Source: an uncultured Acidobacteriota bacterium (GTDB lineage Bacteria > Acidobacteriota > Blastocatellia > RBC074). Taken from it: 64,000 bases of DNA. The stretch spans positions 2,272,001-2,336,000 of the forward strand of contig CAWCKY010000006.1 of NCBI GenBank assembly GCA_963796275.1. The letters are read 5' to 3'. The translations under genes and the position numbers were made by a program. The notes beneath the pieces are model-generated. The model worked only from the letters and a program-made list of their open reading frames with translations. It was not told the DNA's origin and ran no database searches. Below, one piece after another: positions 1-64,000 of the stretch; position 1 is the stretch's first letter; the number at the start of each line of letters is the position of its first letter.

Positions 1-954
1 CGCGAGCGTGACGCCCGGCTTGAGCCGGCCAATGCCTTGCAGGCCCATTCCCGCGCTACGATTCTGCAACCCTGAATTGTTCCACTGGCCCATCGGCACA
101 TAGACATCAGTGCCGCGATAGAGTGTAAAGTTCGCCGGGAGCACGCCCACGATCGTGAGGCTCTTATCATCCACGGTCAGGCTTTTGCCGAGTATATCCG
201 GCGCCGCATTGAACTTGCGCTGCCAAAGCACTGCGCTGATGATTACCACCGGGCCAGCGCCGCGCTCATCTTCGCCCGGCGCGAAGTCGCGTCCCAACGC
301 GGGTTTGACTCCGAGCACGGATAAGAGGTTCGCCGTGCACCGCCGCCCTCTTATCCGCTCGGCTTCGCCCGTGCCGACCAGAGCGAAACTGGCCGGGCGC
401 GAGACGGCCATTGCGGAGAAGGTCCGATTTTCTTTTTGCCAGTCTAGAAAATTCAGGTACGAGACTGCACCCGCGGCGACATTCGGTACGCTCTGGTGGA
501 GTGTGACAAGTTGCTCAGGCTCCGGATAAGGCAGCGGATTGAGCAGCACGCCGTTGACTACCGAAAAGAGCGCCGCATTAGCGCCGATGCCCAGCGCCAA
601 CATCAGGGCAACTACAGCGCTGAAGACCGGTGTCTTCCATATCATCCGGGCACCGTAGCGCAAGTCTTGCCACAGGTCAGCAATCATCTTCGTCCTCCAG
701 TCGGTTCCGGGTGCGAGGGGTTCTTGAGGGACCTGCCGCCCCATGCGCCGCAGTTCCCGCGCCAACAACTCACTGCCGTCCAATTCGGTCAGTGTTTGGC
801 GATAGGCTTCCGGTTCCGTCGCGCCACCTGCCAACAACTCCGAGTAGTAGTCATCCAGATGTTGCGCCAATTCCTCAACAACTGCCGCTTCGCGCGTCGG
901 TGTGAGCTGCAAGCTCTGCATCTGCGCTCTGATTTCCGCTTTCCAGTCAGGCAT
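1..954 (-). CDS. ADOP-family (acidobacterial duplicated orphan) ABC permease, N-terminal part; runs off the window edge
   Basis: Not in the ORF track; translated by hand from ATG at 954: [41 protein letters not shown]...[10 protein letters not shown]...[15 protein letters not shown]...[12 protein letters not shown]. Clear paralogue of 1808..4489. Confidence 0.9.
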
Positions 955-1040
955 AGTTGTTTCCCCTTCGCTCTCGAGCTGCCTGCGATCGATACGGCAA
1001 GCAGTGTTGAGGCCTTGCGGTCTTTCTTCACTGTCTTTCT

Positions 1041-1781
1041 TCAATTTGTTACTCGCAAATCTGTAAAGTGTGCGACCGTTCCCGGTCCGATCCATAAAGC
1101 AATCTGGCCCTGGCTTTGCCCATGTTTTAGATCATTGACCACCAATACGGGTTGCTGTGCGCCGTGAACGTACAAACGCGCTTTCTCCCCCCGGACTTCT
1201 ATCTTCACCTTGGTCCACTCGCCGGGAACGAGGTCCGCGTAGCTCTCGTATTTCTCCGGAAACTCTTTCCGCAATCGATGCCACGGGAAGTCTGGGAAAG
1301 AGATGTATTGGACCGAATGGTTACGCCGCACCTGATCCTCGGCGCGCCCGTTCGTCGGACGAAGATAGAAGCATTCATACTTTGCGTAGTCTTTTGCAGC
1401 GTCCGGCGAAACGCGGAAAGCCACTCCGACAAATCCTCGCGCCCCTTCTCCCGCATCGGCGCCGGGTTCGCCCGTCAGTTCTAGTTCGATCACGCCATCC
1501 TGGAACTCGGTCTTACTTAGGATGACCAGCTGTTCTCCATCTCTAACGTTTGCCTGCACTGCGCCGGCAACGCGCAACGCCTTACGCCCTTTGTACGTTA
1601 CCCAATCCGTTTTCACATTGCGGGGCTTTATCTCGTCGAGCGCATTCAGCGGAATGGCTATGGGCTTGACTTGTGTGAAAGCAACACCAAACGCCATCGT
1701 CAAAATAGCGATCAGGATCAAGCCATGTTGTTTCATCAATCTGCACACACGGAAGCGCAGTTCTTGCTCAAGTTTTTGCAT
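1041..1781 (-). CDS. Exported DUF1080-like (3-keto-disaccharide hydrolase / concanavalin-fold) protein
   Basis: GGAGG RBS before ATG; hydrophobic N-terminal segment; DGVIELEL...GFVGVAFR...YLRPTN...[12 protein letters not shown]...GQIALW pattern. Confidence 0.7.
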
Positions 1782-1807
1782 AGTTCCTCCTTGTTCGAGG
1801 GTCCCTT

Positions 1808-4489
1808 TTATTCACCTCTTAGAACGATCATCGGGTTTGCTTTGGCTGCACGGCGAGCTGGAATGAAGCAGGCCAGCAAGGCAACCAGCGCCAGCAGCAG
1901 AGCGATCGCGGCAAATGTCACCGGATCGGTGGCGCTTATGCCGAAGAGCAGATTCTTCATCGTGCTCGTCAGCGCCGCCGATGCGACCAGGCCCAGCGCC
2001 ACGCCGGCGAGCGCCAGCTTCATTCCCTGTCCGATCACCAGCTTCAGCACATCACTCACCTGCGCGCCGAGCGCCATCCGGACGCCGATTTCGCGCGCAC
2101 GCTGCGCGACTGCGTACGACATCAGTCCGTAAATACCGATGCTGGCAAGCGCGAGCGCGGCAACGGCGAAGACGGTGAGCAACAGCATAGAGAAACGACG
2201 GGCGGCAACCGATTGCGCTACGATCTGATCCATCGTGCGCACGTTGAAGACCGCCTGATCTTTATTCAAGGCCGCTACCTCGCCGCGAACAGCTGAGGCC
2301 AGACTCAACGGTTCGGCCTCGGTGCGCGTAAGCAGATTGATGTGCTGCGCATTGTTCGCCAGCGCCTGTAAAGGGGTCTGATTGAAGTTGGTGTAAAACT
2401 GGGGCTGGATTGGCCGTTGTCCGTCCAGGTTGTAATGTTCAACGTGACGGACGATGCCCAAAATCTCTAAACTTGGCGTGTTGGGCCCATGCTTCAACCG
2501 CTTTCCAATCGGGTCTTCGTTGGGAAAGTATCGCTGGGCGACAACCTCGTTAATGACGGTCACCAGCTGGCTGTCGCGGGTGTCTTCGGCGTTGAAGACG
2601 CGGCCTTTGATCAACTCAATTCCCATTGTCTGGAAGTATTCTGGACTCACGGAGTAGCGAAGGCCAGATGGTTTTTTCTCAGCATCCGGCCGGCCTTCAA
2701 TGATGAATGCCGGGTAGTTCGCCATCCCAAATGGAAGTCCGTCCGCCACAGCGACCGATTTGACACCGGGCAGGCTCCGTATGTTTCTTGCAACTTGTTC
2801 GAAGAAGCTCGCCACTTTCTGCCCGTCGGCGTTGTTGACGGAGAACTGCATCGTTAGCAGGTCCTGTGCCTTAAAGCCCGGGTCGACCTGTAGCACTCGG
2901 CGGAAACTTTGAATGAGCAGGCCGGCGCCGATCAAGAGTGTCAGCGTCAGGGCGACTTCGCCGACTACCAGCACATTGCGCAGATGCTGGCGACGCCCGG
3001 ATGATCCCCGCTCTCCTTCTTTCAACCCTTCGGTCAGATTCGGGCGTGAAGCTTGCAATGCCGGAGCCAGGCCGAAGAGCAACCCGGTCAGGAGCGAGAC
3101 GATAAGCGTGAAGAGCAACACCGGCGCGTCAACTCGTGCTTCCCCCAGGCGTGGGATCCCGTCAGGTAATTGCGTAGCGATCAAACCCGTTCCCCAGTAT
3201 GCGAGCAGGATTCCTAACACAGCGCCCGACGCGGACAGCAGGACGCTCTCGGTCAGCAGTTGGCGAATGAGCGTGGCGCGACTGGCGCCGAGCGCCATGC
3301 GCACAGCCATCTCTTTACGCCTCGCGGACGCGCGAACGAGCAGGAGATTGGCGACATTGGCGCAGGCAATCAATAAAACCAAACCGACGGAGCCTAATAA
3401 AATCAAAAGAAGCTGTCGCAATTCGCCGACGAAGATTTCGTGAAGCGGCGTAATGCGCACGCGCCGTCCTTTGTTGCTCTTCGGATACAGTTGTTCCAGG
3501 CGCGCGGCGATCAGATTCAACTCAGTCTCCGCTTGCTGCTCGGTCACGTTGGGTTTTAAACGCGCGACGACGTCAGCTCCGGGGTCGCTGCCGCGCAGGC
3601 CGAAGCGTTTTCCCGAGAGACCGATGGGCACCGTGACCTCGGCATCCGCCCCGAACTGAAAATTTGCCGGAGTAATCCCGACTACGGTGAAGCTTTGATT
3701 GTTGAGCGTGAGCTGTTTCCCGATGATACCTGGATCATCGCCAAACCTGCGCTGCCAGAATCCGTAGCTCAGGATCGCCGCCGGAGTTGCCTCCGGGCGA
3801 TCCTCTTCCGCTAGAAAGTCGCGCCCGAGCAGTGGTTTGACGCCCAGGGTGGAGAAGAACTGCGCCGAGACGAGCCGTCCCTGCATGCGTTCCGGTTCGC
3901 CTGCGCCCGTGAGGTTGAAACTCTCGTTTTGACGTACCGCCGAGATCGCATCGAAGACCGTGTTCTGCGCGCGCCAATCAACAAAGTTGGGATAGGATGG
4001 CGAGAAGCCTCCTCCCACGGAGACACGCTCCCGCAAGATCACCAGGCGCTCCGGCGCCGAGTACGGAAATGGGCGCAGGAGAACCGCGTTGACAATGCTG
4101 AAGATCGCCGTGTTCGCCCCAATCCCCAGCGCGAGCGTGATGGCCGCCGCCAGCGTGAAGCCGGGGTTCTTCATCAACATCCGCGCGCCGAAGCGCACGT
4201 CTTGCCATAAAGCTGTGACCATATTCATTCTCCGATTGTTTCCGAGTACGATCGGTTCTCGACGGACTTGCCGCTCCACGCGCCGCAACTCCCGCTGAAG
4301 CATTTCATCTCCATTCAATTCAGCCAGCGTCCGGCGCTCGGCTTCCGCTTCACTCGCACCGCCCGCGAGCAGTTCCGCGTAGGAGTCCGCCAGGTGCTGT
4401 GATAACTCTTCGATAATCGCGGCCTCGCGAGTCGGCTCAAGCTTCAAATTCGCCAGCCGCCGTTTTATCTCTGGGTTCCACTCAGACAT
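1808..4489 (-). CDS. ADOP-family ABC permease (duplicated MacB_PCD/FtsX)
   Basis: [49 protein letters not shown] and PARRAAKANPMIVLRGE motifs; 893 aa. Confidence 0.95.
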   Translation of the reverse strand: MSEWNPEIKRRLANLKLEPTREAAIIEELSQHLADSYAELLAGGASEAEAERRTLAELNGDEMLQRELRRVERQVRREPIVLGNNRRMNMVTALWQDVRFGARMLMKNPGFTLAAAITLALGIGANTAIFSIVNAVLLRPFPYSAPERLVILRERVSVGGGFSPSYPNFVDWRAQNTVFDAISAVRQNESFNLTGAGEPERMQGRLVSAQFFSTLGVKPLLGRDFLAEEDRPEATPAAILSYGFWQRRFGDDPGIIGKQLTLNNQSFTVVGITPANFQFGADAEVTVPIGLSGKRFGLRGSDPGADVVARLKPNVTEQQAETELNLIAARLEQLYPKSNKGRRVRITPLHEIFVGELRQLLLILLGSVGLVLLIACANVANLLLVRASARRKEMAVRMALGASRATLIRQLLTESVLLSASGAVLGILLAYWGTGLIATQLPDGIPRLGEARVDAPVLLFTLIVSLLTGLLFGLAPALQASRPNLTEGLKEGERGSSGRRQHLRNVLVVGEVALTLTLLIGAGLLIQSFRRVLQVDPGFKAQDLLTMQFSVNNADGQKVASFFEQVARNIRSLPGVKSVAVADGLPFGMANYPAFIIEGRPDAEKKPSGLRYSVSPEYFQTMGIELIKGRVFNAEDTRDSQLVTVINEVVAQRYFPNEDPIGKRLKHGPNTPSLEILGIVRHVEHYNLDGQRPIQPQFYTNFNQTPLQALANNAQHINLLTRTEAEPLSLASAVRGEVAALNKDQAVFNVRTMDQIVAQSVAARRFSMLLLTVFAVAALALASIGIYGLMSYAVAQRAREIGVRMALGAQVSDVLKLVIGQGMKLALAGVALGLVASAALTSTMKNLLFGISATDPVTFAAIALLLALVALLACFIPARRAAKANPMIVLRGE

Positions 4490-4835
4490 TTTCGGATCTT
4501 GTCACGCGGTTGATGCCCACGACAAATGACTCCCAGATGCTACGCTGCGCCGCCAGCACCTGCTTGCCTTCACGCGTCAATTTGTAATAGCGCCGCCGCC
4601 GCTGCCCCGCTTTCTCCATCCAGCGGCCTTCGATCCAGCCGCGATTTTCCAGCCGGTAGAGCAGCGGGTAGAGCGAGGCGGCGTTGAATTTCAGCACGCC
4701 ATCCGAACGCGTTTCTATCAGTTTGCGGACTTCGTAGCCGTGGCGCGGGCGGGCCTCCAAAAGCGAGAGGATGAGCAGTTCTGCGCTGCCTTTCTTCAAT
4801 TCGCGATCGAGCTTTTGTGAGTCGATATACTGCAT
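4482..4835 (-). CDS. PadR-family transcriptional regulator
   Basis: LKKGSAELLILSLL...HGYEV...SLYPLLYRLE..GWIEG...RRRYYKLT. Overlaps the permease start. ATG at 4835 preferred. Confidence 0.93.
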   Translation of the reverse strand: MQYIDSQKLDRELKKGSAELLILSLLEARPRHGYEVRKLIETRSDGVLKFNAASLYPLLYRLENRGWIEGRWMEKAGQRRRRYYKLTREGKQVLAAQRSIWESFVVGINRVTRSENV

Positions 4836-4841
4836 AAACAC

Positions 4842-4870
4842 ATATTACGTAACCGACTATCGAACGTCAA
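4842..4870 (-). promoter_or_regulatory. sigma70-type promoter of padR, probably giving a leaderless transcript
   Basis: TTGACG-17 nt-TAATAT, then only GTGTTT before the ATG; no SD sequence. Confidence 0.6.
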
Positions 4871-5201
4871 AGGAAATTCGAGGGCGCGCGCATTATTCGG
4901 CGGGAAAGTTGCTTAAGCGGAGTTGTGAACGCGACGCTTATTTTGATTTCCGCGCGGCGAATCGGCGAAGAAGATCGGGATGGAAATCATTCGGAGGCAT
5001 CGAGAGTCGCAGATGGGCCAGACGCATATTAATTTAATATTTGTCAAAAGGCTCATTCTTTTATATCAGTTGCTGAGAGCTGAGATCATTTCACGGGGGC
5101 GGCTCAAGAAAGATGGACATCGACAGGAGACTGACAGTAGGATGGCGCGTGTCAGTGATCAATCGGCGGCAAAGAACGCGAGTCCTGAGAGAGGAGATCG
5201 G

Positions 5202-6005
5202 ATGGACTGGGGCCTGCTAGTCATCTGCGTACTGACCTTCATCATTCACTTGATCGGTACGCTCGCATACTCCGTGCGCATTGCGGGAACTCGTACGCGG
5301 CGCATTGCGCTGTCATTGTCGCTCTTCAACATTCTCGTTCTCGTATCGCGGACATCGAATTCATTTCAGGCGCCGTTGCTGGCCAAACGCGTGGAGGACA
5401 ATATTGCCTCGGGAACTGCTACTACAGCTACATCGGACTTTCGCTTGCTTCTGGCGTCTGCGAGTGTCGCCACCGTGGTCGGCGCGCTGTTGATCCCGAC
5501 TTTTCAGCGTCTCTTCGCGAACTACGTCGAAGCCTTCGAACGGCATCGATCCATCCCAAGGATGGCGCTCCGCCTGTTTTCGACGCGGGCCATCGCGGTA
5601 GTGCGAGAAGCCGCAGTCTCCCCCGCGTGGAGCAATGTAGCGAGGGTCGGTCGCGGACCGCACATTCCATGGAGCGTGGCGCTACTGAACGCGGTCAGTA
5701 TGGCGATCTGGACGGTGGGCGTATTCGCTGCGCTGTACGCCGCGTATTTGCACCCGGAGTTGCGTGTGACATCGAGCCAACTGTCCGCTGTTGTGAACGG
5801 GGTTGCGACGATCCTGATGTTCGTCTTTATCGATCCGTACCTGTCGATGGTGACCGACGACGTCGCTGAAGGGCGCGTGAGCGAGGCTTATTTCCGTCGA
5901 TCCATTGTCTGGCTGACGGGAAGCCGATTTGCGGGTACTGTCCTGGCGCAGGCTCTCTTGGTTCCCGCGGCGTCCTTGATTGCCTCGATTGCCGAGCGCT
6001 TGTAG
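5202..6005 (+). CDS. amj: Lipid II flippase, Amj family (DUF2837)
   Basis: LTFIIHLIGTLAYSVRIAG...LFNILVLVSRTSNSFQAP...QLSAVVNGVATILMFVFIDP...SRFAGTVLAQ; 267 aa from ATG 5202 with a GAGGAG RBS. Confidence 0.85.
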   Translation: MDWGLLVICVLTFIIHLIGTLAYSVRIAGTRTRRIALSLSLFNILVLVSRTSNSFQAPLLAKRVEDNIASGTATTATSDFRLLLASASVATVVGALLIPTFQRLFANYVEAFERHRSIPRMALRLFSTRAIAVVREAAVSPAWSNVARVGRGPHIPWSVALLNAVSMAIWTVGVFAALYAAYLHPELRVTSSQLSAVVNGVATILMFVFIDPYLSMVTDDVAEGRVSEAYFRRSIVWLTGSRFAGTVLAQALLVPAASLIASIAERL

Positions 6006-6142
6006 GCGCGTGGTCTATCGAGCCGCGGTCGCCGGCGCGCGGCGCGGTCGGAACAAATTGATTCGAATCCATGGCGCGTGCCGTCCGTTGGCAGAGGCGG
6101 CAAATCATTCGGCGCGCGACGCAAATGATCTGAGGAACGAGA

Positions 6143-6889
6143 ATGGGCAAATGGTTTGAAGATGAATCCTTCTGGAGCGAAATGTATCCTTTCATGTTCC
6201 CTGAGGAACGGTTTCATCTCGCCGAGGAACAAATAGAAAAAATATTAAGTCTTGTCGATTACCGGGGAGGAGCTGTCTTAGATTTATGCTGCGGCCCGGG
6301 GAGGCATTCTCTTGCACTCGCAAAGCGCGGAATTCGGGTCACAGCCGTCGACCGTTCCGAGTTTCTATTGAGTAAGGCAAAGGCAGAGGCGGCAAAATTG
6401 AATCTCGAGATCGAATTTGTCCTGGATGATATGCGGCAATTTGTTCGTAACCATTCCTTCAGCCTGATACTGAATATGTTCACCTCGTTCGGCTATTTCG
6501 ATGATAAAGAAGATGATTTAACCGTGCTCCGGAACGCATATCAAAGTCTGAATGACGGAGGGGCTTTGTTAATAGATGCTTTCGGTAAAGAGCCGCTGGC
6601 AAGAAAGTTTCAGCCCACAAGTTCCACGCAAGGTCCAGATGGAGTGTTGCTTATTGAACGTCACGAAATCTGTGAAGATTGGACCCGTTGCCGGAATGAA
6701 TGGATTCTCGTAAAAGATGAAACAGCGAGGTCGTTCAACTTCCAGATAAATTTATACTCCGGACAGGAGATGAAGGATATTATGCAGAGAGCGGGTTTTG
6801 ATGAAGTAGCAGTGTTCGGAGACCTTGATGGGAGTGAGTATGGGATCAATGCCAATCGTCTAATTGCTATAGGTCGAAAAGCCCATTGA
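6143..6889 (+). CDS. Class I SAM-dependent methyltransferase
   Basis: VLDLCCGPGRH motif I; NMFTSFGYF. Confidence 0.9.
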   Translation: MGKWFEDESFWSEMYPFMFPEERFHLAEEQIEKILSLVDYRGGAVLDLCCGPGRHSLALAKRGIRVTAVDRSEFLLSKAKAEAAKLNLEIEFVLDDMRQFVRNHSFSLILNMFTSFGYFDDKEDDLTVLRNAYQSLNDGGALLIDAFGKEPLARKFQPTSSTQGPDGVLLIERHEICEDWTRCRNEWILVKDETARSFNFQINLYSGQEMKDIMQRAGFDEVAVFGDLDGSEYGINANRLIAIGRKAH

Positions 6890-6947
6890 CAGAACAGCAC
6901 CTGATAATCTGAACTATAGAGCAAGACCGCAGCGCGAGGTTCGAGTA

Positions 6948-7535
6948 ATGAAGGTTGCATTCGGGATGAAAGCTCATTCGGGCTGGGCTGCGTTGATCGT
7001 CGTCGGCGAGCGGGATGACGAGCTGGTGCTGGCGGACCGGCGCCGCGTCGAACTCGTTGAAGACGAGTGGGCGAGGCAACCGTATCACGCGGCGGAGGAC
7101 CTGAAGCCGGAGGTGGCGCGGGGCCTGGTTAAGCGCGGCATCGAAACGGCGCGCCGGATCGCGGTCCGCGAGATGCGAACTGCCGTGAAGCGAGAGCGGG
7201 AGCGGGAAAACGAAGTTGCGGCCTGTGCAATTCTGGTCGTCGATCCAATGCCCGCCTGGAGTGTCGAGGAGATACTCGCGGTACATTTCCGTATGCACAA
7301 GGCGGAGGGCGTTCTGTTCCGGGATGTGCTCATTCGCGCCGCGAAGGAGTGCGGATTGAGGCTGGCTGAGATCCCGGAAAAGATGCTGACGCCGTATGCC
7401 GAGGTCGCGCTCGGGATTCCGGCGAGCAGCCTGGCGAAGGAGATCGCGAGGCTCGGCAAGGCTGCCGGCCCGCCATGGGGAAAAGACCAGAAAGAGGCTG
7501 CACTTGCCGCTCTGGTCGCGTTGCGGGGAGCTTGA
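6948..7535 (+). CDS. Conserved-looking hypothetical protein
   Basis: 195-aa ORF with gene-like composition (GMKAHSGWA...QPYHAA...H..MHKAEG...GPPWGKDQKEAALAA); function not recognised. Confidence 0.7.
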   Translation: MKVAFGMKAHSGWAALIVVGERDDELVLADRRRVELVEDEWARQPYHAAEDLKPEVARGLVKRGIETARRIAVREMRTAVKRERERENEVAACAILVVDPMPAWSVEEILAVHFRMHKAEGVLFRDVLIRAAKECGLRLAEIPEKMLTPYAEVALGIPASSLAKEIARLGKAAGPPWGKDQKEAALAALVALRGA

Positions 7536-7620
7536 AGTGAGGGGAATGGCCCGAATCGCGCTGGCATCAGAGTTCGTCTACCATCTTTAATAACTCAAGT
7601 ACCAAAAAAAACAGGAGGCA

Positions 7621-9237
7621 TTGCCCAATATGCGACGACGCGCTTTCATCAAATCGGCGGCTTGCGCCGGAGCCGGAGCTTTGGCGGCTTCACGGCTCAC
7701 TTTGGCTGCTGACGTCGAAATCGAAATAGCGCCGGATAATCCAGGTTCGGTTATTAACCCGCATCTGTACGGACATTTCATCGAGCATCTCGGCGGTGTG
7801 ATCTATGACGGCATTTGGGTCGGACGCAATTCCAAGATTCCGCACATCGACGGGATTCGCAAGCAGTTCGTTGATGACATGAAGCGAATCGGCGCTCCCA
7901 ATCTACGCTGGCCGGGCGGGTGCTTCGCCGACGGCTACCATTGGCGCGATGGTATCGGCGCCGCAGCCAAACGCCCTCGGACCTACAATTTCTGGGAGCA
8001 TCGAATGCCGCCCGGCAGACATGCGACGGAGACCAACCAGTTCGGCGTTCACGAATTCATGAGGCTTTGTCGCTTAATAGGCGCGGAGCCTTACCTCGCG
8101 GCCAATGTAGGTTCAGGCACGCCGAAGGAATTTCACGATTGGGTCTCTTATTGCAACGCTCCAGCGGGAACTGAAAGTCTGGCTGACGAGCGCGCGGCCA
8201 ACGGTGACAAGGACCCGTTCCGCGTGAAGTATTGGGGCGTCGGCAACGAGTCCTGGGGGTGTGGCGGCGATATGAAGCCCGGCGAATACGCCACGCAGTA
8301 TCGTCAGTTTGTCACACAGGTTCCCGTTTATGTGGCGCCGTTCCTCGTCGCGACCGGCCCGCGCGGGCATTCGCGCGATATGGATCTGGGGTGGACGACT
8401 GGATTCTTCGAGGCCATGCAGGGCGGTCATCGCAGCCAGGTTCACGGGTTTTCGCTTCATTTCTACACCGATTTCCGCAATAACAAAATGAGAGTCGCGG
8501 ATTTCAAAGAGCCAGAGTGGTACGCCGTACTGCTCGAAGGTTTGCGCACCGAAGATGTAATCGAGGCGCACTGGAAAGCGATGGGCAAGTATGACCCGCA
8601 GCATCGCACGAAACTGGTGCTTGATGAGTGGGGTGTATGGTATCAGACGGGAGAAGAGATCACCCCCGATTACATTCTGAGCCAGCCCGTCACTCTCCGA
8701 GACGCGCTGCACACGGCCATCACGTTCGACATCTTCAATCGCCACGCCGATAAGCTCGAGATGGCCAATGTTGCGCAGACGGTCAACTGTATTCATTCGC
8801 TCTTCCTGGCGCTCGAAGACAAATATACGCGCACTCCGCCTTATCACGTTTTCGAAATGTATCGGACACATATGGGTGCGCGGCTGGCGCCGATGCAGAT
8901 TCGAGGCCATGAATTGACAGTCCCGTTGCAGGAAGGCGCGGCGAAAATAGCTGCGCTGGCGGGTTCCGCTTCGATTCGCGAGAAGCGCTTGACGATCACG
9001 CTCACCAACCCATCAGTTGATTCACCGGTTACCGCCCGCATCCGGTTCTCGGGCGGAGCGATTGCTCGCGACGGACGCGGCGTAGTGCTCGCGCACAACG
9101 ATATACGCGCCCGCAATACCTTTCAGAATCCTGATGAAGTCAAGCCGTCATCCTTGCCGGTCAAAATCGGCAATGATGGCGTGGTTGTGATTATTCCCAG
9201 GCAGGCGGTCGCGGCGGTGGAGATACAACTCGCCTGA
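7621..9237 (+). CDS. Alpha-L-arabinofuranosidase, GH51, Tat-exported
   Basis: RRRAFIK twin-arginine signal; YGHFIEHLG, RWPGGCFAD, GNESWGCGG, DEWGVW and MANVAQTVN motifs. Confidence 0.93.
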   Translation: MPNMRRRAFIKSAACAGAGALAASRLTLAADVEIEIAPDNPGSVINPHLYGHFIEHLGGVIYDGIWVGRNSKIPHIDGIRKQFVDDMKRIGAPNLRWPGGCFADGYHWRDGIGAAAKRPRTYNFWEHRMPPGRHATETNQFGVHEFMRLCRLIGAEPYLAANVGSGTPKEFHDWVSYCNAPAGTESLADERAANGDKDPFRVKYWGVGNESWGCGGDMKPGEYATQYRQFVTQVPVYVAPFLVATGPRGHSRDMDLGWTTGFFEAMQGGHRSQVHGFSLHFYTDFRNNKMRVADFKEPEWYAVLLEGLRTEDVIEAHWKAMGKYDPQHRTKLVLDEWGVWYQTGEEITPDYILSQPVTLRDALHTAITFDIFNRHADKLEMANVAQTVNCIHSLFLALEDKYTRTPPYHVFEMYRTHMGARLAPMQIRGHELTVPLQEGAAKIAALAGSASIREKRLTITLTNPSVDSPVTARIRFSGGAIARDGRGVVLAHNDIRARNTFQNPDEVKPSSLPVKIGNDGVVVIIPRQAVAAVEIQLA

Positions 9238-9337
9238 AGTGTACTGTAATGTTGTGATCAGTAGGGGGAGCGAGGCAAATGTCTCTACAAGTACTGCGCT
9301 AAGGGATTGGCGAATAGATCAATAGGTGATGGCTTCC

Positions 9338-10255
9338 TTAATTCATCGCACCAGTGTCGCGGCTGTCTCGATTTGTAGGCAGTACGTCTCGTTCTTCCCC
9401 TTGCATGCCTAATAATTCTGTCGTTCCTTCTGTGATAGACGTGCCTGATCGTTGGGAAGGAAGGGCAGCCGCTTCAACCGTAGCGAGTTCCTGTGCATTA
9501 CGTATCGGTAGTGCTTGCCTGTCTTCTCCTTTTGACCTGAGGGCGCGGTTCAGACGTTGCCATGCGAACCGCGTCACCAAGATATTCAGGAAGCCGAGGC
9601 CAATGAAGATGACACTGCTGATAATTGCAAGTACCAATGAATCTTCCGGGCCGATCACTCCTGTGCCGATGATGATGGGCGTGATAAGCATGAGGAGGTT
9701 GGTAATCACCAGCATGACCGCGCTTGTGACCACAGACGTATGCCCAGCCCTCACCTCGGCGGTCATCCGTAGCACATCCAGTTCGGCCTGTTCAGAAGTC
9801 ATCGGCGCACCGCACTGGCGGCAGAAGCGTGAATCCCCCGTGGATTCTGTCCCACAGGCCGTACAAATCTTATCGGCGGCACGAACACTGGCGAGCGCTA
9901 TAATCGCCTCTGCTTCACGTGTCAGCACCTCCTTCTCTCCGCCCGACAACCACGGATGTCTGATGGTGTAATCGAAGGTGGCGCGTGTAGCATATGCGCC
10001 AATTGGTTTGAGCCGGATTACGAGCGTCATTGCATAATCGAGCACGTCAGCTGAACCATACCACGTGCCCCATCCCTTTGCGCCGCGTCGCCCGAGCAAG
10101 GCTGGTTCTTCCTCAATCACATCATAGTCAAGTCGTTCGAGCGCCGCACTTAAACGCGTACGCACGCTTTCGATGTTACCAGCCAGCACTCGCTTGAGGT
10201 AAATTTCGGTGGTTTGTGAGCCATATCCACCACCGATCTCCGTGAAGTTTGACAT
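9338..10255 (-). CDS. Membrane protein with a zinc-ribbon domain
   Basis: CTACG...FCRQCG zinc ribbon followed by two TM helices. Confidence 0.75.
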   Translation of the reverse strand: MSNFTEIGGGYGSQTTEIYLKRVLAGNIESVRTRLSAALERLDYDVIEEEPALLGRRGAKGWGTWYGSADVLDYAMTLVIRLKPIGAYATRATFDYTIRHPWLSGGEKEVLTREAEAIIALASVRAADKICTACGTESTGDSRFCRQCGAPMTSEQAELDVLRMTAEVRAGHTSVVTSAVMLVITNLLMLITPIIIGTGVIGPEDSLVLAIISSVIFIGLGFLNILVTRFAWQRLNRALRSKGEDRQALPIRNAQELATVEAAALPSQRSGTSITEGTTELLGMQGEERDVLPTNRDSRDTGAMN

Positions 10256-10540
10256 TTAAACCTCTGTAGCTATCGCTTGGAAATATGTTAACAGCCCGAA
10301 TACGCTGGATCGAGGCAGTATGTTTCCTGACAATCTGTGATGCGCCTGAAGTTGTTTAATAATCTATGGCAAAGACTCAGGGTTCGCAACAACTTACCGC
10401 GCCGTTACCAAAAACCGAACCCGAAAATCGAAGAATAGCCTGCTGAGTAGCTATTTGGGGGGAAGAGGGAGAGACAAGAGATAGAACCGGCGATTTGGAA
10501 GAGGGGGCAAACGAACTAAGTAATAGCCTCTGGGCTTAGA

Positions 10541-11977
10541 TCATTTCTCCAGGCTGGACGCCGCCTGGAAGCGCGGCGCGATCTCTTCGAGCATCTTTTT
10601 CAACTCAGCCTCCGGCATCCACCGCCCACGCGTCATCACTCCCGCCCTCTTCTCAGTATTCGAAATGTCTTCGAGCGGATTGGCTTCGAGCAAAATAAGG
10701 TCCGCGCGCTTGCCGCGTCCGATTACGCCGGCCTCGCCGAGCGCGTTCAGGAATTCCGCCGGAGTGCGCGTTGCGGCCTCCAGCGCGGCATAGGGCGTCA
10801 ATCCCGCCTCGACCAGGTTCTTCAACTCGCGGTGGAGAGTGAAACCGTAAAGCAGGAACAATTCGGGCGTGTCCGAACCCGCCATGATCTTTCCGCCCGC
10901 GTCGTGAATGCCCTTGACGATTTGATTGCGAATGCGGATGTATTTTTCCCGCCGCTCAAGCGCCGGTGGCGTCGCCCAGAACCGTTGGCGAGCGGCGTGC
11001 CGGGACTTGCGCAATTCGGGCGGGAAGAAGCTGTAATCGGGGCGGGCGCGGATCTCTTCGTCGCTCTGCTCGACAGCGTATGAGAGCTTGAAGAACGTCA
11101 GCGTGGGGCAAGTATAGACGCCAGCCTTCGCGGTCGCGAACGATACTTCGTTGATCTTGCGTTCGTCAACATAATCCAGGCTCTCCCAGTTGGCTTTACG
11201 CCCGACGCCAGAGTCCGAGAGCGAGATCTTTATTGGCGAGTCGTCCTTCAGCACAGCCTCCATATATGAGTCGAGGTGCTCGATCTGCTGACCTGTTTCG
11301 AGCGCGCGCTGAAGGCCGACTCGCAAATCGACGTGCCCGACGACACGGATGCCGATCTCTCTGGCCGTCTCGATCACCGCGTCGTAGACCGGGCGCGAGA
11401 TGGCTATGGTGAGCTTGATGAAATCGTATCCGGCGGCCTTGGCCTGCTTGACCGCCGCGCGCGCTTCTTCGGGCGTCGTTACTACGTAGCCGTTGAACGG
11501 GTCTCCATACGAGCGGCCCGCCAGTTCCGGGCTGGCAACGTACATGGTCGGGCCCAACAGTTCGCCATTCGCCACCTGTGCGCGCATCTTCAAGTGTTCG
11601 GGCGTGCCGATCATCAGGCGGATAGTCGTAACTCCGTTGGCAAGCATGATCTTTAGCTCGTCGCCGGCCAGGCTGTCAGGGAATTTGCCGTCCGAGAACA
11701 GGTGCGTGTGCATGTCGAACAAACCAGGTATCAGAAATTTACCGCGCCCTTCCACGCGCACAGCCCCGGCAGGGATGTTGACCCTGTTCGCCGCGCCGAT
11801 CTCGGCGATTCGCCCATCGCGCACGACCACGGTCTGATCTTTCAACACGCGCTCCCGATCCATCGGTATCACGTTGACGTTGACGAAGGCCGTCATTTGC
11901 TTCCTGGCATCCTGAGCGATCGCAGATGCGATCAAGATCACTACGAGCAAGGTCGCTATTCCATATTTGCTATTCAT
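10541..11977 (-). CDS. Exported amidohydrolase-family protein
   Basis: Signal peptide; PGLFDMHTH, GVTTIR, AGSDT and GKRADLILLEANPLEDI motifs. Confidence 0.9.
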   Translation of the reverse strand: MNSKYGIATLLVVILIASAIAQDARKQMTAFVNVNVIPMDRERVLKDQTVVVRDGRIAEIGAANRVNIPAGAVRVEGRGKFLIPGLFDMHTHLFSDGKFPDSLAGDELKIMLANGVTTIRLMIGTPEHLKMRAQVANGELLGPTMYVASPELAGRSYGDPFNGYVVTTPEEARAAVKQAKAAGYDFIKLTIAISRPVYDAVIETAREIGIRVVGHVDLRVGLQRALETGQQIEHLDSYMEAVLKDDSPIKISLSDSGVGRKANWESLDYVDERKINEVSFATAKAGVYTCPTLTFFKLSYAVEQSDEEIRARPDYSFFPPELRKSRHAARQRFWATPPALERREKYIRIRNQIVKGIHDAGGKIMAGSDTPELFLLYGFTLHRELKNLVEAGLTPYAALEAATRTPAEFLNALGEAGVIGRGKRADLILLEANPLEDISNTEKRAGVMTRGRWMPEAELKKMLEEIAPRFQAASSLEK

Positions 11978-12137
11978 CTCTGTATCCTTCTACTTTCCAT
12001 AAAGCAGGAACAACAGGGCAGTCGCGAACCGTGAAGCTCGCTTTCATGTATCCTATTTAATTTTAGGAGTGTAAATTAAACGGCATTGGAATCAATGTTA
12101 TCGGCCTTGAGCACCAGAGGTGCGTGATGTGTGTATC

Positions 12138-13517
12138 TCATTTCTCACCCCGCTGGGTAATGCAGTACAGATTCGACGCCGTACGAATAAAAATGGCTCC
12201 GCCCGCGATGGCGGGTGAAGCGTAGATTGGTTCATCGAGAGAATTGGTTCCCAACACCTCGTGCTGCGGCCCGGCTTTCAGCACGAAGGTGTCGCCGTCT
12301 TCGCTCATCAACAGAATCTTGTCTTCAAATGCGACAGGCGAGGCGGAGAAGGTCGCGGGCTTCGGAACCCGCGCTCCTTCGTATTTGACCTCGCCCGTCT
12401 TCACATCCAGACACGTCAAGAGGCCCCTGTCGGTTAGCAGATAGACGTAATCGCCGTAGAGGATTGACGACGGCGTGTAGCCCGTGCCCTTGTCGCGCTG
12501 CCAGACGATGTTGGGCGTGCCGGTCAAATCGCCACTGCCGCCCAGCCGGATCGCCAGCGCGCGTTTGACCGGATGCGTGGCGGAGACGACCACGATGCCG
12601 TGCCCCACTAGCGGTGTCGGCACTGTCCAGCTCTGCGTCCCCTGGCAGCGCCACAGCTCCTTGCCAGTTGCCGGATCGTAGGAGACGATGAATTGATTGC
12701 CGCTCGCCACCAACTCCGTCCGCGCCGGAGTACGCGCAATCACTGGCGTCGTCCAGCTCACTTCCACCTGGCGCGGCGTGCGCCAGAGTTCTTTCCCGCT
12801 GCGTTTGTCGAGCGCGACGATGAACGACCGCTCGCCGTTATCTTCATCGCATTGCAGAATCACGCGGTCTTCATACAGCGTCGGCGAAGTTCCATTGCCC
12901 ATGCCCTGGGTGGCGATATGGCCGAGCGACTTTTTCCAGATCAGATTGCCGTTGAAGTCGTAGCAGTACAGCCCTTCGGAGCCGAACCAGGCATAGACGA
13001 AGCGTCCATCAGTCGCCGGCGTGCCGTCGGCGTAAGTCGCTTTGCGGTGACGGTCGTCGTAGACGCGGCCTTCATACGCCGTCCGCCGCCACAACATCTT
13101 GCCGCTGCGGCGATCCAGACAGAGGACTTGCAGCGTGTTTTGGCGATTGGCCCCGACGCTGTCCGGATGGACGTAATCTTCGCCGCCCAGCTTGTGTTTG
13201 ACGGCTTTCGCTCCGGGAATAATTTCGCCTTCGAGCGAAGTCGTCAGGAAAATCCGGTCTCCCCAGACAATGGGCGAAGAATGGCTGCGCCCGGGAATCG
13301 CCGTCTTCCATTTAACGTTCTGCGTGGAGCTCCATACCGTCGGCAATCCCGTTTCAGTTGAAATGCCCTGACTGTCGGGGCCGCGCCATTGCGCCCAGTT
13401 CGCGGCGCTTTTCGCGGGCTTGGCTTTCAAAGGCCTGGTCATTGAAGGCGAGCGCAATTCCGCCGCGCCCAAGCTACCTGCCAGCAATACAGCAACGATG
13501 ATCGACGTTCTGCACAT
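12138..13517 (-). CDS. Exported PQQ-like / BamB-type beta-propeller protein
   Basis: NWAQWRGP...NVKWKTAIPG.SHSSPIVWGD and repeated G..LW motifs; start re-called at MCRTSII with an AGGAG RBS. Confidence 0.88.
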   Translation of the reverse strand: MCRTSIIVAVLLAGSLGAAELRSPSMTRPLKAKPAKSAANWAQWRGPDSQGISTETGLPTVWSSTQNVKWKTAIPGRSHSSPIVWGDRIFLTTSLEGEIIPGAKAVKHKLGGEDYVHPDSVGANRQNTLQVLCLDRRSGKMLWRRTAYEGRVYDDRHRKATYADGTPATDGRFVYAWFGSEGLYCYDFNGNLIWKKSLGHIATQGMGNGTSPTLYEDRVILQCDEDNGERSFIVALDKRSGKELWRTPRQVEVSWTTPVIARTPARTELVASGNQFIVSYDPATGKELWRCQGTQSWTVPTPLVGHGIVVVSATHPVKRALAIRLGGSGDLTGTPNIVWQRDKGTGYTPSSILYGDYVYLLTDRGLLTCLDVKTGEVKYEGARVPKPATFSASPVAFEDKILLMSEDGDTFVLKAGPQHEVLGTNSLDEPIYASPAIAGGAIFIRTASNLYCITQRGEK

Positions 13518-13841
13518 GGCTTCTCCTAATCTATTCTGTAAAACGTTCCGTAACACGGTTGTCCACGCTGTCCCGTTCGCCAAGCTTTTGGATCGAGATC
13601 TCTCGATGTCGGGCGCGACGCCGATAAGCCGGTGACCGTTTTTCGCGCCGAAAAACAGAAAATTGGACAGGATTTCCAATTTTGTTTTGGCACTCCCACG
13701 GAAGGCGCACTGCACCCTCCTCATTCACCATATGCTATAGTTGGCTTGAAAATGTCTTCAGGATAAGTTGATTTCAGGCTCTTTTTTTTCTCACAGAGTT
13801 CTCACAACGGCTATCTTCACTGGTTTCACAATGAAAAGCGT

Positions 13842-13865
13842 CTGGGTACGCACGTGCGTACCCAG
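13842..13865. repeat. Perfect 24-bp palindrome, REP-like
   Basis: CTGGGTACGCAC|GTGCGTACCCAG downstream of ynfA. Confidence 0.7.
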
Positions 13866-13927
13866 GTAAGTTGAAAAGAGATGTGATCAGTTGGTGTAGC
13901 CTGGCGCGAGGATGATGGATCAAACTT

Positions 13928-14260
13928 CTATTTCCATCGATTGCCGAGGACAATGATGCTCATTCCGATAAGGCTCACCGTGGCGCCGATGATATCCCAG
14001 CGATTAACCTGCTGACCTTCGACCAGCCACAGCCAGGCGAGAGCGACGGTGATATAGACGCCGCCATAAGCGGCATAAGTCCGAGCCGCTGCACCTGGGT
14101 GCAGGCTCAATAGCCACGCGAAGACGGCTAAACTGCTTGCCGCAGGGATGAGCAGCCAGGCTGACTTGTTTTCTTGCAGCCAAAGGTAGGCAAGAAAGCA
14201 CCCCAAAATTTCCGCAAAGGCTGTCAGAATGAATAAAAATGCGGCCCGCAATAAGATCAT
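13928..14260 (-). CDS. ynfA: YnfA/UPF0060 small membrane protein (SMR-like)
   Basis: AEILGC..AYLWL...[13 protein letters not shown]...WLWLVEG...WDIIGA; 110 aa. Confidence 0.9.
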
Positions 14261-14284
14261 TTTGAAAGTATAACCGAATTATCA

Positions 14285-14758
14285 TCATTCAATACCGAAT
14301 TCAATTTTCAGGAAAGGTTTGACTCCTTCGCGTCCGGTCAGGTTGAGCCACAACGGTCCGTTCTCTCGACCCGCTTCAAAGCCGAAGGCGAGGAAAGGGC
14401 AGCAGCGGCGTTCCAGCGTGATCCATTCGGCGGTACCTTGAATCATCGCTTCATCAGAAGGTAAGCGGAACGAATATCCGTCAGGCAGTTCGCGCATCTC
14501 CTGCACTGCGGCGCGCAACTTCGCAGTTAGTGCCTGATGCCGCCGCCGCTGCTCCCTGTCGAGCGCATTCAGGTTGCATGCGATCGGCGATTCGCCGGCT
14601 ACGTTATCACTCATCTTCTTCTCCTGTTCTGTCGCTTGAGTAGTTACCGAAATCGCTCTGTCGCAAGCGTCGCATTTAACCACTGAGGGGGGGCCACCGA
14701 GACCGAACCAGACCGATACGGCCGCTAGTATACTGAGAAGTTTTCTTGGGCTGACCAT
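14285..14758 (-). CDS. Cys-motif protein of the type found next to MerR regulators
   Basis: PIACNL...ELPDGYSFR...LERRCCPFLAF; GGAGG RBS at ATG 14758, with a second possible start at MSDNVAG. Confidence 0.75.
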   Translation of the reverse strand: MVSPRKLLSILAAVSVWFGLGGPPSVVKCDACDRAISVTTQATEQEKKMSDNVAGESPIACNLNALDREQRRRHQALTAKLRAAVQEMRELPDGYSFRLPSDEAMIQGTAEWITLERRCCPFLAFGFEAGRENGPLWLNLTGREGVKPFLKIEFGIE

Positions 14759-14813
14759 ACTATCCTCCAATAGTTGTTGGCCTGGCTGCTTGTTGATGGT
14801 GCAGCCTTCCCAT

Positions 14814-15218
14814 TTAAGAGCGCGCGACGCTGTCGGCGATCGCCTTCAAATCGGGGCAGAGCGAATGCCCATCACTGCATTCGCAACTGTCCAGACTCGC
14901 GTCTAATTCGTCGCGCATCATTTGCAGATCGCGAATCTGTTCATCGAGGTGTCGAATCTTGGCTTCGAAGCCGGCACGTACCTCGGCGGCGGTCAATGAC
15001 CGCGTCGCGAGCCGCTGCAGAAGCCGTTCGATTTCCTGGAGTTTGAAACCCCGCTTCTGAGTCCCTTTTATGAAACGGACGACCTTCACGACTTCCGCGG
15101 GATAATCGCGGTATCCTGACGAGAGGCGGCGCGGCTTTTTGAGCAAGCCACGGCGTTCGTAGAAACGAATTGTTTGAACATTGACTCCTGCCTGTGCGGC
15201 GACCTCACCGATACGCAT
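14814..15218 (-). CDS. MerR-family heavy-metal-responsive regulator
   Basis: MRIGEVA..AGVNVQTIRFYERRGLL...GYRDY HTH; C-terminal CECSDGHSLCP metal loop. Confidence 0.92.
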   Translation of the reverse strand: MRIGEVAAQAGVNVQTIRFYERRGLLKKPRRLSSGYRDYPAEVVKVVRFIKGTQKRGFKLQEIERLLQRLATRSLTAAEVRAGFEAKIRHLDEQIRDLQMMRDELDASLDSCECSDGHSLCPDLKAIADSVARS

Positions 15219-15243
15219 CTGCACTCCCTCCGCCAGCGTTAAT

Positions 15244-15275
15244 AGTATGCGCCTTATACCAAAGTATAAGGTCAA
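15244..15275 (-). promoter_or_regulatory. MerR-type long-spacer promoter with dyad operator
   Basis: TTGACC-20 nt-CATACT with the perfect dyad CCTTATAC-N4-GTATAAGG (15252-15271) spanning the spacer. Confidence 0.8.
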
Positions 15276-15527
15276 GATGAGATTAGCTATGATGCATTAT
15301 CCTTGAATGGAAATCTGTAGCATTGCAAGATGATATGCTGATCTGACTCTCAATTTCCGGTCGGGAGCTCGGACGCTCGGCTCGTGACATAATGCCTTCC
15401 GACGTTTGGGTGAACGGCGGAGAGAAATAGAATGCGCGATAAGGATGTGTTCGCTCAACAGTCGTTCCTGCCCATCGCGCGAGAACTCCGCTCCAGCATG
15501 TTCATCTCGCTGGCCATCATGTAAGGT

Positions 15528-16229
15528 TTGGGAATGATAGAACAGGACATTAATTCGAGTGACTGCTCACTTCGCGAATCGCGAGTCCACGCTGTCCTGG
15601 AGCGCCTTCATCGTGAAGCGGGAATGCAAAACCTGGCCCTCGCACGTCTGCTAGCGTCGTTCGTTGCTGACAAGCTCGCACGCCGGGAACTCACTATGTC
15701 AGAGGAGGTTTCACGCCTTAAGAACCTCTACGTGCCGGTCTCGCCGAAACAAGGGCAATTCATCTACTCGGTCGCACGTTCGATCCGAGCGAAGCGGATC
15801 GTTGAGTTCGGCACGTCATTCGGCGTCTCCACTACGTACCTGGCGGCGGCGGTGCGTGATAACGGTGGCGGCATCGTCATAGGTTCGGAACTCGAGCCCA
15901 ATAAAGTCGTGATAGCCCGGCGAAACATCGGCGATGCCGGGCTCAGCGACTTCGTCGATATTCGTGAGGGTGATGCGCAAAAAACGCTGCAAAATCCCGG
16001 CGGATCAGTCGACATGATCCTTCTCGACGGCTTTAAGGAGCTCTATCTCCCGATGCTCCGGATGCTCACCCCGCATTTGCGGCCCGGAGCAATCGTCGTT
16101 GCGGACAACATCTTCACGTTCCGAATCGCTCTCGCGCCTTATGTATCATATATGCAGGATCCTGCGAACGGATTTCTCTCGATGACGCTCTTTCTCGGTG
16201 ACGGCACGGAGTACTCACTGCGGTTGTAG
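15528..16229 (+). CDS. O-methyltransferase (class I SAM)
   Basis: IVEFGTSFGVST, GSELEP.K, DMILLDG.KELY and VVADN motifs; exact start uncertain. Confidence 0.88.
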   Translation: MGMIEQDINSSDCSLRESRVHAVLERLHREAGMQNLALARLLASFVADKLARRELTMSEEVSRLKNLYVPVSPKQGQFIYSVARSIRAKRIVEFGTSFGVSTTYLAAAVRDNGGGIVIGSELEPNKVVIARRNIGDAGLSDFVDIREGDAQKTLQNPGGSVDMILLDGFKELYLPMLRMLTPHLRPGAIVVADNIFTFRIALAPYVSYMQDPANGFLSMTLFLGDGTEYSLRL

Positions 16230-16384
16230 GTTACTCTCATCCTTGGTGGTTTTATTACGCGGACTGTGCGATTTATGGCGCGAACCGAAATTGCCAAAAG
16301 ATGCGCGAGAGGAAGAGTTCCCATTCTGCTCGCGCCACAGCCTCGTTCAAGCACCTGCTAGCGAAATTATCGTTTTGTTGGTGT

Positions 16385-17641
16385 TTACTGCGTCGCTACT
16401 CGTTTCCGTTTGAGTTCGGGACGTTGGGTTCCGCCTGCGTCGTCAATCACTTCCTTACCGCTCGCCGCTCGGTACCCTTTGCGAGCGCGAACGATCATCC
16501 CGTTCTTGGCAACACGAACTCTTAACTCGCGGTATGTGCCGTCCTTCTTCGCGTTGGTCGAGTAATAGCCGATCGCATACTGGTGGCGCAGCTCCTCGGC
16601 AATCATCGTAAAGGCCTGCGTGACGTTATAAAGGGTGTCGGCGTTATAGAGTCGACCGCCGCTGCGTTCGGCCAGTTCCTGCAGGTAACGGGCAGCGAGC
16701 CGGTAGTCGTCGGGGTTCGTTCCAGGCGCACGCCTCGGCGGCCATTGCATGAATTGATTACTGATGAACGGTTTGAGAGGCCAGCGGCGGCGGCGGCCTC
16801 GCGGATCTGGCGAGGGCAGCGGCCACGGCCAGGAATTGGGGAGGTTGATGCCACCCTGCTGAATGTCCGCCTCGGTATCGTATTTGATCGGATAGACCAG
16901 TACGCCCGACTCCTCCACCTTTTCGATGGTGTCCTCGTAAGTTGAATGACGGCTAGAGGTGTCAACGCCGTCAGTGAAAAGCACGATCGCTTTGCGGCCT
17001 TGAATCTTTTCCATCCGGTCAACCACCACATCGACCGCTTCGTAAAGTTTCGTGCCGCCTCCGGTGCGGGTTTCGGAAATAGCATAGCGCAGTTCATCGT
17101 AATCGCTCGTGAAATCGCAGTGGAGGCGCACCTTGGTGTCAAACGACACGACCATTACCTGATCGTCACGCTTCAGCTCTTTGATAAAAGCTATGGCGGC
17201 ATCCTGAATGTCCTCTAACTTGAATACCGTGCTTCGGGAGGTGTCGAGCACGAGTGCGACGTGAAATGGCGTCCTGACGGAATTGAAGATTTCAATATTC
17301 TGTTCCACGCCGTCTTCGTAAACCCGGAAATCGCGTTTGGTGAGGTACGGAACGAATTTGCCATCGCGGTCAATGACGCTGATCGGGATGGTGACGAGCG
17401 TGGTATCCATCTTGATCGTTCCGTTTTCATCAAGCGTTTCAGGCGTTTCGTCGGCTAAGGGGTTGTCGCGCCCCTTCTCCCTGTCCGAATCTTTCGGCGA
17501 CTGCTTTTCGGGTTGCGACGATGGCGGCGGCACTGTCCTGCGACCGGATTGGGCGGAGCTTGAAGAACTCAATGCCAAGACGATTCCCGCAACCAATAGG
17601 ATCACGACAAAGCAACGAGCAATCAGATTGCTGTTCATCAT
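16385..17641 (-). CDS. Secreted VWA-domain protein (acidobacterial VWFA-related type)
   Basis: Signal peptide; LVLDTSRS MIDAS, TKLYEA, RKAIVLFTDGVD and ELRHQYAIGYY motifs. Confidence 0.9.
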   Translation of the reverse strand: MMNSNLIARCFVVILLVAGIVLALSSSSSAQSGRRTVPPPSSQPEKQSPKDSDREKGRDNPLADETPETLDENGTIKMDTTLVTIPISVIDRDGKFVPYLTKRDFRVYEDGVEQNIEIFNSVRTPFHVALVLDTSRSTVFKLEDIQDAAIAFIKELKRDDQVMVVSFDTKVRLHCDFTSDYDELRYAISETRTGGGTKLYEAVDVVVDRMEKIQGRKAIVLFTDGVDTSSRHSTYEDTIEKVEESGVLVYPIKYDTEADIQQGGINLPNSWPWPLPSPDPRGRRRRWPLKPFISNQFMQWPPRRAPGTNPDDYRLAARYLQELAERSGGRLYNADTLYNVTQAFTMIAEELRHQYAIGYYSTNAKKDGTYRELRVRVAKNGMIVRARKGYRAASGKEVIDDAGGTQRPELKRKRVATQ

Positions 17642-18260
17642 ACCTCCTCGATTTTCCTCGCGACCGCATGCGCATTTACGTCGCGAATTTCATCGATCGC
17701 TTTGCGTTCGACGCTCGCGCCAGTACGCATGCGCTCTCAAGGGGTGTGCTCGTTTTTAGATTGCTCTGACGGAAAGGGAGAGACCGCAGGGCCAAAAATG
17801 ATAGGTTTATCTGGTCGTTAACAAATTTGCTTTTTTAGCGGCTCGCATATATTCAATGTTCATCGTTCACCAAGTAGAAAGGCCGCCCAAAAGTATGGGA
17901 TTCCGGCGACATGATAATGGCGGCTGTCATCGCCGGTCAAATCACCCAGCCATTTATGGGGAGATCGACTGAATGACCGGCCGGGATACACAACATGCTC
18001 GAGATGCAACCGTTAGATGAACGCGAACCAGAGTTTCAAGGAGTTGTCTGCAATTGCTACTCTCGGCAATCTATAGGAAATTATTATACGGCGTATTGTG
18101 CTCGAGAACAACTCTGATGTCCCGATGGTGTTCATGACCACGAAGGGATTAATGCAGCAGGTAGAGATGCGATGAAACCTGGAGGGGCGGGAATCCGTTA
18201 AATTTCATAAGCTGATAAGCTGATAAGTTCATGGATTGATGAAGATCGGAACATAAGCCC

Positions 18261-19457
18261 TTGATTCTGCGGAAGACAATCGAATCCCGGACCGATGCTT
18301 CAGGCGGCAGCGGAGCCAGCGGACCGGCTCGCAATGTGGTGAGTTGGGTGGCGATCTTTGGGGTCTGCACCATGTTCTTGCTGCTCAATTCCGCCACCGT
18401 CTGGTACGGCGTGAGAGCCGGATTCTTCCCAAACGCGCAGCCAATGCGATGGGGGACGCTATTACTCGAACAATTGACCGTCTGGTATCCGGTGGCGCTC
18501 CTCGCACCCGCTTGCCTGTGGCTTGCGGCGCGGTTTCGGCTCGAGCGCGAACGGTGGGTGCCCACGCTCGCTGTTCATTTGGGCATAAATCTGGTCTTTC
18601 ACGTCTGCCTCGTGCTCATTTCACTCCCGCTGTCTCAGCTGATCTGGGGCGAGCCGATTTTCACCATACGCTTTCTGCAAAACCTCCACCAGCGTTTGAT
18701 CGGGCGGCTACCGGTAGACGTGATCATTTACTGGATGATTATAGGTTCGGGCTATGCCTTTGAGTATTACCGGCGTTTCCGCGAACAACAATTGCAAGCA
18801 GCTCGCCTGGAAATTCGCGCGACTCAGCTCGAAACTCAGCTGGTGCAGGCCCAATTGCAGGCGCTCAAAATGCAGCTTCACCCTCATTTTCTCTTCAATA
18901 CTCTGCACGCGATTGCGGCTTTGATGGACGATGACGTTAAAGGTGCGCGTCGCATGATGGCGCGGTTGAGCGAACTGTTGCGGCTGACTTTAGAGAGCGC
19001 AGGCCAGCAGGAAGTTGCGCTTCGGCAGGAACTGGACGCCCTGGAGCGTTATCTCGAGATCGAGCAGATTCGCTTCCAGGACCGTCTGACCGTGCGGCTG
19101 GCAGTCGCGCCGGAGACGCTCGACGCGAGCGTTCCCAACCTGGTACTGCAGCCGATTGTTGAGAATGCGATCCGCCATGGCATTGCTCCGCGCTCATCAG
19201 CCGGCCGCGTCGAAATTCGCGCCGAACGCCGGGACGGAATGATCGAATTGCAGGTGATTGATGATGGCCCAGGGTTGCAAAAGGGTGATGGAGAGTTCAA
19301 GGAAGGCATCGGGCTGGCAAACACGCGCGCCCGGCTGCGACAGCTCTATGGCGATAAACATCGGATAGAGATCAAAGACGCTGACGAGGGCGGACTGATA
19401 GTCAAGCTGTCGATCCCATTTCGACAGACGGAGGTGGATGGCGCCGGTTGCGAATAA
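18261..19457 (+). CDS. LytS-type sensor histidine kinase
   Basis: N-terminal TM helices; ALKMQLHPHFLFNTL, LQPIVENAIRHG, DDGPG and GIGLANTRARL motifs. Confidence 0.93.
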   Translation: MILRKTIESRTDASGGSGASGPARNVVSWVAIFGVCTMFLLLNSATVWYGVRAGFFPNAQPMRWGTLLLEQLTVWYPVALLAPACLWLAARFRLERERWVPTLAVHLGINLVFHVCLVLISLPLSQLIWGEPIFTIRFLQNLHQRLIGRLPVDVIIYWMIIGSGYAFEYYRRFREQQLQAARLEIRATQLETQLVQAQLQALKMQLHPHFLFNTLHAIAALMDDDVKGARRMMARLSELLRLTLESAGQQEVALRQELDALERYLEIEQIRFQDRLTVRLAVAPETLDASVPNLVLQPIVENAIRHGIAPRSSAGRVEIRAERRDGMIELQVIDDGPGLQKGDGEFKEGIGLANTRARLRQLYGDKHRIEIKDADEGGLIVKLSIPFRQTEVDGAGCE

Positions 19458-19476
19458 GGCAGGGAGCCAATAAGAA

Positions 19477-20292
19477 ATGATGAAACCCATACGCACCTTG
19501 ATCGTTGATGATGAAGTTCTGGCGCGCCGGCGCATCCGCAACCTGTTAAGGGGCAGAGTCGAGTTTGCGGTCATCGGAGAATGCGCCAACGGACACGAAG
19601 CTTTGAACTCTATCAGGCGACAGGCGCCCGACCTCGTCTTCCTCGACGTCCAGATGCCCGATCTCGACGGTTTCGGGGTGCTCGAAGAGCTGGCCCCCGA
19701 CCGGTTACCGGTCGTCATCTTTGTGACAGCCTACGACCAGTATGCGGTAAGGGCGTTCGAATTCCACGCGCTCGATTATTTGCTCAAACCATTTGACGAT
19801 GAGCGCTTTGAAAAAACGCTGGGGTGGGCGCAGATGCAGCTCGAACAGCAGCAGTTCCGCCAACTCAGTGAACGTCTGTTCGCCCTGCTCGCGGATCATC
19901 AGGGCAGGCCGTCATCCGGAGCAGTGAAGAGTTCAATCGCGCCGGCCGAGTCCAAGCCGATTGCTCGCCTGATCGTCAAGTCCGCCGGGCGCGTGCTTTT
20001 CATCCGGACCGAAGAGATCGACTGGATCGAGGCTGAAGGTTATTACGCGCGATTGCATGTCGGAGGCAAATCGCATTTACTGCGCGAAACGTTGACCAAC
20101 CTCGAATCGCAGCTCGATCAAAATCGTTTCCTGCGAATTCACCGTTCAACCATAGTCAATCTGGAACGTATCCGCGAACTGCAGACGCAGTCTCACGGCG
20201 AGTTAACGGTCGTGCTCAACGACGGCAAACACCTAAAACTGAGCCGCGGTTACCGCGACCGGCTGACGACGATGCTCGGCCAGCAGTTCTGA
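19477..20292 (+). CDS. LytTR-family response regulator
   Basis: Receiver domain (IVDDE, FLDVQMP, FVTAYD, DYLLKPF) plus LytTR domain (FLRIHRSTIVN). Confidence 0.95.
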   Translation: MMKPIRTLIVDDEVLARRRIRNLLRGRVEFAVIGECANGHEALNSIRRQAPDLVFLDVQMPDLDGFGVLEELAPDRLPVVIFVTAYDQYAVRAFEFHALDYLLKPFDDERFEKTLGWAQMQLEQQQFRQLSERLFALLADHQGRPSSGAVKSSIAPAESKPIARLIVKSAGRVLFIRTEEIDWIEAEGYYARLHVGGKSHLLRETLTNLESQLDQNRFLRIHRSTIVNLERIRELQTQSHGELTVVLNDGKHLKLSRGYRDRLTTMLGQQF

Positions 20293-20297
20293 TCCTG

Positions 20298-20353
20298 CAC
20301 TTCATAGACACAAGATACCGGCTCGCTGCAAATTCCCGACACCTCGCTTCAAA
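20298..20353 (+). promoter_or_regulatory. Putative LytTR direct-repeat binding site
   Basis: CTCGCTGCAAA (20322) and CTCGCTTCAAA (20343) are 21 bp apart, with a weaker copy at 20301; upstream of the next gene. Confidence 0.45.
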
Positions 20354-20455
20354 CTCGCATCTTCTCCCATTCTCTAGTCGTAACCAGCGCAGAAGGCCAG
20401 CGCGCCTTCATCACGCACACTCATCTCTAACATGACGCAACACAGGAGGACGTCA

Positions 20456-22258
20456 ATGCGCACACTTTTCTCTGCCTTCCGCGCCGCGGCTGCTGTTGTA
20501 CTGATGGCCATCGCGGTTATATCTGCCTCATCTCAGGGCGACGAGCAGCGCCTGGCTGAAGCGAAAGCTCAGACTCTCGTCTATCTTCGCTACTTTAAAT
20601 TCGAGTCGAAGTTTTCAGCAAAAGAGATCGACCGTCTGGCTGACCTGCGGGTGAAGGTCCACTCGCCATCGACAAGCCTCGAAGACCGCCAGGCAGCGCT
20701 CAAGGAGTTTGTGATGATGTTGTTCCAAGCTGCCGGGACGAAACCGATGCCGCCCGAAATGGCGGTGGAAAACTTCGCGAAGAACTTCGGACAGGACTTG
20801 CACCGGCTGGTTAATGATTCGGGGGCGAAACCGCCTGGCGGCACGACCCCTCTCGGGAATCTGGGCGCGGTCGAAAAACGCGGGCGTGGACCCATCCCGA
20901 TGATATTGATTGCCGACATCAAGACTGACCGGTCACTCTATCGAACCTTTATGGATCGCAACGCTGATCGCTATACGATGTATGCCGTGACGCTGCCAGG
21001 CTACGGTGGCACGCCAGCGCCGCCCCGCCCGGAGACGCTCGATTTGAAGTCGACGCCGTGGTGGGACGGCGCTGAAAAGGGCGTCATCAATCTGATCGAG
21101 AAGAACAGGCTTAACAAGCCCGTAGTTGTTGGGATGGCCACGAGCTCCCACCTCGCCATTCGTTTGGCCGTCAATCGGCCGGACAGGATTCGCGCCGCGG
21201 TCGTAATTGGTGGGAACATATACTCCACCTTCAGATCGCTGGCCAACCCGGATTACCCGGCCACTTTGGAGGAGCGCCCCGATGTATTGATGAAGCAGCC
21301 GGGCGCGATCGGAATGATCTCTGAATTTTTGCCGGCGCTAATGCCCTCACGCGAATCGGCCGAAGCGAGAATCAAAGCTCTGCCACCGGCGCAACTTTCT
21401 GAATTCGCCGCCAGGGTCCACGAGATCGAGCGCGCCCGAACATTGGCCGTCGATGATGCCGTTTCTTCCGATCCGCGCGCGTACCTTTACAACGTCGAAA
21501 TGTTTGCGAGCGATTTATCATTAGCATTGAAGAATCTCAAGGTCCCATTGCTGGCCATCCCGGCTATCCACGACGACAGCTCCCCCGGCCAGGCCGGACC
21601 TGCTCCCTCACAGTGGTACGAGGCGAAAATGAAGTACCCGGCGATTCCGCTAACCGTAGTGCCCTTCGAAAACGCCCGCACATATGTCACCGAAGATGCG
21701 CCGCAGGAGCTGGACAGGGAGATCGAATCCTTTCTGGCCGGCAAACCTGCGAATGGTCGAAGAGGATTAGCCATGGCGACCAGGCCAAGTCCCCGCGGAG
21801 AAGTCGGCGGGCAGATCGGGGCACTTAAGGTCTCAATCACCTACGGCCGCCCGCAGGTCAAGAAACGGCAGATCTGGGGGCAACTAGTGCCATACAATAG
21901 GCTCTGGCGCACCGGAGCCAATGAGGCGACTTATATTACCTTCAGTAACGACGTGCTTATCGAAGGTCAAAAGCTGGGTGCGGGCTCGTACGCTCTTTTC
22001 ACTATTCCGACGGAAACCGAATGGACTGTTATCTTCAATCGGGTGCCAGGCTTGTGGGGGCATTTTTTTTACAACCCCGACTTCGATGCGCTGCGTGTCA
22101 AAGTCAAGCCGCAAACCGCCGAGCATGAGGAGTGGCTGAGTTACAGCTTCGAGATGCTTTCTCCGAGCTCAGCAAATGTCGTCGTTCGCTGGGAAAAGAT
22201 AAAAACGGCGATTAAGGTGGAGGCCGAGCCTCCAAAGGCTGCCGCATCTGGTAATTGA
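20456..22258 (+). CDS. Exported alpha/beta-hydrolase-fold + DUF2911 fusion protein
   Basis: AGGAGG RBS and signal peptide; GRGPIPMILI...YAVTLPGYGGT hydrolase-like part; C-terminal RPSP...ITYGRP.VK.R.IWG.LVPY..WRTGANEAT (DUF2911). Confidence 0.8.
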   Translation: MRTLFSAFRAAAAVVLMAIAVISASSQGDEQRLAEAKAQTLVYLRYFKFESKFSAKEIDRLADLRVKVHSPSTSLEDRQAALKEFVMMLFQAAGTKPMPPEMAVENFAKNFGQDLHRLVNDSGAKPPGGTTPLGNLGAVEKRGRGPIPMILIADIKTDRSLYRTFMDRNADRYTMYAVTLPGYGGTPAPPRPETLDLKSTPWWDGAEKGVINLIEKNRLNKPVVVGMATSSHLAIRLAVNRPDRIRAAVVIGGNIYSTFRSLANPDYPATLEERPDVLMKQPGAIGMISEFLPALMPSRESAEARIKALPPAQLSEFAARVHEIERARTLAVDDAVSSDPRAYLYNVEMFASDLSLALKNLKVPLLAIPAIHDDSSPGQAGPAPSQWYEAKMKYPAIPLTVVPFENARTYVTEDAPQELDREIESFLAGKPANGRRGLAMATRPSPRGEVGGQIGALKVSITYGRPQVKKRQIWGQLVPYNRLWRTGANEATYITFSNDVLIEGQKLGAGSYALFTIPTETEWTVIFNRVPGLWGHFFYNPDFDALRVKVKPQTAEHEEWLSYSFEMLSPSSANVVVRWEKIKTAIKVEAEPPKAAASGN

Positions 22259-22281
22259 GCCCTTGGGTCATAGGAGAATGA

Positions 22282-22323
22282 TGCGCGGGGAAATCCGGGC
22301 GAGTTAATCGCCCTCCCCGCGCT
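22282..22323. terminator. GC-rich hairpin between convergent genes
   Basis: GCGCGGGGA...TCCCCGCGC inverted repeat. Confidence 0.45.
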
Positions 22324-22408
22324 TCACTCGAAAAGTGGGTGATTCATCGCGGCGAACAGCTTCGCTGCGTGGATGGGTATTGGCTGATTCCGCCAAGGCG
22401 GCCATCAA

Positions 22409-25063
22409 TTACTCAAAGCGCAAAATCGTCAGGGGGTCCACCTTCGTCACGCGCCGGGCTGGAAAATAGCAGGCCAAGAGCGCCACCACCGCGAGCAACA
22501 ACCCAGCGACGACCCACGTCACCGTATCCGTCGGGCTTGTATCGTAGAGCAAGCTCGCCAATACGCGCGTAAGCGCGAGTGCCGCGCCCCAACCGAGAGC
22601 GAGTCCAACCAGGACGATGAGCATCGTTTTTCCGATCACAAGCTTCAGCAGATCGCCCGGTGATGCACCAAGAGCCAGGCGAATGGCCATTTCACGCACT
22701 CTTTGCGCCACGGAATAGGAGACAACGCCGTATATCCCGACGGCAGCCAGCAACAGCGCGATGCCAGCGAAGATGGCCAACAGCACAGTGCGAAGCCGGG
22801 CTGGCGCTACCGATTGTGACTTGATTTCTTCCAAGGTTTCAATGTTCGTCACCGCCTGATTCTTATTCACTTTCCAGATTGCTTGTTCGATCGATCCGCT
22901 TAAGAGCAACGGATCCAAGGCGGTACGAACTACCAGGCTATTGGCGGTGGAGGGATTTTGATAGAACGTGACGTAGACGACCGGAAGGTCCGCGGCGAGA
23001 CTCCTGCCGACTTTCTCGTCCGATACCACGCCCACTACCTGCCAGGGGATTTCCGGGCCTCGACCAAACTTCCCGAACACGAGCTGCCGAATCAAGATGC
23101 GCTTATCGATGGGATCATCGCCTTGGAAGTGAGTCTTCGCCATAGTTTCATTGATCACGGTAACAGGCACGGTGCCGGCAACATCGCTCTCATCAAGTCT
23201 GCGCCCCTTCAACAATCTCATGCCAACCGTATCAAAATATGACGGCCCTACCACCTTGAACCCTGAGACAGGGCGCTGGGGGTAGGGAAGATACTCCCGC
23301 CCCTCGATCTGGAAGGGGGCGAAGCCAAGGCCTTTCATCGGCGGTCCCTCAGTGATGGCGATGTCCTGCACGCCGGGCACGCTTCTGACCTTCTGGGTCA
23401 CTTCCCTAAGGTAGTTCGTCAGTGTCGCGCCGTTCGTGAATTCTGTCCGCGGAATTGGAAGATCCATTGCAAGAACATTGGTTGTATCCACGCCCGGGTC
23501 GAGGCTTGCAAGCTTGTTGAAGCTTCGGATCAGAAGGCTGGCGCCCACGAGCAATACAAATGACAGCGCCACTTCGGCAACCACCAGGGCTGTCCTCATC
23601 CGATGCTGTGTGAGCCCGGCAGTCGTTCGCCCACTCTCCTTCAGCGATCTGGCAAGATCGGGCCGCGTGCCGCTGAGCGCTGGCGCCAGGCCGAAAAGGA
23701 TTCCCGTGAGGATTCCGATAGTCATCGTGAAAAGCAACACGCCGTAGTCCATACGGACGTTCGCTTCCGGTGGCAGCATGTCAGGCGGCAACCACCGGTT
23801 CATTCCGCGCATTAATGCATTGCCCAGCGCGAGGCCCGCCACGCCACCGAGGATTCCGAGAAATATGCTTTCCGTAAGCAACTGCCGGATCAGACGGAGA
23901 CGGCGCGCGCCCAATGCTGAACGAATAGCGATCTCGCGTTCGCGGTCCGTACCCCGCGCCAGGGTCAGATTGGCGACATTGGCGCACCCGATCAGCAGCA
24001 CGGCTCCCACCGCTGTGAGCAGCACCCAGAGGTAGCGGCGGAGCTCTGGCTTAACCACCTGATCGATATAAGGATCGACCGTTACGCCCCAACCCTTTTT
24101 CGAATCCGGGTACAGGGCAGCAATGCGCGCTCCAATCGTGTCCATTTGGTCGCGGGCCTGCTTCAGAGTGACGCCGGGCTCAAGGCGAGCAATGGCATTA
24201 AGCCAGTGAAAATTGCGAGTCATGTTCGCGGGGGTGAAAGCAAGAGGCAGCCACATAACGGCCCCGGTTCGGTCAAACGTACTGTTCGCCGGAAGCACGC
24301 CGATGATGGTGTAACTTTTTGCATCCAACGTGATCTTGCGGCCGATAACTTCGGAGTCGCCGCCAAACCGGCTCCGCCAAATGCGGTTCGACAGCACTAC
24401 TGCCAGATCGTTGCCAACCTCGTTTTCGCTTGCGGCAAAGGTGCGTCCCAGCGTCGCCTCCACATCAAGCGCCTTGAAATACGATGCCGAGACTCTGTGA
24501 ACATTAAGCTGCTCGGGGCTGCCCGAGCCGGTCAAGGTCACCGTGTCCTCGGTGATGGCTGAGAGAAATTGAAAACAACGATTCTGCCGCTTCCAGTCGA
24601 GGAAGTTCAGAGTGGAAATGTAGTTGCTACCTCCGTCCGGACGCTTTTCCCACACGCTGACGATTCGCTCCGGATCTGGATAGGGGAGAGGCTTGAGTAA
24701 TACGGCATTCACAAAACTGAAAATCGCCGCATTGGCGCCGATGCCGAGCGCGAGCGTAGTAACAGTGACTAGCGTGAAGCCGGGGTTCCTCATCAACATT
24801 CGCGCGCCGTAGCGCAGGTCTTGCCATAGCGTTTCTAGCCACCCTCCGCCACGAATGTCATAGCCGAGTTCAGTGTTCCTGACCGGGTCGCCGAAACTTT
24901 TCAGAGCGGCGGCTCGCGCCTCGTCGGGCGGCATCCCGCGCTTGATATTCGTCTCCGTCTCCATCTCGACGTGGATGCGCAATTCTTCTTCAATGTCTTG
25001 CAAGGCGCTTTCGCGCCGAAACAAGGCGCGCAGCCGCGCCCTGAGAATGTTGAACCATTCCAT
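22409..25063 (-). CDS. ADOP-family ABC permease
   Basis: EEELRIHVE prefix; [31 protein letters not shown] and [10 protein letters not shown] motifs. Confidence 0.95.
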
Positions 25064-25075
25064 AATTGGGCCTCC

Positions 25076-25419
<344 letters not shown>

Positions 25420-25444
25420 ATATCCGTTTTTCTTATCGGTCACA

Positions 25445-25491
25445 CTAAGAATTTCTAGGTATAGTGTAGGCAAGGAGGCCTAGAATGTCAA
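25445..25491 (-). promoter_or_regulatory. sigma70 promoter with a putative PadR operator
   Basis: TTGACA-17 nt-TACACT; imperfect palindrome CCTAGA-AAT-TCTTAG just downstream of the -10, and a CCTAGA half-site next to the -35. Confidence 0.6.
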
Positions 25492-25671
25492 TGCATGGCC
25501 CGCGAGGCTGACTGTAAAAACTAGGCGACGGATTTGTGCGCGCCGCATAGGGGCAATACCCAATATATGCCAGCAACAACTGTGCGGCCTGAAGCCTAAC
25601 CATCGCGCTCGGTTCAAAACGCGATAGTAGTTTTGAAAATGCGCCTTTTCGCTATTATGGATTTACCGGCA

Positions 25672-27234
25672 TTAATTGATATGTCGAGTTTTCCCCTCCC
25701 AAAAGGGAGCGCGCAATTCAGTCTTGAGAATTTTCCCCACACCGCTGAGCGGGAGAGGTGTATGGCGAATGTCAACGCTGCGTGGACAATTATACCCGGC
25801 AATGCGTCCCTTGCAGAATGACAATATCTCCGCTTCCGTCACCTGCTGATCCTCCCTGCAAACCACCACTGCGTGAATCGCCTCCCCCCATTCCTCGCTT
25901 GGAATTCCGATGACAGCACACATAGTAACGGCAGGATGCTGGTAGAGTATGTTCTCGACTTCGACCGAGTAGACGTTCTCGCCGCCAGTGATAATCATGT
26001 CTTTGACGCGGTCCACGATGTAGACAAAGCCATCCTCATCCATATAACCGGCATCGCCCGTATGCATCCAGTCATTCCGCAGTGCCTGGGCCGTCTCTGC
26101 CGGCTTGTTCCAGTACCCGCGCATCACCTGTGACCCGCGGGTGACGATCTCCCCTACCGTGCCCAATGGCACCTCATGATCAAGTTCGTCAACGATTTTC
26201 ACTTCGAAGCTCGGAGCCGCCTGACCCGCTGAAGCGGTTTTGCCTGCGCACTGGCCCGTGAAGGTATGGTATTTCGGTGCGAGCAAAGTGATGAGCGCAG
26301 CGGTTTCGGTCATTCCGTAACCTTGCATGAACTCGCAGCCGGAAAAAACCTGCATCGCCCTGGCTAACAATGCTTCCGGCATGGGGGAGGCCCCGTAGAC
26401 AATGGTGCGCAGGCTGGAAAGATCATAGGTTTCCACGTCTGAGAAGTTGACAAGCATGTTGATCATCGTCGGCACCAGCGTCAGGTGAGTAATTCTGTGC
26501 TCCTCGATGATTTTAAGCATTGCTTCGACGTCGAACCGGCGGAGGAATACGTGAGTGCCTGCCCTAAGGGTGTGAGTACAGTTTCCCAGGCAGTCCGCCA
26601 GGTGGAACATCGGCGCTGCATGCAAATATACCGGGCGATCGCGCTTGTTATCCATGCTGGCCAGCGCGTTAAGAGAGCTGTTGATTAGGTTATCGTGCGT
26701 CAGCATGACACCTTTTGCAATACCGGTTGTCCCACCTGTATAGAAGATGCCCGCGACTTGATGACCGCCACGTTCAATGTCAGGCGCTGCTTGAGCATCG
26801 GTGAGACGCTCTTCGTAGTTGACCGTCCCCTCGGGAGTGAGACCCTCGCCAGCAAATACGATGTGATCGACCGCGGCCAAGTTACCGCGGAAGGCGGGGA
26901 GCATTGCCTGGAAGGCGTCATCGACGATCAGAATTTTCGCGCCGGAGTCGTTGAGCATATAGATCAGTTCTGCCGGAGTAAGACGGATGTTGAGAGGAAC
27001 CACGATTCCTCCGGCCCAGGGTACCGCAAAGAAATATTCCAGATATCGGTCGCTGTTGAGGGCAAGCATGGCGACGCGGTCTCCCTCGCAGAGACCGAAT
27101 TCTTGAAAGACACCGGCCAGTTTGGCCACGCGCTCGGCGAACTCCGCCCACGTACGGTGCCTTGTTCCGTCGATAGTCGCGATGTCGTTACGGTGTATTT
27201 GCACGGCACGTTTGAGCATCTGGGTAATGTACAT
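25672..27234 (-). CDS. Long-chain-fatty-acid--CoA ligase (ANL superfamily)
   Basis: FYTGGTTG..KGV, QGYGMTE, HTGDAG and DRVKDMIITGGENV motifs; GGAGG RBS at MYITQ. Confidence 0.92.
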   Translation of the reverse strand: MYITQMLKRAVQIHRNDIATIDGTRHRTWAEFAERVAKLAGVFQEFGLCEGDRVAMLALNSDRYLEYFFAVPWAGGIVVPLNIRLTPAELIYMLNDSGAKILIVDDAFQAMLPAFRGNLAAVDHIVFAGEGLTPEGTVNYEERLTDAQAAPDIERGGHQVAGIFYTGGTTGIAKGVMLTHDNLINSSLNALASMDNKRDRPVYLHAAPMFHLADCLGNCTHTLRAGTHVFLRRFDVEAMLKIIEEHRITHLTLVPTMINMLVNFSDVETYDLSSLRTIVYGASPMPEALLARAMQVFSGCEFMQGYGMTETAALITLLAPKYHTFTGQCAGKTASAGQAAPSFEVKIVDELDHEVPLGTVGEIVTRGSQVMRGYWNKPAETAQALRNDWMHTGDAGYMDEDGFVYIVDRVKDMIITGGENVYSVEVENILYQHPAVTMCAVIGIPSEEWGEAIHAVVVCREDQQVTEAEILSFCKGRIAGYNCPRSVDIRHTPLPLSGVGKILKTELRAPFWEGKTRHIN

Positions 27235-27534
27235 CGGATCTCCTCCTTGGCATCTTGCCATCAAGGTACTACGAGACCTGTCGAAATTCCACAGTCGCCT
27301 GAAGGCAAATTATGACCCACTTCTAGAACGATCAGGTAGAAATTATTAACATTCAGGTTCTTAGTAACTATCTCAAATAGTAAAAGACCTGCGATATGTT
27401 GTGGTTAGCAAGATGTGCTGAAATCCTTATGACCTGTCGGCATCAGCCTTATCCTTTGGTTGATGAGACTCGAGACGAAACGGCCGATGGCGACAGTGCA
27501 AGGATCCGACCATTTGGGGAATTACGCATGCACT

Positions 27535-28281
27535 TCATTTATTTTTGAGTGAATCTACGCGAGCGGAGAGCCGTCCCGAATCGTGACAAGTTAAGCATGT
27601 GATACTGGTGTTGGCGGCAGATTCGGGATTCTTTTTCCATTGCCTGGCGATAGGCTCATACGGAGTGTCGCGCAACACTGCAAGTATTCGGTCGAGGTAT
27701 TGATCCACCTCTTGGGTTCGACCCGTGCGTTGGGCGGATTGAGCGAGACCACCGAGAAGTTCGCCCCTTAGATGCACAGGAAGCTTCTCTACGGCGGGAG
27801 CCTGCTGTTTCCAAAGCAGTTGGTAGGAGTCATATGCTTGTGACCAGGCTGCAGCGCGACTTTCCTTTGGCAGTCGGTCGGCCAAGACTACGTAAGTGCC
27901 TCCGGTAATTGCAGCGACTCCACCACTTTGCGGCGCGAGTTCTTTGGCCTGAGAAAAAAGCTCGAGCGATTTGCGATAATGTTGCTGAAACTCAGTCTCG
28001 CGTTGATTCTCGTGGGCGCGCACGGCGCGGTAAAGGGTTGCAGTTCCACTCCAGGCCAGCAAATTGGCTTTTTCTGGCGGGCGTTTTTCGAGCAGCAGTT
28101 GAATGCTCTTTTCTCCTCTCGCGAGACGCTCCATATCATCGGCCAGGAGACCGGCGAAGATATCCTCTCGAACAAGGGTATGAACAGAAAGTCGAGTGTC
28201 GGACAGCTGTGGTTCCGGCGACTGGGCCGCTGCTGTAATCAAGAGCGCAAATACAAGCAAAAATCTGTTGATAACAAACAT
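27535..28281 (-). CDS. Exported helical protein with a C-terminal CxxCH (possible c-type haem site)
   Basis: Signal peptide; Ala/Gln/Leu-rich helical body; ITCLTCHDSG near the C-terminus. Confidence 0.7.
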   Translation of the reverse strand: MFVINRFLLVFALLITAAAQSPEPQLSDTRLSVHTLVREDIFAGLLADDMERLARGEKSIQLLLEKRPPEKANLLAWSGTATLYRAVRAHENQRETEFQQHYRKSLELFSQAKELAPQSGGVAAITGGTYVVLADRLPKESRAAAWSQAYDSYQLLWKQQAPAVEKLPVHLRGELLGGLAQSAQRTGRTQEVDQYLDRILAVLRDTPYEPIARQWKKNPESAANTSITCLTCHDSGRLSARVDSLKNK

Positions 28282-28716
28282 ACTTTGTTCCTCCTCACCA
28301 ATTGCTTACTAAAGGTTCAGGAAGTTTGCCATCATCGAGCAACTTCCACTTTATCTTCATCGTTACTGTTTCTGTATTAGGATGACTTTCTATGTTGGCG
28401 TTGCCTTCAGCATTAATCAGGAACGGTAATTAGGTGCTTTGTGACTGACCCGGATACTCCGGCCGTTGGCCTAAGGCGTCACGAAGTATACTACAGCATA
28501 AGATGTAGCTCGCGGATATTTTCTCGCTAGAGCTATAAATATTCAGCGCCGTTGGCGCCTCGGGATGCCTAACTCAAAACCACCGATGCGTTAGCAATGA
28601 ATTGAGATATTCACAATCGTTGATCTTGCCTCGAGTTATTAACTGATTAACCACATCCTCGGCTTTTACTGCGGTTTTCTGATGAATATGTAAGTTTGAG
28701 GATTGCGGAGCACTTT

Positions 28717-28748
28717 GGAGTGCGGTTGCTCGCTCGCAACCGCTTTGG
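28717..28748. repeat. REP-like palindrome (GGAG-footed)
   Basis: GGAGTGCGGTTGC-TCGCTC-GCAACCGCTTTGG in a long intergenic region. Confidence 0.55.
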
Positions 28749-29057
28749 TAGTCAATTCGTTTATCCTTGACTTCGCTGAAACTCGCCCCATGGCCTTCCG
28801 AGAGATAGTTGATTCGCACTGGCTGGCTTTTCTTCATAAGACAGAACATCCTGATCGAATTTTACCAGGAGCCCCGCGTAAAAAAATTGCCACTCAGAAT
28901 GAACCGTTTCCCAGTGCTATAAATGCGGTGGGATGGCGAAAGGATACATTCATTGAAGCAGAAGAAATGCGTGCCATTTGAAGGGGACGTGGTATCGGCG
29001 GCGGTGGCAAAAGCTGAATGTTTCCTCCGCGCTCACTTATGAATGACAGACTCTTGC

Positions 29058-30560
<1,503 letters not shown>

Positions 30561-31118
30561 ATTGCGTTCCTCAGCCGGGAAATCATTTCTGCTTCACGGC
30601 CAGCATATCGAACATTCAATTTGACCCCCAGCAGTGCAATTTCATTTTGCTGCCGGCTCAGGTCTATCGACCATGCCCGACGCTCCATGACGTAACTATC
30701 AATAACTATCAATACCTAATAGATAGATACAGAAGACATTTTATCGGGCTTTTGCGAAGTACTTTATTCTGTACCGCATTGCCTGAAGAGGCTTCTGCGC
30801 AGCCGGAATAGTCATCCATTTATGAGATTCGTTTCGCTTGATTCGATGAAGAAGATACTTTATATCAAATGGGGGGAAAGTACATCACATTTGGTCTAAC
30901 ATCCGCCATCAAATGGTTGAAGGTCCTCCATTTATTGGCGCGCAAAGTCCCGTTGTTGAAACTTCAACGGTTGATTCGAGAGAATCACCAACTGAAGCTC
31001 GCTCTTTATACGGGCGTATTACACGCGAGTACCTCAATTCCAACCTGTTTTCTCGTTTTAAGTCGACCAGCGGTTTATAAATCCGACGACAAACAGTCGG
31101 CAATGAGAAAGGAAAGTC

Positions 31119-33077
31119 ATGAAAAGAGCAGCTCTTATTGCTTTGGCGATTGCAGTCGTTTTTGTCGGTGCCCTCAATTTTGATGTTCGTGCTATCCGGG
31201 TACAAGGAGGAACATTCGGCCAGAATATCCTTCACGTGCCTGACGGTGGAAACCTGCAACAGGCCATTGATATCGCCCAGCCGGGCGACACCATCACACT
31301 CGATCCGGGGGCCGTCTACACGGGGAATTTCATTCTCCGGAATAAGACCGGCAAAGCGTTCGTGACCATCACCACGGCGGGAGCAGATCTGCTGGAAGGC
31401 ACCAGGATCACCCCGCTGGAGGCCTCCATGTTCGCCAAGATCGTTGCTCCCAATGATTCGCCGGCCATCTCCACTGAACCCGGCGCGCATCATTACAGGT
31501 TGGCGAACCTGGAACTTTACGCGGCGGCCGGCGTTTATTCGTTCCGCATCGTGGCGCTCGGCTCCGGGTCGGCGACCACGGTCGATGGCCTCGCATCAGA
31601 TATCGAACTCAACCGCCTCTACATACACGGCGATCCCCAGGTGGGAAGCAAGCGCGGAGTTGAGCTGAACAGCGCCTCGACCGTAATAAAGAACTGCTGG
31701 ATTTCTGATTTCAAGAGTGAGTTCCAGGACGCACAGGCGATTTGCAGCATCAATGGGCCGGGCCCGTTCACTATCGTGAACAACTACCTGGAGGGCGGGG
31801 CAGAGAACATTATGTTCGGCGGCGGGATTGCCCAGAGCCCCGATTTGATCCCCTCCGATATCGTCGTCCGCCACAACCACTTGCGAAAGCCGCCGGAGTG
31901 GATGTCGGAAATGAAGCCCAATGGCATCGAACCACGGTGGTGGGTGAAGAATCTCCTCGAATTCAAGAACGGGCGCCGCGCCCTGGTTGAGGAGAACTTG
32001 CTCGAGAATACCTGGGTAGGCTTCGACCAGTCGAGCTTCGCGATTCTTCTTACGGTGCGAACGGAGAACAGGGCGATGCCCTGGGCTGTTGTGGAAGATA
32101 TCACCTTCACGCGTAATGTGGTCCGTAACGCGGGTTCCGGCGTGCAGATACTCGGGCGCGATGGCGCGAACGGCGGCCGGGTGTCTCGGATCAGATTCAA
32201 GGACAACCTGTTCTACAATATCGACTCGCAGGCGTGGGGCAAGCCTGCGTACTACACACATCCAAGAATTGCCGGGTGGAACGGCAGGAGCCTCATGTTC
32301 CAGGTACTTCAAGGCCCGCCGGACGTGAGTATTGAACACAACACCTTCATCCAGGCGCAGGGTGGCGCGGGCGGAACGTGGTCGCTTTTCTTCGATCCGA
32401 ACACGACTCTCGGCCTGGCGGACGGGTTTCGATTTATCGACAACATCGTTTCGTGGGGCGTAACAGGCTCTGGCAGGCCGGAAGGATCCCCGACGCTCGA
32501 TTTCTACACTCCGAATGCCACTTTCCTGAAGAATGCGCTGATCGGCCGTAACAATGACCTCTATCCCGCCGGCAACTTCTTCCCGCCCGACTCGGCGGCC
32601 GTCGGCTTCACCTCGACCGTCGGAAGCAATTTCCAGCTCGCCGCAAGTAGCCCATATCGAGACGCCGGCACAGATGGCAGGGATCTCGGCGCTGACATAC
32701 CAGGTGCCTCGGACGCGTTGAGAGTTCTGCGTCTGGTTGCTATCAATATAAAGCCGGGCGAGAAGCAGCCGGCGACCATCAACACGAAGAGTAAGGGGAA
32801 GCTGCCGTTGGCCATCTTGTCGACCAGAACATTTCCGGCCCCGGCCATGGTCAATACCGCTAGCCTGACCTTCGGCTCCACCGGCAGAGAGCGCAGCCTG
32901 GCCTTCTGCAACCGCAATGGAGAGGACGTGAACGGAGACGGGCGCCTGGATCTGGTGTGTCATTTCAATACCACCGAGACGGGGTTGAAAACCGGCGATA
33001 CGCAGGCGGTCCTGATGGGCAGGACTGTGCAGAACGGCCTCATCGAGGGAAGCGACGAGGTTCGCATCGTTCAATAG
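31119..33077 (+). CDS. Secreted right-handed parallel beta-helix (pectin-lyase-like) protein with a C-terminal accessory domain
   Basis: LQQAIDIAQPGDTITL start; Asn-rich coils; C-terminal IKPG...IN.KS.GKLPLAILST...DVNGDGRLDLVCHF domain. Confidence 0.8.
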   Translation: MKRAALIALAIAVVFVGALNFDVRAIRVQGGTFGQNILHVPDGGNLQQAIDIAQPGDTITLDPGAVYTGNFILRNKTGKAFVTITTAGADLLEGTRITPLEASMFAKIVAPNDSPAISTEPGAHHYRLANLELYAAAGVYSFRIVALGSGSATTVDGLASDIELNRLYIHGDPQVGSKRGVELNSASTVIKNCWISDFKSEFQDAQAICSINGPGPFTIVNNYLEGGAENIMFGGGIAQSPDLIPSDIVVRHNHLRKPPEWMSEMKPNGIEPRWWVKNLLEFKNGRRALVEENLLENTWVGFDQSSFAILLTVRTENRAMPWAVVEDITFTRNVVRNAGSGVQILGRDGANGGRVSRIRFKDNLFYNIDSQAWGKPAYYTHPRIAGWNGRSLMFQVLQGPPDVSIEHNTFIQAQGGAGGTWSLFFDPNTTLGLADGFRFIDNIVSWGVTGSGRPEGSPTLDFYTPNATFLKNALIGRNNDLYPAGNFFPPDSAAVGFTSTVGSNFQLAASSPYRDAGTDGRDLGADIPGASDALRVLRLVAINIKPGEKQPATINTKSKGKLPLAILSTRTFPAPAMVNTASLTFGSTGRERSLAFCNRNGEDVNGDGRLDLVCHFNTTETGLKTGDTQAVLMGRTVQNGLIEGSDEVRIVQ

Positions 33078-33289
33078 TTCTCACCGATTTTTATATCGGC
33101 GACTACTGCTATCTCGGATGCGTAATTTGCGACATTCGGAGTTATAGCGTTTACTTCTTTTCAATCTATTATCGAGACGGTATCGAGGAGCCGAATCCGG
33201 TATCGGTGCTTTCGCAGCTGGCCATTGCGGCCTCCGCCTTCGGTCTGCTACCAGGACCAACAACTGTTTGATCATCAGAGAGGTATCAC

Positions 33290-34270
33290 GTGATCCAACC
33301 TTTTGAAATGAAAGAGATGCGGCCTATGGAGCTTCACAAGGGCGTGGTCTCTACCACCACCGATGTTTGGAATATGCTCGTAGCGAGCCGTGACGGTGAT
33401 CTGGTCCGCGTGCAGGAACTGGCCCGACGTTGTCCAGCCCTGCTCACTTGCCAATACGACTACACTACGCCTCTGCATTTCGCGGTGTGCAAGGGCCATC
33501 TCGATCTAGTCCGCTATCTGGTGGAGCAAGGAGCGCTCGATTCTACATATTTGACCCATCCCTTTCGGGACTCGCTCGTCACAATGGCTGAGGATCGCGA
33601 ATATGACGAGATCGCACAATTACTGAAGCGGAGCCTCGACGACCCCAATCTCTCCCACGCTTGGGGTGACACCGGAAAGATAGGCTACGGCAAAGACGAA
33701 ACCCAGATCCGTTTTCAAGAGCTGGTGGACAAGAATAAACACGCCGAAGTGGGGGCAATTTTGCAGGAGCGCCCGGAGTTGGCGTTGGACGAAACTGCGT
33801 TCTGGGGCGAAGGCATCCTGATGATGCCAGCCAAGGTTGGAGACCGCCAGATGCTCGAACTCCTGATGCGTAGCGGCGCGCGCGTCCCCGATCTCTCAAA
33901 ATGGGGCGCGCGCTACTACTTCAAGCATTACGAGATCGCCGCCTTCTTGCTGGAAAACGGCATGAATCCCAATCACATGAACTGGCGGCGTTTCACGCTG
34001 CTGCACGATATGGCCTACACCGGCGATCTGCGCAAGGCCGGTTTACTGCTCGATCACGGCGCGGACATCAATCCGCTTGATGATGACTACTGCTCGACAC
34101 CCCTTGGATACGCTGCCCGCTGGGGGCGGCAAGAGACGGTCGCCTTACTCTTGGAGCGGGGCGCCGATGTGAATAAAGCTGGCGAGCCATGGGCGACGCC
34201 GCTGGCCTGGGCGCGAAAGAAGGGGCACGCTGCTATCGAAACCGCGTTGCGGCAAGCGGGCGCACAGTAG
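33290..34270 (+). CDS. Ankyrin-repeat protein
   Basis: TPLHFAV..GH, TLLHDMA, TPLGYAARWG, TPLAWA..KGH and LLERGADVN repeats. Confidence 0.9.
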   Translation: MIQPFEMKEMRPMELHKGVVSTTTDVWNMLVASRDGDLVRVQELARRCPALLTCQYDYTTPLHFAVCKGHLDLVRYLVEQGALDSTYLTHPFRDSLVTMAEDREYDEIAQLLKRSLDDPNLSHAWGDTGKIGYGKDETQIRFQELVDKNKHAEVGAILQERPELALDETAFWGEGILMMPAKVGDRQMLELLMRSGARVPDLSKWGARYYFKHYEIAAFLLENGMNPNHMNWRRFTLLHDMAYTGDLRKAGLLLDHGADINPLDDDYCSTPLGYAARWGRQETVALLLERGADVNKAGEPWATPLAWARKKGHAAIETALRQAGAQ

Positions 34271-34546
34271 GGCGTCGGCGCACTCACGGCGTCTGCAAAA
34301 GGGCGCTAGTGTAAGCGGTGGAAAATCATCGAGCGACGCTGAAGGCCAGCTACCCTTTCAAATACGTTAAAGTTGCAAATCATCACGGCGGACGCTACCG
34401 TTACTATGACGAGGTAGAGATAGTTATGTTGCCGAGCGTGGAAGGTGGATAAGGGATTATGCCCCACCACGTCCGGCAGATGTCAGCAATGGCGCTATAT
34501 AATGGCCGAGATCGACTTTCACCTATCTCGGGAACCGGGAGAATTC

Positions 34547-35608
34547 ATGAAATATCGTCTATCGGTTCAATTCGCCGCTTTCTGCTTAGGCCTTTCAATG
34601 CTGGTTATGCCCCTACCCCTCATCGCGCAATCGACCGAGCCGACCGGGGCTCCCAAGTCACATGCCGAAGGAGCCGCGGTTCGTATCGAGACTTCCCTCG
34701 TCTCAATACCGGTTGCGGTGCTCGATGGACAGGGAAAATTTGTTCCCGGGCTCAAGAAAAGTGACTTTCGCATTTTCGAGGACGATGTCGAGCAGGATAT
34801 CGAGTGGTTTGCCGCGGTCGAAGTGCCGTTCCATCTCGTGCTCCTCCTGGACACTTCGCGGAGCACCGTTTTCCGCCTCGAGGATATCCAACAGTCAGCG
34901 ATAAATTTCGTGGATCAGTTGCGGCCGCAGGACAGGGTCATGGTTATCTCCTTCGATGACGCCGTCAGCGTAGACTCGGAGTTCACGAGCGATCGTCGGC
35001 AATTGCGCCAGGCGATTCGCAACACGCGCACCGGCACCTCGACACGCCTCTATGATGCCGTCGAACTGGCGATCACCGAGCGACTAGATGAAGTTGAAGG
35101 GCGGAAGGCCATCGTGCTCTTCACCGACGGCGCGGACACGGCCAGCCGGCTGGCAAACTCTCGCTCAACTATCGTACGGGTAGAAGCATCGGATGTACTC
35201 GTTTACGTTGTCCAATATGATACCGACAACGATCTTCAGAATTTGGTCTTGGGGCGTGGTGTCGTGATCGGCGGCATGAAGTCGGAGGGGCGTAGGGAGT
35301 CGGGTTACCTGGGCGAGCTGGCCGAGCGCAGCGGAGCCAAGCTCTATCGAACAGAGAATGTGGCGAGCCTCGATCGGGCCTTCGCGCAGATCGCCGGAGA
35401 GTTGCGCAATCAGTATTGGCTCAGCTACTACCCGACCAAGGCGGCGCGCGACGGTTCTTACCGCCGCCTCAGAGTCAGCGTCAACCGTTCCAACGCCGTG
35501 TTGCGTACCCGTGAAGGCTACCGGGCTTCGGCTGAGGAATCCGCCATCGGTCCTGACCAGGCGCCGGGGCGGATGAACCGGCCGATTCTCAAGCGCGCCA
35601 CCAAGTGA
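34547..35608 (+). CDS. Secreted VWA-domain protein
   Basis: Start re-called at MKYRL (signal peptide); LLLDTSRS, TRLYDA and RKAIVLFTDG motifs. Confidence 0.9.
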   Translation: MKYRLSVQFAAFCLGLSMLVMPLPLIAQSTEPTGAPKSHAEGAAVRIETSLVSIPVAVLDGQGKFVPGLKKSDFRIFEDDVEQDIEWFAAVEVPFHLVLLLDTSRSTVFRLEDIQQSAINFVDQLRPQDRVMVISFDDAVSVDSEFTSDRRQLRQAIRNTRTGTSTRLYDAVELAITERLDEVEGRKAIVLFTDGADTASRLANSRSTIVRVEASDVLVYVVQYDTDNDLQNLVLGRGVVIGGMKSEGRRESGYLGELAERSGAKLYRTENVASLDRAFAQIAGELRNQYWLSYYPTKAARDGSYRRLRVSVNRSNAVLRTREGYRASAEESAIGPDQAPGRMNRPILKRATK

Positions 35609-35714
35609 TGATCGAGTTTTTCATGTCACTATCCCGCTTTGCGGGCTACAGGAATATCAAAAAATTTTGTTTACAGAGAACTAATTCGACATCACGGATT
35701 GACAGGGAAGAGAG

Positions 35715-36680
35715 ATGAGAGAAGAACGGCCGCGAGCCAACTCTGTCCTTTTGATACTTTTGATGGTGGGAATGATCTTATCGATCTTTGCTCAATCGGG
35801 CCGCCGACCGGGTGGGACGGTGTCGACTCCTGCAGATGATGTGGTAGTCAAGCCCAGGAAAGCTCCATTTACGATTCCCGTAAGCGCGATCGACGAGGAT
35901 AGCAAGCCTGTCGCTGGACTCGCCAGGCGCGAGTTCCATCTGTTCGAGAATGGCGTGGAACAGGAGATCATCGGGTTTAGCTCGACCGAGGAGCCGTTCC
36001 AGATTGCGCTACTCATCGACACCTCACGGAGCACCCTCACCAAGATGAAAGCAATGCAACAGGCGGCGTTCGATTTCGTCGAGCAACTTCGTCCGCAGGA
36101 TCGTGTTATGGTCTTGTCCTTTGATGATGATATCTACATCGATACCGAGATGACCGATAATCGCGACGTGTGGCGCCGTGCAATAAGCGGCACGCGTGTT
36201 GGCCGAGGCGCGCGGATATTTGATGCCATCGATTTGACGATCACTGAAAGGCTAGGCCGGCTTGAAGGGCGTAAGGCAATCGTGCTCCTCACTGACGGCG
36301 TGGACAGTGGGAGCCAACATTCCACGGCGCATTCGACCATTACGCGTGCCGAAGCCACCGGTGTCATCGTTTACCCGATTCAATATCTCTCCCGGCTAGC
36401 GCCTCGGACAGTCTTGAATTCCGATCTGCGAGGGCGTGAGGGGGGCGACCCGGCCAGGTATTTTTATTTCGAGATTGCCGAACGCAGTGGTGCCAAGTTC
36501 CACCGAGCCGACACATTGATAGATCTCAGTCTGGTTTTCCGTGAGGTTGCCGAAGATTTGAGGCATCAGTACTGGCTCAGTTATAACCCAGCTGATGCGA
36601 CAGATAGCGGCAAAGTCAGGCGTATCCGCGTTAGTGTCGAGCGGCCGGGTGTATTTGCTCGCGCTCGCAGAGGTCCTTAG
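35715..36680 (+). CDS. Secreted VWA-domain protein (tandem paralogue)
   Basis: LLIDTSRS, RKAIVLLTDGVD and DLRHQYWLSY motifs. Confidence 0.88.
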   Translation: MREERPRANSVLLILLMVGMILSIFAQSGRRPGGTVSTPADDVVVKPRKAPFTIPVSAIDEDSKPVAGLARREFHLFENGVEQEIIGFSSTEEPFQIALLIDTSRSTLTKMKAMQQAAFDFVEQLRPQDRVMVLSFDDDIYIDTEMTDNRDVWRRAISGTRVGRGARIFDAIDLTITERLGRLEGRKAIVLLTDGVDSGSQHSTAHSTITRAEATGVIVYPIQYLSRLAPRTVLNSDLRGREGGDPARYFYFEIAERSGAKFHRADTLIDLSLVFREVAEDLRHQYWLSYNPADATDSGKVRRIRVSVERPGVFARARRGP

Positions 36681-36783
36681 CCGACCTTTAAGGGACGCCC
36701 TACTAACTCGAAATCGGCTGCGAAAGAACTGCTCGGCAGAGCGTAAAATTTTTGACGATACCCAATTCTTCAGATTGGGTAAA

Positions 36784-37263
36784 TTACGGTGATGCGGCCT
36801 TCGCTAAATCGGCCATAGTTGCTTGTACGGCGCGTTGCAGGTCATGGGGAGAAAGGATCATCTGCAAACCGCGTTGTCCCGCGCTCACGCTGATTTGTTC
36901 GTAGTTCAGCGCACTTTGGTCGAGAAAAAGTGGATATTTTTTCTTTGACCCCAGCGGTGAGACGCCGCCACGAATGTATCCAGTGAGCGATTGTATTTCT
37001 TTCAATGCAACAAGCTCGACTTTTTTATTGCCAGTCACTGCTGCAAACTTTTTCAAATCGAGTTCTATGTTTCCGGGCACACAAGCCAGAATTACACCGG
37101 TTTTGTCTCCCCGCGCGACAAGCGTTTTGAAGGTCGCCTCGGGCGGCATATTCACTTTACGAGCGACTGAAATCGCGTCCAATTCTTGTTCACTGACTTC
37201 ATAAACGCGCAATTCGTACGGGATATTTAGTTGGTCGAGCATTCTCACGGCATTTGTTTTCAT
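36784..37263 (-). CDS. ybaK: Cys-tRNA(Pro) deacylase YbaK
   Basis: [25 protein letters not shown] and SAGQRG motifs. Confidence 0.92.
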
Positions 37264-37276
37264 AAAGTACCGTCCA

Positions 37277-38176
37277 TCATGGCGACCAGACCGGCTGATA
37301 GTCGTGGGCCGGATTACTCGTCAGCCGCATCACGGCCGATCCATCCGCGTTCATTAGGTATATCTCGACATTGTAATCAGTTGAACAACAGGGGGCGCCG
37401 TCCCGGCTGTCCGCGAATGCGATCCTCTGACCGTCAGTCGACCACGCCGGTTCGACGCCGGCATTCAGCAATCTCTGATCCGATCCGTCGGCGTTCATCA
37501 GGTAGATTCCGGGATCGTTCTCCTGGTCACTTGTGAAAGCTAGTTTGCTCCCATCTGGAGACCAACTCGGGACCCCACGGGTACGCAGGTTATAGGTCAG
37601 CCGCGTGAGCGCGGTGCCGTCCGCATCCATCACCCAGATATCTGGTGCGGGATCTAAGTCAGCAGACTCACGCGTGCTCATGAATGCGATCTTCCGCCCA
37701 TCAGGCGACCAGGCCGGGTAACTGTCAAAACCCGGAACAATTGGCCGTGTCACGTCCGATCCATCGGCATTCATGACATAAATCCCAAAGACGCGAATCC
37801 CAAAACTGACGTAGCGATCACTTGTGAACGCGATCTTCCGCCCGTCAGGCGACCACGCCGGTTCAATGTCGAAGCCGGCATCGTTCGTCAGCCGAGTGAG
37901 GCCCGAACCGTCGGCGTTCATCACGTAGATTTCCCAGTTGCCATCCCTGTTGCTCCGGAATGCGATCCGGCTCCCGTCAGGTGACCAACTGGGCTCATCA
38001 TCCCAGGCCGGATCATCGGTGAGCCTTGTCAGATCCGAGCCGTCGGCATTCATCACGTATATCTCGAAGTTGCCATCCCGGTTGCTCGAAAATGCGATTT
38101 TCGGGGTGGCTAACCCTTGCGTAAATAAGGACGTCGTTACCAGTAGACACGCCACCAGAAAAAACAGCCTTTGCAT
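37277..38176 (-). CDS. Exported TolB-like PD40-repeat beta-propeller
   Basis: Six P.WSPDG..IAF.S...IYVMNADGS repeats; start re-called at MQRLFF with an AGGAG RBS. Confidence 0.9.
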
Positions 38177-38685
38177 AATATGATCTCCTAAAATATTTCG
38201 TATTGATCTGCCAGGTTCCAACCGAATGAAAATCATTTGAAATTGAAACTTAGTTTGTTGGAACCGGTGCGAATTAAAATCCGACGGAAAAAGTGGCTTC
38301 ATTTTAAATGTACTTCGTGAATAGGCTTGATCAAATGAGTTTCAAGTAATTGTTGAAATCACCGATAACTAATTACTTTAATTTTCACATGATTCAAATT
38401 ATAAGGTGGGCAAACGTTGTAGCTATCGCGAGTTTTATAATCTACTTCATTACTCACACGTCCACAAGCTTCACTCCTAAAGCAATCTTTATTCCAACGT
38501 GGCAACGGTTTGAATGGAAAGAGATTTAGCGACTCAAGGGCGATTCTGAGGCCTTGTTTGGCACATTCAGTGGCTCTCAGTGAGTCAGCCTGGCGCAATT
38601 TGTTTCGCCAAGCAGTTACGGTTTAATAACGTTTCGGTAATAAAGTTCCAATAATATAAGGTTTCAGTTGGGAATGTTGGTAAAC

Positions 38686-38732
38686 AACTAAAAACTAAAA
38701 ACTAAAAACTAAAAACTGAAAACTGAAAACTG
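38686..38732. repeat. Heptamer tandem repeat (AACTAAA)4(AACTGAA)2 plus a partial copy
   Basis: Directly visible, immediately downstream of the DUF885 gene stop. Confidence 0.9.
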
Positions 38733-38742
38733 GGTTGGGTAC

Positions 38743-40380
38743 TCAAGCCTCGAGCAGGATCACCTCGTCGTTTGATCCGAGATACTCCCACCGCAGGAGC
38801 GCGACTGGAATGTTTCCGTTCTTCCAAACGTAATCGTGAAATGCGCGCAAGCTGAATTTAGCTCCAAGGGCTTGCCGTGCTTCAGCCAGAAACTTTGTAA
38901 TTTGCAGCTTGCCGATTTGGTATGTGATGGCCTGACCGGGAAGGGAAGCGAAGAAGATGGCTTCGGCCCGCGCGGTTTCGTAATCCATCGGCGTTTTAGT
39001 CTGCAAGTACTCCGTCGCCTCATCAATGCTGAAGAGACCCAGCGCCAGCTTGACGTCAACTTCGACCCGCAGGGCGCGCAGCCGCATGAAGTTGTAGATG
39101 ATCGCGCGCGTCCGCGGGCTGTCATCGAACAACCCGGCCTGGAGCATCATCTCCTCCGCGTAAAAGCCGATGCCCTCATTGGGCCCCGAATCATAGTAAT
39201 AGCGACGAATCGGATTTTCATGCGCCCACGAGAGCGCCATTTGAAAGTAATGGCCCGGGACGCCTTCGTGCACGATGAGCGGGCGCGGGTCGCGCGCCGA
39301 TGAAAGTTCGAAATAACCCAGATTCTGCGCAGGCTGAGGGATGTAACGCACGCCATTTTCATCAAGACGAGTCGGGGATGTCAGGTCATCAACCACGCCG
39401 AGAGCCGCCAGCGGCTCAATGTATGCGGGCAGCGGCAGATTACGATAATGCCGCATCCAATCGGGCACGGTTAGAATGTTTTTCTCTTCGAGGAAGCGCC
39501 GAATATTTTTTTCGTCTTCCTCCTCGCGCGCCATCTGCGTAGCCTGATCGGGAAAGAGTGGATCTTCAGCCATGCCGGTTGCGCGTTCTTGCGCGATGGC
39601 TTCAAAAGCGATGGATCTCTCCCATTCCTGTCTGCCCATCGCCAGCAATTGTTCCGGGGTATACGGCATCAAAGCGACGTGCCGAAGAAAATAGACATAA
39701 CCTTCACGCCCGACCGCCATCTCTTCCGACATCGCAGGCAATCGCTCTTCCAGCCAGGCCCGCCAGTCTTCCAGCGCCGCGATCGCTTCTTCCGAGACTT
39801 GCCCGATCTCTCCGGCGCTTTGGCTTGCAAGCAGCGGCTGAAGTTCACGGGCGACTTGCGAGAGCCGCGGACGCAGTTGGCGCAATATCTCGAGCGTCAC
39901 CACGGCAAACGGTTTGACGGCGCCGCGCGCCAGATTGGCCTTCCCGTCGGCGAGCAATTTCGGAATGCGCCGCAGGCAGTTAATGATCTCCGCGCTGCGG
40001 TCGTGATCGAAAGGACGGTTCTTGAGCAATTCTTCGAAGAGCGCTCCCAGCGTCTGATAAATATAAAACCTCGGATTGCATTCCCAGGAGCGCAAAACGT
40101 CCAACTCCCAGCGCACGCGAGCCAACGCCGACCCGATTGATCGATAGTCTACCTGACGGGGAATCGGCCATGCTGACACATCAATGCTCTTCCACCGTTC
40201 TGTGAATACAGCCAGAGCCGCGCGCTGTCGCTCGACAGCGGTCTGCGACCAATCGGGTTCCCAACCGCGCGGGCGTTCGATGCGCGGAAGGTCGTCGCTT
40301 GAGTTTGGTTGGTGAAAAGCGCGCCACTCCCAGAAGTCGCGCGCGAGTTGATCAAGTTGATCGAAATTGTGTTCAGTCAT
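38743..40380 (-). CDS. DUF885-family protein (metallopeptidase-like)
   Basis: IVHEGVPGHYFQ, EGIGFYAE, PGQAITYQIGK and FSLRAFHD motifs; start re-called at MTEHNF. Confidence 0.85.
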   Translation of the reverse strand: MTEHNFDQLDQLARDFWEWRAFHQPNSSDDLPRIERPRGWEPDWSQTAVERQRAALAVFTERWKSIDVSAWPIPRQVDYRSIGSALARVRWELDVLRSWECNPRFYIYQTLGALFEELLKNRPFDHDRSAEIINCLRRIPKLLADGKANLARGAVKPFAVVTLEILRQLRPRLSQVARELQPLLASQSAGEIGQVSEEAIAALEDWRAWLEERLPAMSEEMAVGREGYVYFLRHVALMPYTPEQLLAMGRQEWERSIAFEAIAQERATGMAEDPLFPDQATQMAREEEDEKNIRRFLEEKNILTVPDWMRHYRNLPLPAYIEPLAALGVVDDLTSPTRLDENGVRYIPQPAQNLGYFELSSARDPRPLIVHEGVPGHYFQMALSWAHENPIRRYYYDSGPNEGIGFYAEEMMLQAGLFDDSPRTRAIIYNFMRLRALRVEVDVKLALGLFSIDEATEYLQTKTPMDYETARAEAIFFASLPGQAITYQIGKLQITKFLAEARQALGAKFSLRAFHDYVWKNGNIPVALLRWEYLGSNDEVILLEA

Positions 40381-40490
40381 CGTCAATTCAATCACTGCCG
40401 CGAGCAGTCGCAAGAGCAGCCCCCGGCTGATACGACAGGGGCTGCCACTCTTGCTCGCCGTGCCAAGCTTACCGGACTGCGGCCGGACTT

Positions 40491-42959
40491 TTACTTCACC
40501 TTCCACTCCTGGATGCCAGCCGACCAATTCTGCTGCATCGTGATCTCAAGACGCAGCCCCGTCGTCGACACTGATTTGAAGGTGACCTTATTGAATTTAT
40601 CCTTCTCGACGCCGTAAGACTCGGTCGTTTCTACTGGCTTCCACGCCTCCCCGTCCTTGTAGAGGATGCGCCAGGAGGCGGGCGTGCGACACTCGCCGCG
40701 GCCAGTGTCGTCGTACCAATAGAGATCGGTCTCCGAGATCGTGGCGGGTTTCTCGAAGGCGTATTCCACCCATTCCGCCGCGCCTTTCTTGGGCCACCAA
40801 TGGAAATAAGTGTCCGAGTTGTCTCTCGACGATCGCGGCTCGGATTGATCGTTGATGGCGGCGATGAGGTTGGGATTCTGGTTTTCCGACGCGCGAACTT
40901 TGCTCTTCGAAGCGATTGTCGGTGGGGGCGGCAGCTTGACGCTCGATTCGTTGTTGGGGAGCCAGACGATCATCTCCCCGCGACCTCGGTTGGCCCAGGC
41001 GTAATAGGGAATCGCGGTGAAATCCTGTTCGGTCTTGATCGCTTTGCCCTCGGCGTTTGAGGCGAGGGCGACGGCTCTGCCTTTGACGATCGTGACGCCG
41101 TTAAGCAGGTCGGGTTTGAACTGGGCTGTCAGCTTCGCGTTGTCGGGCAGTACCAGGTTGCGCACGCGACCGTTCGGATTATCGGTCCACTCGGCGCAAT
41201 AGACGAGCGGTCCGCGCTGCAGCGCCACCCGCCCGCGATCGGCCTCTACCTGGTCATTAGCCACTATGCGCCGGATCGGCATCGGCAGAGCCAGTTCTAT
41301 CACATCGCCCGATTTCCAATTGCGATTCAGGCTCGCGTAGCCCTTGTCGAGTTGGAAAGTCACGGTCTTGCCGTTGACCTTGAGCGCGACCGCCTCATCG
41401 AATTTGTCATGGAAGCGATAAAGGTCGCCCGGTGCGGCTTCGTTGCGCGCCCAGCCGGGGATGCGCACGTTAATCCTGAATTGCCCGCTCTTGTCCGGAT
41501 TGACTGTCATTTTGATATAGCCGTCCCATGGGTAGCGCGTCTCCTGAACCATCTTCACCGTTCGGCCATTGTCCATCTTGGTCTCAGCCCGACTTCCGAC
41601 AAAGAGGTTGACGTAGAGCGTATCGCCCTGCTGAGCGTAGACGTAGCCGGGCACGGAGGCCAGGAATCGCGTGATGTTTCCCGGACAGCAGGCCACGCCG
41701 AACCAGGGGCTGCGCTGATGCTGACCTTTGGATTCCAGCGGGTTGGGATAGAAGAACGACTTGCCGTCAAGCGACACACCGGAGATCAACCCGTTGTAAA
41801 GCGTCCGTTCCATCACATCGATGTAGCGCGCATCGGCGTGCAGCAGGAACAGGCGATAGTTCCAGTAATCGTTGCCGATGGCGGCACAGGTTTCGTTATA
41901 GGCGGTCATATTCGGCAACTCGAAGTCGCGTCCGAATGCTTCGCCGGAACCGGTAGCTCCGATACCGCCGGTGAGATACAGCTTCCGGCCGACCATGCTT
42001 TCCCAGATTCTATCGATCGCGTTGAGATAGGCCGCGTCTCCGGTGAGAGCCGCGACATCGGCGATGCCCGAATACATATATGTCGCGCGCACGGCGTGAC
42101 CGACCGGTTCGTTCTGCTCTACGACTTTCTTATGAGACTGGTTGTAGGCGCGGCCGGCGCCCTTATCGCCATCCGGTCCGCGTTCGTCGAGCATGAACTT
42201 GGCCAGATCGAGATACCGCTGCTCGCCGGTGACGCGGTATAACTTGACCAGACCCATCTCCGTGATCTGGTGGCCCGGCCAGATGGATTTCTTGCCCGGC
42301 CCGAAAGTCTCTGTGAGCAGGTCAGCGGTCTTGAGCGCGATGTCCAGCAGCGAGCGTTTGCCCGTGGCTTGATAATGAGCGATGGCGGCTTCATAGAGAT
42401 GACCCAGGTTATAAAGCTCGTGGCTGTCGTCTTTCTCCAGAACCCAACGCTCCTTCCCGGCCCAGCGGTGAGGGTTGATGGGGTCAATTGTGCGAGTGGT
42501 GTAAAGGTAGCCGTCCTTTTCCTGGGCGGCGCCGATCTTTGCGATCAGGCTGTCGAGGTAAGCTTCGAGCTTGGCATCAGGGTGAACGCTGAGCGAGTAA
42601 GAAGCGCCTTCGAGCACTTTGTAGACGTCGGTATCGTCGAAGGGATAGCCGGGCGGTCTCTTGTCCTGAAGCTGCTCGCCGCGGAGCGCCGCAGCGGCGC
42701 GCTCGAAGTGATAAACGCGTTTCGTGTCCTCGCATTTCTCGAAAGCGAAGGGAATCGTCACCGTCCGGTTGATCTCGATTCGCGGCGCCCAGAAGACGTC
42801 GTTGAAATGCACAGCGGTGAACGGCACAGGTTTGACGGGATAATCGCGCGGCGGTTTGGTGGCCGTCGTTTTGTCATTTTGCGCAATAGTCGCCGGAGTA
42901 ACCCAAAGGCAGAATGCCGCGACAATACTAAAAATGAAGCGTTTTTTTGCGGTTTTCAT
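40491..42959 (-). CDS. GH127 (beta-L-arabinofuranosidase-like) glycoside hydrolase with a C-terminal discoidin/CBM-like domain
   Basis: FDDTDVYK, HELYN.GH, GHAVRA.Y, ETCAAIG, ACCPGN and IPYYAWANRG motifs; signal peptide. Confidence 0.92.
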   Translation of the reverse strand: MKTAKKRFIFSIVAAFCLWVTPATIAQNDKTTATKPPRDYPVKPVPFTAVHFNDVFWAPRIEINRTVTIPFAFEKCEDTKRVYHFERAAAALRGEQLQDKRPPGYPFDDTDVYKVLEGASYSLSVHPDAKLEAYLDSLIAKIGAAQEKDGYLYTTRTIDPINPHRWAGKERWVLEKDDSHELYNLGHLYEAAIAHYQATGKRSLLDIALKTADLLTETFGPGKKSIWPGHQITEMGLVKLYRVTGEQRYLDLAKFMLDERGPDGDKGAGRAYNQSHKKVVEQNEPVGHAVRATYMYSGIADVAALTGDAAYLNAIDRIWESMVGRKLYLTGGIGATGSGEAFGRDFELPNMTAYNETCAAIGNDYWNYRLFLLHADARYIDVMERTLYNGLISGVSLDGKSFFYPNPLESKGQHQRSPWFGVACCPGNITRFLASVPGYVYAQQGDTLYVNLFVGSRAETKMDNGRTVKMVQETRYPWDGYIKMTVNPDKSGQFRINVRIPGWARNEAAPGDLYRFHDKFDEAVALKVNGKTVTFQLDKGYASLNRNWKSGDVIELALPMPIRRIVANDQVEADRGRVALQRGPLVYCAEWTDNPNGRVRNLVLPDNAKLTAQFKPDLLNGVTIVKGRAVALASNAEGKAIKTEQDFTAIPYYAWANRGRGEMIVWLPNNESSVKLPPPPTIASKSKVRASENQNPNLIAAINDQSEPRSSRDNSDTYFHWWPKKGAAEWVEYAFEKPATISETDLYWYDDTGRGECRTPASWRILYKDGEAWKPVETTESYGVEKDKFNKVTFKSVSTTGLRLEITMQQNWSAGIQEWKVK

Positions 42960-43185
42960 AATCGCTCCTCTTATAACGAAATAACGAATAACGAATTTGC
43001 AATTGTCGCTCTATCGCGCGACAGCAAGCGTGAGTCGAGCGGAGTGCCGAAGATCATGGCCGTCCTGACGCCTGACTGCGGCTCGATGAGAGATCGCGCC
43101 TTTCAACTAAACGGGCGATATCTATCAATCGCCCTTCCTTCATCACCGATCTTGCTTCGTATATGGCAAACCGCGGTTGAATGAG

Positions 43186-43236
43186 GTGCGTCCGCTTTCA
43201 GGCGGTCAGAGTTTAACGCCTAATGGCGGAACTCCA
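43186..43236. repeat. Degenerate REP doublet of the same family as the 46.7-47.1 kb array
   Basis: TCCGCTTTCAGGCGG ... CGCCTAATGGCGGAACTCC. Confidence 0.55.
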
Positions 43237-43785
43237 TGCGCCTTATATTTTTATATGGGCGAGAAAATCCGCCTCCAGAATCAGTGAATCCGTCATCTGC
43301 CAACCTCAAGTGTGCCATACTCGTCGAGTTTGCGTCAGGCAAGAGCGCTCGTTCTCGGCGAGGTAATTGCCGCGGCGCTCCCCATCCGCTCGGCTCCTAA
43401 TGTTTATTCTGCGTTGCGCCCGCCATGCATTGCTTGATCGGACATCGTGATCGAAAACATCGAACAGATCGTGTCCCGCTAAACGCTGCTGCGCTGAGCC
43501 GCGCAACTCCCGCACATTAAAAAGTTAGCAGACGATGTTTGTCTTGTATTCGTTTAGGATGATTGGACGAGGTTAGCTGCGATAGGTTTTTATAGATATT
43601 TGATTTGAAACTCTTTCGTCACGTGCGGCTTGGACGATACGCCATTCCAGTAAATGGACTGTTGCCCGCAATTAGCATATCTCGGAAGACGAACCGCGAC
43701 GCCAACCCCTTGTCGTACCCTGACGAACGAGAATCTCAACAACGTCTTTTTGAAAATGTCTAATTTAATTTATAAAAGTTGCCCT

Positions 43786-46437
43786 TTATTCCGCTCGCAG
43801 AGCGATCATGGGGTCTACCTTTGTCGCACGTCGCGCCGGAACCCAACAAGCTAACAGAGCAACGATGTTCAGAATCAAAGCTATTAAGAGGAAGGTCGGC
43901 GGATCGGTCGCGCTCACTTCGAAGAGCAGGTTTTCCATCAGTCGAGTCAGCGCCAACGAGGCGATCAAACCGATCGTCACACCAGCCGATATCAGTTTGA
44001 GCCCTTGCTTTAAGATCATCATCATAACATCGACCCCGTCTGCCCCTAACGCCATTCGAATCCCGATCTCGCGCGTGCGCTGGCCGACGGAATACGAAAT
44101 GACGCCATATATGCCGATGGTGCCGATAATGAGCGCGACCGCCGCGAAAACTCCGAATAGCAGCATGCCATTGCGGCGTAGCGCCATCGAGTTGGCCAGC
44201 CTCTCATCCATAGTCATCATCTCATAGATCGGTTGATCAGGATCGCCTACCGCGACCTCATTACGTATGGCCGCCATCATAAGCCCGGGGTCAGTGGCAG
44301 TACGAACAGCCAATATTGGATCAGTGTAGACGGGAGTCTGCGAATACGGAAAATATATCTCAGGGTTCACCTCTTCGTCGAGTCCGAGATGTTTGACATC
44401 AGCTACCACCCCGACGATGGATAGCCAGGGCGATTGGGGATTATGGCTATCCAGACGTTTGCCGAGCGGGTCTTCGGCTGAAAAGAAACGACGAGCCAGC
44501 GTCTCGTTTATGATCGCCACGTGTGGCGTATCGGCGCGATCATCATCGTTAAATGCGCGCCCGGCGCGCATCTGCATTCCCATAGTACGGAAATAATCGG
44601 AGCTGACGGTGTTTAACTCGACAACCGGCTCTCTACCTTTCTCCCACGGCGGTCGGCCCTCGATGTTGAGTGTGCCGCGGCCGGACAGCCTGGTGAGCGG
44701 CAGCCACGTGGTCAATGCTGCCGATTGGACGCCGGGCAGTGTCTGCAGGCGCGAGAGCAACTCTCGGCAGTAGGCGAAGCGCTGTGGCGATCCGGGAGGA
44801 TATTTCGAGTAACTGAGCCGCACATTCAGCGTCAGCACATTCTCCGATTGAAAACCTCTTTCTACATTGCGCAGGCGGAGGAAGCTTTTGATCATCAACC
44901 CCGCCCCTATCAACAGCGCAAGCGACAATGCGAGTTCGACCACCACCAGTGTTGGGCTCGCCCGTCGCCAGTCCCCGCGATTAGAGAATCGAGCCCTCAG
45001 ACCTTCCTTCAGCGCTTCGTTCAAATCTATCCGGGATACCAGCAATGCTGGCAGCAAGCCGGCGATCGCGCAGGTCAGAGTCGAGATGGAGAAAGTGAAA
45101 CCGAGCACTGAGCCATCGATACCCAGTTCTTTGACGCGCGGGATCCAGTCTGGTTCGAGCGCCACCAAACAGCGGATGCCGGCCCAGGCTATCTGTAACC
45201 CGATCATTCCGCCCAGAATGGACAGGATGGCGGTCTCGGTCATTAGTTGCCGGACGAGCCGCGCACGTCCAGCTCCCAAAGAGGCGCGAACCGCCAATTC
45301 TTTCCTGCGCGCCATAGCCCGCACGAGCTGCAGGTTGGCGACGTTGACGCAGGCGATAAGCAGAACGAATGCGACGGCCCCGGATAGTATAATCAGCGCC
45401 AACCGCGCGTTTCCGACTATCTTCTCGCTCAGCTTGGTAACTTTGATCTCTGCGACTCCGGCTGCTCCTGATCGCTGCCCGCGGAGAGTAATCATTTCTA
45501 AATCCGATTGCGCCAGCTCTATAGTTATGCCCGGCTTTAGTCGCCCAAGCACATTGATCAATATGCTTTCATCGCGCGGCAGGTTGAGAACGTACGGCGT
45601 CCAGGCATCGATATCAGGTTGATAAGCGACTTGGAAGAGTCCAACGCTTCCAGGAAAACGAATCCCGGATGGCATTACACCGACAATCAGGAAGCTGTCA
45701 CCATCGAGCATCAACGTTTTCCCCACAATATTCGGATCAGAACTGAAGCGGCGCTGCCAAAACCGCTGACTCAACAGCGTCACGCGTTGACTGCCGGGCC
45801 GATCTTCATCAAGGCGGAAGTCGCGACCGAGCAGAGGCTTGACGCCCAGCGAAGGAAAAAAGTTGGCGGATATCCGTCCCAGTATCAGCCGCTCGGCCTC
45901 TCCGCCCACGGTGAAGTTGGCGTCGCCGGTATCATAAAAGGCGAGCTGGTCGAAACTCTGACTCTGTCTGCGCCAGTCGAGATAATTCCTGCCTCGGAGC
46001 AGCTCGATATTTCTCAATGGATATGAGACCGTGACCGTGACAATTTGATCAGGGTCCGAGTAAGGCAACTGCTTCAACAATACCCCGTGAACCACACTGA
46101 AGATCGCGGTGTTCGCTCCGATTCCGAGCGCCAGTGAGAGGACAGCCACCAGAGTGAAGCCGGGGTTCTTGGTCAGCATCCTCACACCGTAGCGTAAATC
46201 TTGCCACGCATCCTCAATCCATTTCACGCCGCGCGCGTCGCGGCTACGTTCCTTCGCCTGCTCCATCCCGCCGAAGCTTTTCAGCGCAGATAGCCGCGCA
46301 TTTTCCGGGCTCATCCCAAGACGGATGTACAGCTCGGTCTGATTCTCGATGTGATGGCGCAACTCCTCATCCAGTTCGCGCTCTGCTCGAGACCTGCGCA
46401 GTAGCGCCCGCAGCGCCATCTTCAATCTACTCAGCAT
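43786..46437 (-). CDS. ADOP-family ABC permease
   Basis: ERELDEELRHH, WQDLRYGVRML, LLIACVNVANL and PARRATKVDPMIALRAE motifs. Confidence 0.95.
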   Translation of the reverse strand: MLSRLKMALRALLRRSRAERELDEELRHHIENQTELYIRLGMSPENARLSALKSFGGMEQAKERSRDARGVKWIEDAWQDLRYGVRMLTKNPGFTLVAVLSLALGIGANTAIFSVVHGVLLKQLPYSDPDQIVTVTVSYPLRNIELLRGRNYLDWRRQSQSFDQLAFYDTGDANFTVGGEAERLILGRISANFFPSLGVKPLLGRDFRLDEDRPGSQRVTLLSQRFWQRRFSSDPNIVGKTLMLDGDSFLIVGVMPSGIRFPGSVGLFQVAYQPDIDAWTPYVLNLPRDESILINVLGRLKPGITIELAQSDLEMITLRGQRSGAAGVAEIKVTKLSEKIVGNARLALIILSGAVAFVLLIACVNVANLQLVRAMARRKELAVRASLGAGRARLVRQLMTETAILSILGGMIGLQIAWAGIRCLVALEPDWIPRVKELGIDGSVLGFTFSISTLTCAIAGLLPALLVSRIDLNEALKEGLRARFSNRGDWRRASPTLVVVELALSLALLIGAGLMIKSFLRLRNVERGFQSENVLTLNVRLSYSKYPPGSPQRFAYCRELLSRLQTLPGVQSAALTTWLPLTRLSGRGTLNIEGRPPWEKGREPVVELNTVSSDYFRTMGMQMRAGRAFNDDDRADTPHVAIINETLARRFFSAEDPLGKRLDSHNPQSPWLSIVGVVADVKHLGLDEEVNPEIYFPYSQTPVYTDPILAVRTATDPGLMMAAIRNEVAVGDPDQPIYEMMTMDERLANSMALRRNGMLLFGVFAAVALIIGTIGIYGVISYSVGQRTREIGIRMALGADGVDVMMMILKQGLKLISAGVTIGLIASLALTRLMENLLFEVSATDPPTFLLIALILNIVALLACWVPARRATKVDPMIALRAE

Positions 46438-46480
46438 TCGGGTTCCTCACTTTCTTTCGGATCACACGCCGCGCACCATC

Positions 46481-46496
46481 AGCACGAACTGTGCCA
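46481..46496 (-). promoter_or_regulatory. Putative sigma54 (-24/-12) promoter
   Basis: TGGCAC-AGTTC-GTGCT, about 45 nt upstream of the permease ATG. Confidence 0.55.
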
Positions 46497-46740
46497 GAGA
46501 ATCGCTGCTACGCTCTCCCTCGTCGCAATGTTTTCCCAGCCGTCGTCAACTTTATAACTTTGCGCGCTCGTTACCCTCCGACTCTTCCCAATCTGCGATA
46601 GTCAGACGCGCGTCGCGTGCAACACCCCCGCAGCGCTGGTTAGAACAGGTCGAGCATCCTCCGCGACCTGAGCTCCTCTCGTGTTTCGATAGAGGAGGTT
46701 AATGGCTGAACCTGTCGAATGTCAATAGGGAAAACGCGCT

Positions 46741-47112
46741 CGGAGCTCCGCCTTCAGGCTGTCTGTAATCATGAGAAAAGAAAAGACCGCGTAAACGCGG
46801 AACTCCAAACGCGATCTCGATGTTCGGAGTTCCACCTTCAGGCGGTCAGGGAATCATACGAAAGAAAAAGACCGCGTAAACGCGGAACTCCAAACGCGAT
46901 CTCGATGTTCGGAGTTCCACCTTCAGGCGGTCAGGGAATCATACGAAAGAAAAAGACCGCGTAAACGCGGAACTCCAAACGCGATCTCGATGTTCGGAGT
47001 TCCACCTTCAGGCGGTCAGGGAATCATACGAAAGAAAAAGACCGCGTAAACGCGGAACTCCAAACGCGATCTCCATGCTCGGAGTTCCGCCTTCATGCGG
47101 TCAGAAATCATG
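46741..47112. repeat. BIME-like array: 85-bp unit (about 4.3 copies) of alternating inverted REPs
   Basis: ACCGCGTAAACGCGGAACTCC at 46786, 46871, 46956 and 47041, alternating with GGAGTTCCRCCTTCAGGCGG; linkers nearly identical. Confidence 0.9.
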
Positions 47113-47295
47113 AGAAGTAATCTGAGAAACTGTGGTGTGAGGCTACTCCTTAATCGCAGCTTTTCTCTCAAAAACAGCGCAGGTAGTCACAATTATCGCG
47201 CCGCACCGCGCGAAGCATGAGGTTGGCGCGGTCCCGGGGTCTACAGGTGGAACGTTTCGTTCACGGTATTTCAGGCGGGGCGGTGGAAACTTATT

Positions 47296-47541
47296 TGAAG
47301 CCAGTGCAAATTAAAATCCAACAGAATCAATAATCTTGCACTCAGCGCCGGAGGCGCGTAATGACTATAGCTCACGATCCTAACCATAACCTGAGCTCCG
47401 GAGGAGCGACATATGAATGCCTACCTGTCGCTCCGGAGCTCGTGAGAATTTTGGTGACCGAATACTATAAACATTCCGCGCCTCTGGCGCTCAGGTCCGA
47501 AAATGCTGATTCCAATTAACTTTTATTTTGCACAGTCTTCA
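47296..47541. mobile_element. Putative MITE / composite REP element
   Basis: Outer inverted repeats TGAAGCCAGTGCAAATTAAAA / TTTTATTTTGCACAGTCTTCA enclose inner inverted repeats AGCGCCGGAGGCGCGTAATGACTATAG / CTATAAACATTCCGCGCCTCTGGCGCT; no ORF. Confidence 0.55.
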
Positions 47542-47613
47542 CTTATATAAGCTTGGTTTTGACGTCACGTAATCGGGGGTCGGTGACTACGTAACGAGAT
47601 TCGTAGTCTGGCG

Positions 47614-48501
47614 TTACCGCAGGTACTTATTGAAAAATTCGAGAGTGCGAGTCCATGCCAATTTGGCGGAGGCTTCGTCATATCGCGGCGTCGTGTCGTT
47701 GTGGAAGCCGTGTTGTTTACCCTCGTACATTTGCAGCGTATAGACCTTGTTGTTAGCCTTCAGCGCCGCCTCGTAAGCCGCTATGCCTGCGTTGATGCCC
47801 TGATCATTGCCCGCGTATTGAAGCAACAAAGGCGCGGAAATTTTGGGAACATCATCCGCGCCCGCCTGGCGACCATAGAAAGCGACGCCGGCATTCAGAT
47901 CAGCCCCCAGTCGAACAGCCAATTGATTCACCATCCCGCCGCCAAAACAGAAACCGACCGCACCGAGTTTGCCGGAGGAATCGGGACGTGCCTTGAGCCA
48001 CTGGGCTGCGGCGATGAAATCTTCGGTCATCTTTTTACCATCCACCGTGCGGAAGGCAGCGACGCCTTTCTCCTCGCTCCCGGGATATCCGCCGACCGAA
48101 GTCAATCCATCGGGCGCAAAAGCGATGAAATTGGCGAGCGCAAGGCGACGCGCCACATCCTCGATATAGGGATTGAGTCCGCGGTTTTCGTGAATGACGA
48201 GGACGACGGGCAGCTTTCCATCTTTTGCCGGGCGCGCCAGATAACCTTTGATCGAACCGTTTCCTGCGGGCGATTGCACGACTTCGTACCCAACTTTGAT
48301 GCGTTTGTCATCCGGTGGCACCTGCTGCGCCCAGGCGAAGTTGGGTGTCAGGCTTTCGAAAATCGCCGCGACGGTCAGGCCCCCGGTCGCAAACTTGCCC
48401 GCACGTTCCAGGAAAGTGCGGCGGTTGATCTCGCCGTGTTGGTATTCGTGAAACAGGTCTAACAGTTCCTGTGGATAATCTGATGCTTGCTTTCGTTCCA
48501 T
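47614..48501 (-). CDS. Dienelactone hydrolase family protein (YghX-like)
   Basis: INRRTFL, VIHENRGLNP, GFCFGG and HGFHNDTT.RYD motifs. Confidence 0.92.
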   Translation of the reverse strand: MERKQASDYPQELLDLFHEYQHGEINRRTFLERAGKFATGGLTVAAIFESLTPNFAWAQQVPPDDKRIKVGYEVVQSPAGNGSIKGYLARPAKDGKLPVVLVIHENRGLNPYIEDVARRLALANFIAFAPDGLTSVGGYPGSEEKGVAAFRTVDGKKMTEDFIAAAQWLKARPDSSGKLGAVGFCFGGGMVNQLAVRLGADLNAGVAFYGRQAGADDVPKISAPLLLQYAGNDQGINAGIAAYEAALKANNKVYTLQMYEGKQHGFHNDTTPRYDEASAKLAWTRTLEFFNKYLR

Positions 48502-48751
48502 TCTATCTCCTTGCGTATGTTGGGAGCGGAGTACGAGGCATCTATCCTACACCGCTGGTGAATCCGGATGGCCGGTGCGATCCCAACCGGGAAATTGCAA
48601 GCGCCCGGGTCATCCGTAACAGTCAATCTGTAACTTGCATTTCCTAAGACGAACGCAGGGCCGCGCCGGATTCAGCGTCTATCGAAATTTTTCTCAGAAT
48701 GAAATATATGGGGGCTCAAACGTCGCGCCCGACATCCGACTGCATACGTAG

Positions 48752-50263
48752 TCAGTCGGGTCTTGCCTCAGCAAGTGACATCTGCGAGGTCTCAGGGACC
48801 TTCGTGTCGCAGGCGCGCCGAAATTCCAGAATGCCGTCATCGATCGCTCCCAAGCGAAACCTGAAAATATCGAACGCATAGTTCTGGGGATTGCGCCAGG
48901 GACCTTTCATTCCCACTCTGGGCATGTTCTCTTCCGCGCGTTTGATGTACCCCGACTTCAGATTTCCGAGCGGTTTCACCGGCATCGTGGGATCAGGCGC
49001 TTTCGGTCTTGCCTCAACATAATCGTGTGCGTCCATAAAATTGATCAGGCGGCAAAAATACTCCGCCAGCAGGTCGGCGCGGAGTGTCCACGAAGCATTC
49101 GTGTAACCAAAGACGAACGCCAGATTGGGCACACCGCTGAACATAATCCCTTTATACAAAACGACCTTGCCGGTCTCGATGAGCTGCTCATCGACCCTGA
49201 CCTCCGCGCCTCCCGCAAACTGAAGGTCCAACCCGGTTGCGGTGATAATGATGTCAGCCTCGAGTTCCCGTCCCGCGCTTAGCTTGAGACCTGTCTCGGT
49301 GAAGGTGTCAATCTGTTCGGTGACGATGGAAACCTTACCCGCGCTGATGGCCGCGAAAAGATCATTATCGGGAACAATACACAACCGCTCATCCCAGGGA
49401 TTGTAGCGCGGCGCGAAATGCGCCATATCGAACTCCGGCCCCAATTGCTTACGAATCAGCTTGAGCAACTTCGTCCTGGCTTGCTCTGGAAACCTGCGGG
49501 CGGCATTGAAGAAGATGAGTTGCAAAACCACGTTTCTCCAGCGCGTCAACCGGTAAGCCAAACTGAGCGGCAAATGACTGCGCAACCAGTTGGCGTTGGC
49601 GTCAACCGCCGGCAGCGACAACATATAGGTCGGCGACCTCTGCACCATCGTCACGTGCGACGCTTTGTCGGCCATCGCCGGTACCAAGGTGACTGCCGTC
49701 GCACCGCTGCCGATGACGATGACGCGTTTGCCCGCATAGTTGAGGTCCTCAGGCCAAAATTGCGGATGAATAATCGTTCCCTTGAAACGCGATAGCCCCG
49801 CGAACTCCGGCGTGTAGCCCGCTGAATAGCGATAATAGCCCGAGCACAACATCACGTAGCGCGCCGTGAACGATACTTTGCGCTCTTCGTGGTCGGCCTC
49901 CACCGTCCACAACGCATCTGCAGAGGACCAGGAGAGGCGGCGGACCAAATGTTTGAAGCGTATGTGCGGAACTATCTCATACTCCTCAGCCGCTTCTTTC
50001 AGATATGCGAGGATAGCAGGGCCGTCCGCAATTGCCTTCGGATGTTTCCAGGGTTTGAAGTTGTAGCCGAGCGTATGCATGTCGCTATCCGAACGAATGC
50101 CCGGATACCGAAACAAATCCCAAGTGCCACCGATTGTGTCGCGGCCTTCCAGCACCGCAAAGGTCTTGCCCGGACAGTGCAACTGCAAGTGGACGGCTGC
50201 GCCGATCCCCGAAAGACCCGCGCCAATGATAACTACATCGAAAGATTTCATTCTCAATGCCAC
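48752..50263 (-). CDS. Flavin-containing Baeyer-Villiger-type monooxygenase (EthA-like)
   Basis: GAGLSG, GGTWDLFRYPGIRSDSD, FKGTIIHPQFWP and GSGATA motifs. Confidence 0.92.
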   Translation of the reverse strand: MALRMKSFDVVIIGAGLSGIGAAVHLQLHCPGKTFAVLEGRDTIGGTWDLFRYPGIRSDSDMHTLGYNFKPWKHPKAIADGPAILAYLKEAAEEYEIVPHIRFKHLVRRLSWSSADALWTVEADHEERKVSFTARYVMLCSGYYRYSAGYTPEFAGLSRFKGTIIHPQFWPEDLNYAGKRVIVIGSGATAVTLVPAMADKASHVTMVQRSPTYMLSLPAVDANANWLRSHLPLSLAYRLTRWRNVVLQLIFFNAARRFPEQARTKLLKLIRKQLGPEFDMAHFAPRYNPWDERLCIVPDNDLFAAISAGKVSIVTEQIDTFTETGLKLSAGRELEADIIITATGLDLQFAGGAEVRVDEQLIETGKVVLYKGIMFSGVPNLAFVFGYTNASWTLRADLLAEYFCRLINFMDAHDYVEARPKAPDPTMPVKPLGNLKSGYIKRAEENMPRVGMKGPWRNPQNYAFDIFRFRLGAIDDGILEFRRACDTKVPETSQMSLAEARPD

Positions 50264-50475
50264 TTTGCCACTTTATGAAATAAAGTCTAAACCTTTTTAT
50301 TTACCCGTGCCAGGCATATCTTGCGGAGCACTGTCCGCAGGATTAGCAGTGTTAAATGGTTTAGAAGATACAAATAGCTTGATGCGCCGACAGCACAATG
50401 CGGTTGAAAGTTCCGGCCGCGTATCGGCGAGCGATCTTCAGGATCGTTCCATTATCAGAACTGGGGATGAGCCGC

Positions 50476-50856
50476 TTAATCAAGCTGGTCAGCGGCGGTA
50501 TGCCTGCCCACCGTGAAGGGGTCGCCGATGAGCCAGCGCCACGTGCCGTCCGGTTGCCGGCGGGCGACCTCGATTGCATATACCGCCATAGGTTCGGGCG
50601 CGGATACCTTCCACGCGGTGTGCATCAGTGCTATGTCGCCGGACTGGATAATCTGTTTGATCTTGAAGTCGAAAGTAGCTTTAACCGCCGCAAATTGGGC
50701 CAATTCCTTTTTCAGCGCCTCCCCGGTCTTTACTTCGCTTCCTCGATTCAGAAAGACCGCTTCCGGGTCATAGAGGCTAAACACCGAGTCAAGATTGCCT
50801 TCGGCCATGTACTTTTTGAAAAGATGACAAATTTCTTCAGGGCTTTTCGCCGGCAT
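50476..50856 (-). CDS. SnoaL/NTF2-like (DUF4440) protein
   Basis: LYDPEAVF...EVARRQPDGTWRWLIGDP; GGAGGAG RBS at MPAKS. Confidence 0.85.
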   Translation of the reverse strand: MPAKSPEEICHLFKKYMAEGNLDSVFSLYDPEAVFLNRGSEVKTGEALKKELAQFAAVKATFDFKIKQIIQSGDIALMHTAWKVSAPEPMAVYAIEVARRQPDGTWRWLIGDPFTVGRHTAADQLD

Positions 50857-51105
50857 TGTACTCCTCCTCCGCAATTGGAAACATCGGGCGCCTCGAAACG
50901 CTAGAAGCTTGCGACTTTGCGCGCCGCGCCCCTGCTCAATCTTGCGATGGATTCACCCTTACCGCAACAGAAATTCTCTGCTACGAAAATGTGGGCAGGC
51001 TGTTTGTCCGGGTTCTTTGAGGTACTCCCCATTGTCTAGACAAAAATTCAGCGAAGGTAAGGTGGATCGCTGCAAGCGGTTTTCAAGCCGAGAGCCGTCT
51101 GACCA

Positions 51106-51165
51106 ATTCCCACCGACTACCGTGGGCGGGATTTAGAATCATTCACGACTTCAGTCGGTGGGGTT
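51106..51165. repeat. REP-like doublet, CCCACCGAC family
   Basis: ATTCCCACCGACTACCGTGGGCGGGAT and CACGACTTCAGTCGGTGGG; related to 62240-62268. Confidence 0.55.
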
Positions 51166-51245
51166 TTAATGGAAACGAAATTCTTTACTGGGATTATCTT
51201 GCATGCAACGAATGCTGGCTGGTTTACAGAACTTCTCCCTTTTTC

Positions 51246-51593
51246 CTAGGGAAGTGCGAGGCGCTTTATCTGAATGATGTGACCCATATCATCAATCGGG
51301 ACGAGCCATCCGTCTTTAAGAATATAGCTGCTGTACCAGTATATGTGCCTGCACCGCCTCGCGACTGCGCCGACATCTGGCGGAAGTCCGTGTTTGCCTT
51401 CTCCACACCTTCTGATTTCGGTCGGTGCGCCGACGACTTCAAGCAACCGCGACTCACTGTCGTCGGGATGAATGTGGCGGAATCGCCGTTCCAATGTATC
51501 GGACCTCACGAGAAGGAAGCCGAGGAAAAGTACTAATGCCGCGATTGCGGCGCCGGCCGTAACTATGATGCGTCGTACATATTTACTTGCCAT
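51246..51593 (-). CDS. Small membrane-anchored hypothetical protein
   Basis: N-terminal TM helix; LLEVVGAPTE segment loosely reminiscent of SmpA/BamE. Confidence 0.55.
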   Translation of the reverse strand: MASKYVRRIIVTAGAAIAALVLFLGFLLVRSDTLERRFRHIHPDDSESRLLEVVGAPTEIRRCGEGKHGLPPDVGAVARRCRHIYWYSSYILKDGWLVPIDDMGHIIQIKRLALP

Positions 51594-51875
51594 ATATTGG
51601 ATATCAGGGCGATCTCGTGCTGTCTCGTGCTGTGTTGATGCGACGCACCAGCACAGGCCGCTATTTGTAAACTTGGATTCAAACGCGCGTTCTGGACGGC
51701 TTTACAGCTCACGCTCACTCGCCGGCAATGGAAGATTTCCGGAGGCTATGAACAATCGGCGCGGCGGCCTCGACTATCATTCGATAACTTACTGTCCAAG
51801 GCGGATAATCCGAAGGCCGTTGATTATCTGCTGGTCCGCGAACGCCGTCTCGGCCTTCGCAATCGACACGCCGGT

Positions 51876-52445
51876 TCATCGGGGAGGAACCCAGGATTTG
51901 GCGAGCAGGCGCCGTACCATCGGATCAAAGGTGGAAATCGGTTCATTGTGGTAACCCGGGTCAAATGACACTTCGTCATATTTGGCGCAGAACTCGACCG
52001 TCCTCTCGTAAGCCGGGTCGCCCTTGAATCGGTCCCGCGCGTCGGGGTCCAGCCCAAGGTGGGCGGCGAAAAAGTACGTCTGGAACAGGCTGTGGTGCAC
52101 CAGCATAAAGTAGTTGTCGCGGCAAATGAACGGGCGCAGGATGGACGCTATCACCTCGCCGTGGTTGAACGGCCCGAGCGTTTCGCCGATGTCGTGCAAC
52201 AGTGCGACAACCACGTACTCCTCATCCCTGCTATCGCGCAAGGCCCTGGTCGCTGCCTGGAGGCAGTGGTCGCGTCGTGTGATGTTGTATGCGGTGTCCT
52301 GGCCGAGGGCGTCGAGCAACCCGAACAGCCGGTCGGGCAATTCCTGCAGGGTCTGCTCGTGGACCCGTTTGAGTATCCGGAAATCTTCGTCCGTCCCTTC
52401 ATCCATCCGCTTGAAATGCATCTTCTCAGGTAGTGGCTGCGACAT
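51876..52445 (-). CDS. HD-domain phosphohydrolase/oxygenase-like protein
   Basis: HCLQAATRA, ALLHDIG, NHGE and HH motifs; GGAGG RBS. Confidence 0.85.
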   Translation of the reverse strand: MSQPLPEKMHFKRMDEGTDEDFRILKRVHEQTLQELPDRLFGLLDALGQDTAYNITRRDHCLQAATRALRDSRDEEYVVVALLHDIGETLGPFNHGEVIASILRPFICRDNYFMLVHHSLFQTYFFAAHLGLDPDARDRFKGDPAYERTVEFCAKYDEVSFDPGYHNEPISTFDPMVRRLLAKSWVPPR

Positions 52446-52999
52446 AATGTGTCACCTCCATCTGCAAGCGTTCGAACTCCGGTTGGAGTTCACTCGTTTG
52501 AGTTCCTCCTTCACACGCGGTCAGAGTAGCATCAACTGAAGGCGCAAATCCAAACTTAAAACCCGCATGAAGACGGAACTCAATAAACTCATTTATTAAC
52601 ATTTACAATATCTCATCTGTTACTTTGCTAAGCAACTCATCGGCGATTCATTTCAATCAGCGAACGTCTGACATACAGTTCACCCGTCCCTCGGAGCCGG
52701 CTTCTCAATAATTTTTTTAAGTGGCGGCCTCAAACTTTGTGCTCTTCGGCGCAGGCGCGGCCTCAATTCGGTTGAGAATGGATTACAATCAATCGGCATC
52801 CGTCATCCGGAGCATTTATTGATGAGGCCCTTGCGACTTGTAAAACGGGGCTGGTAAGTTAGTTCATGAGTCTGGTTGTTTTACTGAACTATTGTACTTG
52901 CGCCATTGTCTAGTTTTAACATTCAATGCTTAGTATCGCGGATCAATCACATAGGCTGATATCTATAACGGGAATTCGTAAAACGGGAAAAACAGATAT

Positions 53000-53968
53000 A
53001 TGAAAGCAATTGTCGTCCTTCAATACGGGGGACCGGAAGCATTGGTCTATCAGGAAATCGAAAAACCTGCCCCGAAAGCCGGCGAGGCGCTGGTCAGGCT
53101 CGAAGCCATCGGCCTCAACTTCATTGATGTTTATCACCGGACCGGACTTTATCCGCAAGAGCGCCCCTTCATTCCTGGGATGGAAGCCGCTGGTGTGATC
53201 GAAGCCATCGGTTCAGGTGTCACTGAAATCTCGGTAGGTGACCGCGTGGCTTATGCGATGTCTCCGGGCGCTTATGCTGAATATGCTATCGTGCCCGCAT
53301 GGAAGCTGGTCCAGGTCCCTGATGGCGTTGATGCACGGCAGGCTGCCGCCATGATGCTGCAGGGAATGACGGCGCATTACCTGATGACTTCCACCTATCC
53401 ACTCAAAGCTGGCGAGACGGCATTGATTCATGCGGCGGCCGGTGGTGTGGGATTGTTGCTAATTCAATTGGCGAAACGCATTGGCGCGCGCGCCATTGGT
53501 ACTGTTTCGACGGAGGCCAAAGCGCAGCTTGCCCGCGATGCCGGAGCCGCAGAGGTAATTCTTTACACCAAGCAGGACTTCGAGCAGGAGACGCGCCGGA
53601 TGACTGGAGGAAAAGGTGTTCAAGTTGTATATGATTCAGTCGGGAAAGACACTTTTCTCAAAAGCCTGAATTCACTGGCGCCGCGAGGGATGCTGGCGCT
53701 CTTCGGCCAGTCAAGCGGACCGGTCGAATCGTTCAACCCTGCGCTACTGGCTCAAAAAGGCTCGCTGTTTTTGACCAGACCGAGCCTGGCAAATTACGCG
53801 GCAACCAGAGATGAGTTACTGTGGCGCTCGGGCGAGCTGTTCGATTGGATCCTATCCGGTGAATTGAAGCTACGGATTGAGAAGACGTTTCCACTGGCCG
53901 AAGCCGCCGAATCTCATCGGCAACTCGAAGGCAGGAAGACGACGGGCAAGGTACTGCTGATCCCATGA
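53000..53968 (+). CDS. qor: NADPH:quinone oxidoreductase (zeta-crystallin family)
   Basis: GLNFIDVYHRTGLY, HAAAGGVG, VVYDSVGK, KGSLFLTRPSL and RKTTGKVLL motifs. Confidence 0.93.
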   Translation: MKAIVVLQYGGPEALVYQEIEKPAPKAGEALVRLEAIGLNFIDVYHRTGLYPQERPFIPGMEAAGVIEAIGSGVTEISVGDRVAYAMSPGAYAEYAIVPAWKLVQVPDGVDARQAAAMMLQGMTAHYLMTSTYPLKAGETALIHAAAGGVGLLLIQLAKRIGARAIGTVSTEAKAQLARDAGAAEVILYTKQDFEQETRRMTGGKGVQVVYDSVGKDTFLKSLNSLAPRGMLALFGQSSGPVESFNPALLAQKGSLFLTRPSLANYAATRDELLWRSGELFDWILSGELKLRIEKTFPLAEAAESHRQLEGRKTTGKVLLIP

Positions 53969-54118
53969 TCGTTCCCTCGTTCCCCTTCGATTCAGAGGCC
54001 GAGGAACTTCGCCCTCATAGAAAACCGTCTTCCGCTTCATCTGCTGGCCTGCATAATTGGCTCGATTACTTTGGGATTCCTACGTTATGACGTAGAAACG
54101 TTTAGCAGCGTGAGGATA

Positions 54119-55123
54119 TCAAGAGCGATCTTTTTTGCGCGCATAATAGCCTCGCCGGGTTCTGACCACGACTTTACCCTCGCGCGCTTCTACCTGTGGC
54201 GCGACCCTCAGCTCGAGTTTGCGAAACTTGCCATCGAGATTGGAGTCGGTCGGTGTGTATCCCAACGTATAGCGTGCGCGTAGATGGCCGATCACCTCAA
54301 CCAATCTACGCGCGACCTCCTTTTTTTTAGCCTTCATCACCTCGCCACCAGTCTTATCAGCAAAGGGGTCTATGCGGCCCAGTAGTGTTCCCAAAGGATA
54401 TCTGGCCTTCCCAATTATCGCGCCGAATATCTCGCTTTCCACAATCAAGCCGCAGACAACGCTCCCCGACTCGTAGAGCTGTTCCATGGCTTCATTCCCC
54501 GAATGGCCCGTAGGAATCGCGCTCGATTGATTATCCGTCACTCCGATGATGACCCGGCGGCTGAGCGGGTTGGTAGCCCGGTTCATCTGCGTCGCAGCCT
54601 GATATACCCCCTCGTTAATGCGTGTGCCGCTCCGCGCCCAGAAACCCAGGGGATTGTCTTTGACACCTGCAATCTTGTCTTCGATCAGTCGCCGATCTTT
54701 GGTGAAGCTTTGAATAAGCTTCGCCCCGCTCGCAAAGACCATGACCCCCACTTCATCTTCAGGTTTCAACTGCTGCATCGCATACCTTGCGCCGGCCTGT
54801 ATCTGTTGGAGTCTTGGCTGCACGCTTGCACTCACATCCAGCAAGAGCATTATTGAGAGAGGCAGCTTATCCTGGCTGAAATGTGAGATTTCCTGCTGCA
54901 CGCCGTCTTCGTAGAGCAGGAAATCATCCCGCTTGAGATCGCCAATGACGCGGCTCATGTTCTTGCTCATGACCAGGGCGTCCGTTACGACCAGATCGGT
55001 GTCGATCTTCACAGCTAATTCGGACTGTTTGGGCTGCTGAGTTTGTGAGCCCACCTCAGACGTGCCCAACGATAACAAGAAGAGAAGGGAAACAAGAGAT
55101 ACTTTGGCGAACCCGACGCGCAT
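54119..55123 (-). CDS. Secreted VWA-domain protein
   Basis: Signal peptide; LLLDVSAS, VTDN, LRARYTLGYTP and VRTRRGYY motifs. Confidence 0.88.
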   Translation of the reverse strand: MRVGFAKVSLVSLLFLLSLGTSEVGSQTQQPKQSELAVKIDTDLVVTDALVMSKNMSRVIGDLKRDDFLLYEDGVQQEISHFSQDKLPLSIMLLLDVSASVQPRLQQIQAGARYAMQQLKPEDEVGVMVFASGAKLIQSFTKDRRLIEDKIAGVKDNPLGFWARSGTRINEGVYQAATQMNRATNPLSRRVIIGVTDNQSSAIPTGHSGNEAMEQLYESGSVVCGLIVESEIFGAIIGKARYPLGTLLGRIDPFADKTGGEVMKAKKKEVARRLVEVIGHLRARYTLGYTPTDSNLDGKFRKLELRVAPQVEAREGKVVVRTRRGYYARKKDRS

Positions 55124-55529
55124 GCGACAACCTCCACGAAAGCCCAAATAAACGCCTTTTTTGCGAAGCTCTCTAAATAATTCGAGAGCGTACCGATTCA
55201 GAATTGATTAATTGGATTTTTAAGCTGGTTGATCCGGGAAGATTTAACCAGTAATAAAGTGGAGGCCTTGAGAAAATGGACACCAAAAATATGACTCACT
55301 GCCTTCCGATATGCAACCTCAAATGGATAGCTTTTCAGAGGCGGGAGGGGGGCTAAAAAACCTTCTTAACCGAGATGAGTTTTTCTCATCTAGTCTGAAT
55401 TTATCGAAGACGGACGCAATCACCGTTTCCCACCCACGGGAGGCTACTCGTTTCGCATTCACCCTAAATTCGCTTAAAATCGTATCACGCTTGCAACCGC
55501 GGTGGCTCGCGATGCCGCGAGGGGGCTTC

Positions 55530-56630
55530 ATGACGCGAAAAGAGATCGAACTCGAAGATTACCTTGAGACGCCTCTTCGAAAGATCGTGCACATCGATAT
55601 GGACGCATTCTACGCTTCCGTCGAGCAGCGCGACGATGCGAGTTTGCGCGACAAGCCTGTCATAGTCGCCTGGCGCGGAAATCGTTCTGTAGTATGCGCC
55701 GCCTCATACGAGGCCCGGCGGTTTGGCGTTCGCTCCGCCATGCCCGTGATTCGCGCGGAGCGCCTCTGTCCCGGCGCGATCTTTATTCCACCCGACTTCA
55801 CCAGATACAAAGCCGCCTCGCGCGCTGTGCGAGATATCCTTTCGCGCCACACTGATATTATCGAGCCGCTTTCGCTCGACGAGGCATACCTGGATGTAAC
55901 AGAGAACAAGTCAGGTTTGCCCACGGCCACTCGCGTGGCGCGCATGATTCGGCGCCAGATTCGAGATGAACTAAACCTCACCGCTTCCGCCGGAGTCGCG
56001 CCGAACAAGTTCCTAGCCAAGATCGCTTCTGACTGGCGCAAACCGGACGGGCTCTTCGTGATTCAGCCGGATGAAGTGATCGCCTTTCTCATGCCGCTCG
56101 CCGTCAGCCGGATTCCCGGTGTGGGTAAAGTCACGGAAATCCGATTGAAGGAACTGGGCGTCGCAACTGTCGTAGACCTCCGTGATCTCGGGCTGGAAGC
56201 GCTTGAAAGCAAGTTCGGTCGGTACGGGCGCCGTCTCTATGAACTGGCGAACGGCATTGATCACAATCCGGTTGTGTCCGACAGGCCGACGAAGTCGATC
56301 TCCGCTGAAGATACCTTCGAACGCGACCTGCCGCTTTGCGAGACAGAGGATCCGATTAGACGACTCGCTGAGAAAGTATGGGCGGCTGCTCGGAAAGACG
56401 CCCGTATCCCGCGAACTGTCGTACTTAAATTGAAGACGAGCGACTTCAATATTATGACACGCAGCCATACACCGCCGAGCCCTCCAGTTAGTTGTGAGGA
56501 GTTCACGGCCATTGCGCTCTCGTTGCGAGAACGCGTCGAATCATCCCCTGATCAGCGATTCCGCCTGGTGGGTGTGGGATTGAGCAACTTCATAGTCCCC
56601 GAACAGCCACAACCGACGCTCTTCGATTAG
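55530..56630 (+). CDS. dinB: DNA polymerase IV
   Basis: HIDMDAFYASVEQRD, SYEARRFGVRSAM, SLDEAYLD and NKFLAKIASD motifs; C-terminal clamp-binding-like QPTLF. Confidence 0.96.
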   Translation: MTRKEIELEDYLETPLRKIVHIDMDAFYASVEQRDDASLRDKPVIVAWRGNRSVVCAASYEARRFGVRSAMPVIRAERLCPGAIFIPPDFTRYKAASRAVRDILSRHTDIIEPLSLDEAYLDVTENKSGLPTATRVARMIRRQIRDELNLTASAGVAPNKFLAKIASDWRKPDGLFVIQPDEVIAFLMPLAVSRIPGVGKVTEIRLKELGVATVVDLRDLGLEALESKFGRYGRRLYELANGIDHNPVVSDRPTKSISAEDTFERDLPLCETEDPIRRLAEKVWAAARKDARIPRTVVLKLKTSDFNIMTRSHTPPSPPVSCEEFTAIALSLRERVESSPDQRFRLVGVGLSNFIVPEQPQPTLFD

Positions 56631-56755
56631 CTATCAAGCTAGGAGATTTTTCTCTGCGCGCTTTGATTTTTTTATGACGGGCACGAAGCACACGATGCGT
56701 TTCGACAACACCGCTTTTGAGAAACTCCGGATCGGCTATTGCTAAAACCGTATTG

Positions 56756-58252
56756 CTAAAACGTGATGCTATAACTGAAACCGGGTTTATTTGCGAAGGC
56801 CAGCACGAACGAGAAGTTGTGCCTCCCGTGCGCATAGTTCACCATAGGATGCACTCGAACGCCGTCATAAATGACCAGCGATGATATCTTCTTGGTAAAG
56901 TACACATTCAGCCCGGCCACTGGCCGCCAGTTGTGCTCATACGTTCCGTAAGCCACGCCAGCATACGGAGCGATGGGCAGCCCTGTTTCACGCTTCAGGT
57001 TTTTACTGAAGGTTGCGTAAAACGACTGACCGTCGGGCGTGCCGATTCGGTCGGAACTCGTGCCGAGAATCAGCGCCGGGCGGCGTTCAGTCTCCGGCAT
57101 AACCAACCAGTTGATCAGCGGACTCACCCTGCCGCTTGCATCCTCAGCGCGTGGATTGAATTCAACCCCCGCAGATAATCTAGGATAAATCCGGTATGTG
57201 AGTGTGGTTCGGACAGTCGCGCGCGGCACGGCTCCCGGAATGACACGCGTCCCGAAAGTCCATTTATCTTCACTTACGTTCACTGCCCCGCTCACGGCGC
57301 GGCCCTCGCCCGGTCAGAGCGGTCAGCTAGGTACGCTGGAAACCTCGAGTGTCGATTTACTTTTGGCCATGGCTATCTGTTCGCGTTTTGCTTCGCGCTC
57401 GCCTTGCGCCACCAGCTTTTCGAGGTGCTTTTTGATCTCTTCCTGCGTCACGACGCTTCTATATATCGCCACTATCTTTCCATCGCGCCCGATGATGGCT
57501 GTGCCGGGCAGCCCGGGTCCGAGGCCGAACTGAGCCATCTGTTCCGTAGTTGCGCCCATCCAGACCGGGAAGTTGACGATTGTCTCCTTGATGAATTGTC
57601 GCACTGCCTTCAGTTCGGCGAATGTGTCAGCCGAAGCGCCGATGACCTGCACTCCGTAAGCAGCGTAACTGTTCTGGATAGCCGCCAGATCGGGCATCTC
57701 CTTCTTGCACGGTCCGCACCACGTCGCCCAGAAGTTCAGCACGACGATCCGCCCGCGGTATGAGCTCAATTTCTGATCCACCCCGAACAGGTCTTTCAAC
57801 ACCAGTTCGGTCTCTTTCCCTATGACGTCAGGAGAAGCCGGTTCTGAAGGCTTGGATAGAACTTTAAGATCGTCCACTTTGACAAAGTTTTGTTTCTTAC
57901 TGACGCGAACCGGGCCGGTGATTTCCACGCGGCTGCCGACATAACTCAGCCAGTTCGGCTCCGGACGTTTGAACTTTCCGTCTTCGAGTTGATAGAACTT
58001 CGTGGCGCCGTCCTGTGCCGCTACCGCCAAAAGTGTCGGGTCGCCATTGGCGATGCACTTGGCGGCTTGCGTCAGGTCTTCTTGCGAGCCGTACGGGACT
58101 TTCCGGCGGTCGGCCTTATTCCAGCAATCTAAACAACACACGATCTGACCTTCGATAAAGCCACTCGCCTTTGCCGCTTGCGCCGAGGCAGGCTGAAAGA
58201 AAAGCGACGATGTCAAAATAGATAACAAGAGTGACAATATTATTCGATTCAC
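56756..58252 (-). CDS. Predicted double-selenocysteine (UxxU) exported protein: signal peptide, CCxxC domain, TlpA thioredoxin, U-P-L-U, beta-barrel-like domain (~498 aa)
   Basis: ORFs 57323..58294 and 56756..57295 are in frame; the junction reads VSSVPS-TGA-P-L-TGA-PGEGRAVSG. WATWCGPC motif; C-terminal FSYSITF; GTG start at 58252 with a GGGGAG RBS. The TlpA part alone is high confidence; the read-through is inferred. Confidence 0.75.
57285..57325 (-). promoter_or_regulatory. Candidate bacterial SECIS element
   Basis: After the second UGA: CCGGGCGAGG-GCCGCGC[CGUGA]GCGGGGC. The loop starts 17 nt after the second and 26 nt after the first UGA, with G at loop position 2; folded by eye. Confidence 0.5.
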
Positions 58253-58355
58253 GGTGGATTCTCCCCGCTGATGCAGAAGCGGACACGCGGACATCAGCCG
58301 ATAGCGTGATGATTGGGGCGATGAATTTGTGTGTGCGTGAGTGAGGGTGTGGCGA

Positions 58356-58715
58356 TTAAATGCGCAGCACGGATACTCTTGGCAGAGGTGGCGAACTTGC
58401 AGGCTGTGGCGGCCCGGCAGTCAGGTTCAAAGTTTGGAAATGATAAAAATCGAAAATCTCCGAGAGCAGCAAGGGCCGGGTGAGGTGGCCCGCCGGTGTT
58501 TTCTGAATTTTCTCCGGCGGTAGATATCTGAGTGTGTCGAGTGAACAACACACGTCTTCCGGCTCGCTCGACGAAACGCTGGGTGCGTCAGAAGCGCAAA
58601 ATGATTCCCCCACATGGTCTGCGCAGTTAGCAATGCAGCCTAGAGACAAGCAGAGCACATTGAGCGCTAGCGCGAAAGAGAGGAATCTTTTTGTAATGTT
58701 ACTCCGACATTTCAT
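58356..58715 (-). CDS. Cys-rich leader protein (DUF2946/CruR-like architecture)
   Basis: Hydrophobic N-terminus, [13 protein letters not shown], and a Pro-rich tail [20 protein letters not shown]; 119 aa. Confidence 0.7.
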
Positions 58716-58722
58716 CGGCGGA

Positions 58723-58751
58723 ATTATAACGAATGTTTCGTCGGCTGCCAA
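58723..58751 (-). promoter_or_regulatory. sigma70 promoter, probably leaderless
   Basis: TTGGCA-17 nt-TATAAT, then 7 nt to the ATG at 58715. Confidence 0.65.
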
Positions 58752-58843
58752 ACGCGCATATCTGATGGTGTCCCAGACGATCGGAAGACGATGCTGCTGC
58801 CATGTTGTGTGTTAACCTGGCAGCGACCGGCCCACACACGATC

Positions 58844-59575
58844 ATGACAAGACTCCGAGACATCCCCATAGGAATCGCGCGATGGATAGAGAGCGCCATG
58901 GTCAGCGTGATCTACATGCCGATCATTTGTGGGGCCGCATTCGTATCTCGCCGGACGGCTTACCGCCTTTTACGGCGCTGGTCGCGCGCACAACTCCGAG
59001 TATTCGGAATCGACCTCGAGGTAGAGTGGGAGGCGCCGCTCGAAGAGGGTCGAGCTTACGTGTTCGCGCACCTCAACCAGACGAGCCTCCTCGAATCGTT
59101 CATCTTCCCTTGCGTGATGCCGGGGCAATTCCGGATGGTGATCAACATCGAGTTCGCGCTGGTTCCATTCATCGGTCAGATGATGGTCGCGCTGGGGGCG
59201 ACCGTGATCGTGCGCCAATGGCCGGCGCAGGGGAAACGCGCGCTTGAGGGAGCCGTTCGGCACCTCAAGCGAGGCCAATGCTTCGGTATCTCGCTCGAAG
59301 GACGACGAAGCCGCGATGGCCGCCTTTCACGGTATCGAAAAGGAGCCGTGGTCATGGCAATCAAGGGTCAAGCAGACCTCGTGCCCTTCTACATTGTAGG
59401 CGCGCGTGAGTCCTGGCCATTTGGTGCCTGGTTACCGCGGCCCGGTCGCGTTCGGGCCGTCTTCATGCAACCTATTCGCGTCGCCGGAGCCACTTACCAG
59501 GACCGTGACGACCTGGTTGAGAGGCTGCGCGACGCTGTCGAAGAGGCACTGGGCGAGCGTCCTCCCATCCGTTGA
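58844..59575 (+). CDS. Lysophospholipid acyltransferase (PlsC family), divergent
   Basis: AHLNQTSLLE (variant of NHxSxxD), SLEGRRSRDG and KGAVVMAI motifs; start uncertain. Confidence 0.8.
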   Translation: MTRLRDIPIGIARWIESAMVSVIYMPIICGAAFVSRRTAYRLLRRWSRAQLRVFGIDLEVEWEAPLEEGRAYVFAHLNQTSLLESFIFPCVMPGQFRMVINIEFALVPFIGQMMVALGATVIVRQWPAQGKRALEGAVRHLKRGQCFGISLEGRRSRDGRLSRYRKGAVVMAIKGQADLVPFYIVGARESWPFGAWLPRPGRVRAVFMQPIRVAGATYQDRDDLVERLRDAVEEALGERPPIR

Positions 59576-59830
59576 TTGAGCAACTACACTCTTGCCTGAT
59601 TAAGGTCAGATTCATCTGCCAATTGTCGTAGCCATTCTCGGCGGCATTTTCATTTCAATGTTTTGAAAATGATTGTATTCCGGGCGCTGAATTACGGTCA
59701 CGCAGAAGTGTGGGCGACAACGCGCGCGATCAAGCGGATGAGAAGGGCTGGGAGCTGACGCCGCTGGCCTGCAGGCAGGTGAGGTGGTCGTTTCAGGGTC
59801 GTCTGTGTAAACTATTAGTCGATCCCTTTT

Positions 59831-61222
59831 ATGACAATTACAGCGCCCGATCATTCCGAGAATCAACTCATCCGCGCCTTGCTGGAAGCCCGCGCGCGTA
59901 CGCTCGAATTAGTCTCTGACCTGAGCGACGAACAGATGATCGGACCGCGCCTCGCCATCGTCAATCCCTTGCGCTGGGAGATCGCGCACGTGGGATGGTT
60001 CCAGGAATATTGGATATTACGCCATCTTCGCCAACTCGAACCGGTTTGGAATGTGGCGGATCAGATGTATGACTCGGCACGCATCGCGCACGATACGCGC
60101 TGGGACCTCTCATTGCCCTCGAAGGCTGAAACAATCGGTTATACGCAGCGGATCCTCGATCGCGTGGTCGAGCAAACGGCATCTAATCCCTCTCGCGATG
60201 TGAACGTATATAATGACGCATACTTTCTACAACTCGCGCTTTTTCACGAAGACATGCACGCTGAGGCGATCATTTATACGAGACAGACGCTTGGCTATAC
60301 TGAGCCTCGCCTGACCCCGGCTCGGGACGTACCACCGGGAGCGCAAGTTGAGGGAGAGCGTGGAAAGATGGAAGCCGCTACATCAACCGCCACTTTATTG
60401 AAGGGGTTGGGAGACGCTGAAGTACCCGGAGGAACATTCCTGCTCGGCAGCGCGCCGGACGACGGTTTTGTGTTTGACAATGAAATGTGGGCGCATCCGG
60501 TCGAGGTGAAGCCGTTTGCGATCTCAAGGACCGCGGTGACGAACGCAGAATTCGCGGCTTTCGTGGCCGACGGCGGCTATCTGAATCGCGTGTTTTGGGA
60601 TGTGGAAGGATGGCGATGGCGCGAGAGCTCCGAGGCCGAACGCCCGATTTATTGGCAACCGATTTCTGGCGGCCGATGGCTGCGCCGGAACTTCGACCAA
60701 TGGGTCGCACTCGAAAACGACCTCCCCGTGTTGCACGTCAATTGGTATGAGGCTTCGGCCTACTGCCGCTGGGCCGGACGTCGCCTGCCGACGGAGCCCG
60801 AATGGGAGATGGCCGCCAGTTCCGAGCCGGCGCCGGGTGGGCAGGGAATTGCCGATCGCAAAAGGCGCTACCCCTGGGGCGACTCGCCACCCACGCCTGT
60901 GCGCGCAAATCTGGACTGGCGCAATATGGGTTGTCTAGTTGCGCATGCCTTGCCAGCGAGCGAAAGCGCTTTCGGCTGCCGCCAGATGATAGGTAATACC
61001 TGGGAGTGGACCGCCACCGCTTTTGAACCTTTTCCCGGCTTCGCCGCCGGCCCCTACAAGGAATATTCCGCGCCATGGTTCGGGGATCATAAAGTATTGC
61101 GCGGAGGATGCTGGGCCACTCGTTCGCGCCTGATTCGCAATAACTATCGTAACTTCTACAAGCCGGACCGTCGCGACGTGTGGGCCGGGTTCCGCACTTG
61201 CGCGCTTTCAGACGAACGATGA
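59831..61222 (+). CDS. senA: Selenoneine synthase SenA (EgtB-like DinB_2 + FGE-sulfatase)
   Basis: NPLRWEIAHVGWFQE, YDS..IAH, FHEDMHAEA, FVFDNE.WAH, RLPTEPEWE and RRDVWAGFRTC motifs; overlaps senB by ATGA. Confidence 0.88.
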   Translation: MTITAPDHSENQLIRALLEARARTLELVSDLSDEQMIGPRLAIVNPLRWEIAHVGWFQEYWILRHLRQLEPVWNVADQMYDSARIAHDTRWDLSLPSKAETIGYTQRILDRVVEQTASNPSRDVNVYNDAYFLQLALFHEDMHAEAIIYTRQTLGYTEPRLTPARDVPPGAQVEGERGKMEAATSTATLLKGLGDAEVPGGTFLLGSAPDDGFVFDNEMWAHPVEVKPFAISRTAVTNAEFAAFVADGGYLNRVFWDVEGWRWRESSEAERPIYWQPISGGRWLRRNFDQWVALENDLPVLHVNWYEASAYCRWAGRRLPTEPEWEMAASSEPAPGGQGIADRKRRYPWGDSPPTPVRANLDWRNMGCLVAHALPASESAFGCRQMIGNTWEWTATAFEPFPGFAAGPYKEYSAPWFGDHKVLRGGCWATRSRLIRNNYRNFYKPDRRDVWAGFRTCALSDER

Positions 61223-62229
61223 ATATCCTCATCACCACCCCGGCGCCGCCTCGATCCAGATACGGCAACCGTGTAACGGCGCTGCGATGGGCGCGCATCC
61301 TCAAGGGACTTGGACACCATGTCGCCGTCTCCCAGGTCTACGAAGATGGCGATTACGATCTGCTCATCGCGCTACATGCGCGCCACGGCTATTTTTCGAT
61401 CGACCGATTCCGCAGCCTGCATCCGGACAAACCGCTTGTCGTCACGCTCTCCGGGACAGACCTCTACCAGGACCTCAAGCAGAGCAAGCTTGCGCGCAAA
61501 TCGCTTGACCTTGCCACGCGCATTGTCGTGCTTCAACCGAAGGCTTTTGACGATTTGCCGTCGCGACATCACGCGAAAACGCGGGTCATCTATCAGTCGG
61601 CTCGGGGGGGTCGAGCGGTTCAGCCAGCTATATCGGACAACAACCGGCATCCAGGCAATCGGGCCGGGTCACGCAATTTCAATGTTTGCGTGATCGGCCA
61701 CCTGCGACCGGTGAAAGACCCGTTTCGGGCTGCGCTGGCGGCGCGTCGACTGCCGTCTTCATCAAGAATTCGCGTGTTACACATTGGCGGGGCGATGACC
61801 GAGGAGATGGCGGCGAAAGCGCGCGCGGAGATGAAGGTCAACCCACGTTACCTGTGGCTTGGTGAACAACCGCGATGGCGCGCACGCCGCATCCTGACGC
61901 GCAGCCATTTGTGCGTTCTCTCGTCTCGGCTGGAAGGCGGCGCCAATGTGCTCTCGGAATCGATAGTAGCTTCGGTGCCCGTGGTCGCAACGCAAATTCC
62001 CGGCACTGTCGGGATATTAGGCGCGGACTACCCTGGCTATTTCACCGTAGGCGATACCCGTGAATTGAGGGGGCTTTTGCTGCGCGCGGAGGCAGAACCG
62101 GATTTTTTAAATGTTCTCAAGTCAAAGTGCGAGGATTGTGCCGAACTTTTCGAGCCGGCTCGTGAACAGAGGACCTGGAAGAATTTGCTCGCCGAACTAA
62201 GAGTAAGGAATTCGTCAACCAAGCTTTAG
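61219..62229 (+). CDS. senB: Selenosugar synthase SenB (TIGR04348-type glycosyltransferase)
   Basis: ITTPAPPRSRYGNRVTALRWARIL, LIALHAR, LSGTDLY, VIYQS, GHLRPVKDP and SRLEGGANVLSE motifs. Confidence 0.9.
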   Translation: MNILITTPAPPRSRYGNRVTALRWARILKGLGHHVAVSQVYEDGDYDLLIALHARHGYFSIDRFRSLHPDKPLVVTLSGTDLYQDLKQSKLARKSLDLATRIVVLQPKAFDDLPSRHHAKTRVIYQSARGGRAVQPAISDNNRHPGNRAGSRNFNVCVIGHLRPVKDPFRAALAARRLPSSSRIRVLHIGGAMTEEMAAKARAEMKVNPRYLWLGEQPRWRARRILTRSHLCVLSSRLEGGANVLSESIVASVPVVATQIPGTVGILGADYPGYFTVGDTRELRGLLLRAEAEPDFLNVLKSKCEDCAELFEPAREQRTWKNLLAELRVRNSSTKL

Positions 62230-62239
62230 ACGATAGGTT

Positions 62240-62268
62240 AATCCCACCGACGGCAGTCGGTGGGATTT
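62240..62268. repeat. REP-like palindrome / possible terminator after senB
   Basis: AATCCCACCGAC-GGCA-GTCGGTGGGATT perfect 12-bp stem. Confidence 0.7.
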
Positions 62269-62732
62269 AGTCAATAAAGATCTGTTCAGTCTAGGTTGAG
62301 ACTTGTTAGACAGCTCGGTGTCCCACTAAAGGGCGCTAAAGTCAGTAGCGATCGCGTGCGTAGATTATTTCAATAAAGGGAATTTCCTCCATTACAATCT
62401 GATTTCTTAGCTGGACGCCTTGTTGCGATTTCTGAACCTCGCTATTCAGGCGGGCGGTAAATCATCAGCAACGCCAATATTCAAATATTTTGCGGGCCTC
62501 GGATCTTAAGTAATGCCTGGGAATTTTCCGAATAACCCTACGTAGATTACCTATGCCGGAATACGCAATCAAAAGAGCCTGTCTACTGAACCACCGGGAT
62601 ATAAAGCCGTGCCACACATTTGTATAATGACGACATCCCAATAAAGAAGGCTGAAACTCTCCAACACAACAAAACTCGGGAACCGAATTAAGCCACAAAT
62701 CTATCGGTGGATAATTTTATAGAAGGGGATTT

Positions 62733-64000
62733 ATGTCGCTGACAGAATACAAGCCGGGAGCAAGATTCCCGGGCGTCATCGGGCGGACGCCCGACGTGTC
62801 GGAGCCAGCATGGCCGGAGCCCACCAGGCCGAAGGAAGGTGCGCCAAACGTGCTTTTCATCGTTCTCGATGATACGGGATATGGGCACCTCGGGTGCTAC
62901 GGCAGCCCGATCTCCACGCCGAACATCGACGCGCTGGCTAAGGGGGGCTTGCTCTACACTAACATGCACACGACCGCCCTCTGTTCGCCGTCCCGCTCCT
63001 GCATAATCACAGGTCGCAATCATCATACGAATCACCTGGCCTGTCTGACGAACGGCTCCACGGGATATCCAGGATCGGACGGTTACATCCCGTTCGAGAA
63101 CGGGTTCATCTCGGAGATATTAAAGGAACGCGGCTACAGCTCTTATTGCGTCGGGAAATGGCACCTCGCGCCGGAAGAGACGATGACGGCGGCGGGGCCA
63201 TACGACCGATGGCCGCTGGGACGCGGGTTCGAGCGTTATTACGGTTTCATGGGAGGCGACACAAATCAATACTATCCCGAGCTCATCCGCGACAATTCGC
63301 AGATCGAACCGGAGACGACCCCCGAACAGGGCTATCACCTGACGCCTGACCTGGTCGAGAAAGCGAAGGCGATGATCGCTGACACCAAGCAGGTCGCGCC
63401 AAACAAGCCGTTCTTCCTATACTTCGCAACGGGCGCGATGCATTCACCGCATCACGTGCCTAAGGAATGGGCCGACAAATACAAGGGCAAGTTCGACGCG
63501 GGCTGGGAGGCGTATCGCAAGCAGGTCTTCGAGAACCAGAAGAAACTCGGACTCGCGCCCCCCAATGCCGAATTGTCCCGGCCAGATCCGGACGTGCAGG
63601 ACTGGAGTAAGCTTCCGTCGGATGAGCGAAGGCTCTACGCCAGGATGATGGAGGTCTTCGCGGGGTTTCTGGAGCACACCGACCGTTACATCGGCAAGCT
63701 CATTCAGTTTCTGAAAGACATCGGTGAGTACGACAACACATTGATCATGCTGATCTCGGATAACGGTTCGAGCGCGGAAGGCGGACCGACGGGCTCAATC
63801 AACGAGTGCCGTTTCTTCAACAACGTGCCCGATACAGTGGAGGACGGGCTGAAGCACATCGACGACATCGGCGGGCCGAAAGTGTTCAATCACTTTCCAT
63901 GGGAAAGGCGATCTTCCAGTCACGACGCTGAATCGGCTGGCGCAGGGTGGCGCGATGCTTGTCGGAGCCGACACCGGCGCGCCTGTTACGCCAGAGTACG
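62733..64000 (+). pseudogene. Arylsulfatase with an apparent large internal deletion and frameshift near 63902; runs off the window
   Basis: Hand translation: PNVLFIVLDDTGYG...ALCSPSRSCIITGRNHH...GKWHL...SDNGSSAEGG...FNHFPW, then sulfatase-like sequence continues only in another frame as GKGDLPVTT...VGADTGAPVTPEY. Confidence 0.7.

Follow-up and report, generated by a model that had tools for sequence, protein, structure and literature searches.

In the window, a stretch of 64,000 nucleotides, we found that a thioredoxin gene and the 'hypothetical' gene behind it very probably encode one protein containing two selenocysteines (Sec). Judging from the comparison of homologous sequences, both internal stop codons are almost certainly Sec codons, and the TlpA-like open reading frame (ORF) and the ORF downstream of it would therefore form one exported protein. 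Translated with TGA as U, the minus strand held a single frame from GTG 58252 to TAG 56758-56756 that was interrupted by two TGAs only. The TlpA-like ORF ended at TGA 57325-57323, which was followed in frame by CCG CTC TGA (57316-57314) and then stayed open to the TAG, and the joined junction was read as ...SVPS-U-P-L-U-PGEGRAVSG.... The product from GTG 58252 comprised 498 aa, with U310 and U313, while an alternative ATG start at 58294 gave 512 aa, with U324 and U327; the GTG start agreed with the signal peptides of the homologues (alignment A1). The downstream ORF (56756..57295) was 179 aa long, had its GTG start within GRAVSG, possessed no signal peptide and ended in ...FSYSITF. Public pipelines call two genes here, a 309- or 323-aa 'thiol-disulfide isomerase/thioredoxin' and the 179-aa 'hypothetical protein'. 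The original prediction had described this junction, a product of about 498 aa, a downstream ORF without its own signal peptide and its splitting by standard pipelines, and all of these were confirmed. The features of the locus are listed in table 1.

Table 1. Coordinates of the gene with two in-frame UGAs and of the features around it (positions in the window)
Feature	Position	Strand	Basis
Whole gene, 498 codons + TAG, two in-frame TGAs	56756..58252	-	Relatives match full-length with exactly 2 TGA
Shine-Dalgarno-like GGGGAG, 8 nt upstream of GTG 58252	58261..58266	-	Read from sequence
Signal peptide, 24 aa (MNR, hydrophobic core, QPASA), probable cleavage after ASA	58181..58252	-	Inspection
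N-terminal 4-Cys domain, about 105 aa	57845..58162	-	Alignment A1
TlpA/ResA-like thioredoxin-fold domain (AhpC-TSA/Redoxin)	57410..57814	-	Pfam, PDB matches
Active site C-G-P-C within NFWATWCGPC	57707..57718	-	C193, P195 and C196 invariant in 19/19
Charged helical linker, poorly conserved	57347..57445	-	Helix 284-316 in model (33 residues)
First in-frame UGA (putative Sec 310 of 498-aa form)	57323..57325	-	TGA in 67/67 distinct junctions
Second in-frame UGA (putative Sec 313)	57314..57316	-	TGA in 67/67 distinct junctions
SECIS-like hairpin, GCC.CGC / loop CGUGA / GCG.GGC	57285..57303	-	Alignment pair counts
Predicted 12-stranded outer-membrane beta-barrel	56759..57262	-	Ends G-x-x-Y-x-I-x-F; AlphaFold model
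Small upstream gene, 119 aa	58359..58715	-	Profile match just upstream, same strand, in 26/62 distinct loci
Promoter-like TTGGCA-17-TATAAT (11 of 12), 5' of small gene	58723..58751	-	Consensus match only

Conservation of the two UGA codons and of the putative signals for their decoding

The gene was carried by 21 of 61 related genomes, which spanned five families at identities of 46-77%, and all 23 junction-spanning matches in these genomes contained exactly two TGAs (one of them also a TAA). A scan of species genomes yielded 53 further loci, with U-P-x-U in all 52 that included the junction, and in a phylum-wide sample the family occurred in 24 of 251 genomes, with two TGAs in 24/24 match rows covering the motif. 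Both TGAs were in frame in 67 of 67 distinct junctions compared, a count that overstates independence because the loci are related by descent. Neither TAA nor TAG nor a change of frame was found at these junctions, whereas the true stops of the same 67 genes were mixed (TGA 26, TAG 23, TAA 18), which indicates conservation of the pair beyond chance. Moreover, the amino acids of the junctions were constant while the codons varied: Pro+1 was encoded by CCG, CCT, CCA or CCC and Leu+2 by CTT or CTC, and synonymous change extended to Pro+4 (four codons), Gly+5 (three) and Glu+6 (two). The motif VPS-U-P-x-U-PGEGR was invariant. That P-x in the middle of the UGA pair and PGEGR behind it are strictly retained shows that the read-through product is under selection. 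The expectations that homologues would keep both TGAs and the frame, and that the PLxPGEGR linker would be conserved as protein, were thus borne out.

Homologues without Sec were examined in alignment A5. Cys stood at the position of the first UGA in 12 of 12 such proteins and at that of the second in 11, P0078 having Trp instead; the pairs read CALC in P0002, CPVC in P0003 and CAGC in nine distant proteins, so that the CxxC foreseen at these positions was indeed present. These proteins ran continuously through the motif. The barrels of the CAGC relatives were homologous to that of the window protein at 28-33% identity, and ahead of strand 1 the Sec and Cys forms had P-[ST]-C/U-x-x-C/U-[PA]-G-E-x-R in common.

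A GC hairpin with G in its loop, claimed to lie at bacterial-SECIS distance, was located at 57303-57285, its loop beginning 26 nt past the first UGA and 17 nt past the second. Since folding of the single junction sequence by minimum free energy gave inconsistent structures, pair counts on alignments were used instead. The hairpin was fully paired in 59/59 distinct sequences, and pair 30-46 was C-G in 42, U-A in 16 and U-G in 1; the main-group hairpin had just 6 pairs, on either side of a G.G mismatch, and the lone compensatory pair in it may represent one event, in 16 related sequences. A shifted 8-bp variant with three doubly changed pairs occurred in five divergent loci. Among the homologues the apical loops were CGUGA, GGUCA or GGG. 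An Rfam E-value scan of 57150-57450 returned no match.

The genes selA, selB, selC and selD, whose presence had been proposed as a check, were all found in the source genome: tRNA-Sec (62.6 bits, anticodon tca), SelA (457 bits), SelB, and a SelD (358.7 bits) whose gene likewise has an in-frame TGA, followed downstream by a GU-loop hairpin. The co-occurrence of SelA was non-discriminating, with a SelA-family match in 61 of 61 genomes, weak in three only (G004, G008 and G010) and partial at a contig end in G012.

Domain architecture and cysteine-type relatives

Two alignments were used for the domains, A1 with 19 full-length sequences and A3 with 44 C-terminal sequences. In the full-length model a helix at residues 14-31 overlapped the signal-peptide region, and inspection showed that a signal peptide precedes the barrel only if both ORFs are joined. 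The 4-Cys domain behind it had the pattern CCxxC...C, or CxxC...CxxxC in some lineages, with C54, C57 and C80 invariant in A1 (512-aa numbering); it matched no Pfam or NCBIfam family, and its best Protein Atlas score (0.75) was to an unnamed cluster. The thioredoxin domain scored above the Pfam gathering cut-offs of PF00578 (77.2 bits, cut-off 26) and PF08534 (76.5 bits, cut-off 26.6), and its closest PDB sequences were ResA (E 1e-28) and TlpA (E 3.5e-17). Orthology to TlpA or ResA was rejected, as the NCBIfam cut-offs were missed (ResA 100.7 vs 170 bits; TlpA 65.2 vs 230 bits); by these scores, this part is a member of the fold family rather than an orthologue of either. There was no TGA at its active site, which was all-Cys in the 19 aligned sequences. 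The linker was Pro-rich and His/Glu-rich in other lineages, and a His/Glu/Met-rich stretch stood directly before the motif in several Sec lineages; the linker of the window protein contained no His and no metal-binding residues.

The C-terminal part is predicted to be an outer-membrane beta-barrel and thus a BAM substrate, as the beta-barrel-like domain of the original prediction was returned by structure modelling with 12 strands (AlphaFold, pLDDT 86.4, pTM 0.81); the segment of the U-motif was of low confidence (pLDDT 60-67). The outer-membrane beta-signal consensus is a C-terminal strand that ends in an aromatic residue. In A1, G505 and F512 at the C-terminus were invariant, Y508 was present in at least 90% of the sequences, and the barrel contained a conserved motif, GTSSDRIGTP. 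No match to the barrel was found in Pfam (E up to 1) or NCBIfam, and in the Protein Atlas the barrel ORF matched Acidobacteriota barrel clusters with no name or an automatic one, and also YjbH/BcsS-like clusters. Foldseek placed FapF at E 7e-5. In VIA-align, solved 12-stranded outer-membrane barrels scored Z 15.4-12.5, among them the COG4313 channel (4rl8, 15.4), KdgM/NanC (14.7), FapF (14.4) and the autotransporter domains of EstA, BrkA, NalP, Hbp and AIDA-I (12.9-14.2), over 150-171 residues at an rmsd of 2.7-3.5, with an identity of merely 8-14% and no family-level sequence match. The layout of FapF, with a periplasmic N-terminal part and a segment ahead of strand 1, also resembled that of our protein. 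None of these barrels has a Cys or Sec pair at its entrance. For two copper proteins, PcoB (Z 7.6) and OprC (Z 6.1), the score was no better than for barrels generally.

The distant Cys-type relatives, annotated as 'YHS domain-containing protein' in Armatimonadota, carried two YHS/TRASH domains (PF04945, 47-65 bits) fused to a CAGC-barrel; a Pfam scan found no such domain in the window protein. Other relatives consisted of a signal peptide, a CAGC/CxxC motif and the barrel, with no passenger, and two members of the barrel family (P0030 and P0037) were without any Cys pair. Four YHS-CxxC-barrel loci had long flanks, and in each of the four a gene for an exported TlpA-like protein (FWATWCxxC) lay immediately downstream on the same strand; no adjacent thioredoxin gene was found on three short contigs (573-848 nt downstream) and at one barrel-only locus. 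The pairing of thioredoxin and barrel is therefore kept, either as a fusion or as neighbours, and the proposed relay from thioredoxin to diselenide gains support from it. Homologues, Cys-type relatives, hairpin, Sec genes and barrel fold all speak for the single envelope selenoprotein that had been proposed.

Proposed function and alternative readings

The explanation that we favour, and consider quite probable as a whole, is that of an exported protein with two Sec residues, in which a thioredoxin domain maintains a UxxU pair at a barrel that handles a thiophilic substrate. SelB and tRNA-Sec would decode both internal UGAs, directed by the hairpin just downstream. The product would consist of the signal peptide, the 4-Cys domain, the TlpA/ResA-type WCGPC thioredoxin, the linker, UxxU and the 12-stranded barrel, the last serving as an outer-membrane anchor with the N-terminal domains in the periplasm. 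A DsbD/CcdA-type system would recharge the thioredoxin domain, which in turn would hold the UxxU pair as a reduced diselenol. The pair itself may be located at the periplasmic barrel mouth or inside it, where it would capture or reduce a thiophilic substrate crossing the barrel, the likeliest candidates being a soft metal, e.g., Cu(I), or a metalloid. That the thioredoxin acts on the pair seems somewhat more probable than that it does not. A metal or metalloid as the substrate is a tentative suggestion, with the balance leaning slightly against it; the hints are the YHS/TRASH fusions and the His/Glu-rich stretches before the motif in relatives, and a neighbouring gene of the PCYCGC family in 6 loci. 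The YHS domain has been described as a module that probably senses copper (PMC4626032), and TlpA keeps reduced the Cys pairs with which ScoI and CoxB bind Cu (PMC6669012).

The call of the public pipelines, which treats the two TGAs as normal stops and lets separate translation of the 179-aa ORF begin at GTG 57295, is helped by the presence of this GTG in 50 of 67 loci. However, the other 17 lack it, and their first start lies 14-79 codons into the barrel; the separate product would be an outer-membrane barrel lacking a signal peptide; the junction codons are never TAA or TAG, whereas the true stops are mixed; the codons between and just behind the TGAs change synonymously with the amino acids kept; and the Cys homologues are continuous through the motif. 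Given the 17 loci without a start and the amino-acid-level conservation, we rejected two separate genes as extremely improbable. Another reading accepts Sec but makes the full-length form conditional on it: termination at the first UGA would mostly yield a soluble periplasmic 309-aa thioredoxin, and the barrel form would arise when selenium and SelB suffice, so that the UGAs would mainly decide whether the reductase is free or tethered to the outer membrane. Each of two successive UGAs must compete with release factor 2, the truncated form would still be an intact thioredoxin protein that keeps its signal peptide, and the gene adjoins selenoneine genes in the source genome and two close relatives. 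Against this, that adjacency is lost in more distant relatives, the Cys-type relatives make the full-length form or separate genes only, and the constancy of the junction residues argues for selection on the read-through product. We consider such a switch rather unlikely, although it would be compatible with the explanation favoured here; two successive Sec insertions may be inefficient, and much of the product could thus be truncated thioredoxin.

The remaining readings concern what the pair does and where. UxxU could be a purely redox centre, a diselenide/diselenol reductase fed by thioredoxin and acting on envelope or surface protein disulfides, peroxides, or selenium or sulfur species at the outer membrane, with the barrel as a mere anchor. 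Thiol-type oxidoreductases with UxxC/CxxU motifs make up the majority of prokaryotic selenoproteins (PMC13188914), the motif is accompanied by a TlpA-like reductase, either in the same protein or encoded next to it, and the window linker offers no metal ligands. Yet Cys-type relatives join motif and barrel to metal-binding YHS/TRASH domains, several Sec lineages place His/Glu/Met-rich stretches right before the motif, and an anchor alone would not require a motif as conserved as GTSSDRIGTP, so we hold a non-metal reductase to be an unlikely though not negligible candidate, on a par with the selenium-dependent switch. It is less likely still that the thioredoxin and 4-Cys domains are exported through the barrel and displayed on the surface in the manner of an autotransporter, with UxxU at the periplasmic mouth or in the pore. 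The order of signal peptide, N-terminal domains, long helix and C-terminal 12-stranded barrel is the type Va layout, the alignments to the autotransporter barrels start at model residue 8-10 and so cover their in-pore segment, the full-length model has its 33-residue helix before the motif, and the Cys of the N-terminal domains are closely spaced. But KdgM, the COG4313 channel and FapF score equal or higher, the barrel has no Pfam match at E up to 1 and hence none to an autotransporter beta-domain family, the linker is poorly conserved and in other lineages Pro-rich or His-rich and non-helical, barrel-only relatives have no passenger, and a thioredoxin at the surface would be without an obvious electron source. 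About equally improbable is an unprecedented outer-membrane device in which the UxxU pair lies within the barrel lumen and acts either as a selenium-based gate or filter that selects soft metal(loid) ions, or as a diselenide relay across the outer membrane. Such a relay would carry the reducing power of the periplasmic thioredoxin outward, as an outer-membrane counterpart of DsbD. If either form were true, the family would establish a class of its own among outer-membrane channels, a redox-active one that uses Cys in some phyla and Sec all through the Acidobacteriota.

Comparison with known systems and genomic surroundings

The family was absent from Pfam, from NCBIfam and from the accessible part of a 2026 catalogue of 119 prokaryotic selenoprotein families, and the original prediction, which left novelty unconfirmed, likewise named no characterised family with this architecture; other candidate lists may include it. 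The Prx-like thiol:disulfide oxidoreductases (UxxC/UxxU) and the UGC TlpA-family selenoproteins (PMC13188914) have the PF00578/PF08534 fold and one or two predicted Sec in an xx-spaced redox motif in common with our protein, but their Sec lies in the thioredoxin active site and they have no barrel. In contrast, the active site of the window protein is all-Cys (WCGPC), and UxxU follows about 128 residues on, outside the fold, at the foot of the barrel. Assignment to the Prx-like class was accordingly rejected, C-G-P-C standing where its Sec would be, with Cys invariant in 19/19, and so was the NCBIfam ResA-like WAxxUGC family (44.8 bits vs a cut-off of 300). TlpA of Bradyrhizobium, ResA of Bacillus and CcmG/DsbE are likewise exported proteins with a CxxC reductase motif, and the reduction of metal-binding Cys pairs by TlpA (PMC6669012) is the role that we propose for the window thioredoxin. 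They are, however, anchored in the inner membrane or are lipoproteins with separate substrates, whereas the thioredoxin here would form one chain with the motif presumed to be its substrate and with an outer-membrane barrel. The Cys-type YHS/CAGC-barrel relatives share the homologous barrel, the motif and the coupling to a TlpA-like protein, but have Cys for Sec, thioredoxin as a separate downstream gene, and YHS/TRASH or nothing at the N-terminus; they are likewise uncharacterised, their barrel having no Pfam family.

Two predicted UxxU selenoproteins in PMC13188914, NF041115 ('putative mercuric reductase'), a metal-binding protein whose pair is taken there to bind a soft metal, and an FmdB-family regulator, have the same Sec spacing; they differ in being cytoplasmic, of unrelated folds and without a barrel, and the window protein had no NCBIfam match to either. 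Sec in an outer-membrane barrel is described there for the GSU2204-family MtrB/PioB-like barrel and the FCYXU-type TonB-dependent receptor, but those two proteins belong to other families, their barrels are far bigger, and each has one Sec only and lacks a thioredoxin domain. The window protein also shares UxxU with Selenoprotein L, and the NCBIfam SelL-related model gave 17.3 of 120 bits. In Selenoprotein L of aquatic eukaryotes, UxxU, with a proposed diselenide, is the active site of a thioredoxin-like fold, and the SECIS lies in the 3' UTR.

Acidobacteriota are among the most abundant soil bacteria. The family is spread through soil members of the phylum, and annotation splits its members, so that a gene present in about a tenth of the phylum sample is mis-annotated everywhere as two. 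Read as one gene, it would bring a further family to the 119 selenoprotein families known, and very few others have two adjacent Sec or are located in the outer membrane. It would also give a name to a wider uncharacterised family, in which a CxxC/UxxU motif and a 12-stranded barrel are partnered with a TlpA-like reductase, and this pairing points to an undescribed redox- or metal-handling step at the outer membrane. Moreover, the family may serve as a natural test case of one bacterial SECIS serving two UGAs nine bases apart, and as a concrete target for the question of why soil bacteria spend selenium on envelope proteins.

The neighbours of the gene in the window were dinB, an acyltransferase and the selenoneine genes senA and senB, with no metal genes among them. 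Adjacency to senA and senB was seen in two close relatives (L032 and L033) as well, and was rejected as a conserved linkage: SenA scored above its cut-off in 17 of 61 genomes, on contigs other than that of the gene. A search of sequencing runs listed no RNA run with the locus, and four DNA rows contained 0.05-0.09 of its words. The promoter-like site was found once, against 1.3 expected in shuffled sequences. When neighbours were clustered over 68 loci, the small upstream gene alone recurred widely, all others occurring in at most 6. It is likely a co-transcribed partner (the 62 loci of table 1 being the distinct loci with enough upstream DNA to be scored). It belonged to no Pfam or NCBIfam family, and its 119-aa product contained a hydrophobic helix, C-x3-C and C-C motifs, and a conserved C-terminus, ...PP(L/F)xR(L/V)xxLRI.

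Reading frame and conservation of the two TGA codons

The TlpA-like open reading frame on the minus strand stops at a TGA (57325-57323), which is followed in frame by CCG CTC and a second TGA (57316-57314), and the frame then remains open up to a TAG (56758-56756). When TGA was translated as selenocysteine (Sec, U), the junction read ...SVPS-U-P-L-U-PGEGRAVSG..., and the frame with two TGAs in the original prediction was confirmed by translation from 58252 to 56756 on this strand. The start GTG 58252, with GGGGAG 8 nt upstream, gave a product of 498 aa with U310 and U313, the same numbers as predicted; the alternative start ATG 58294 gave 512 aa, the numbering used for our 19-sequence full-length alignment.

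The read-through protein was searched against 61 related genomes, the window's own among them. The gene was present in 21, and exactly two TGAs were found in all 23 junction-spanning matches, one of which, a truncated second copy, has a TAA besides; identity lay between 46% and 77% over five families of the class. Scanning the C-terminal part against one genome per species yielded 53 additional loci, titled Blastocatellia, Pyrinomonadaceae and Acidobacteriota, including a second lineage titled Bryobacterales, Terriglobia and Tectimicrobiota. VP[SA]-U-P-x-U-PGE was found in 51 of them; locus L078 has U-P-T-U and then a one-base frameshift, and L082 starts within the barrel and contains no junction. 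Among the 51, L084 carries several frameshifts further downstream. In a phylum-wide sample, the family occurred in 24 of 251 genomes, with two TGAs in 24/24 rows covering the motif. G004, among the 21, and G107, among the 24, are unpublished genomes; leaving them out lowers the counts to 20 and 23 and affects no other result.

The junction was compared in 67 distinct sequences, leaving out L018 (unpublished) and L078 (frameshifted). Both sites were TGA in 67/67, never TAA or TAG, while the true stops of the same genes were TGA (26), TAG (23) and TAA (18). The junction amino acids were fixed and their codons variable: Ser-1 was encoded by both AGY and TCN families, Pro+1 by all four codons, and PGE was kept with synonymous changes (four codons for Pro+4, three for Gly+5, two for Glu+6), as expected of a linker conserved as protein. 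Position +2 was Leu in 55/67 (CTT or CTC) and otherwise Thr, Val, Ile or Ser. By this comparison the junction is translated, its amino acids being constant despite codon change.

The forecast that pipelines would split the gene also held: public pipelines annotate two products, a 'thiol-disulfide isomerase/thioredoxin' (309/323 aa) and a 'hypothetical protein' (179 aa). The mechanically called downstream ORF (56756..57295, 179 aa) starts at a GTG that lies within GRAVSG and lacks a signal peptide, and most of the best 150 representatives begin at profile positions 18-19, which is this GTG. Two separate genes were rejected, because the GTG is absent in 17/67 loci, where translation could begin no earlier than 14-79 codons into the barrel, and because the separate product would have to be an outer-membrane barrel with no signal peptide. 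A single exported polypeptide with two Sec residues is, on sequence grounds, very probable, and the gene is a real, conserved and mis-annotated double-selenocysteine gene.

Some relatives carry a second copy (G018:C114:33495-34940; G036:C4:77635-78891); the latter is truncated with an extra TAA and is therefore probably a pseudogene. The frameshifts just after or further past U-P-x-U in L078 (around 2984-3010) and L084 (2961-3600), both long-contig MAG records, are either assembly errors or decaying copies. A typical Blastocatellia-like copy (L042, 72% identity) titled 'uncultured Heliobacteriaceae bacterium' probably comes from a mislabelled bin.

SECIS-like hairpin and selenocysteine machinery

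A hairpin follows the TGAs and was fully paired in all 59 distinct sequences. One pair was C-G in 42, U-A in 16 and U-G in 1, with a protein change from Ala to Thr, and another was C-G in 56 and U-G in 3; these sequences are kin, so the counts carry less weight. When partner columns were slid, pairing fell to 21-64%. In five divergent loci its place is taken by a hairpin of 8 bp, displaced by about 4 nt, with a GGG loop and three pairs changed on both sides (97.5% paired). Compensatory change was seen in both forms. The loop starts 17 nt past the second UGA and 26 nt past the first, within the range used for bacterial SECIS elements. Rfam gave no match in the scanned region (57150-57450).

All four components of the expected Sec machinery were found in the genome: tRNA-Sec (62.6 bits, anticodon tca), SelA (457 bits), SelB and SelD (358.7 bits). 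In SelD, itself a selenoprotein here, one TGA lies in frame and a GC hairpin whose loop is GU comes after it, an internal control for UGA decoding as Sec in this organism. An EgtB/SenA-like gene (C7:304824-306107) lies 1.6 kb downstream of selD; its SenA score (351 bits) is below the cut-off.

Domain architecture and relatives

Pfam and NCBIfam recognised only the thioredoxin-fold domain (residues 161-295; AhpC-TSA 77 bits, Redoxin 76 bits); ResA and TlpA, the closest solved sequences, have NCBIfam models that scored under their orthologue cut-offs. In the full-length AlphaFold model (19 sequences, pLDDT 81.3), a signal-peptide helix precedes a mixed N-terminal domain that spans 46-147 and has four conserved Cys; this is followed by the thioredoxin fold, a long helix at 284-316, a segment of low confidence that contains the motif, and a beta-rich C-terminus. 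Modelled alone from 44 sequences, the C-terminal 196 residues formed 12 strands (pLDDT 86.4, pTM 0.81), and Foldseek returned FapF (E 7e-5) and designed 12-stranded barrels. Among 48,161 chains compared with VIA-align, the model resembled the COG4313 channel (Z 15.4), KdgM (14.7), FapF (14.4), autotransporter barrels (12.9-14.2) and NanC (12.8). Because of the model, these matches and the C-terminal G-x-x-Y-x-I-x-F, with invariant G and F, the domain originally described as beta-barrel-like is predicted to be a 12-stranded outer-membrane barrel. Alignments start at model residue 1-10 for structures with an N-terminal segment in the lumen and at 27-30 for plain porins, a weak hint that the motif is placed within or beneath the lumen in the model.

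The CxxC looked for at the U positions was seen as CALC (P0002) and CPVC (P0003), both 52-56% identical to the window's C-terminal part, and as CAGC in a distant group (P-T-C-A-G-C-A-G-E-A-R). In non-Sec rows, Cys occupied the first position in 12/12 and the second in 11/12, with Trp in P0078; the pair has been lost completely from two further members of the barrel family (P0030, P0037). The second lineage has no four-Cys domain; its signal peptide is followed by TlpA (WCVPC), then by a run of PPPP and by a segment rich in His and Glu (e.g. HEGEEEHQHAAVAMEGAS) immediately before LVPS-U-P-T/I/V-U; His-rich stretches precede the motif in some other lineages too, and there is none in the window.

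The distant Cys-type relatives are either a signal peptide, motif and barrel (about 210 aa) or longer proteins of 389-418 aa in which two metal-binding YHS/TRASH domains (PF04945, 47-65 bits) precede these parts. A metagenome scan with them gave nine loci, in one of which the contig ends without downstream sequence. All four YHS-type loci with long flanks have an exported thioredoxin-like gene immediately downstream on the same strand (~160 aa, FWATWCxxC; 27% identical to the window domain, E 5e-16), and no adjacent thioredoxin gene was found in three short contigs (573-848 nt downstream) or in one barrel-only locus. Because of these adjacent genes, thioredoxin and motif-bearing barrel are described as fused in Acidobacteriota and neighbours elsewhere, the best evidence that the thioredoxin probably acts on the UxxU pair. 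In one locus (L096:3793-5939, minus strand), the YHS-CxxC-barrel and thioredoxin operon is immediately preceded by genes for a histidine kinase and an OmpR-type response regulator, which may regulate it.

Table 1 of a 2026 review lists 119 prokaryotic selenoprotein families, and the window's architecture is absent from it; UxxU is listed there only for Prx-like thiol:disulfide oxidoreductases, whose UxxU sits in the thioredoxin site, metal-binding protein NF041115 and an FmdB-family protein, and its only outer-membrane entries are the GSU2204 family and an FCYXU TonB-dependent receptor (PMC13188914). Neither the motif nor the barrel is represented by a model in NCBIfam release 20.0. Full-text literature on UxxU selenoproteins or Acidobacteria thioredoxin selenoproteins gave no description, though a candidate may be listed elsewhere or in supplements; neither did that on selenocysteine with outer membrane, beta-barrel and SECIS, and a term search of two comparative papers gave no mention of the family. 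It is outside the catalogues compared and can be described as a bacterial selenoprotein of the redox or metal kind whose outer-membrane architecture is unusual.

Proposed function and neighbouring genes

The barrel would be inserted in the outer membrane with the N-terminal domains hanging into the periplasm, where the thioredoxin domain would hold the UxxU pair reduced, comparable to TlpA, which does this for the Cys pairs that bind copper in ScoI and CoxB (PMC6669012). The diselenol at the barrel mouth could then bind or reduce a thiophilic metal(loid) crossing the outer membrane. Gene fusion and neighbourhood partly support this mechanism. The metal(loid) link is tentative and draws on three hints: the YHS/TRASH fusions, YHS being described as a probable copper sensor (PMC4626032), the His-rich linkers, and a PCYCGC-family protein, with Sec-containing members listed (PMC13188914), that adjoins the selenoprotein gene in six loci. 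A purely redox substrate for the UxxU pair is a less likely alternative, and a selenium-conditional choice between free and tethered thioredoxin appears equally doubtful; autotransporter-like display on the cell surface is quite improbable.

Features in the window and in related records
Feature	Location	Strand	Details
dinB, DNA polymerase IV (IMS family)	55311-56630	+	converges on selenoprotein gene 3' end
SECIS-like hairpin	57303-57285	-	GCC.CGC / loop CGUGA or GGUCA / GCG.GGC; 59 distinct sequences
Small Cys-rich gene, 119 aa	58359-58715	-	hydrophobic helix, C-x3-C and C-C motifs
senA, selenoneine biosynthesis	59831-61222	+	SenA 497.7 bits (cut-off 420)
senB, selenoneine biosynthesis	61180-62229	+	SenB 387.6 bits (cut-off 300)
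Sulfatase (PF00884)	62733-63998	+	after senA/senB
SelD gene	own genome contig C7:302299-303228 (locus L085)		one in-frame TGA, hairpin CCCAG-GUU-CUGGG
PCYCGC-motif protein	L084:3665-4171		PF13798, E 5.5e-9; also neighbour in L027, L056, L058, L071, L074

The distance between the selenoprotein gene and the divergently oriented senA/senB genes is 1.5 kb. In L032 and L033 SenA is likewise close to it, within about 1.1 kb, but convergent; more distant relatives have SenA on other contigs or with a score under the cut-off (17/61 genomes pass). SenA carries an FGE-sulfatase-like domain and a sulfatase adjoins the pair, with no connection to the selenoprotein gene seen. The stops of dinB and the selenoprotein gene are separated by 125 nt, in which no terminator-like site was found. 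The small Cys-rich gene, without a Pfam or NCBIfam family match, has a conserved C-terminus, PP(L/F)xR(L/V)xxLRI, and is the immediate upstream neighbour, in the same orientation, at 26 of 62 distinct loci.

Follow-up and report, generated by a model that had tools for sequence, protein, structure and literature searches.

A candidate double selenoprotein with an outer-membrane barrel in Acidobacteriota and its loose association with selenoneine genes

A 64,000-nt stretch of acidobacterial DNA (i.e. the window) contains a coding region interrupted by two in-frame UGA codons and, on the opposite strand, the selenoneine genes senA and senB. Are these UGAs decoded as selenocysteine (Sec), and does the adjacency reflect a shared selenium pathway? 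A preliminary description had proposed a leftward unit, consisting of a Cys-rich leader and a UxxU protein, next to a rightward plsC-like gene, senA and senB. All of these parts were located as described, and the region was resolved as follows:

58723..58751, (-) strand: sigma-70-like promoter, TTGGCA-17-TATAAT, 11/12 consensus matches
58356..58715, (-) strand: CutF-like Cys-rich leader protein, 119 aa, C-terminus LRI followed by TAA
58253..58355, (-) strand: spacer of 103 nt with a predicted stem that includes the selenoprotein ribosome-binding site
58252 to 56756, (-) strand: candidate selenoprotein gene, GTG start at 58252, in-frame TGA at 57325-57323 and 57316-57314, TAG stop at 56758-56756
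57326..58252, (-) strand: N-terminal part of the selenoprotein, with signal peptide, Cys-rich beta domain, TlpA/ResA-like thioredoxin, long helix and flexible linker
57314..57325, (-) strand: UxxU motif with two candidate Sec codons (S-U-P-L-U-P-G-E-G-R)
57285..57303, (-) strand: SECIS-type hairpin, GCC-G-CGC[CGUGA]GCG-G-GGC
56756..57295, (-) strand: predicted 12-stranded outer-membrane beta-barrel with a C-terminal aromatic residue, a separate 179-aa hypothetical protein in databases
58802/58844-59575, (+) strand: plsC-like acyltransferase-fold gene (PF01553, E 4.6e-13)
59831-61222, (+) strand: senA, selenoneine synthase, above the NF041186 cut-off
61219-62229, (+) strand: senB, selenosugar synthase in a Cys form, above the TIGR04348 cut-off

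The barrel and SenB proteins of the window both lie on one contig of 2,934,898 bases, so the adjacency of the selenoprotein gene to senAB is unlikely to be an artefact of joined contigs.

Homologues were taken from 471 matching stretches in GTDB species genomes, of which 80 loci with flanks of up to 10 kb were analysed; 44 of these were well covered (i.e. >=5.5 kb upstream and >=3 kb downstream), and a quick tree with SH-aLRT support served as the locus phylogeny. Across the two UxxU sites, TGA was present at 159 of 160 codons, TGC at one and TAA or TAG at none, with TGA at both sites in 79 loci and a TGC+TGA combination (CxxU) in the other (L033). The true stop codons of the same genes, which served as a control for this census, were mixed (32/26/22). 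Cys forms of the motif were observed as CxxC in two metagenomic homologues (P0002 and P0003) and as PTCAGCAGEAR in distant homologues. Synonymous changes, including AGY/TCN serine switches, occurred on either side of and between the UGAs, and the flanking residues were invariant. In 76 of the 80 loci the thioredoxin CxxC and the first UGA shared a reading frame; of the others, three were truncated at contig ends and one was missed by the pattern.

The loop of the hairpin starts 17 nt past the second UGA and 26 nt past the first, and comprises 5 nt with an invariant GU at loop positions 2-3 above a 6-bp stem with one mismatch (-10 kcal/mol when folded alone). These values agree with the bSECIS criteria of PMC13188914 (section 5; i.e. 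a loop of 3-9 nt, a G in the first two loop positions, 16-37 nt from the UGA, a stem of 4-16 bp and <= -7.5 kcal/mol). In the alignment 99.8% of cells were paired and a C-G to U-A double change was present in 21 of 72 distinct rows, confined to one of the six pairs and thus possibly one inherited event. RNAalifold recovered the identical helix unprompted; when the longer window sequence was folded by itself, another structure than the hairpin had the lowest energy (z -0.02 to 0.68). The gene thereby exhibits sequence features by which bacterial selenoproteins are recognised (i.e. a conserved in-frame UGA with two-sided coding conservation, Cys in homologues and a bSECIS). The earlier proposal of Sec at the UGAs was borne out by the TGA census, the Cys forms and the covarying hairpin, and these sequence data strongly support a reading in which both UGAs would be decoded from a single downstream SECIS to yield one exported protein. 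A tblastn search of the window with E. coli SelA, SelB, SelD and SelU, run without an acidobacterial positive control, gave no match at E<0.01, and tRNA and Rfam searches of the window gave none. Similarly, no selA, selB, selD, selU or tRNA-Sec was detected in the 80 loci, a search that covered the window and flanks of <=10 kb.

The predicted protein consists of a signal peptide, a Cys-rich domain (CCxxCW...C), a TlpA-like thioredoxin (WCGPC), the UxxU motif and a 12-stranded barrel. The thioredoxin part matched PF00578/PF08534, with ResA/TlpA as the best NCBIfam models (below cut-offs), and its predicted fold matched 3gl3 (Z 20.0, rmsd 1.8, 138 residues). An AlphaFold2 model of the barrel (pLDDT 87, pTM 0.82) was closest to the COG4313 channel 4rl8 (Z 15.5, rmsd 3.2, 169 residues), tied with KdgM (14.7), and the last residue was F in 78 and W in two of the 80 loci. 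In the models, the structural alignment begins at UxxU and the N-terminal segment aligns with lumen segments of known barrels. The predicted fold is therefore like those of 4rl8, FapF (5o65), KdgM and autotransporter translocators, but identities are 8-14% and there is no sequence-level match. No Pfam or NCBIfam model matched the barrel at E<=0.01 (PF13557 included), a PDB sequence profile search gave only thioredoxin-region matches among the best 60 of 85 listed, and no description of the barrel protein was found in a literature search. The distant Cys homologues combine a signal peptide or YHS domains with CxxC and the barrel, without the thioredoxin.

Catalogued envelope or UxxU selenoproteins include the Prx-like UxxU (PF00578), UGC-containing TlpA and metal-binding NF041115 (UxxU) families, the GSU2204-family barrel (NF041027) and the TonB-dependent receptor FCYXU (NF049945) (PMC13188914, Table 1). 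The protein described here resembles these in having two Sec in UxxU, a thioredoxin fold or outer-membrane barrel and suggested metal or redox roles, but differs in its all-Cys thioredoxin site and in the placement of UxxU in a linker ahead of a small barrel. No cut-off was passed among the selenoprotein families of NCBIfam 20.0, including the envelope/UxxU models (e.g. WAxxUGC_long NF041054, 44.8 bits versus 300), and no entry in the 119-entry table of PMC13188914 has the same architecture. With this protein, the selenoproteome of abundant soil bacteria would gain a common outer-membrane member with two Sec residues.

Metal genes (i.e. CusA/CzcA, copper ATPase, CDF, MerR or ars genes) were the commonest neighbours of the selenoprotein gene, being present in 23 of 80 loci and 14 of the 44 well-covered loci, counts that have no genome-wide control; 57 loci had none, and no metal gene adjoins the leader-selenoprotein unit in the window. 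Blast matches to metal genes had been obtained in 28 loci, of which five were dropped: one with a multidrug-type RND (L041), two with only an adaptor subunit below the metal cut-off (L002 and L005) and two with only an HMA-like barrel gene (L060 and L066). L009 (DUF3179) and L043 (ArsM-like) each contain, close to the gene, a further selenoprotein candidate of known type (UGA plus hairpin).

The leader has a hydrophobic signal-like N-terminus, a CxxxC and a Pro-rich tail; LRI forms the C-terminus in all 31 members of the leader cluster (30 loci and the window) and CxxxC is present in most. The promoter ends 7 nt from the leader ATG, so the transcript is probably leaderless. Since a promoter scan of the region found 4 sites against 3.4 expected, this match is weak on its own; a -10-like hexamer was observed 5-8 nt ahead of the leader start in 18 of 36 loci with a leader, window included. 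A Shine-Dalgarno-like 4-mer paired (p>0.5) with the first 20 nt past the leader stop in 17 of 29 loci versus 68 of 580 shuffled controls. The window 4-mer was paired (0.68), but with those 20 nt at only 0.01, and the single-sequence fold of the window spacer had a z of -0.29. As described in PMC9973294, CutF/CruR (DUF2946) leaders similarly have a signal-like N-terminus, CxxxC, a Pro-rich C-terminus, a short spacer and metal genes nearby, and their Shine-Dalgarno-masking stem has a likeness here in many loci. The present leader differs from the CutF/CruR leaders in its lack of a Pfam or NCBIfam match (DUF2946 included), its invariant LRI end, its apparently leaderless mRNA and its position ahead of a selenoprotein gene. 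It is probably a metal-sensing translational switch. The suggestion that the envelope protein is tied to soft metals is plausible in light of the metal genes, the CutF-like leader and the YHS-fused Cys homologues.

The reading that we favour, at somewhat better than even confidence, is of a metal-linked envelope double selenoprotein of Acidobacteriota, with senAB as a separate, loosely clustered module and not part of one pathway. The leftward unit would be a two-gene operon of the leader and an uncatalogued double selenoprotein. Its barrel would lie in the outer membrane, its lumen plugged by the UxxU-PGEGR segment. Soft metal ions (of the Cu, Ag, Hg, Cd or As type) would be bound or gated by the two selenols, which the fused thioredoxin would maintain in reduced form, and the leader would switch translation by metal availability. 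The proposed metal binding at the diselenol in the barrel and the proposed leader-controlled translation make this mechanism testable. The senAB genes would be a selenoneine module that came to adjoin the selenoprotein gene in some lineages, as we propose, through a shared requirement for selenophosphate and shared roles under redox or metal stress.

Alternatively, the protein may be an outer-membrane-anchored oxidoreductase for envelope thiols and selenols in general, one that repairs or reduces disulfides and binds metals secondarily, possibly in an autotransporter-like topology with the thioredoxin displayed outside. The ResA/TlpA/DsbE-like thioredoxin domain, the closeness of the autotransporter barrels NalP (Z 14.5) and EstA (Z 14.4) to within ~1 of the best match and the predominance of redox enzymes among catalogued selenoproteins are consistent with this function, but the metal neighbours, the CutF-like leader and the thioredoxin-free homologues are left unexplained and we consider it rather unlikely. 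The full-protein model has a pTM of 0.43 and does not fix domain orientation; electron transfer from the thioredoxin to UxxU, like a periplasmic or a surface topology, is thus a prediction.

The selenoneine genes were assigned from models: SenA scored 497.7 bits with NF041186 (cut-off 420) and 334 with the EgtB model, below its cut-off of 360, and SenB scored 387.8 with TIGR04348 (cut-off 300) and contains the motifs GNRVTA, LRPVK and EGGANV. The equivalog scores and a 4-nt senA-senB overlap are shared with the sen cluster (senA-senB-senC) of bioRxiv 10.1101/2022.04.13.486033, but the window lacks senC/selD and hence the canonical arrangement with senC beside senA-senB. No SelD match was obtained in the window or the 80 loci, including beside senAB in L004, and a putative senC/selD copy must lie elsewhere in the genome. 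In senB of two close relatives, a UGA occupies the position of the Cys of the window SenB; if read as Sec, this would tie selenoprotein and selenometabolite routes together, a link by a UGA-containing senB that was not found described in the literature. An elaboration that we regard as unlikely is a selenium-gated outer-membrane metal channel with a diselenol plug in its small barrel, reset by the fused thioredoxin and with a metal-sensing stalling leader as on-switch, situated in selenium islands where SenB is itself a selenoprotein in some lineages; selenoneine synthesis would then depend on Sec decoding and both would be governed by selenium supply.

A senA gene was near the selenoprotein gene in three of 80 loci (L001, L004 and L036) and one of 44 well-covered loci, and a conserved cluster with linkage in most loci was thus not observed. 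Matches in L002 and L044 were excluded from this count, having 25-28% identity in the FGE-sulfatase region only. L001 and L004 sit in the five-member clade of the window (SH-aLRT 97), whose remaining two members have no senA in the flanks covered, the L003 sequence ending ~190 nt downstream. L036 belongs to a different lineage; its senA follows the selenoprotein gene on the same strand after 72 nt, and its thioredoxin part is frameshifted. The arrangement is divergent with plsC between in the window, convergent in L001 and L004 and tandem in L036, and the tree forces at least two origins of the linkage. With one senA per genome, 0.12-0.22 copies are expected by chance in the 1.1 Mb scanned, giving P(>=2) of ~0.006-0.02. 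The test was prompted by the window, to which L001 and L004 are closely related, so only L036 is independent; for this locus alone P(>=1) is 0.11-0.20.

These data bear on a third reading, a functional link between the selenoprotein and either selenium supply or the making of selenoneine, with selenium species captured or reduced at the outer membrane or oxidised selenoneine recycled. Direct adjacency of senA in these loci and the window, across at least two lineages, a link that outlasts rearrangement within the window's clade and the low P(>=2) are in its favour. Nevertheless senA is missing in 77 of 80 loci (43 of 44 well covered), the sole independent case has a damaged thioredoxin frame, neither senC/selD nor any other sel gene lies nearby and metal genes are the commonest neighbours, and the coupling appears unlikely. 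The earlier expectation of linkage to sen and sel genes among homologues consequently failed for sel genes in all 80 loci and for most genomes, surviving in part for senA. Co-location is a weak ground for shared function, given the loci without senA and the varying arrangements, and gives weak independent support for Sec; selenium acquisition or reduction by the envelope protein found no specific support. The selenium neighbourhood is of lesser weight, being a local association.

That the UGAs are stops separating a thioredoxin gene from a barrel gene starting at GTG 57295, as in databases, is exceedingly improbable: the best 120 of 2,075 matched database proteins are all 136-183 aa (mostly 179 aa) and GAGGG lies 5 nt ahead of this GTG, but the GTG is replaced by GTC/GTT in 4 of 81 sequences, the barrel piece alone has no signal-like stretch (median hydropathy 0.91 versus 3.09), and the absence of TAA/TAG, the Cys variants, the strict frame conservation and the SECIS all oppose it. 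This large family has been hidden because its members are annotated as two products, a thioredoxin and a hypothetical protein of 179 aa. Proteins of 281-896 aa gave three matches only, none of them a full-length all-Cys fusion of thioredoxin and barrel, and plasmid sequences gave no match to the selenoprotein.

Acyltransferases usually carry an NHxSxxD motif. The plsC-like protein between the two units has NQxSxxE instead and scored below the TIGR00530 cut-off; a close counterpart sought in the 80 loci was not found, with one 30% partial match only. With a GC content of 0.61 versus 0.52-0.59 in its neighbours, this gene of atypical motif is window-specific and probably unrelated.

The preliminary description had placed a Cys-rich leader and a UxxU selenoprotein gene divergent from a plsC-like gene, senA and senB, and every part of this layout was present in the window; its interpretation, that this co-location supports reading the UGAs as selenocysteine (Sec) and a shared role, was partly supported. 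The leftward unit comprises:

58715-58356, minus strand: Cys-rich leader ORF, 119 aa
58252 (GTG) to 56756 (TAG), minus strand: selenoprotein gene; the table 11 stop is TGA 57325-57323

A second TGA lies nine bases past the first, after which the frame is open to the TAG. The plus strand carries the plsC-like ORF, senA and senB, the latter two above NCBIfam cut-offs. No senC/selD, selA, selB, selU or tRNA was detected in the 64 kb of the window, and the closest named homologues among the matches listed were from Blastocatellia, making this class the window's probable origin. Elsewhere, a MerR-family regulator with a small Cys-containing downstream ORF (14285-15275, minus strand) lies 42 kb from this region, and the translation of an arylsulfatase gene (62733-64000, plus strand) apparently ceases to resemble sulfatases near 63905, perhaps because of a frameshift or junction.

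A scan of GTDB genomes identified 471 stretches that encode proteins related to the C-terminal domain, of which the best 80 (78 records by title; loci numbered from L001) were analysed. Nearly all titles were acidobacterial; L005, L016, L019, L026, L027, L033 and L055, titled Heliobacteriaceae, Heliomicrobium, Clostridia or Actinomycetota, nest within the acidobacterial selenoprotein tree, suggesting mislabelled bins or transfer. The motif P-S-U/C-P-L/T-U-P-G-E-G was in frame ahead of the barrel in all of the best 80 loci, with TGA at both sites in 79 (L033 has TGC then TGA) and TAA or TAG at either site in none, while the true stops of the same genes were TGA (32), TAA (26) and TAG (22). Across the 80 loci, synonymous variation, including AGY/TCN serine switches, was seen in the codons ahead of, between and immediately following the UGAs, indicating selection on protein across the UGAs. 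In 76 of these best 80, the thioredoxin CxxC and the first UGA share a reading frame. The GTG chosen by the gene caller as barrel start was replaced by GTC or GTT in 4 of 81 sequences, and a barrel piece starting there lacks a signal-like stretch. Metagenomic homologues have CxxC at the UxxU site, and in distant homologues PTCAGCAGEAR and the barrel are preceded by a signal peptide or by YHS domains; the distant all-Cys proteins P0186, P0204, P0219, P0221 and P0235 carry YHS-type domains instead of thioredoxin before CxxC and barrel.

Synonymous freedom drops sharply across ~15 nt downstream of the UGAs, which form a hairpin of six pairs and a CGUGA loop that agrees, for both UGAs, with the bSECIS criteria published in PMC13188914. 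Pairing was observed in 99.8% of cells, as compared to 18-66% for slid controls, and at one pair 21 of 72 distinct rows have U-A in place of C-G, although this changes Ala to Thr. None of 500 shuffles reached this, and RNAalifold recovered the same helix. Folded alone, the window sequence prefers another structure to this hairpin, and the single covarying pair may represent one inherited event. Homologue codons, Cys forms and this hairpin, and not the senAB co-location, make the Sec reading and the architecture almost certain on comparative sequence grounds.

The C-terminal domain was modelled by AlphaFold2 as a 12-strand barrel (pLDDT 87), the predicted structure resembling the COG4313 channel, KdgM, NalP and FapF (Z 14.5-15.5, identity 8-14%); the match begins with the UxxU segment, a place occupied in these proteins by lumen plugs or linkers. 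In the full model a Cys-rich beta domain leads into a ResA/TlpA fold, after which a long helix and a linker of low confidence connect to the barrel; the placement of the domains relative to one another is not defined (pTM 0.43). Next to the selenoprotein gene, L008 (239-1573), L060, L066 and L079 share a gene that joins a metal-binding-like N-terminal region to a PF13557 (COG4313-type) barrel.

CusA/CzcA, copper ATPase, CDF, MerR or ars genes were found at 23 of the best 80 loci, a count that excludes five doubtful loci and has no genome-wide background rate. The leader, with an LRI end, precedes the selenoprotein gene in 30 loci and the window; it begins with a hydrophobic stretch, contains CxxxC and has a Pro-rich tail, and a -10 box often stands directly ahead of its start. 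In 17 of 29 loci (shuffles, 12%), the nucleotides immediately past the leader stop pair with the ribosome-binding site of the next gene, the window not being among them. Hydrophobic start, CxxxC, Pro-rich tail and such pairing resemble what PMC9973294 describes for CutF-like metal-sensing leaders. The metal-gene neighbours and these leader features therefore make a metal-regulated outer-membrane diselenol protein the preferred mechanism: metal would regulate the protein, and its own thioredoxin would keep a diselenol plug in the barrel reduced. We infer that the unit may act in metal handling and gating under leader control. A second Cys-rich leader-like family, most members ending CC-x-F-L/R-I-stop and matching no Pfam or NCBIfam model, occurs at 15 loci, listed as:

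L008 1847-2359, L024-L031, L035, L042, L044, L051, L052, L059, L066, L076: second leader-like family

No model in NCBIfam 20.0 or Pfam covers the barrel or leader. The 119-entry table of PMC13188914 has no entry with the UxxU thioredoxin-barrel architecture and does not list SenB; Haft and Tolstoy 2025 (PMC12013261) was judged via rows of this table. A text search of four supplements of PMC12013277 gave no match, and no description was found among listings and abstract openings of the openly accessible literature, the comparison covering the available parts of PMC10891094, PMC5389517, PMC1794560, PMC9973294, PMC12013277 and bioRxiv 10.1101/2022.04.13.486033. The main value of the locus is this apparently uncatalogued selenoprotein and its leader, rather than the senAB pairing.

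A true senA was near the selenoprotein gene in three of the best 80 loci (L001, L004 and L036), the other 77 showing none in the flanks covered, and in one of 44 loci whose flanks are long enough on either side. The L004 copy scored above cut-off; those of L001 and L036 are truncated at contig ends, and SenA is their best-scoring model. Orientation was convergent in L001 and L004, tandem in L036 (72 nt downstream) and divergent in the window, with the plsC-like gene in between. The window and L001-L004 form one clade (SH-aLRT 97) and L036 lies elsewhere, as the only linked locus independent of that clade; in L036 a frameshift (5590-6530) splits the thioredoxin part, through assembly error or decay. 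The linkage label required three changes on the tree, at least two forced, and 26 of 500 shuffles were equally low. As at most 0.12-0.22 senA copies were expected by chance, making two or more unlikely, the association is probably real, and with so few linked loci minor; the divergent senAB pairing is a local arrangement of it. The Sec reading is established by other evidence than this co-location, and nothing connects the selenoprotein with selenoneine chemistry. Two genes resembling type III sulfide:quinone reductase, scoring under the cut-off of the selenoprotein subtype, were also seen: one upstream of senA in L004 (13721-14359), the other in L043 (6681-7958) with DsrE-like and ArsM-like genes beside it.

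In two of the linked loci, senB contains an in-frame TGA where the window SenB has Cys:

L001 2311-2313, minus strand: senB in-frame TGA
L004 11004-11006, minus strand: senB in-frame TGA

Translated through the TGA, these pass TIGR04348 (400.1 and 386.3, respectively), and a GGA-loop hairpin starts 17 nt past the TGA in both (z -2.52 and -1.58), its counterpart being weak in the window's Cys form. Between L001 and L004, the 95 codons past the TGA show 27 synonymous changes and 15 that are non-synonymous, against 18 and 2 over 75 codons upstream. The residue is Cys in 104 of 118 full-length homologues; the remaining 14 have L, F, T or S there, which means that catalysis does not depend on this Cys. 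P0329 (5 members) is a third truncated protein and stops at this site too. A Sec-containing SenB is modestly favoured from these sequences, a shared nonsense mutation being a tenable alternative.

Further in-frame UGAs near the selenoprotein gene, each followed by a hairpin, were found in two related LSPT-U-P-x-C proteins (L048 15509 and L070 just upstream of 7603, minus strand), in which the domain with the UGA matches no family, in a DUF3179 gene (UxxC; L009 16659) and in an ArsM-like gene (UxxG; L043 5548-5550, minus strand).
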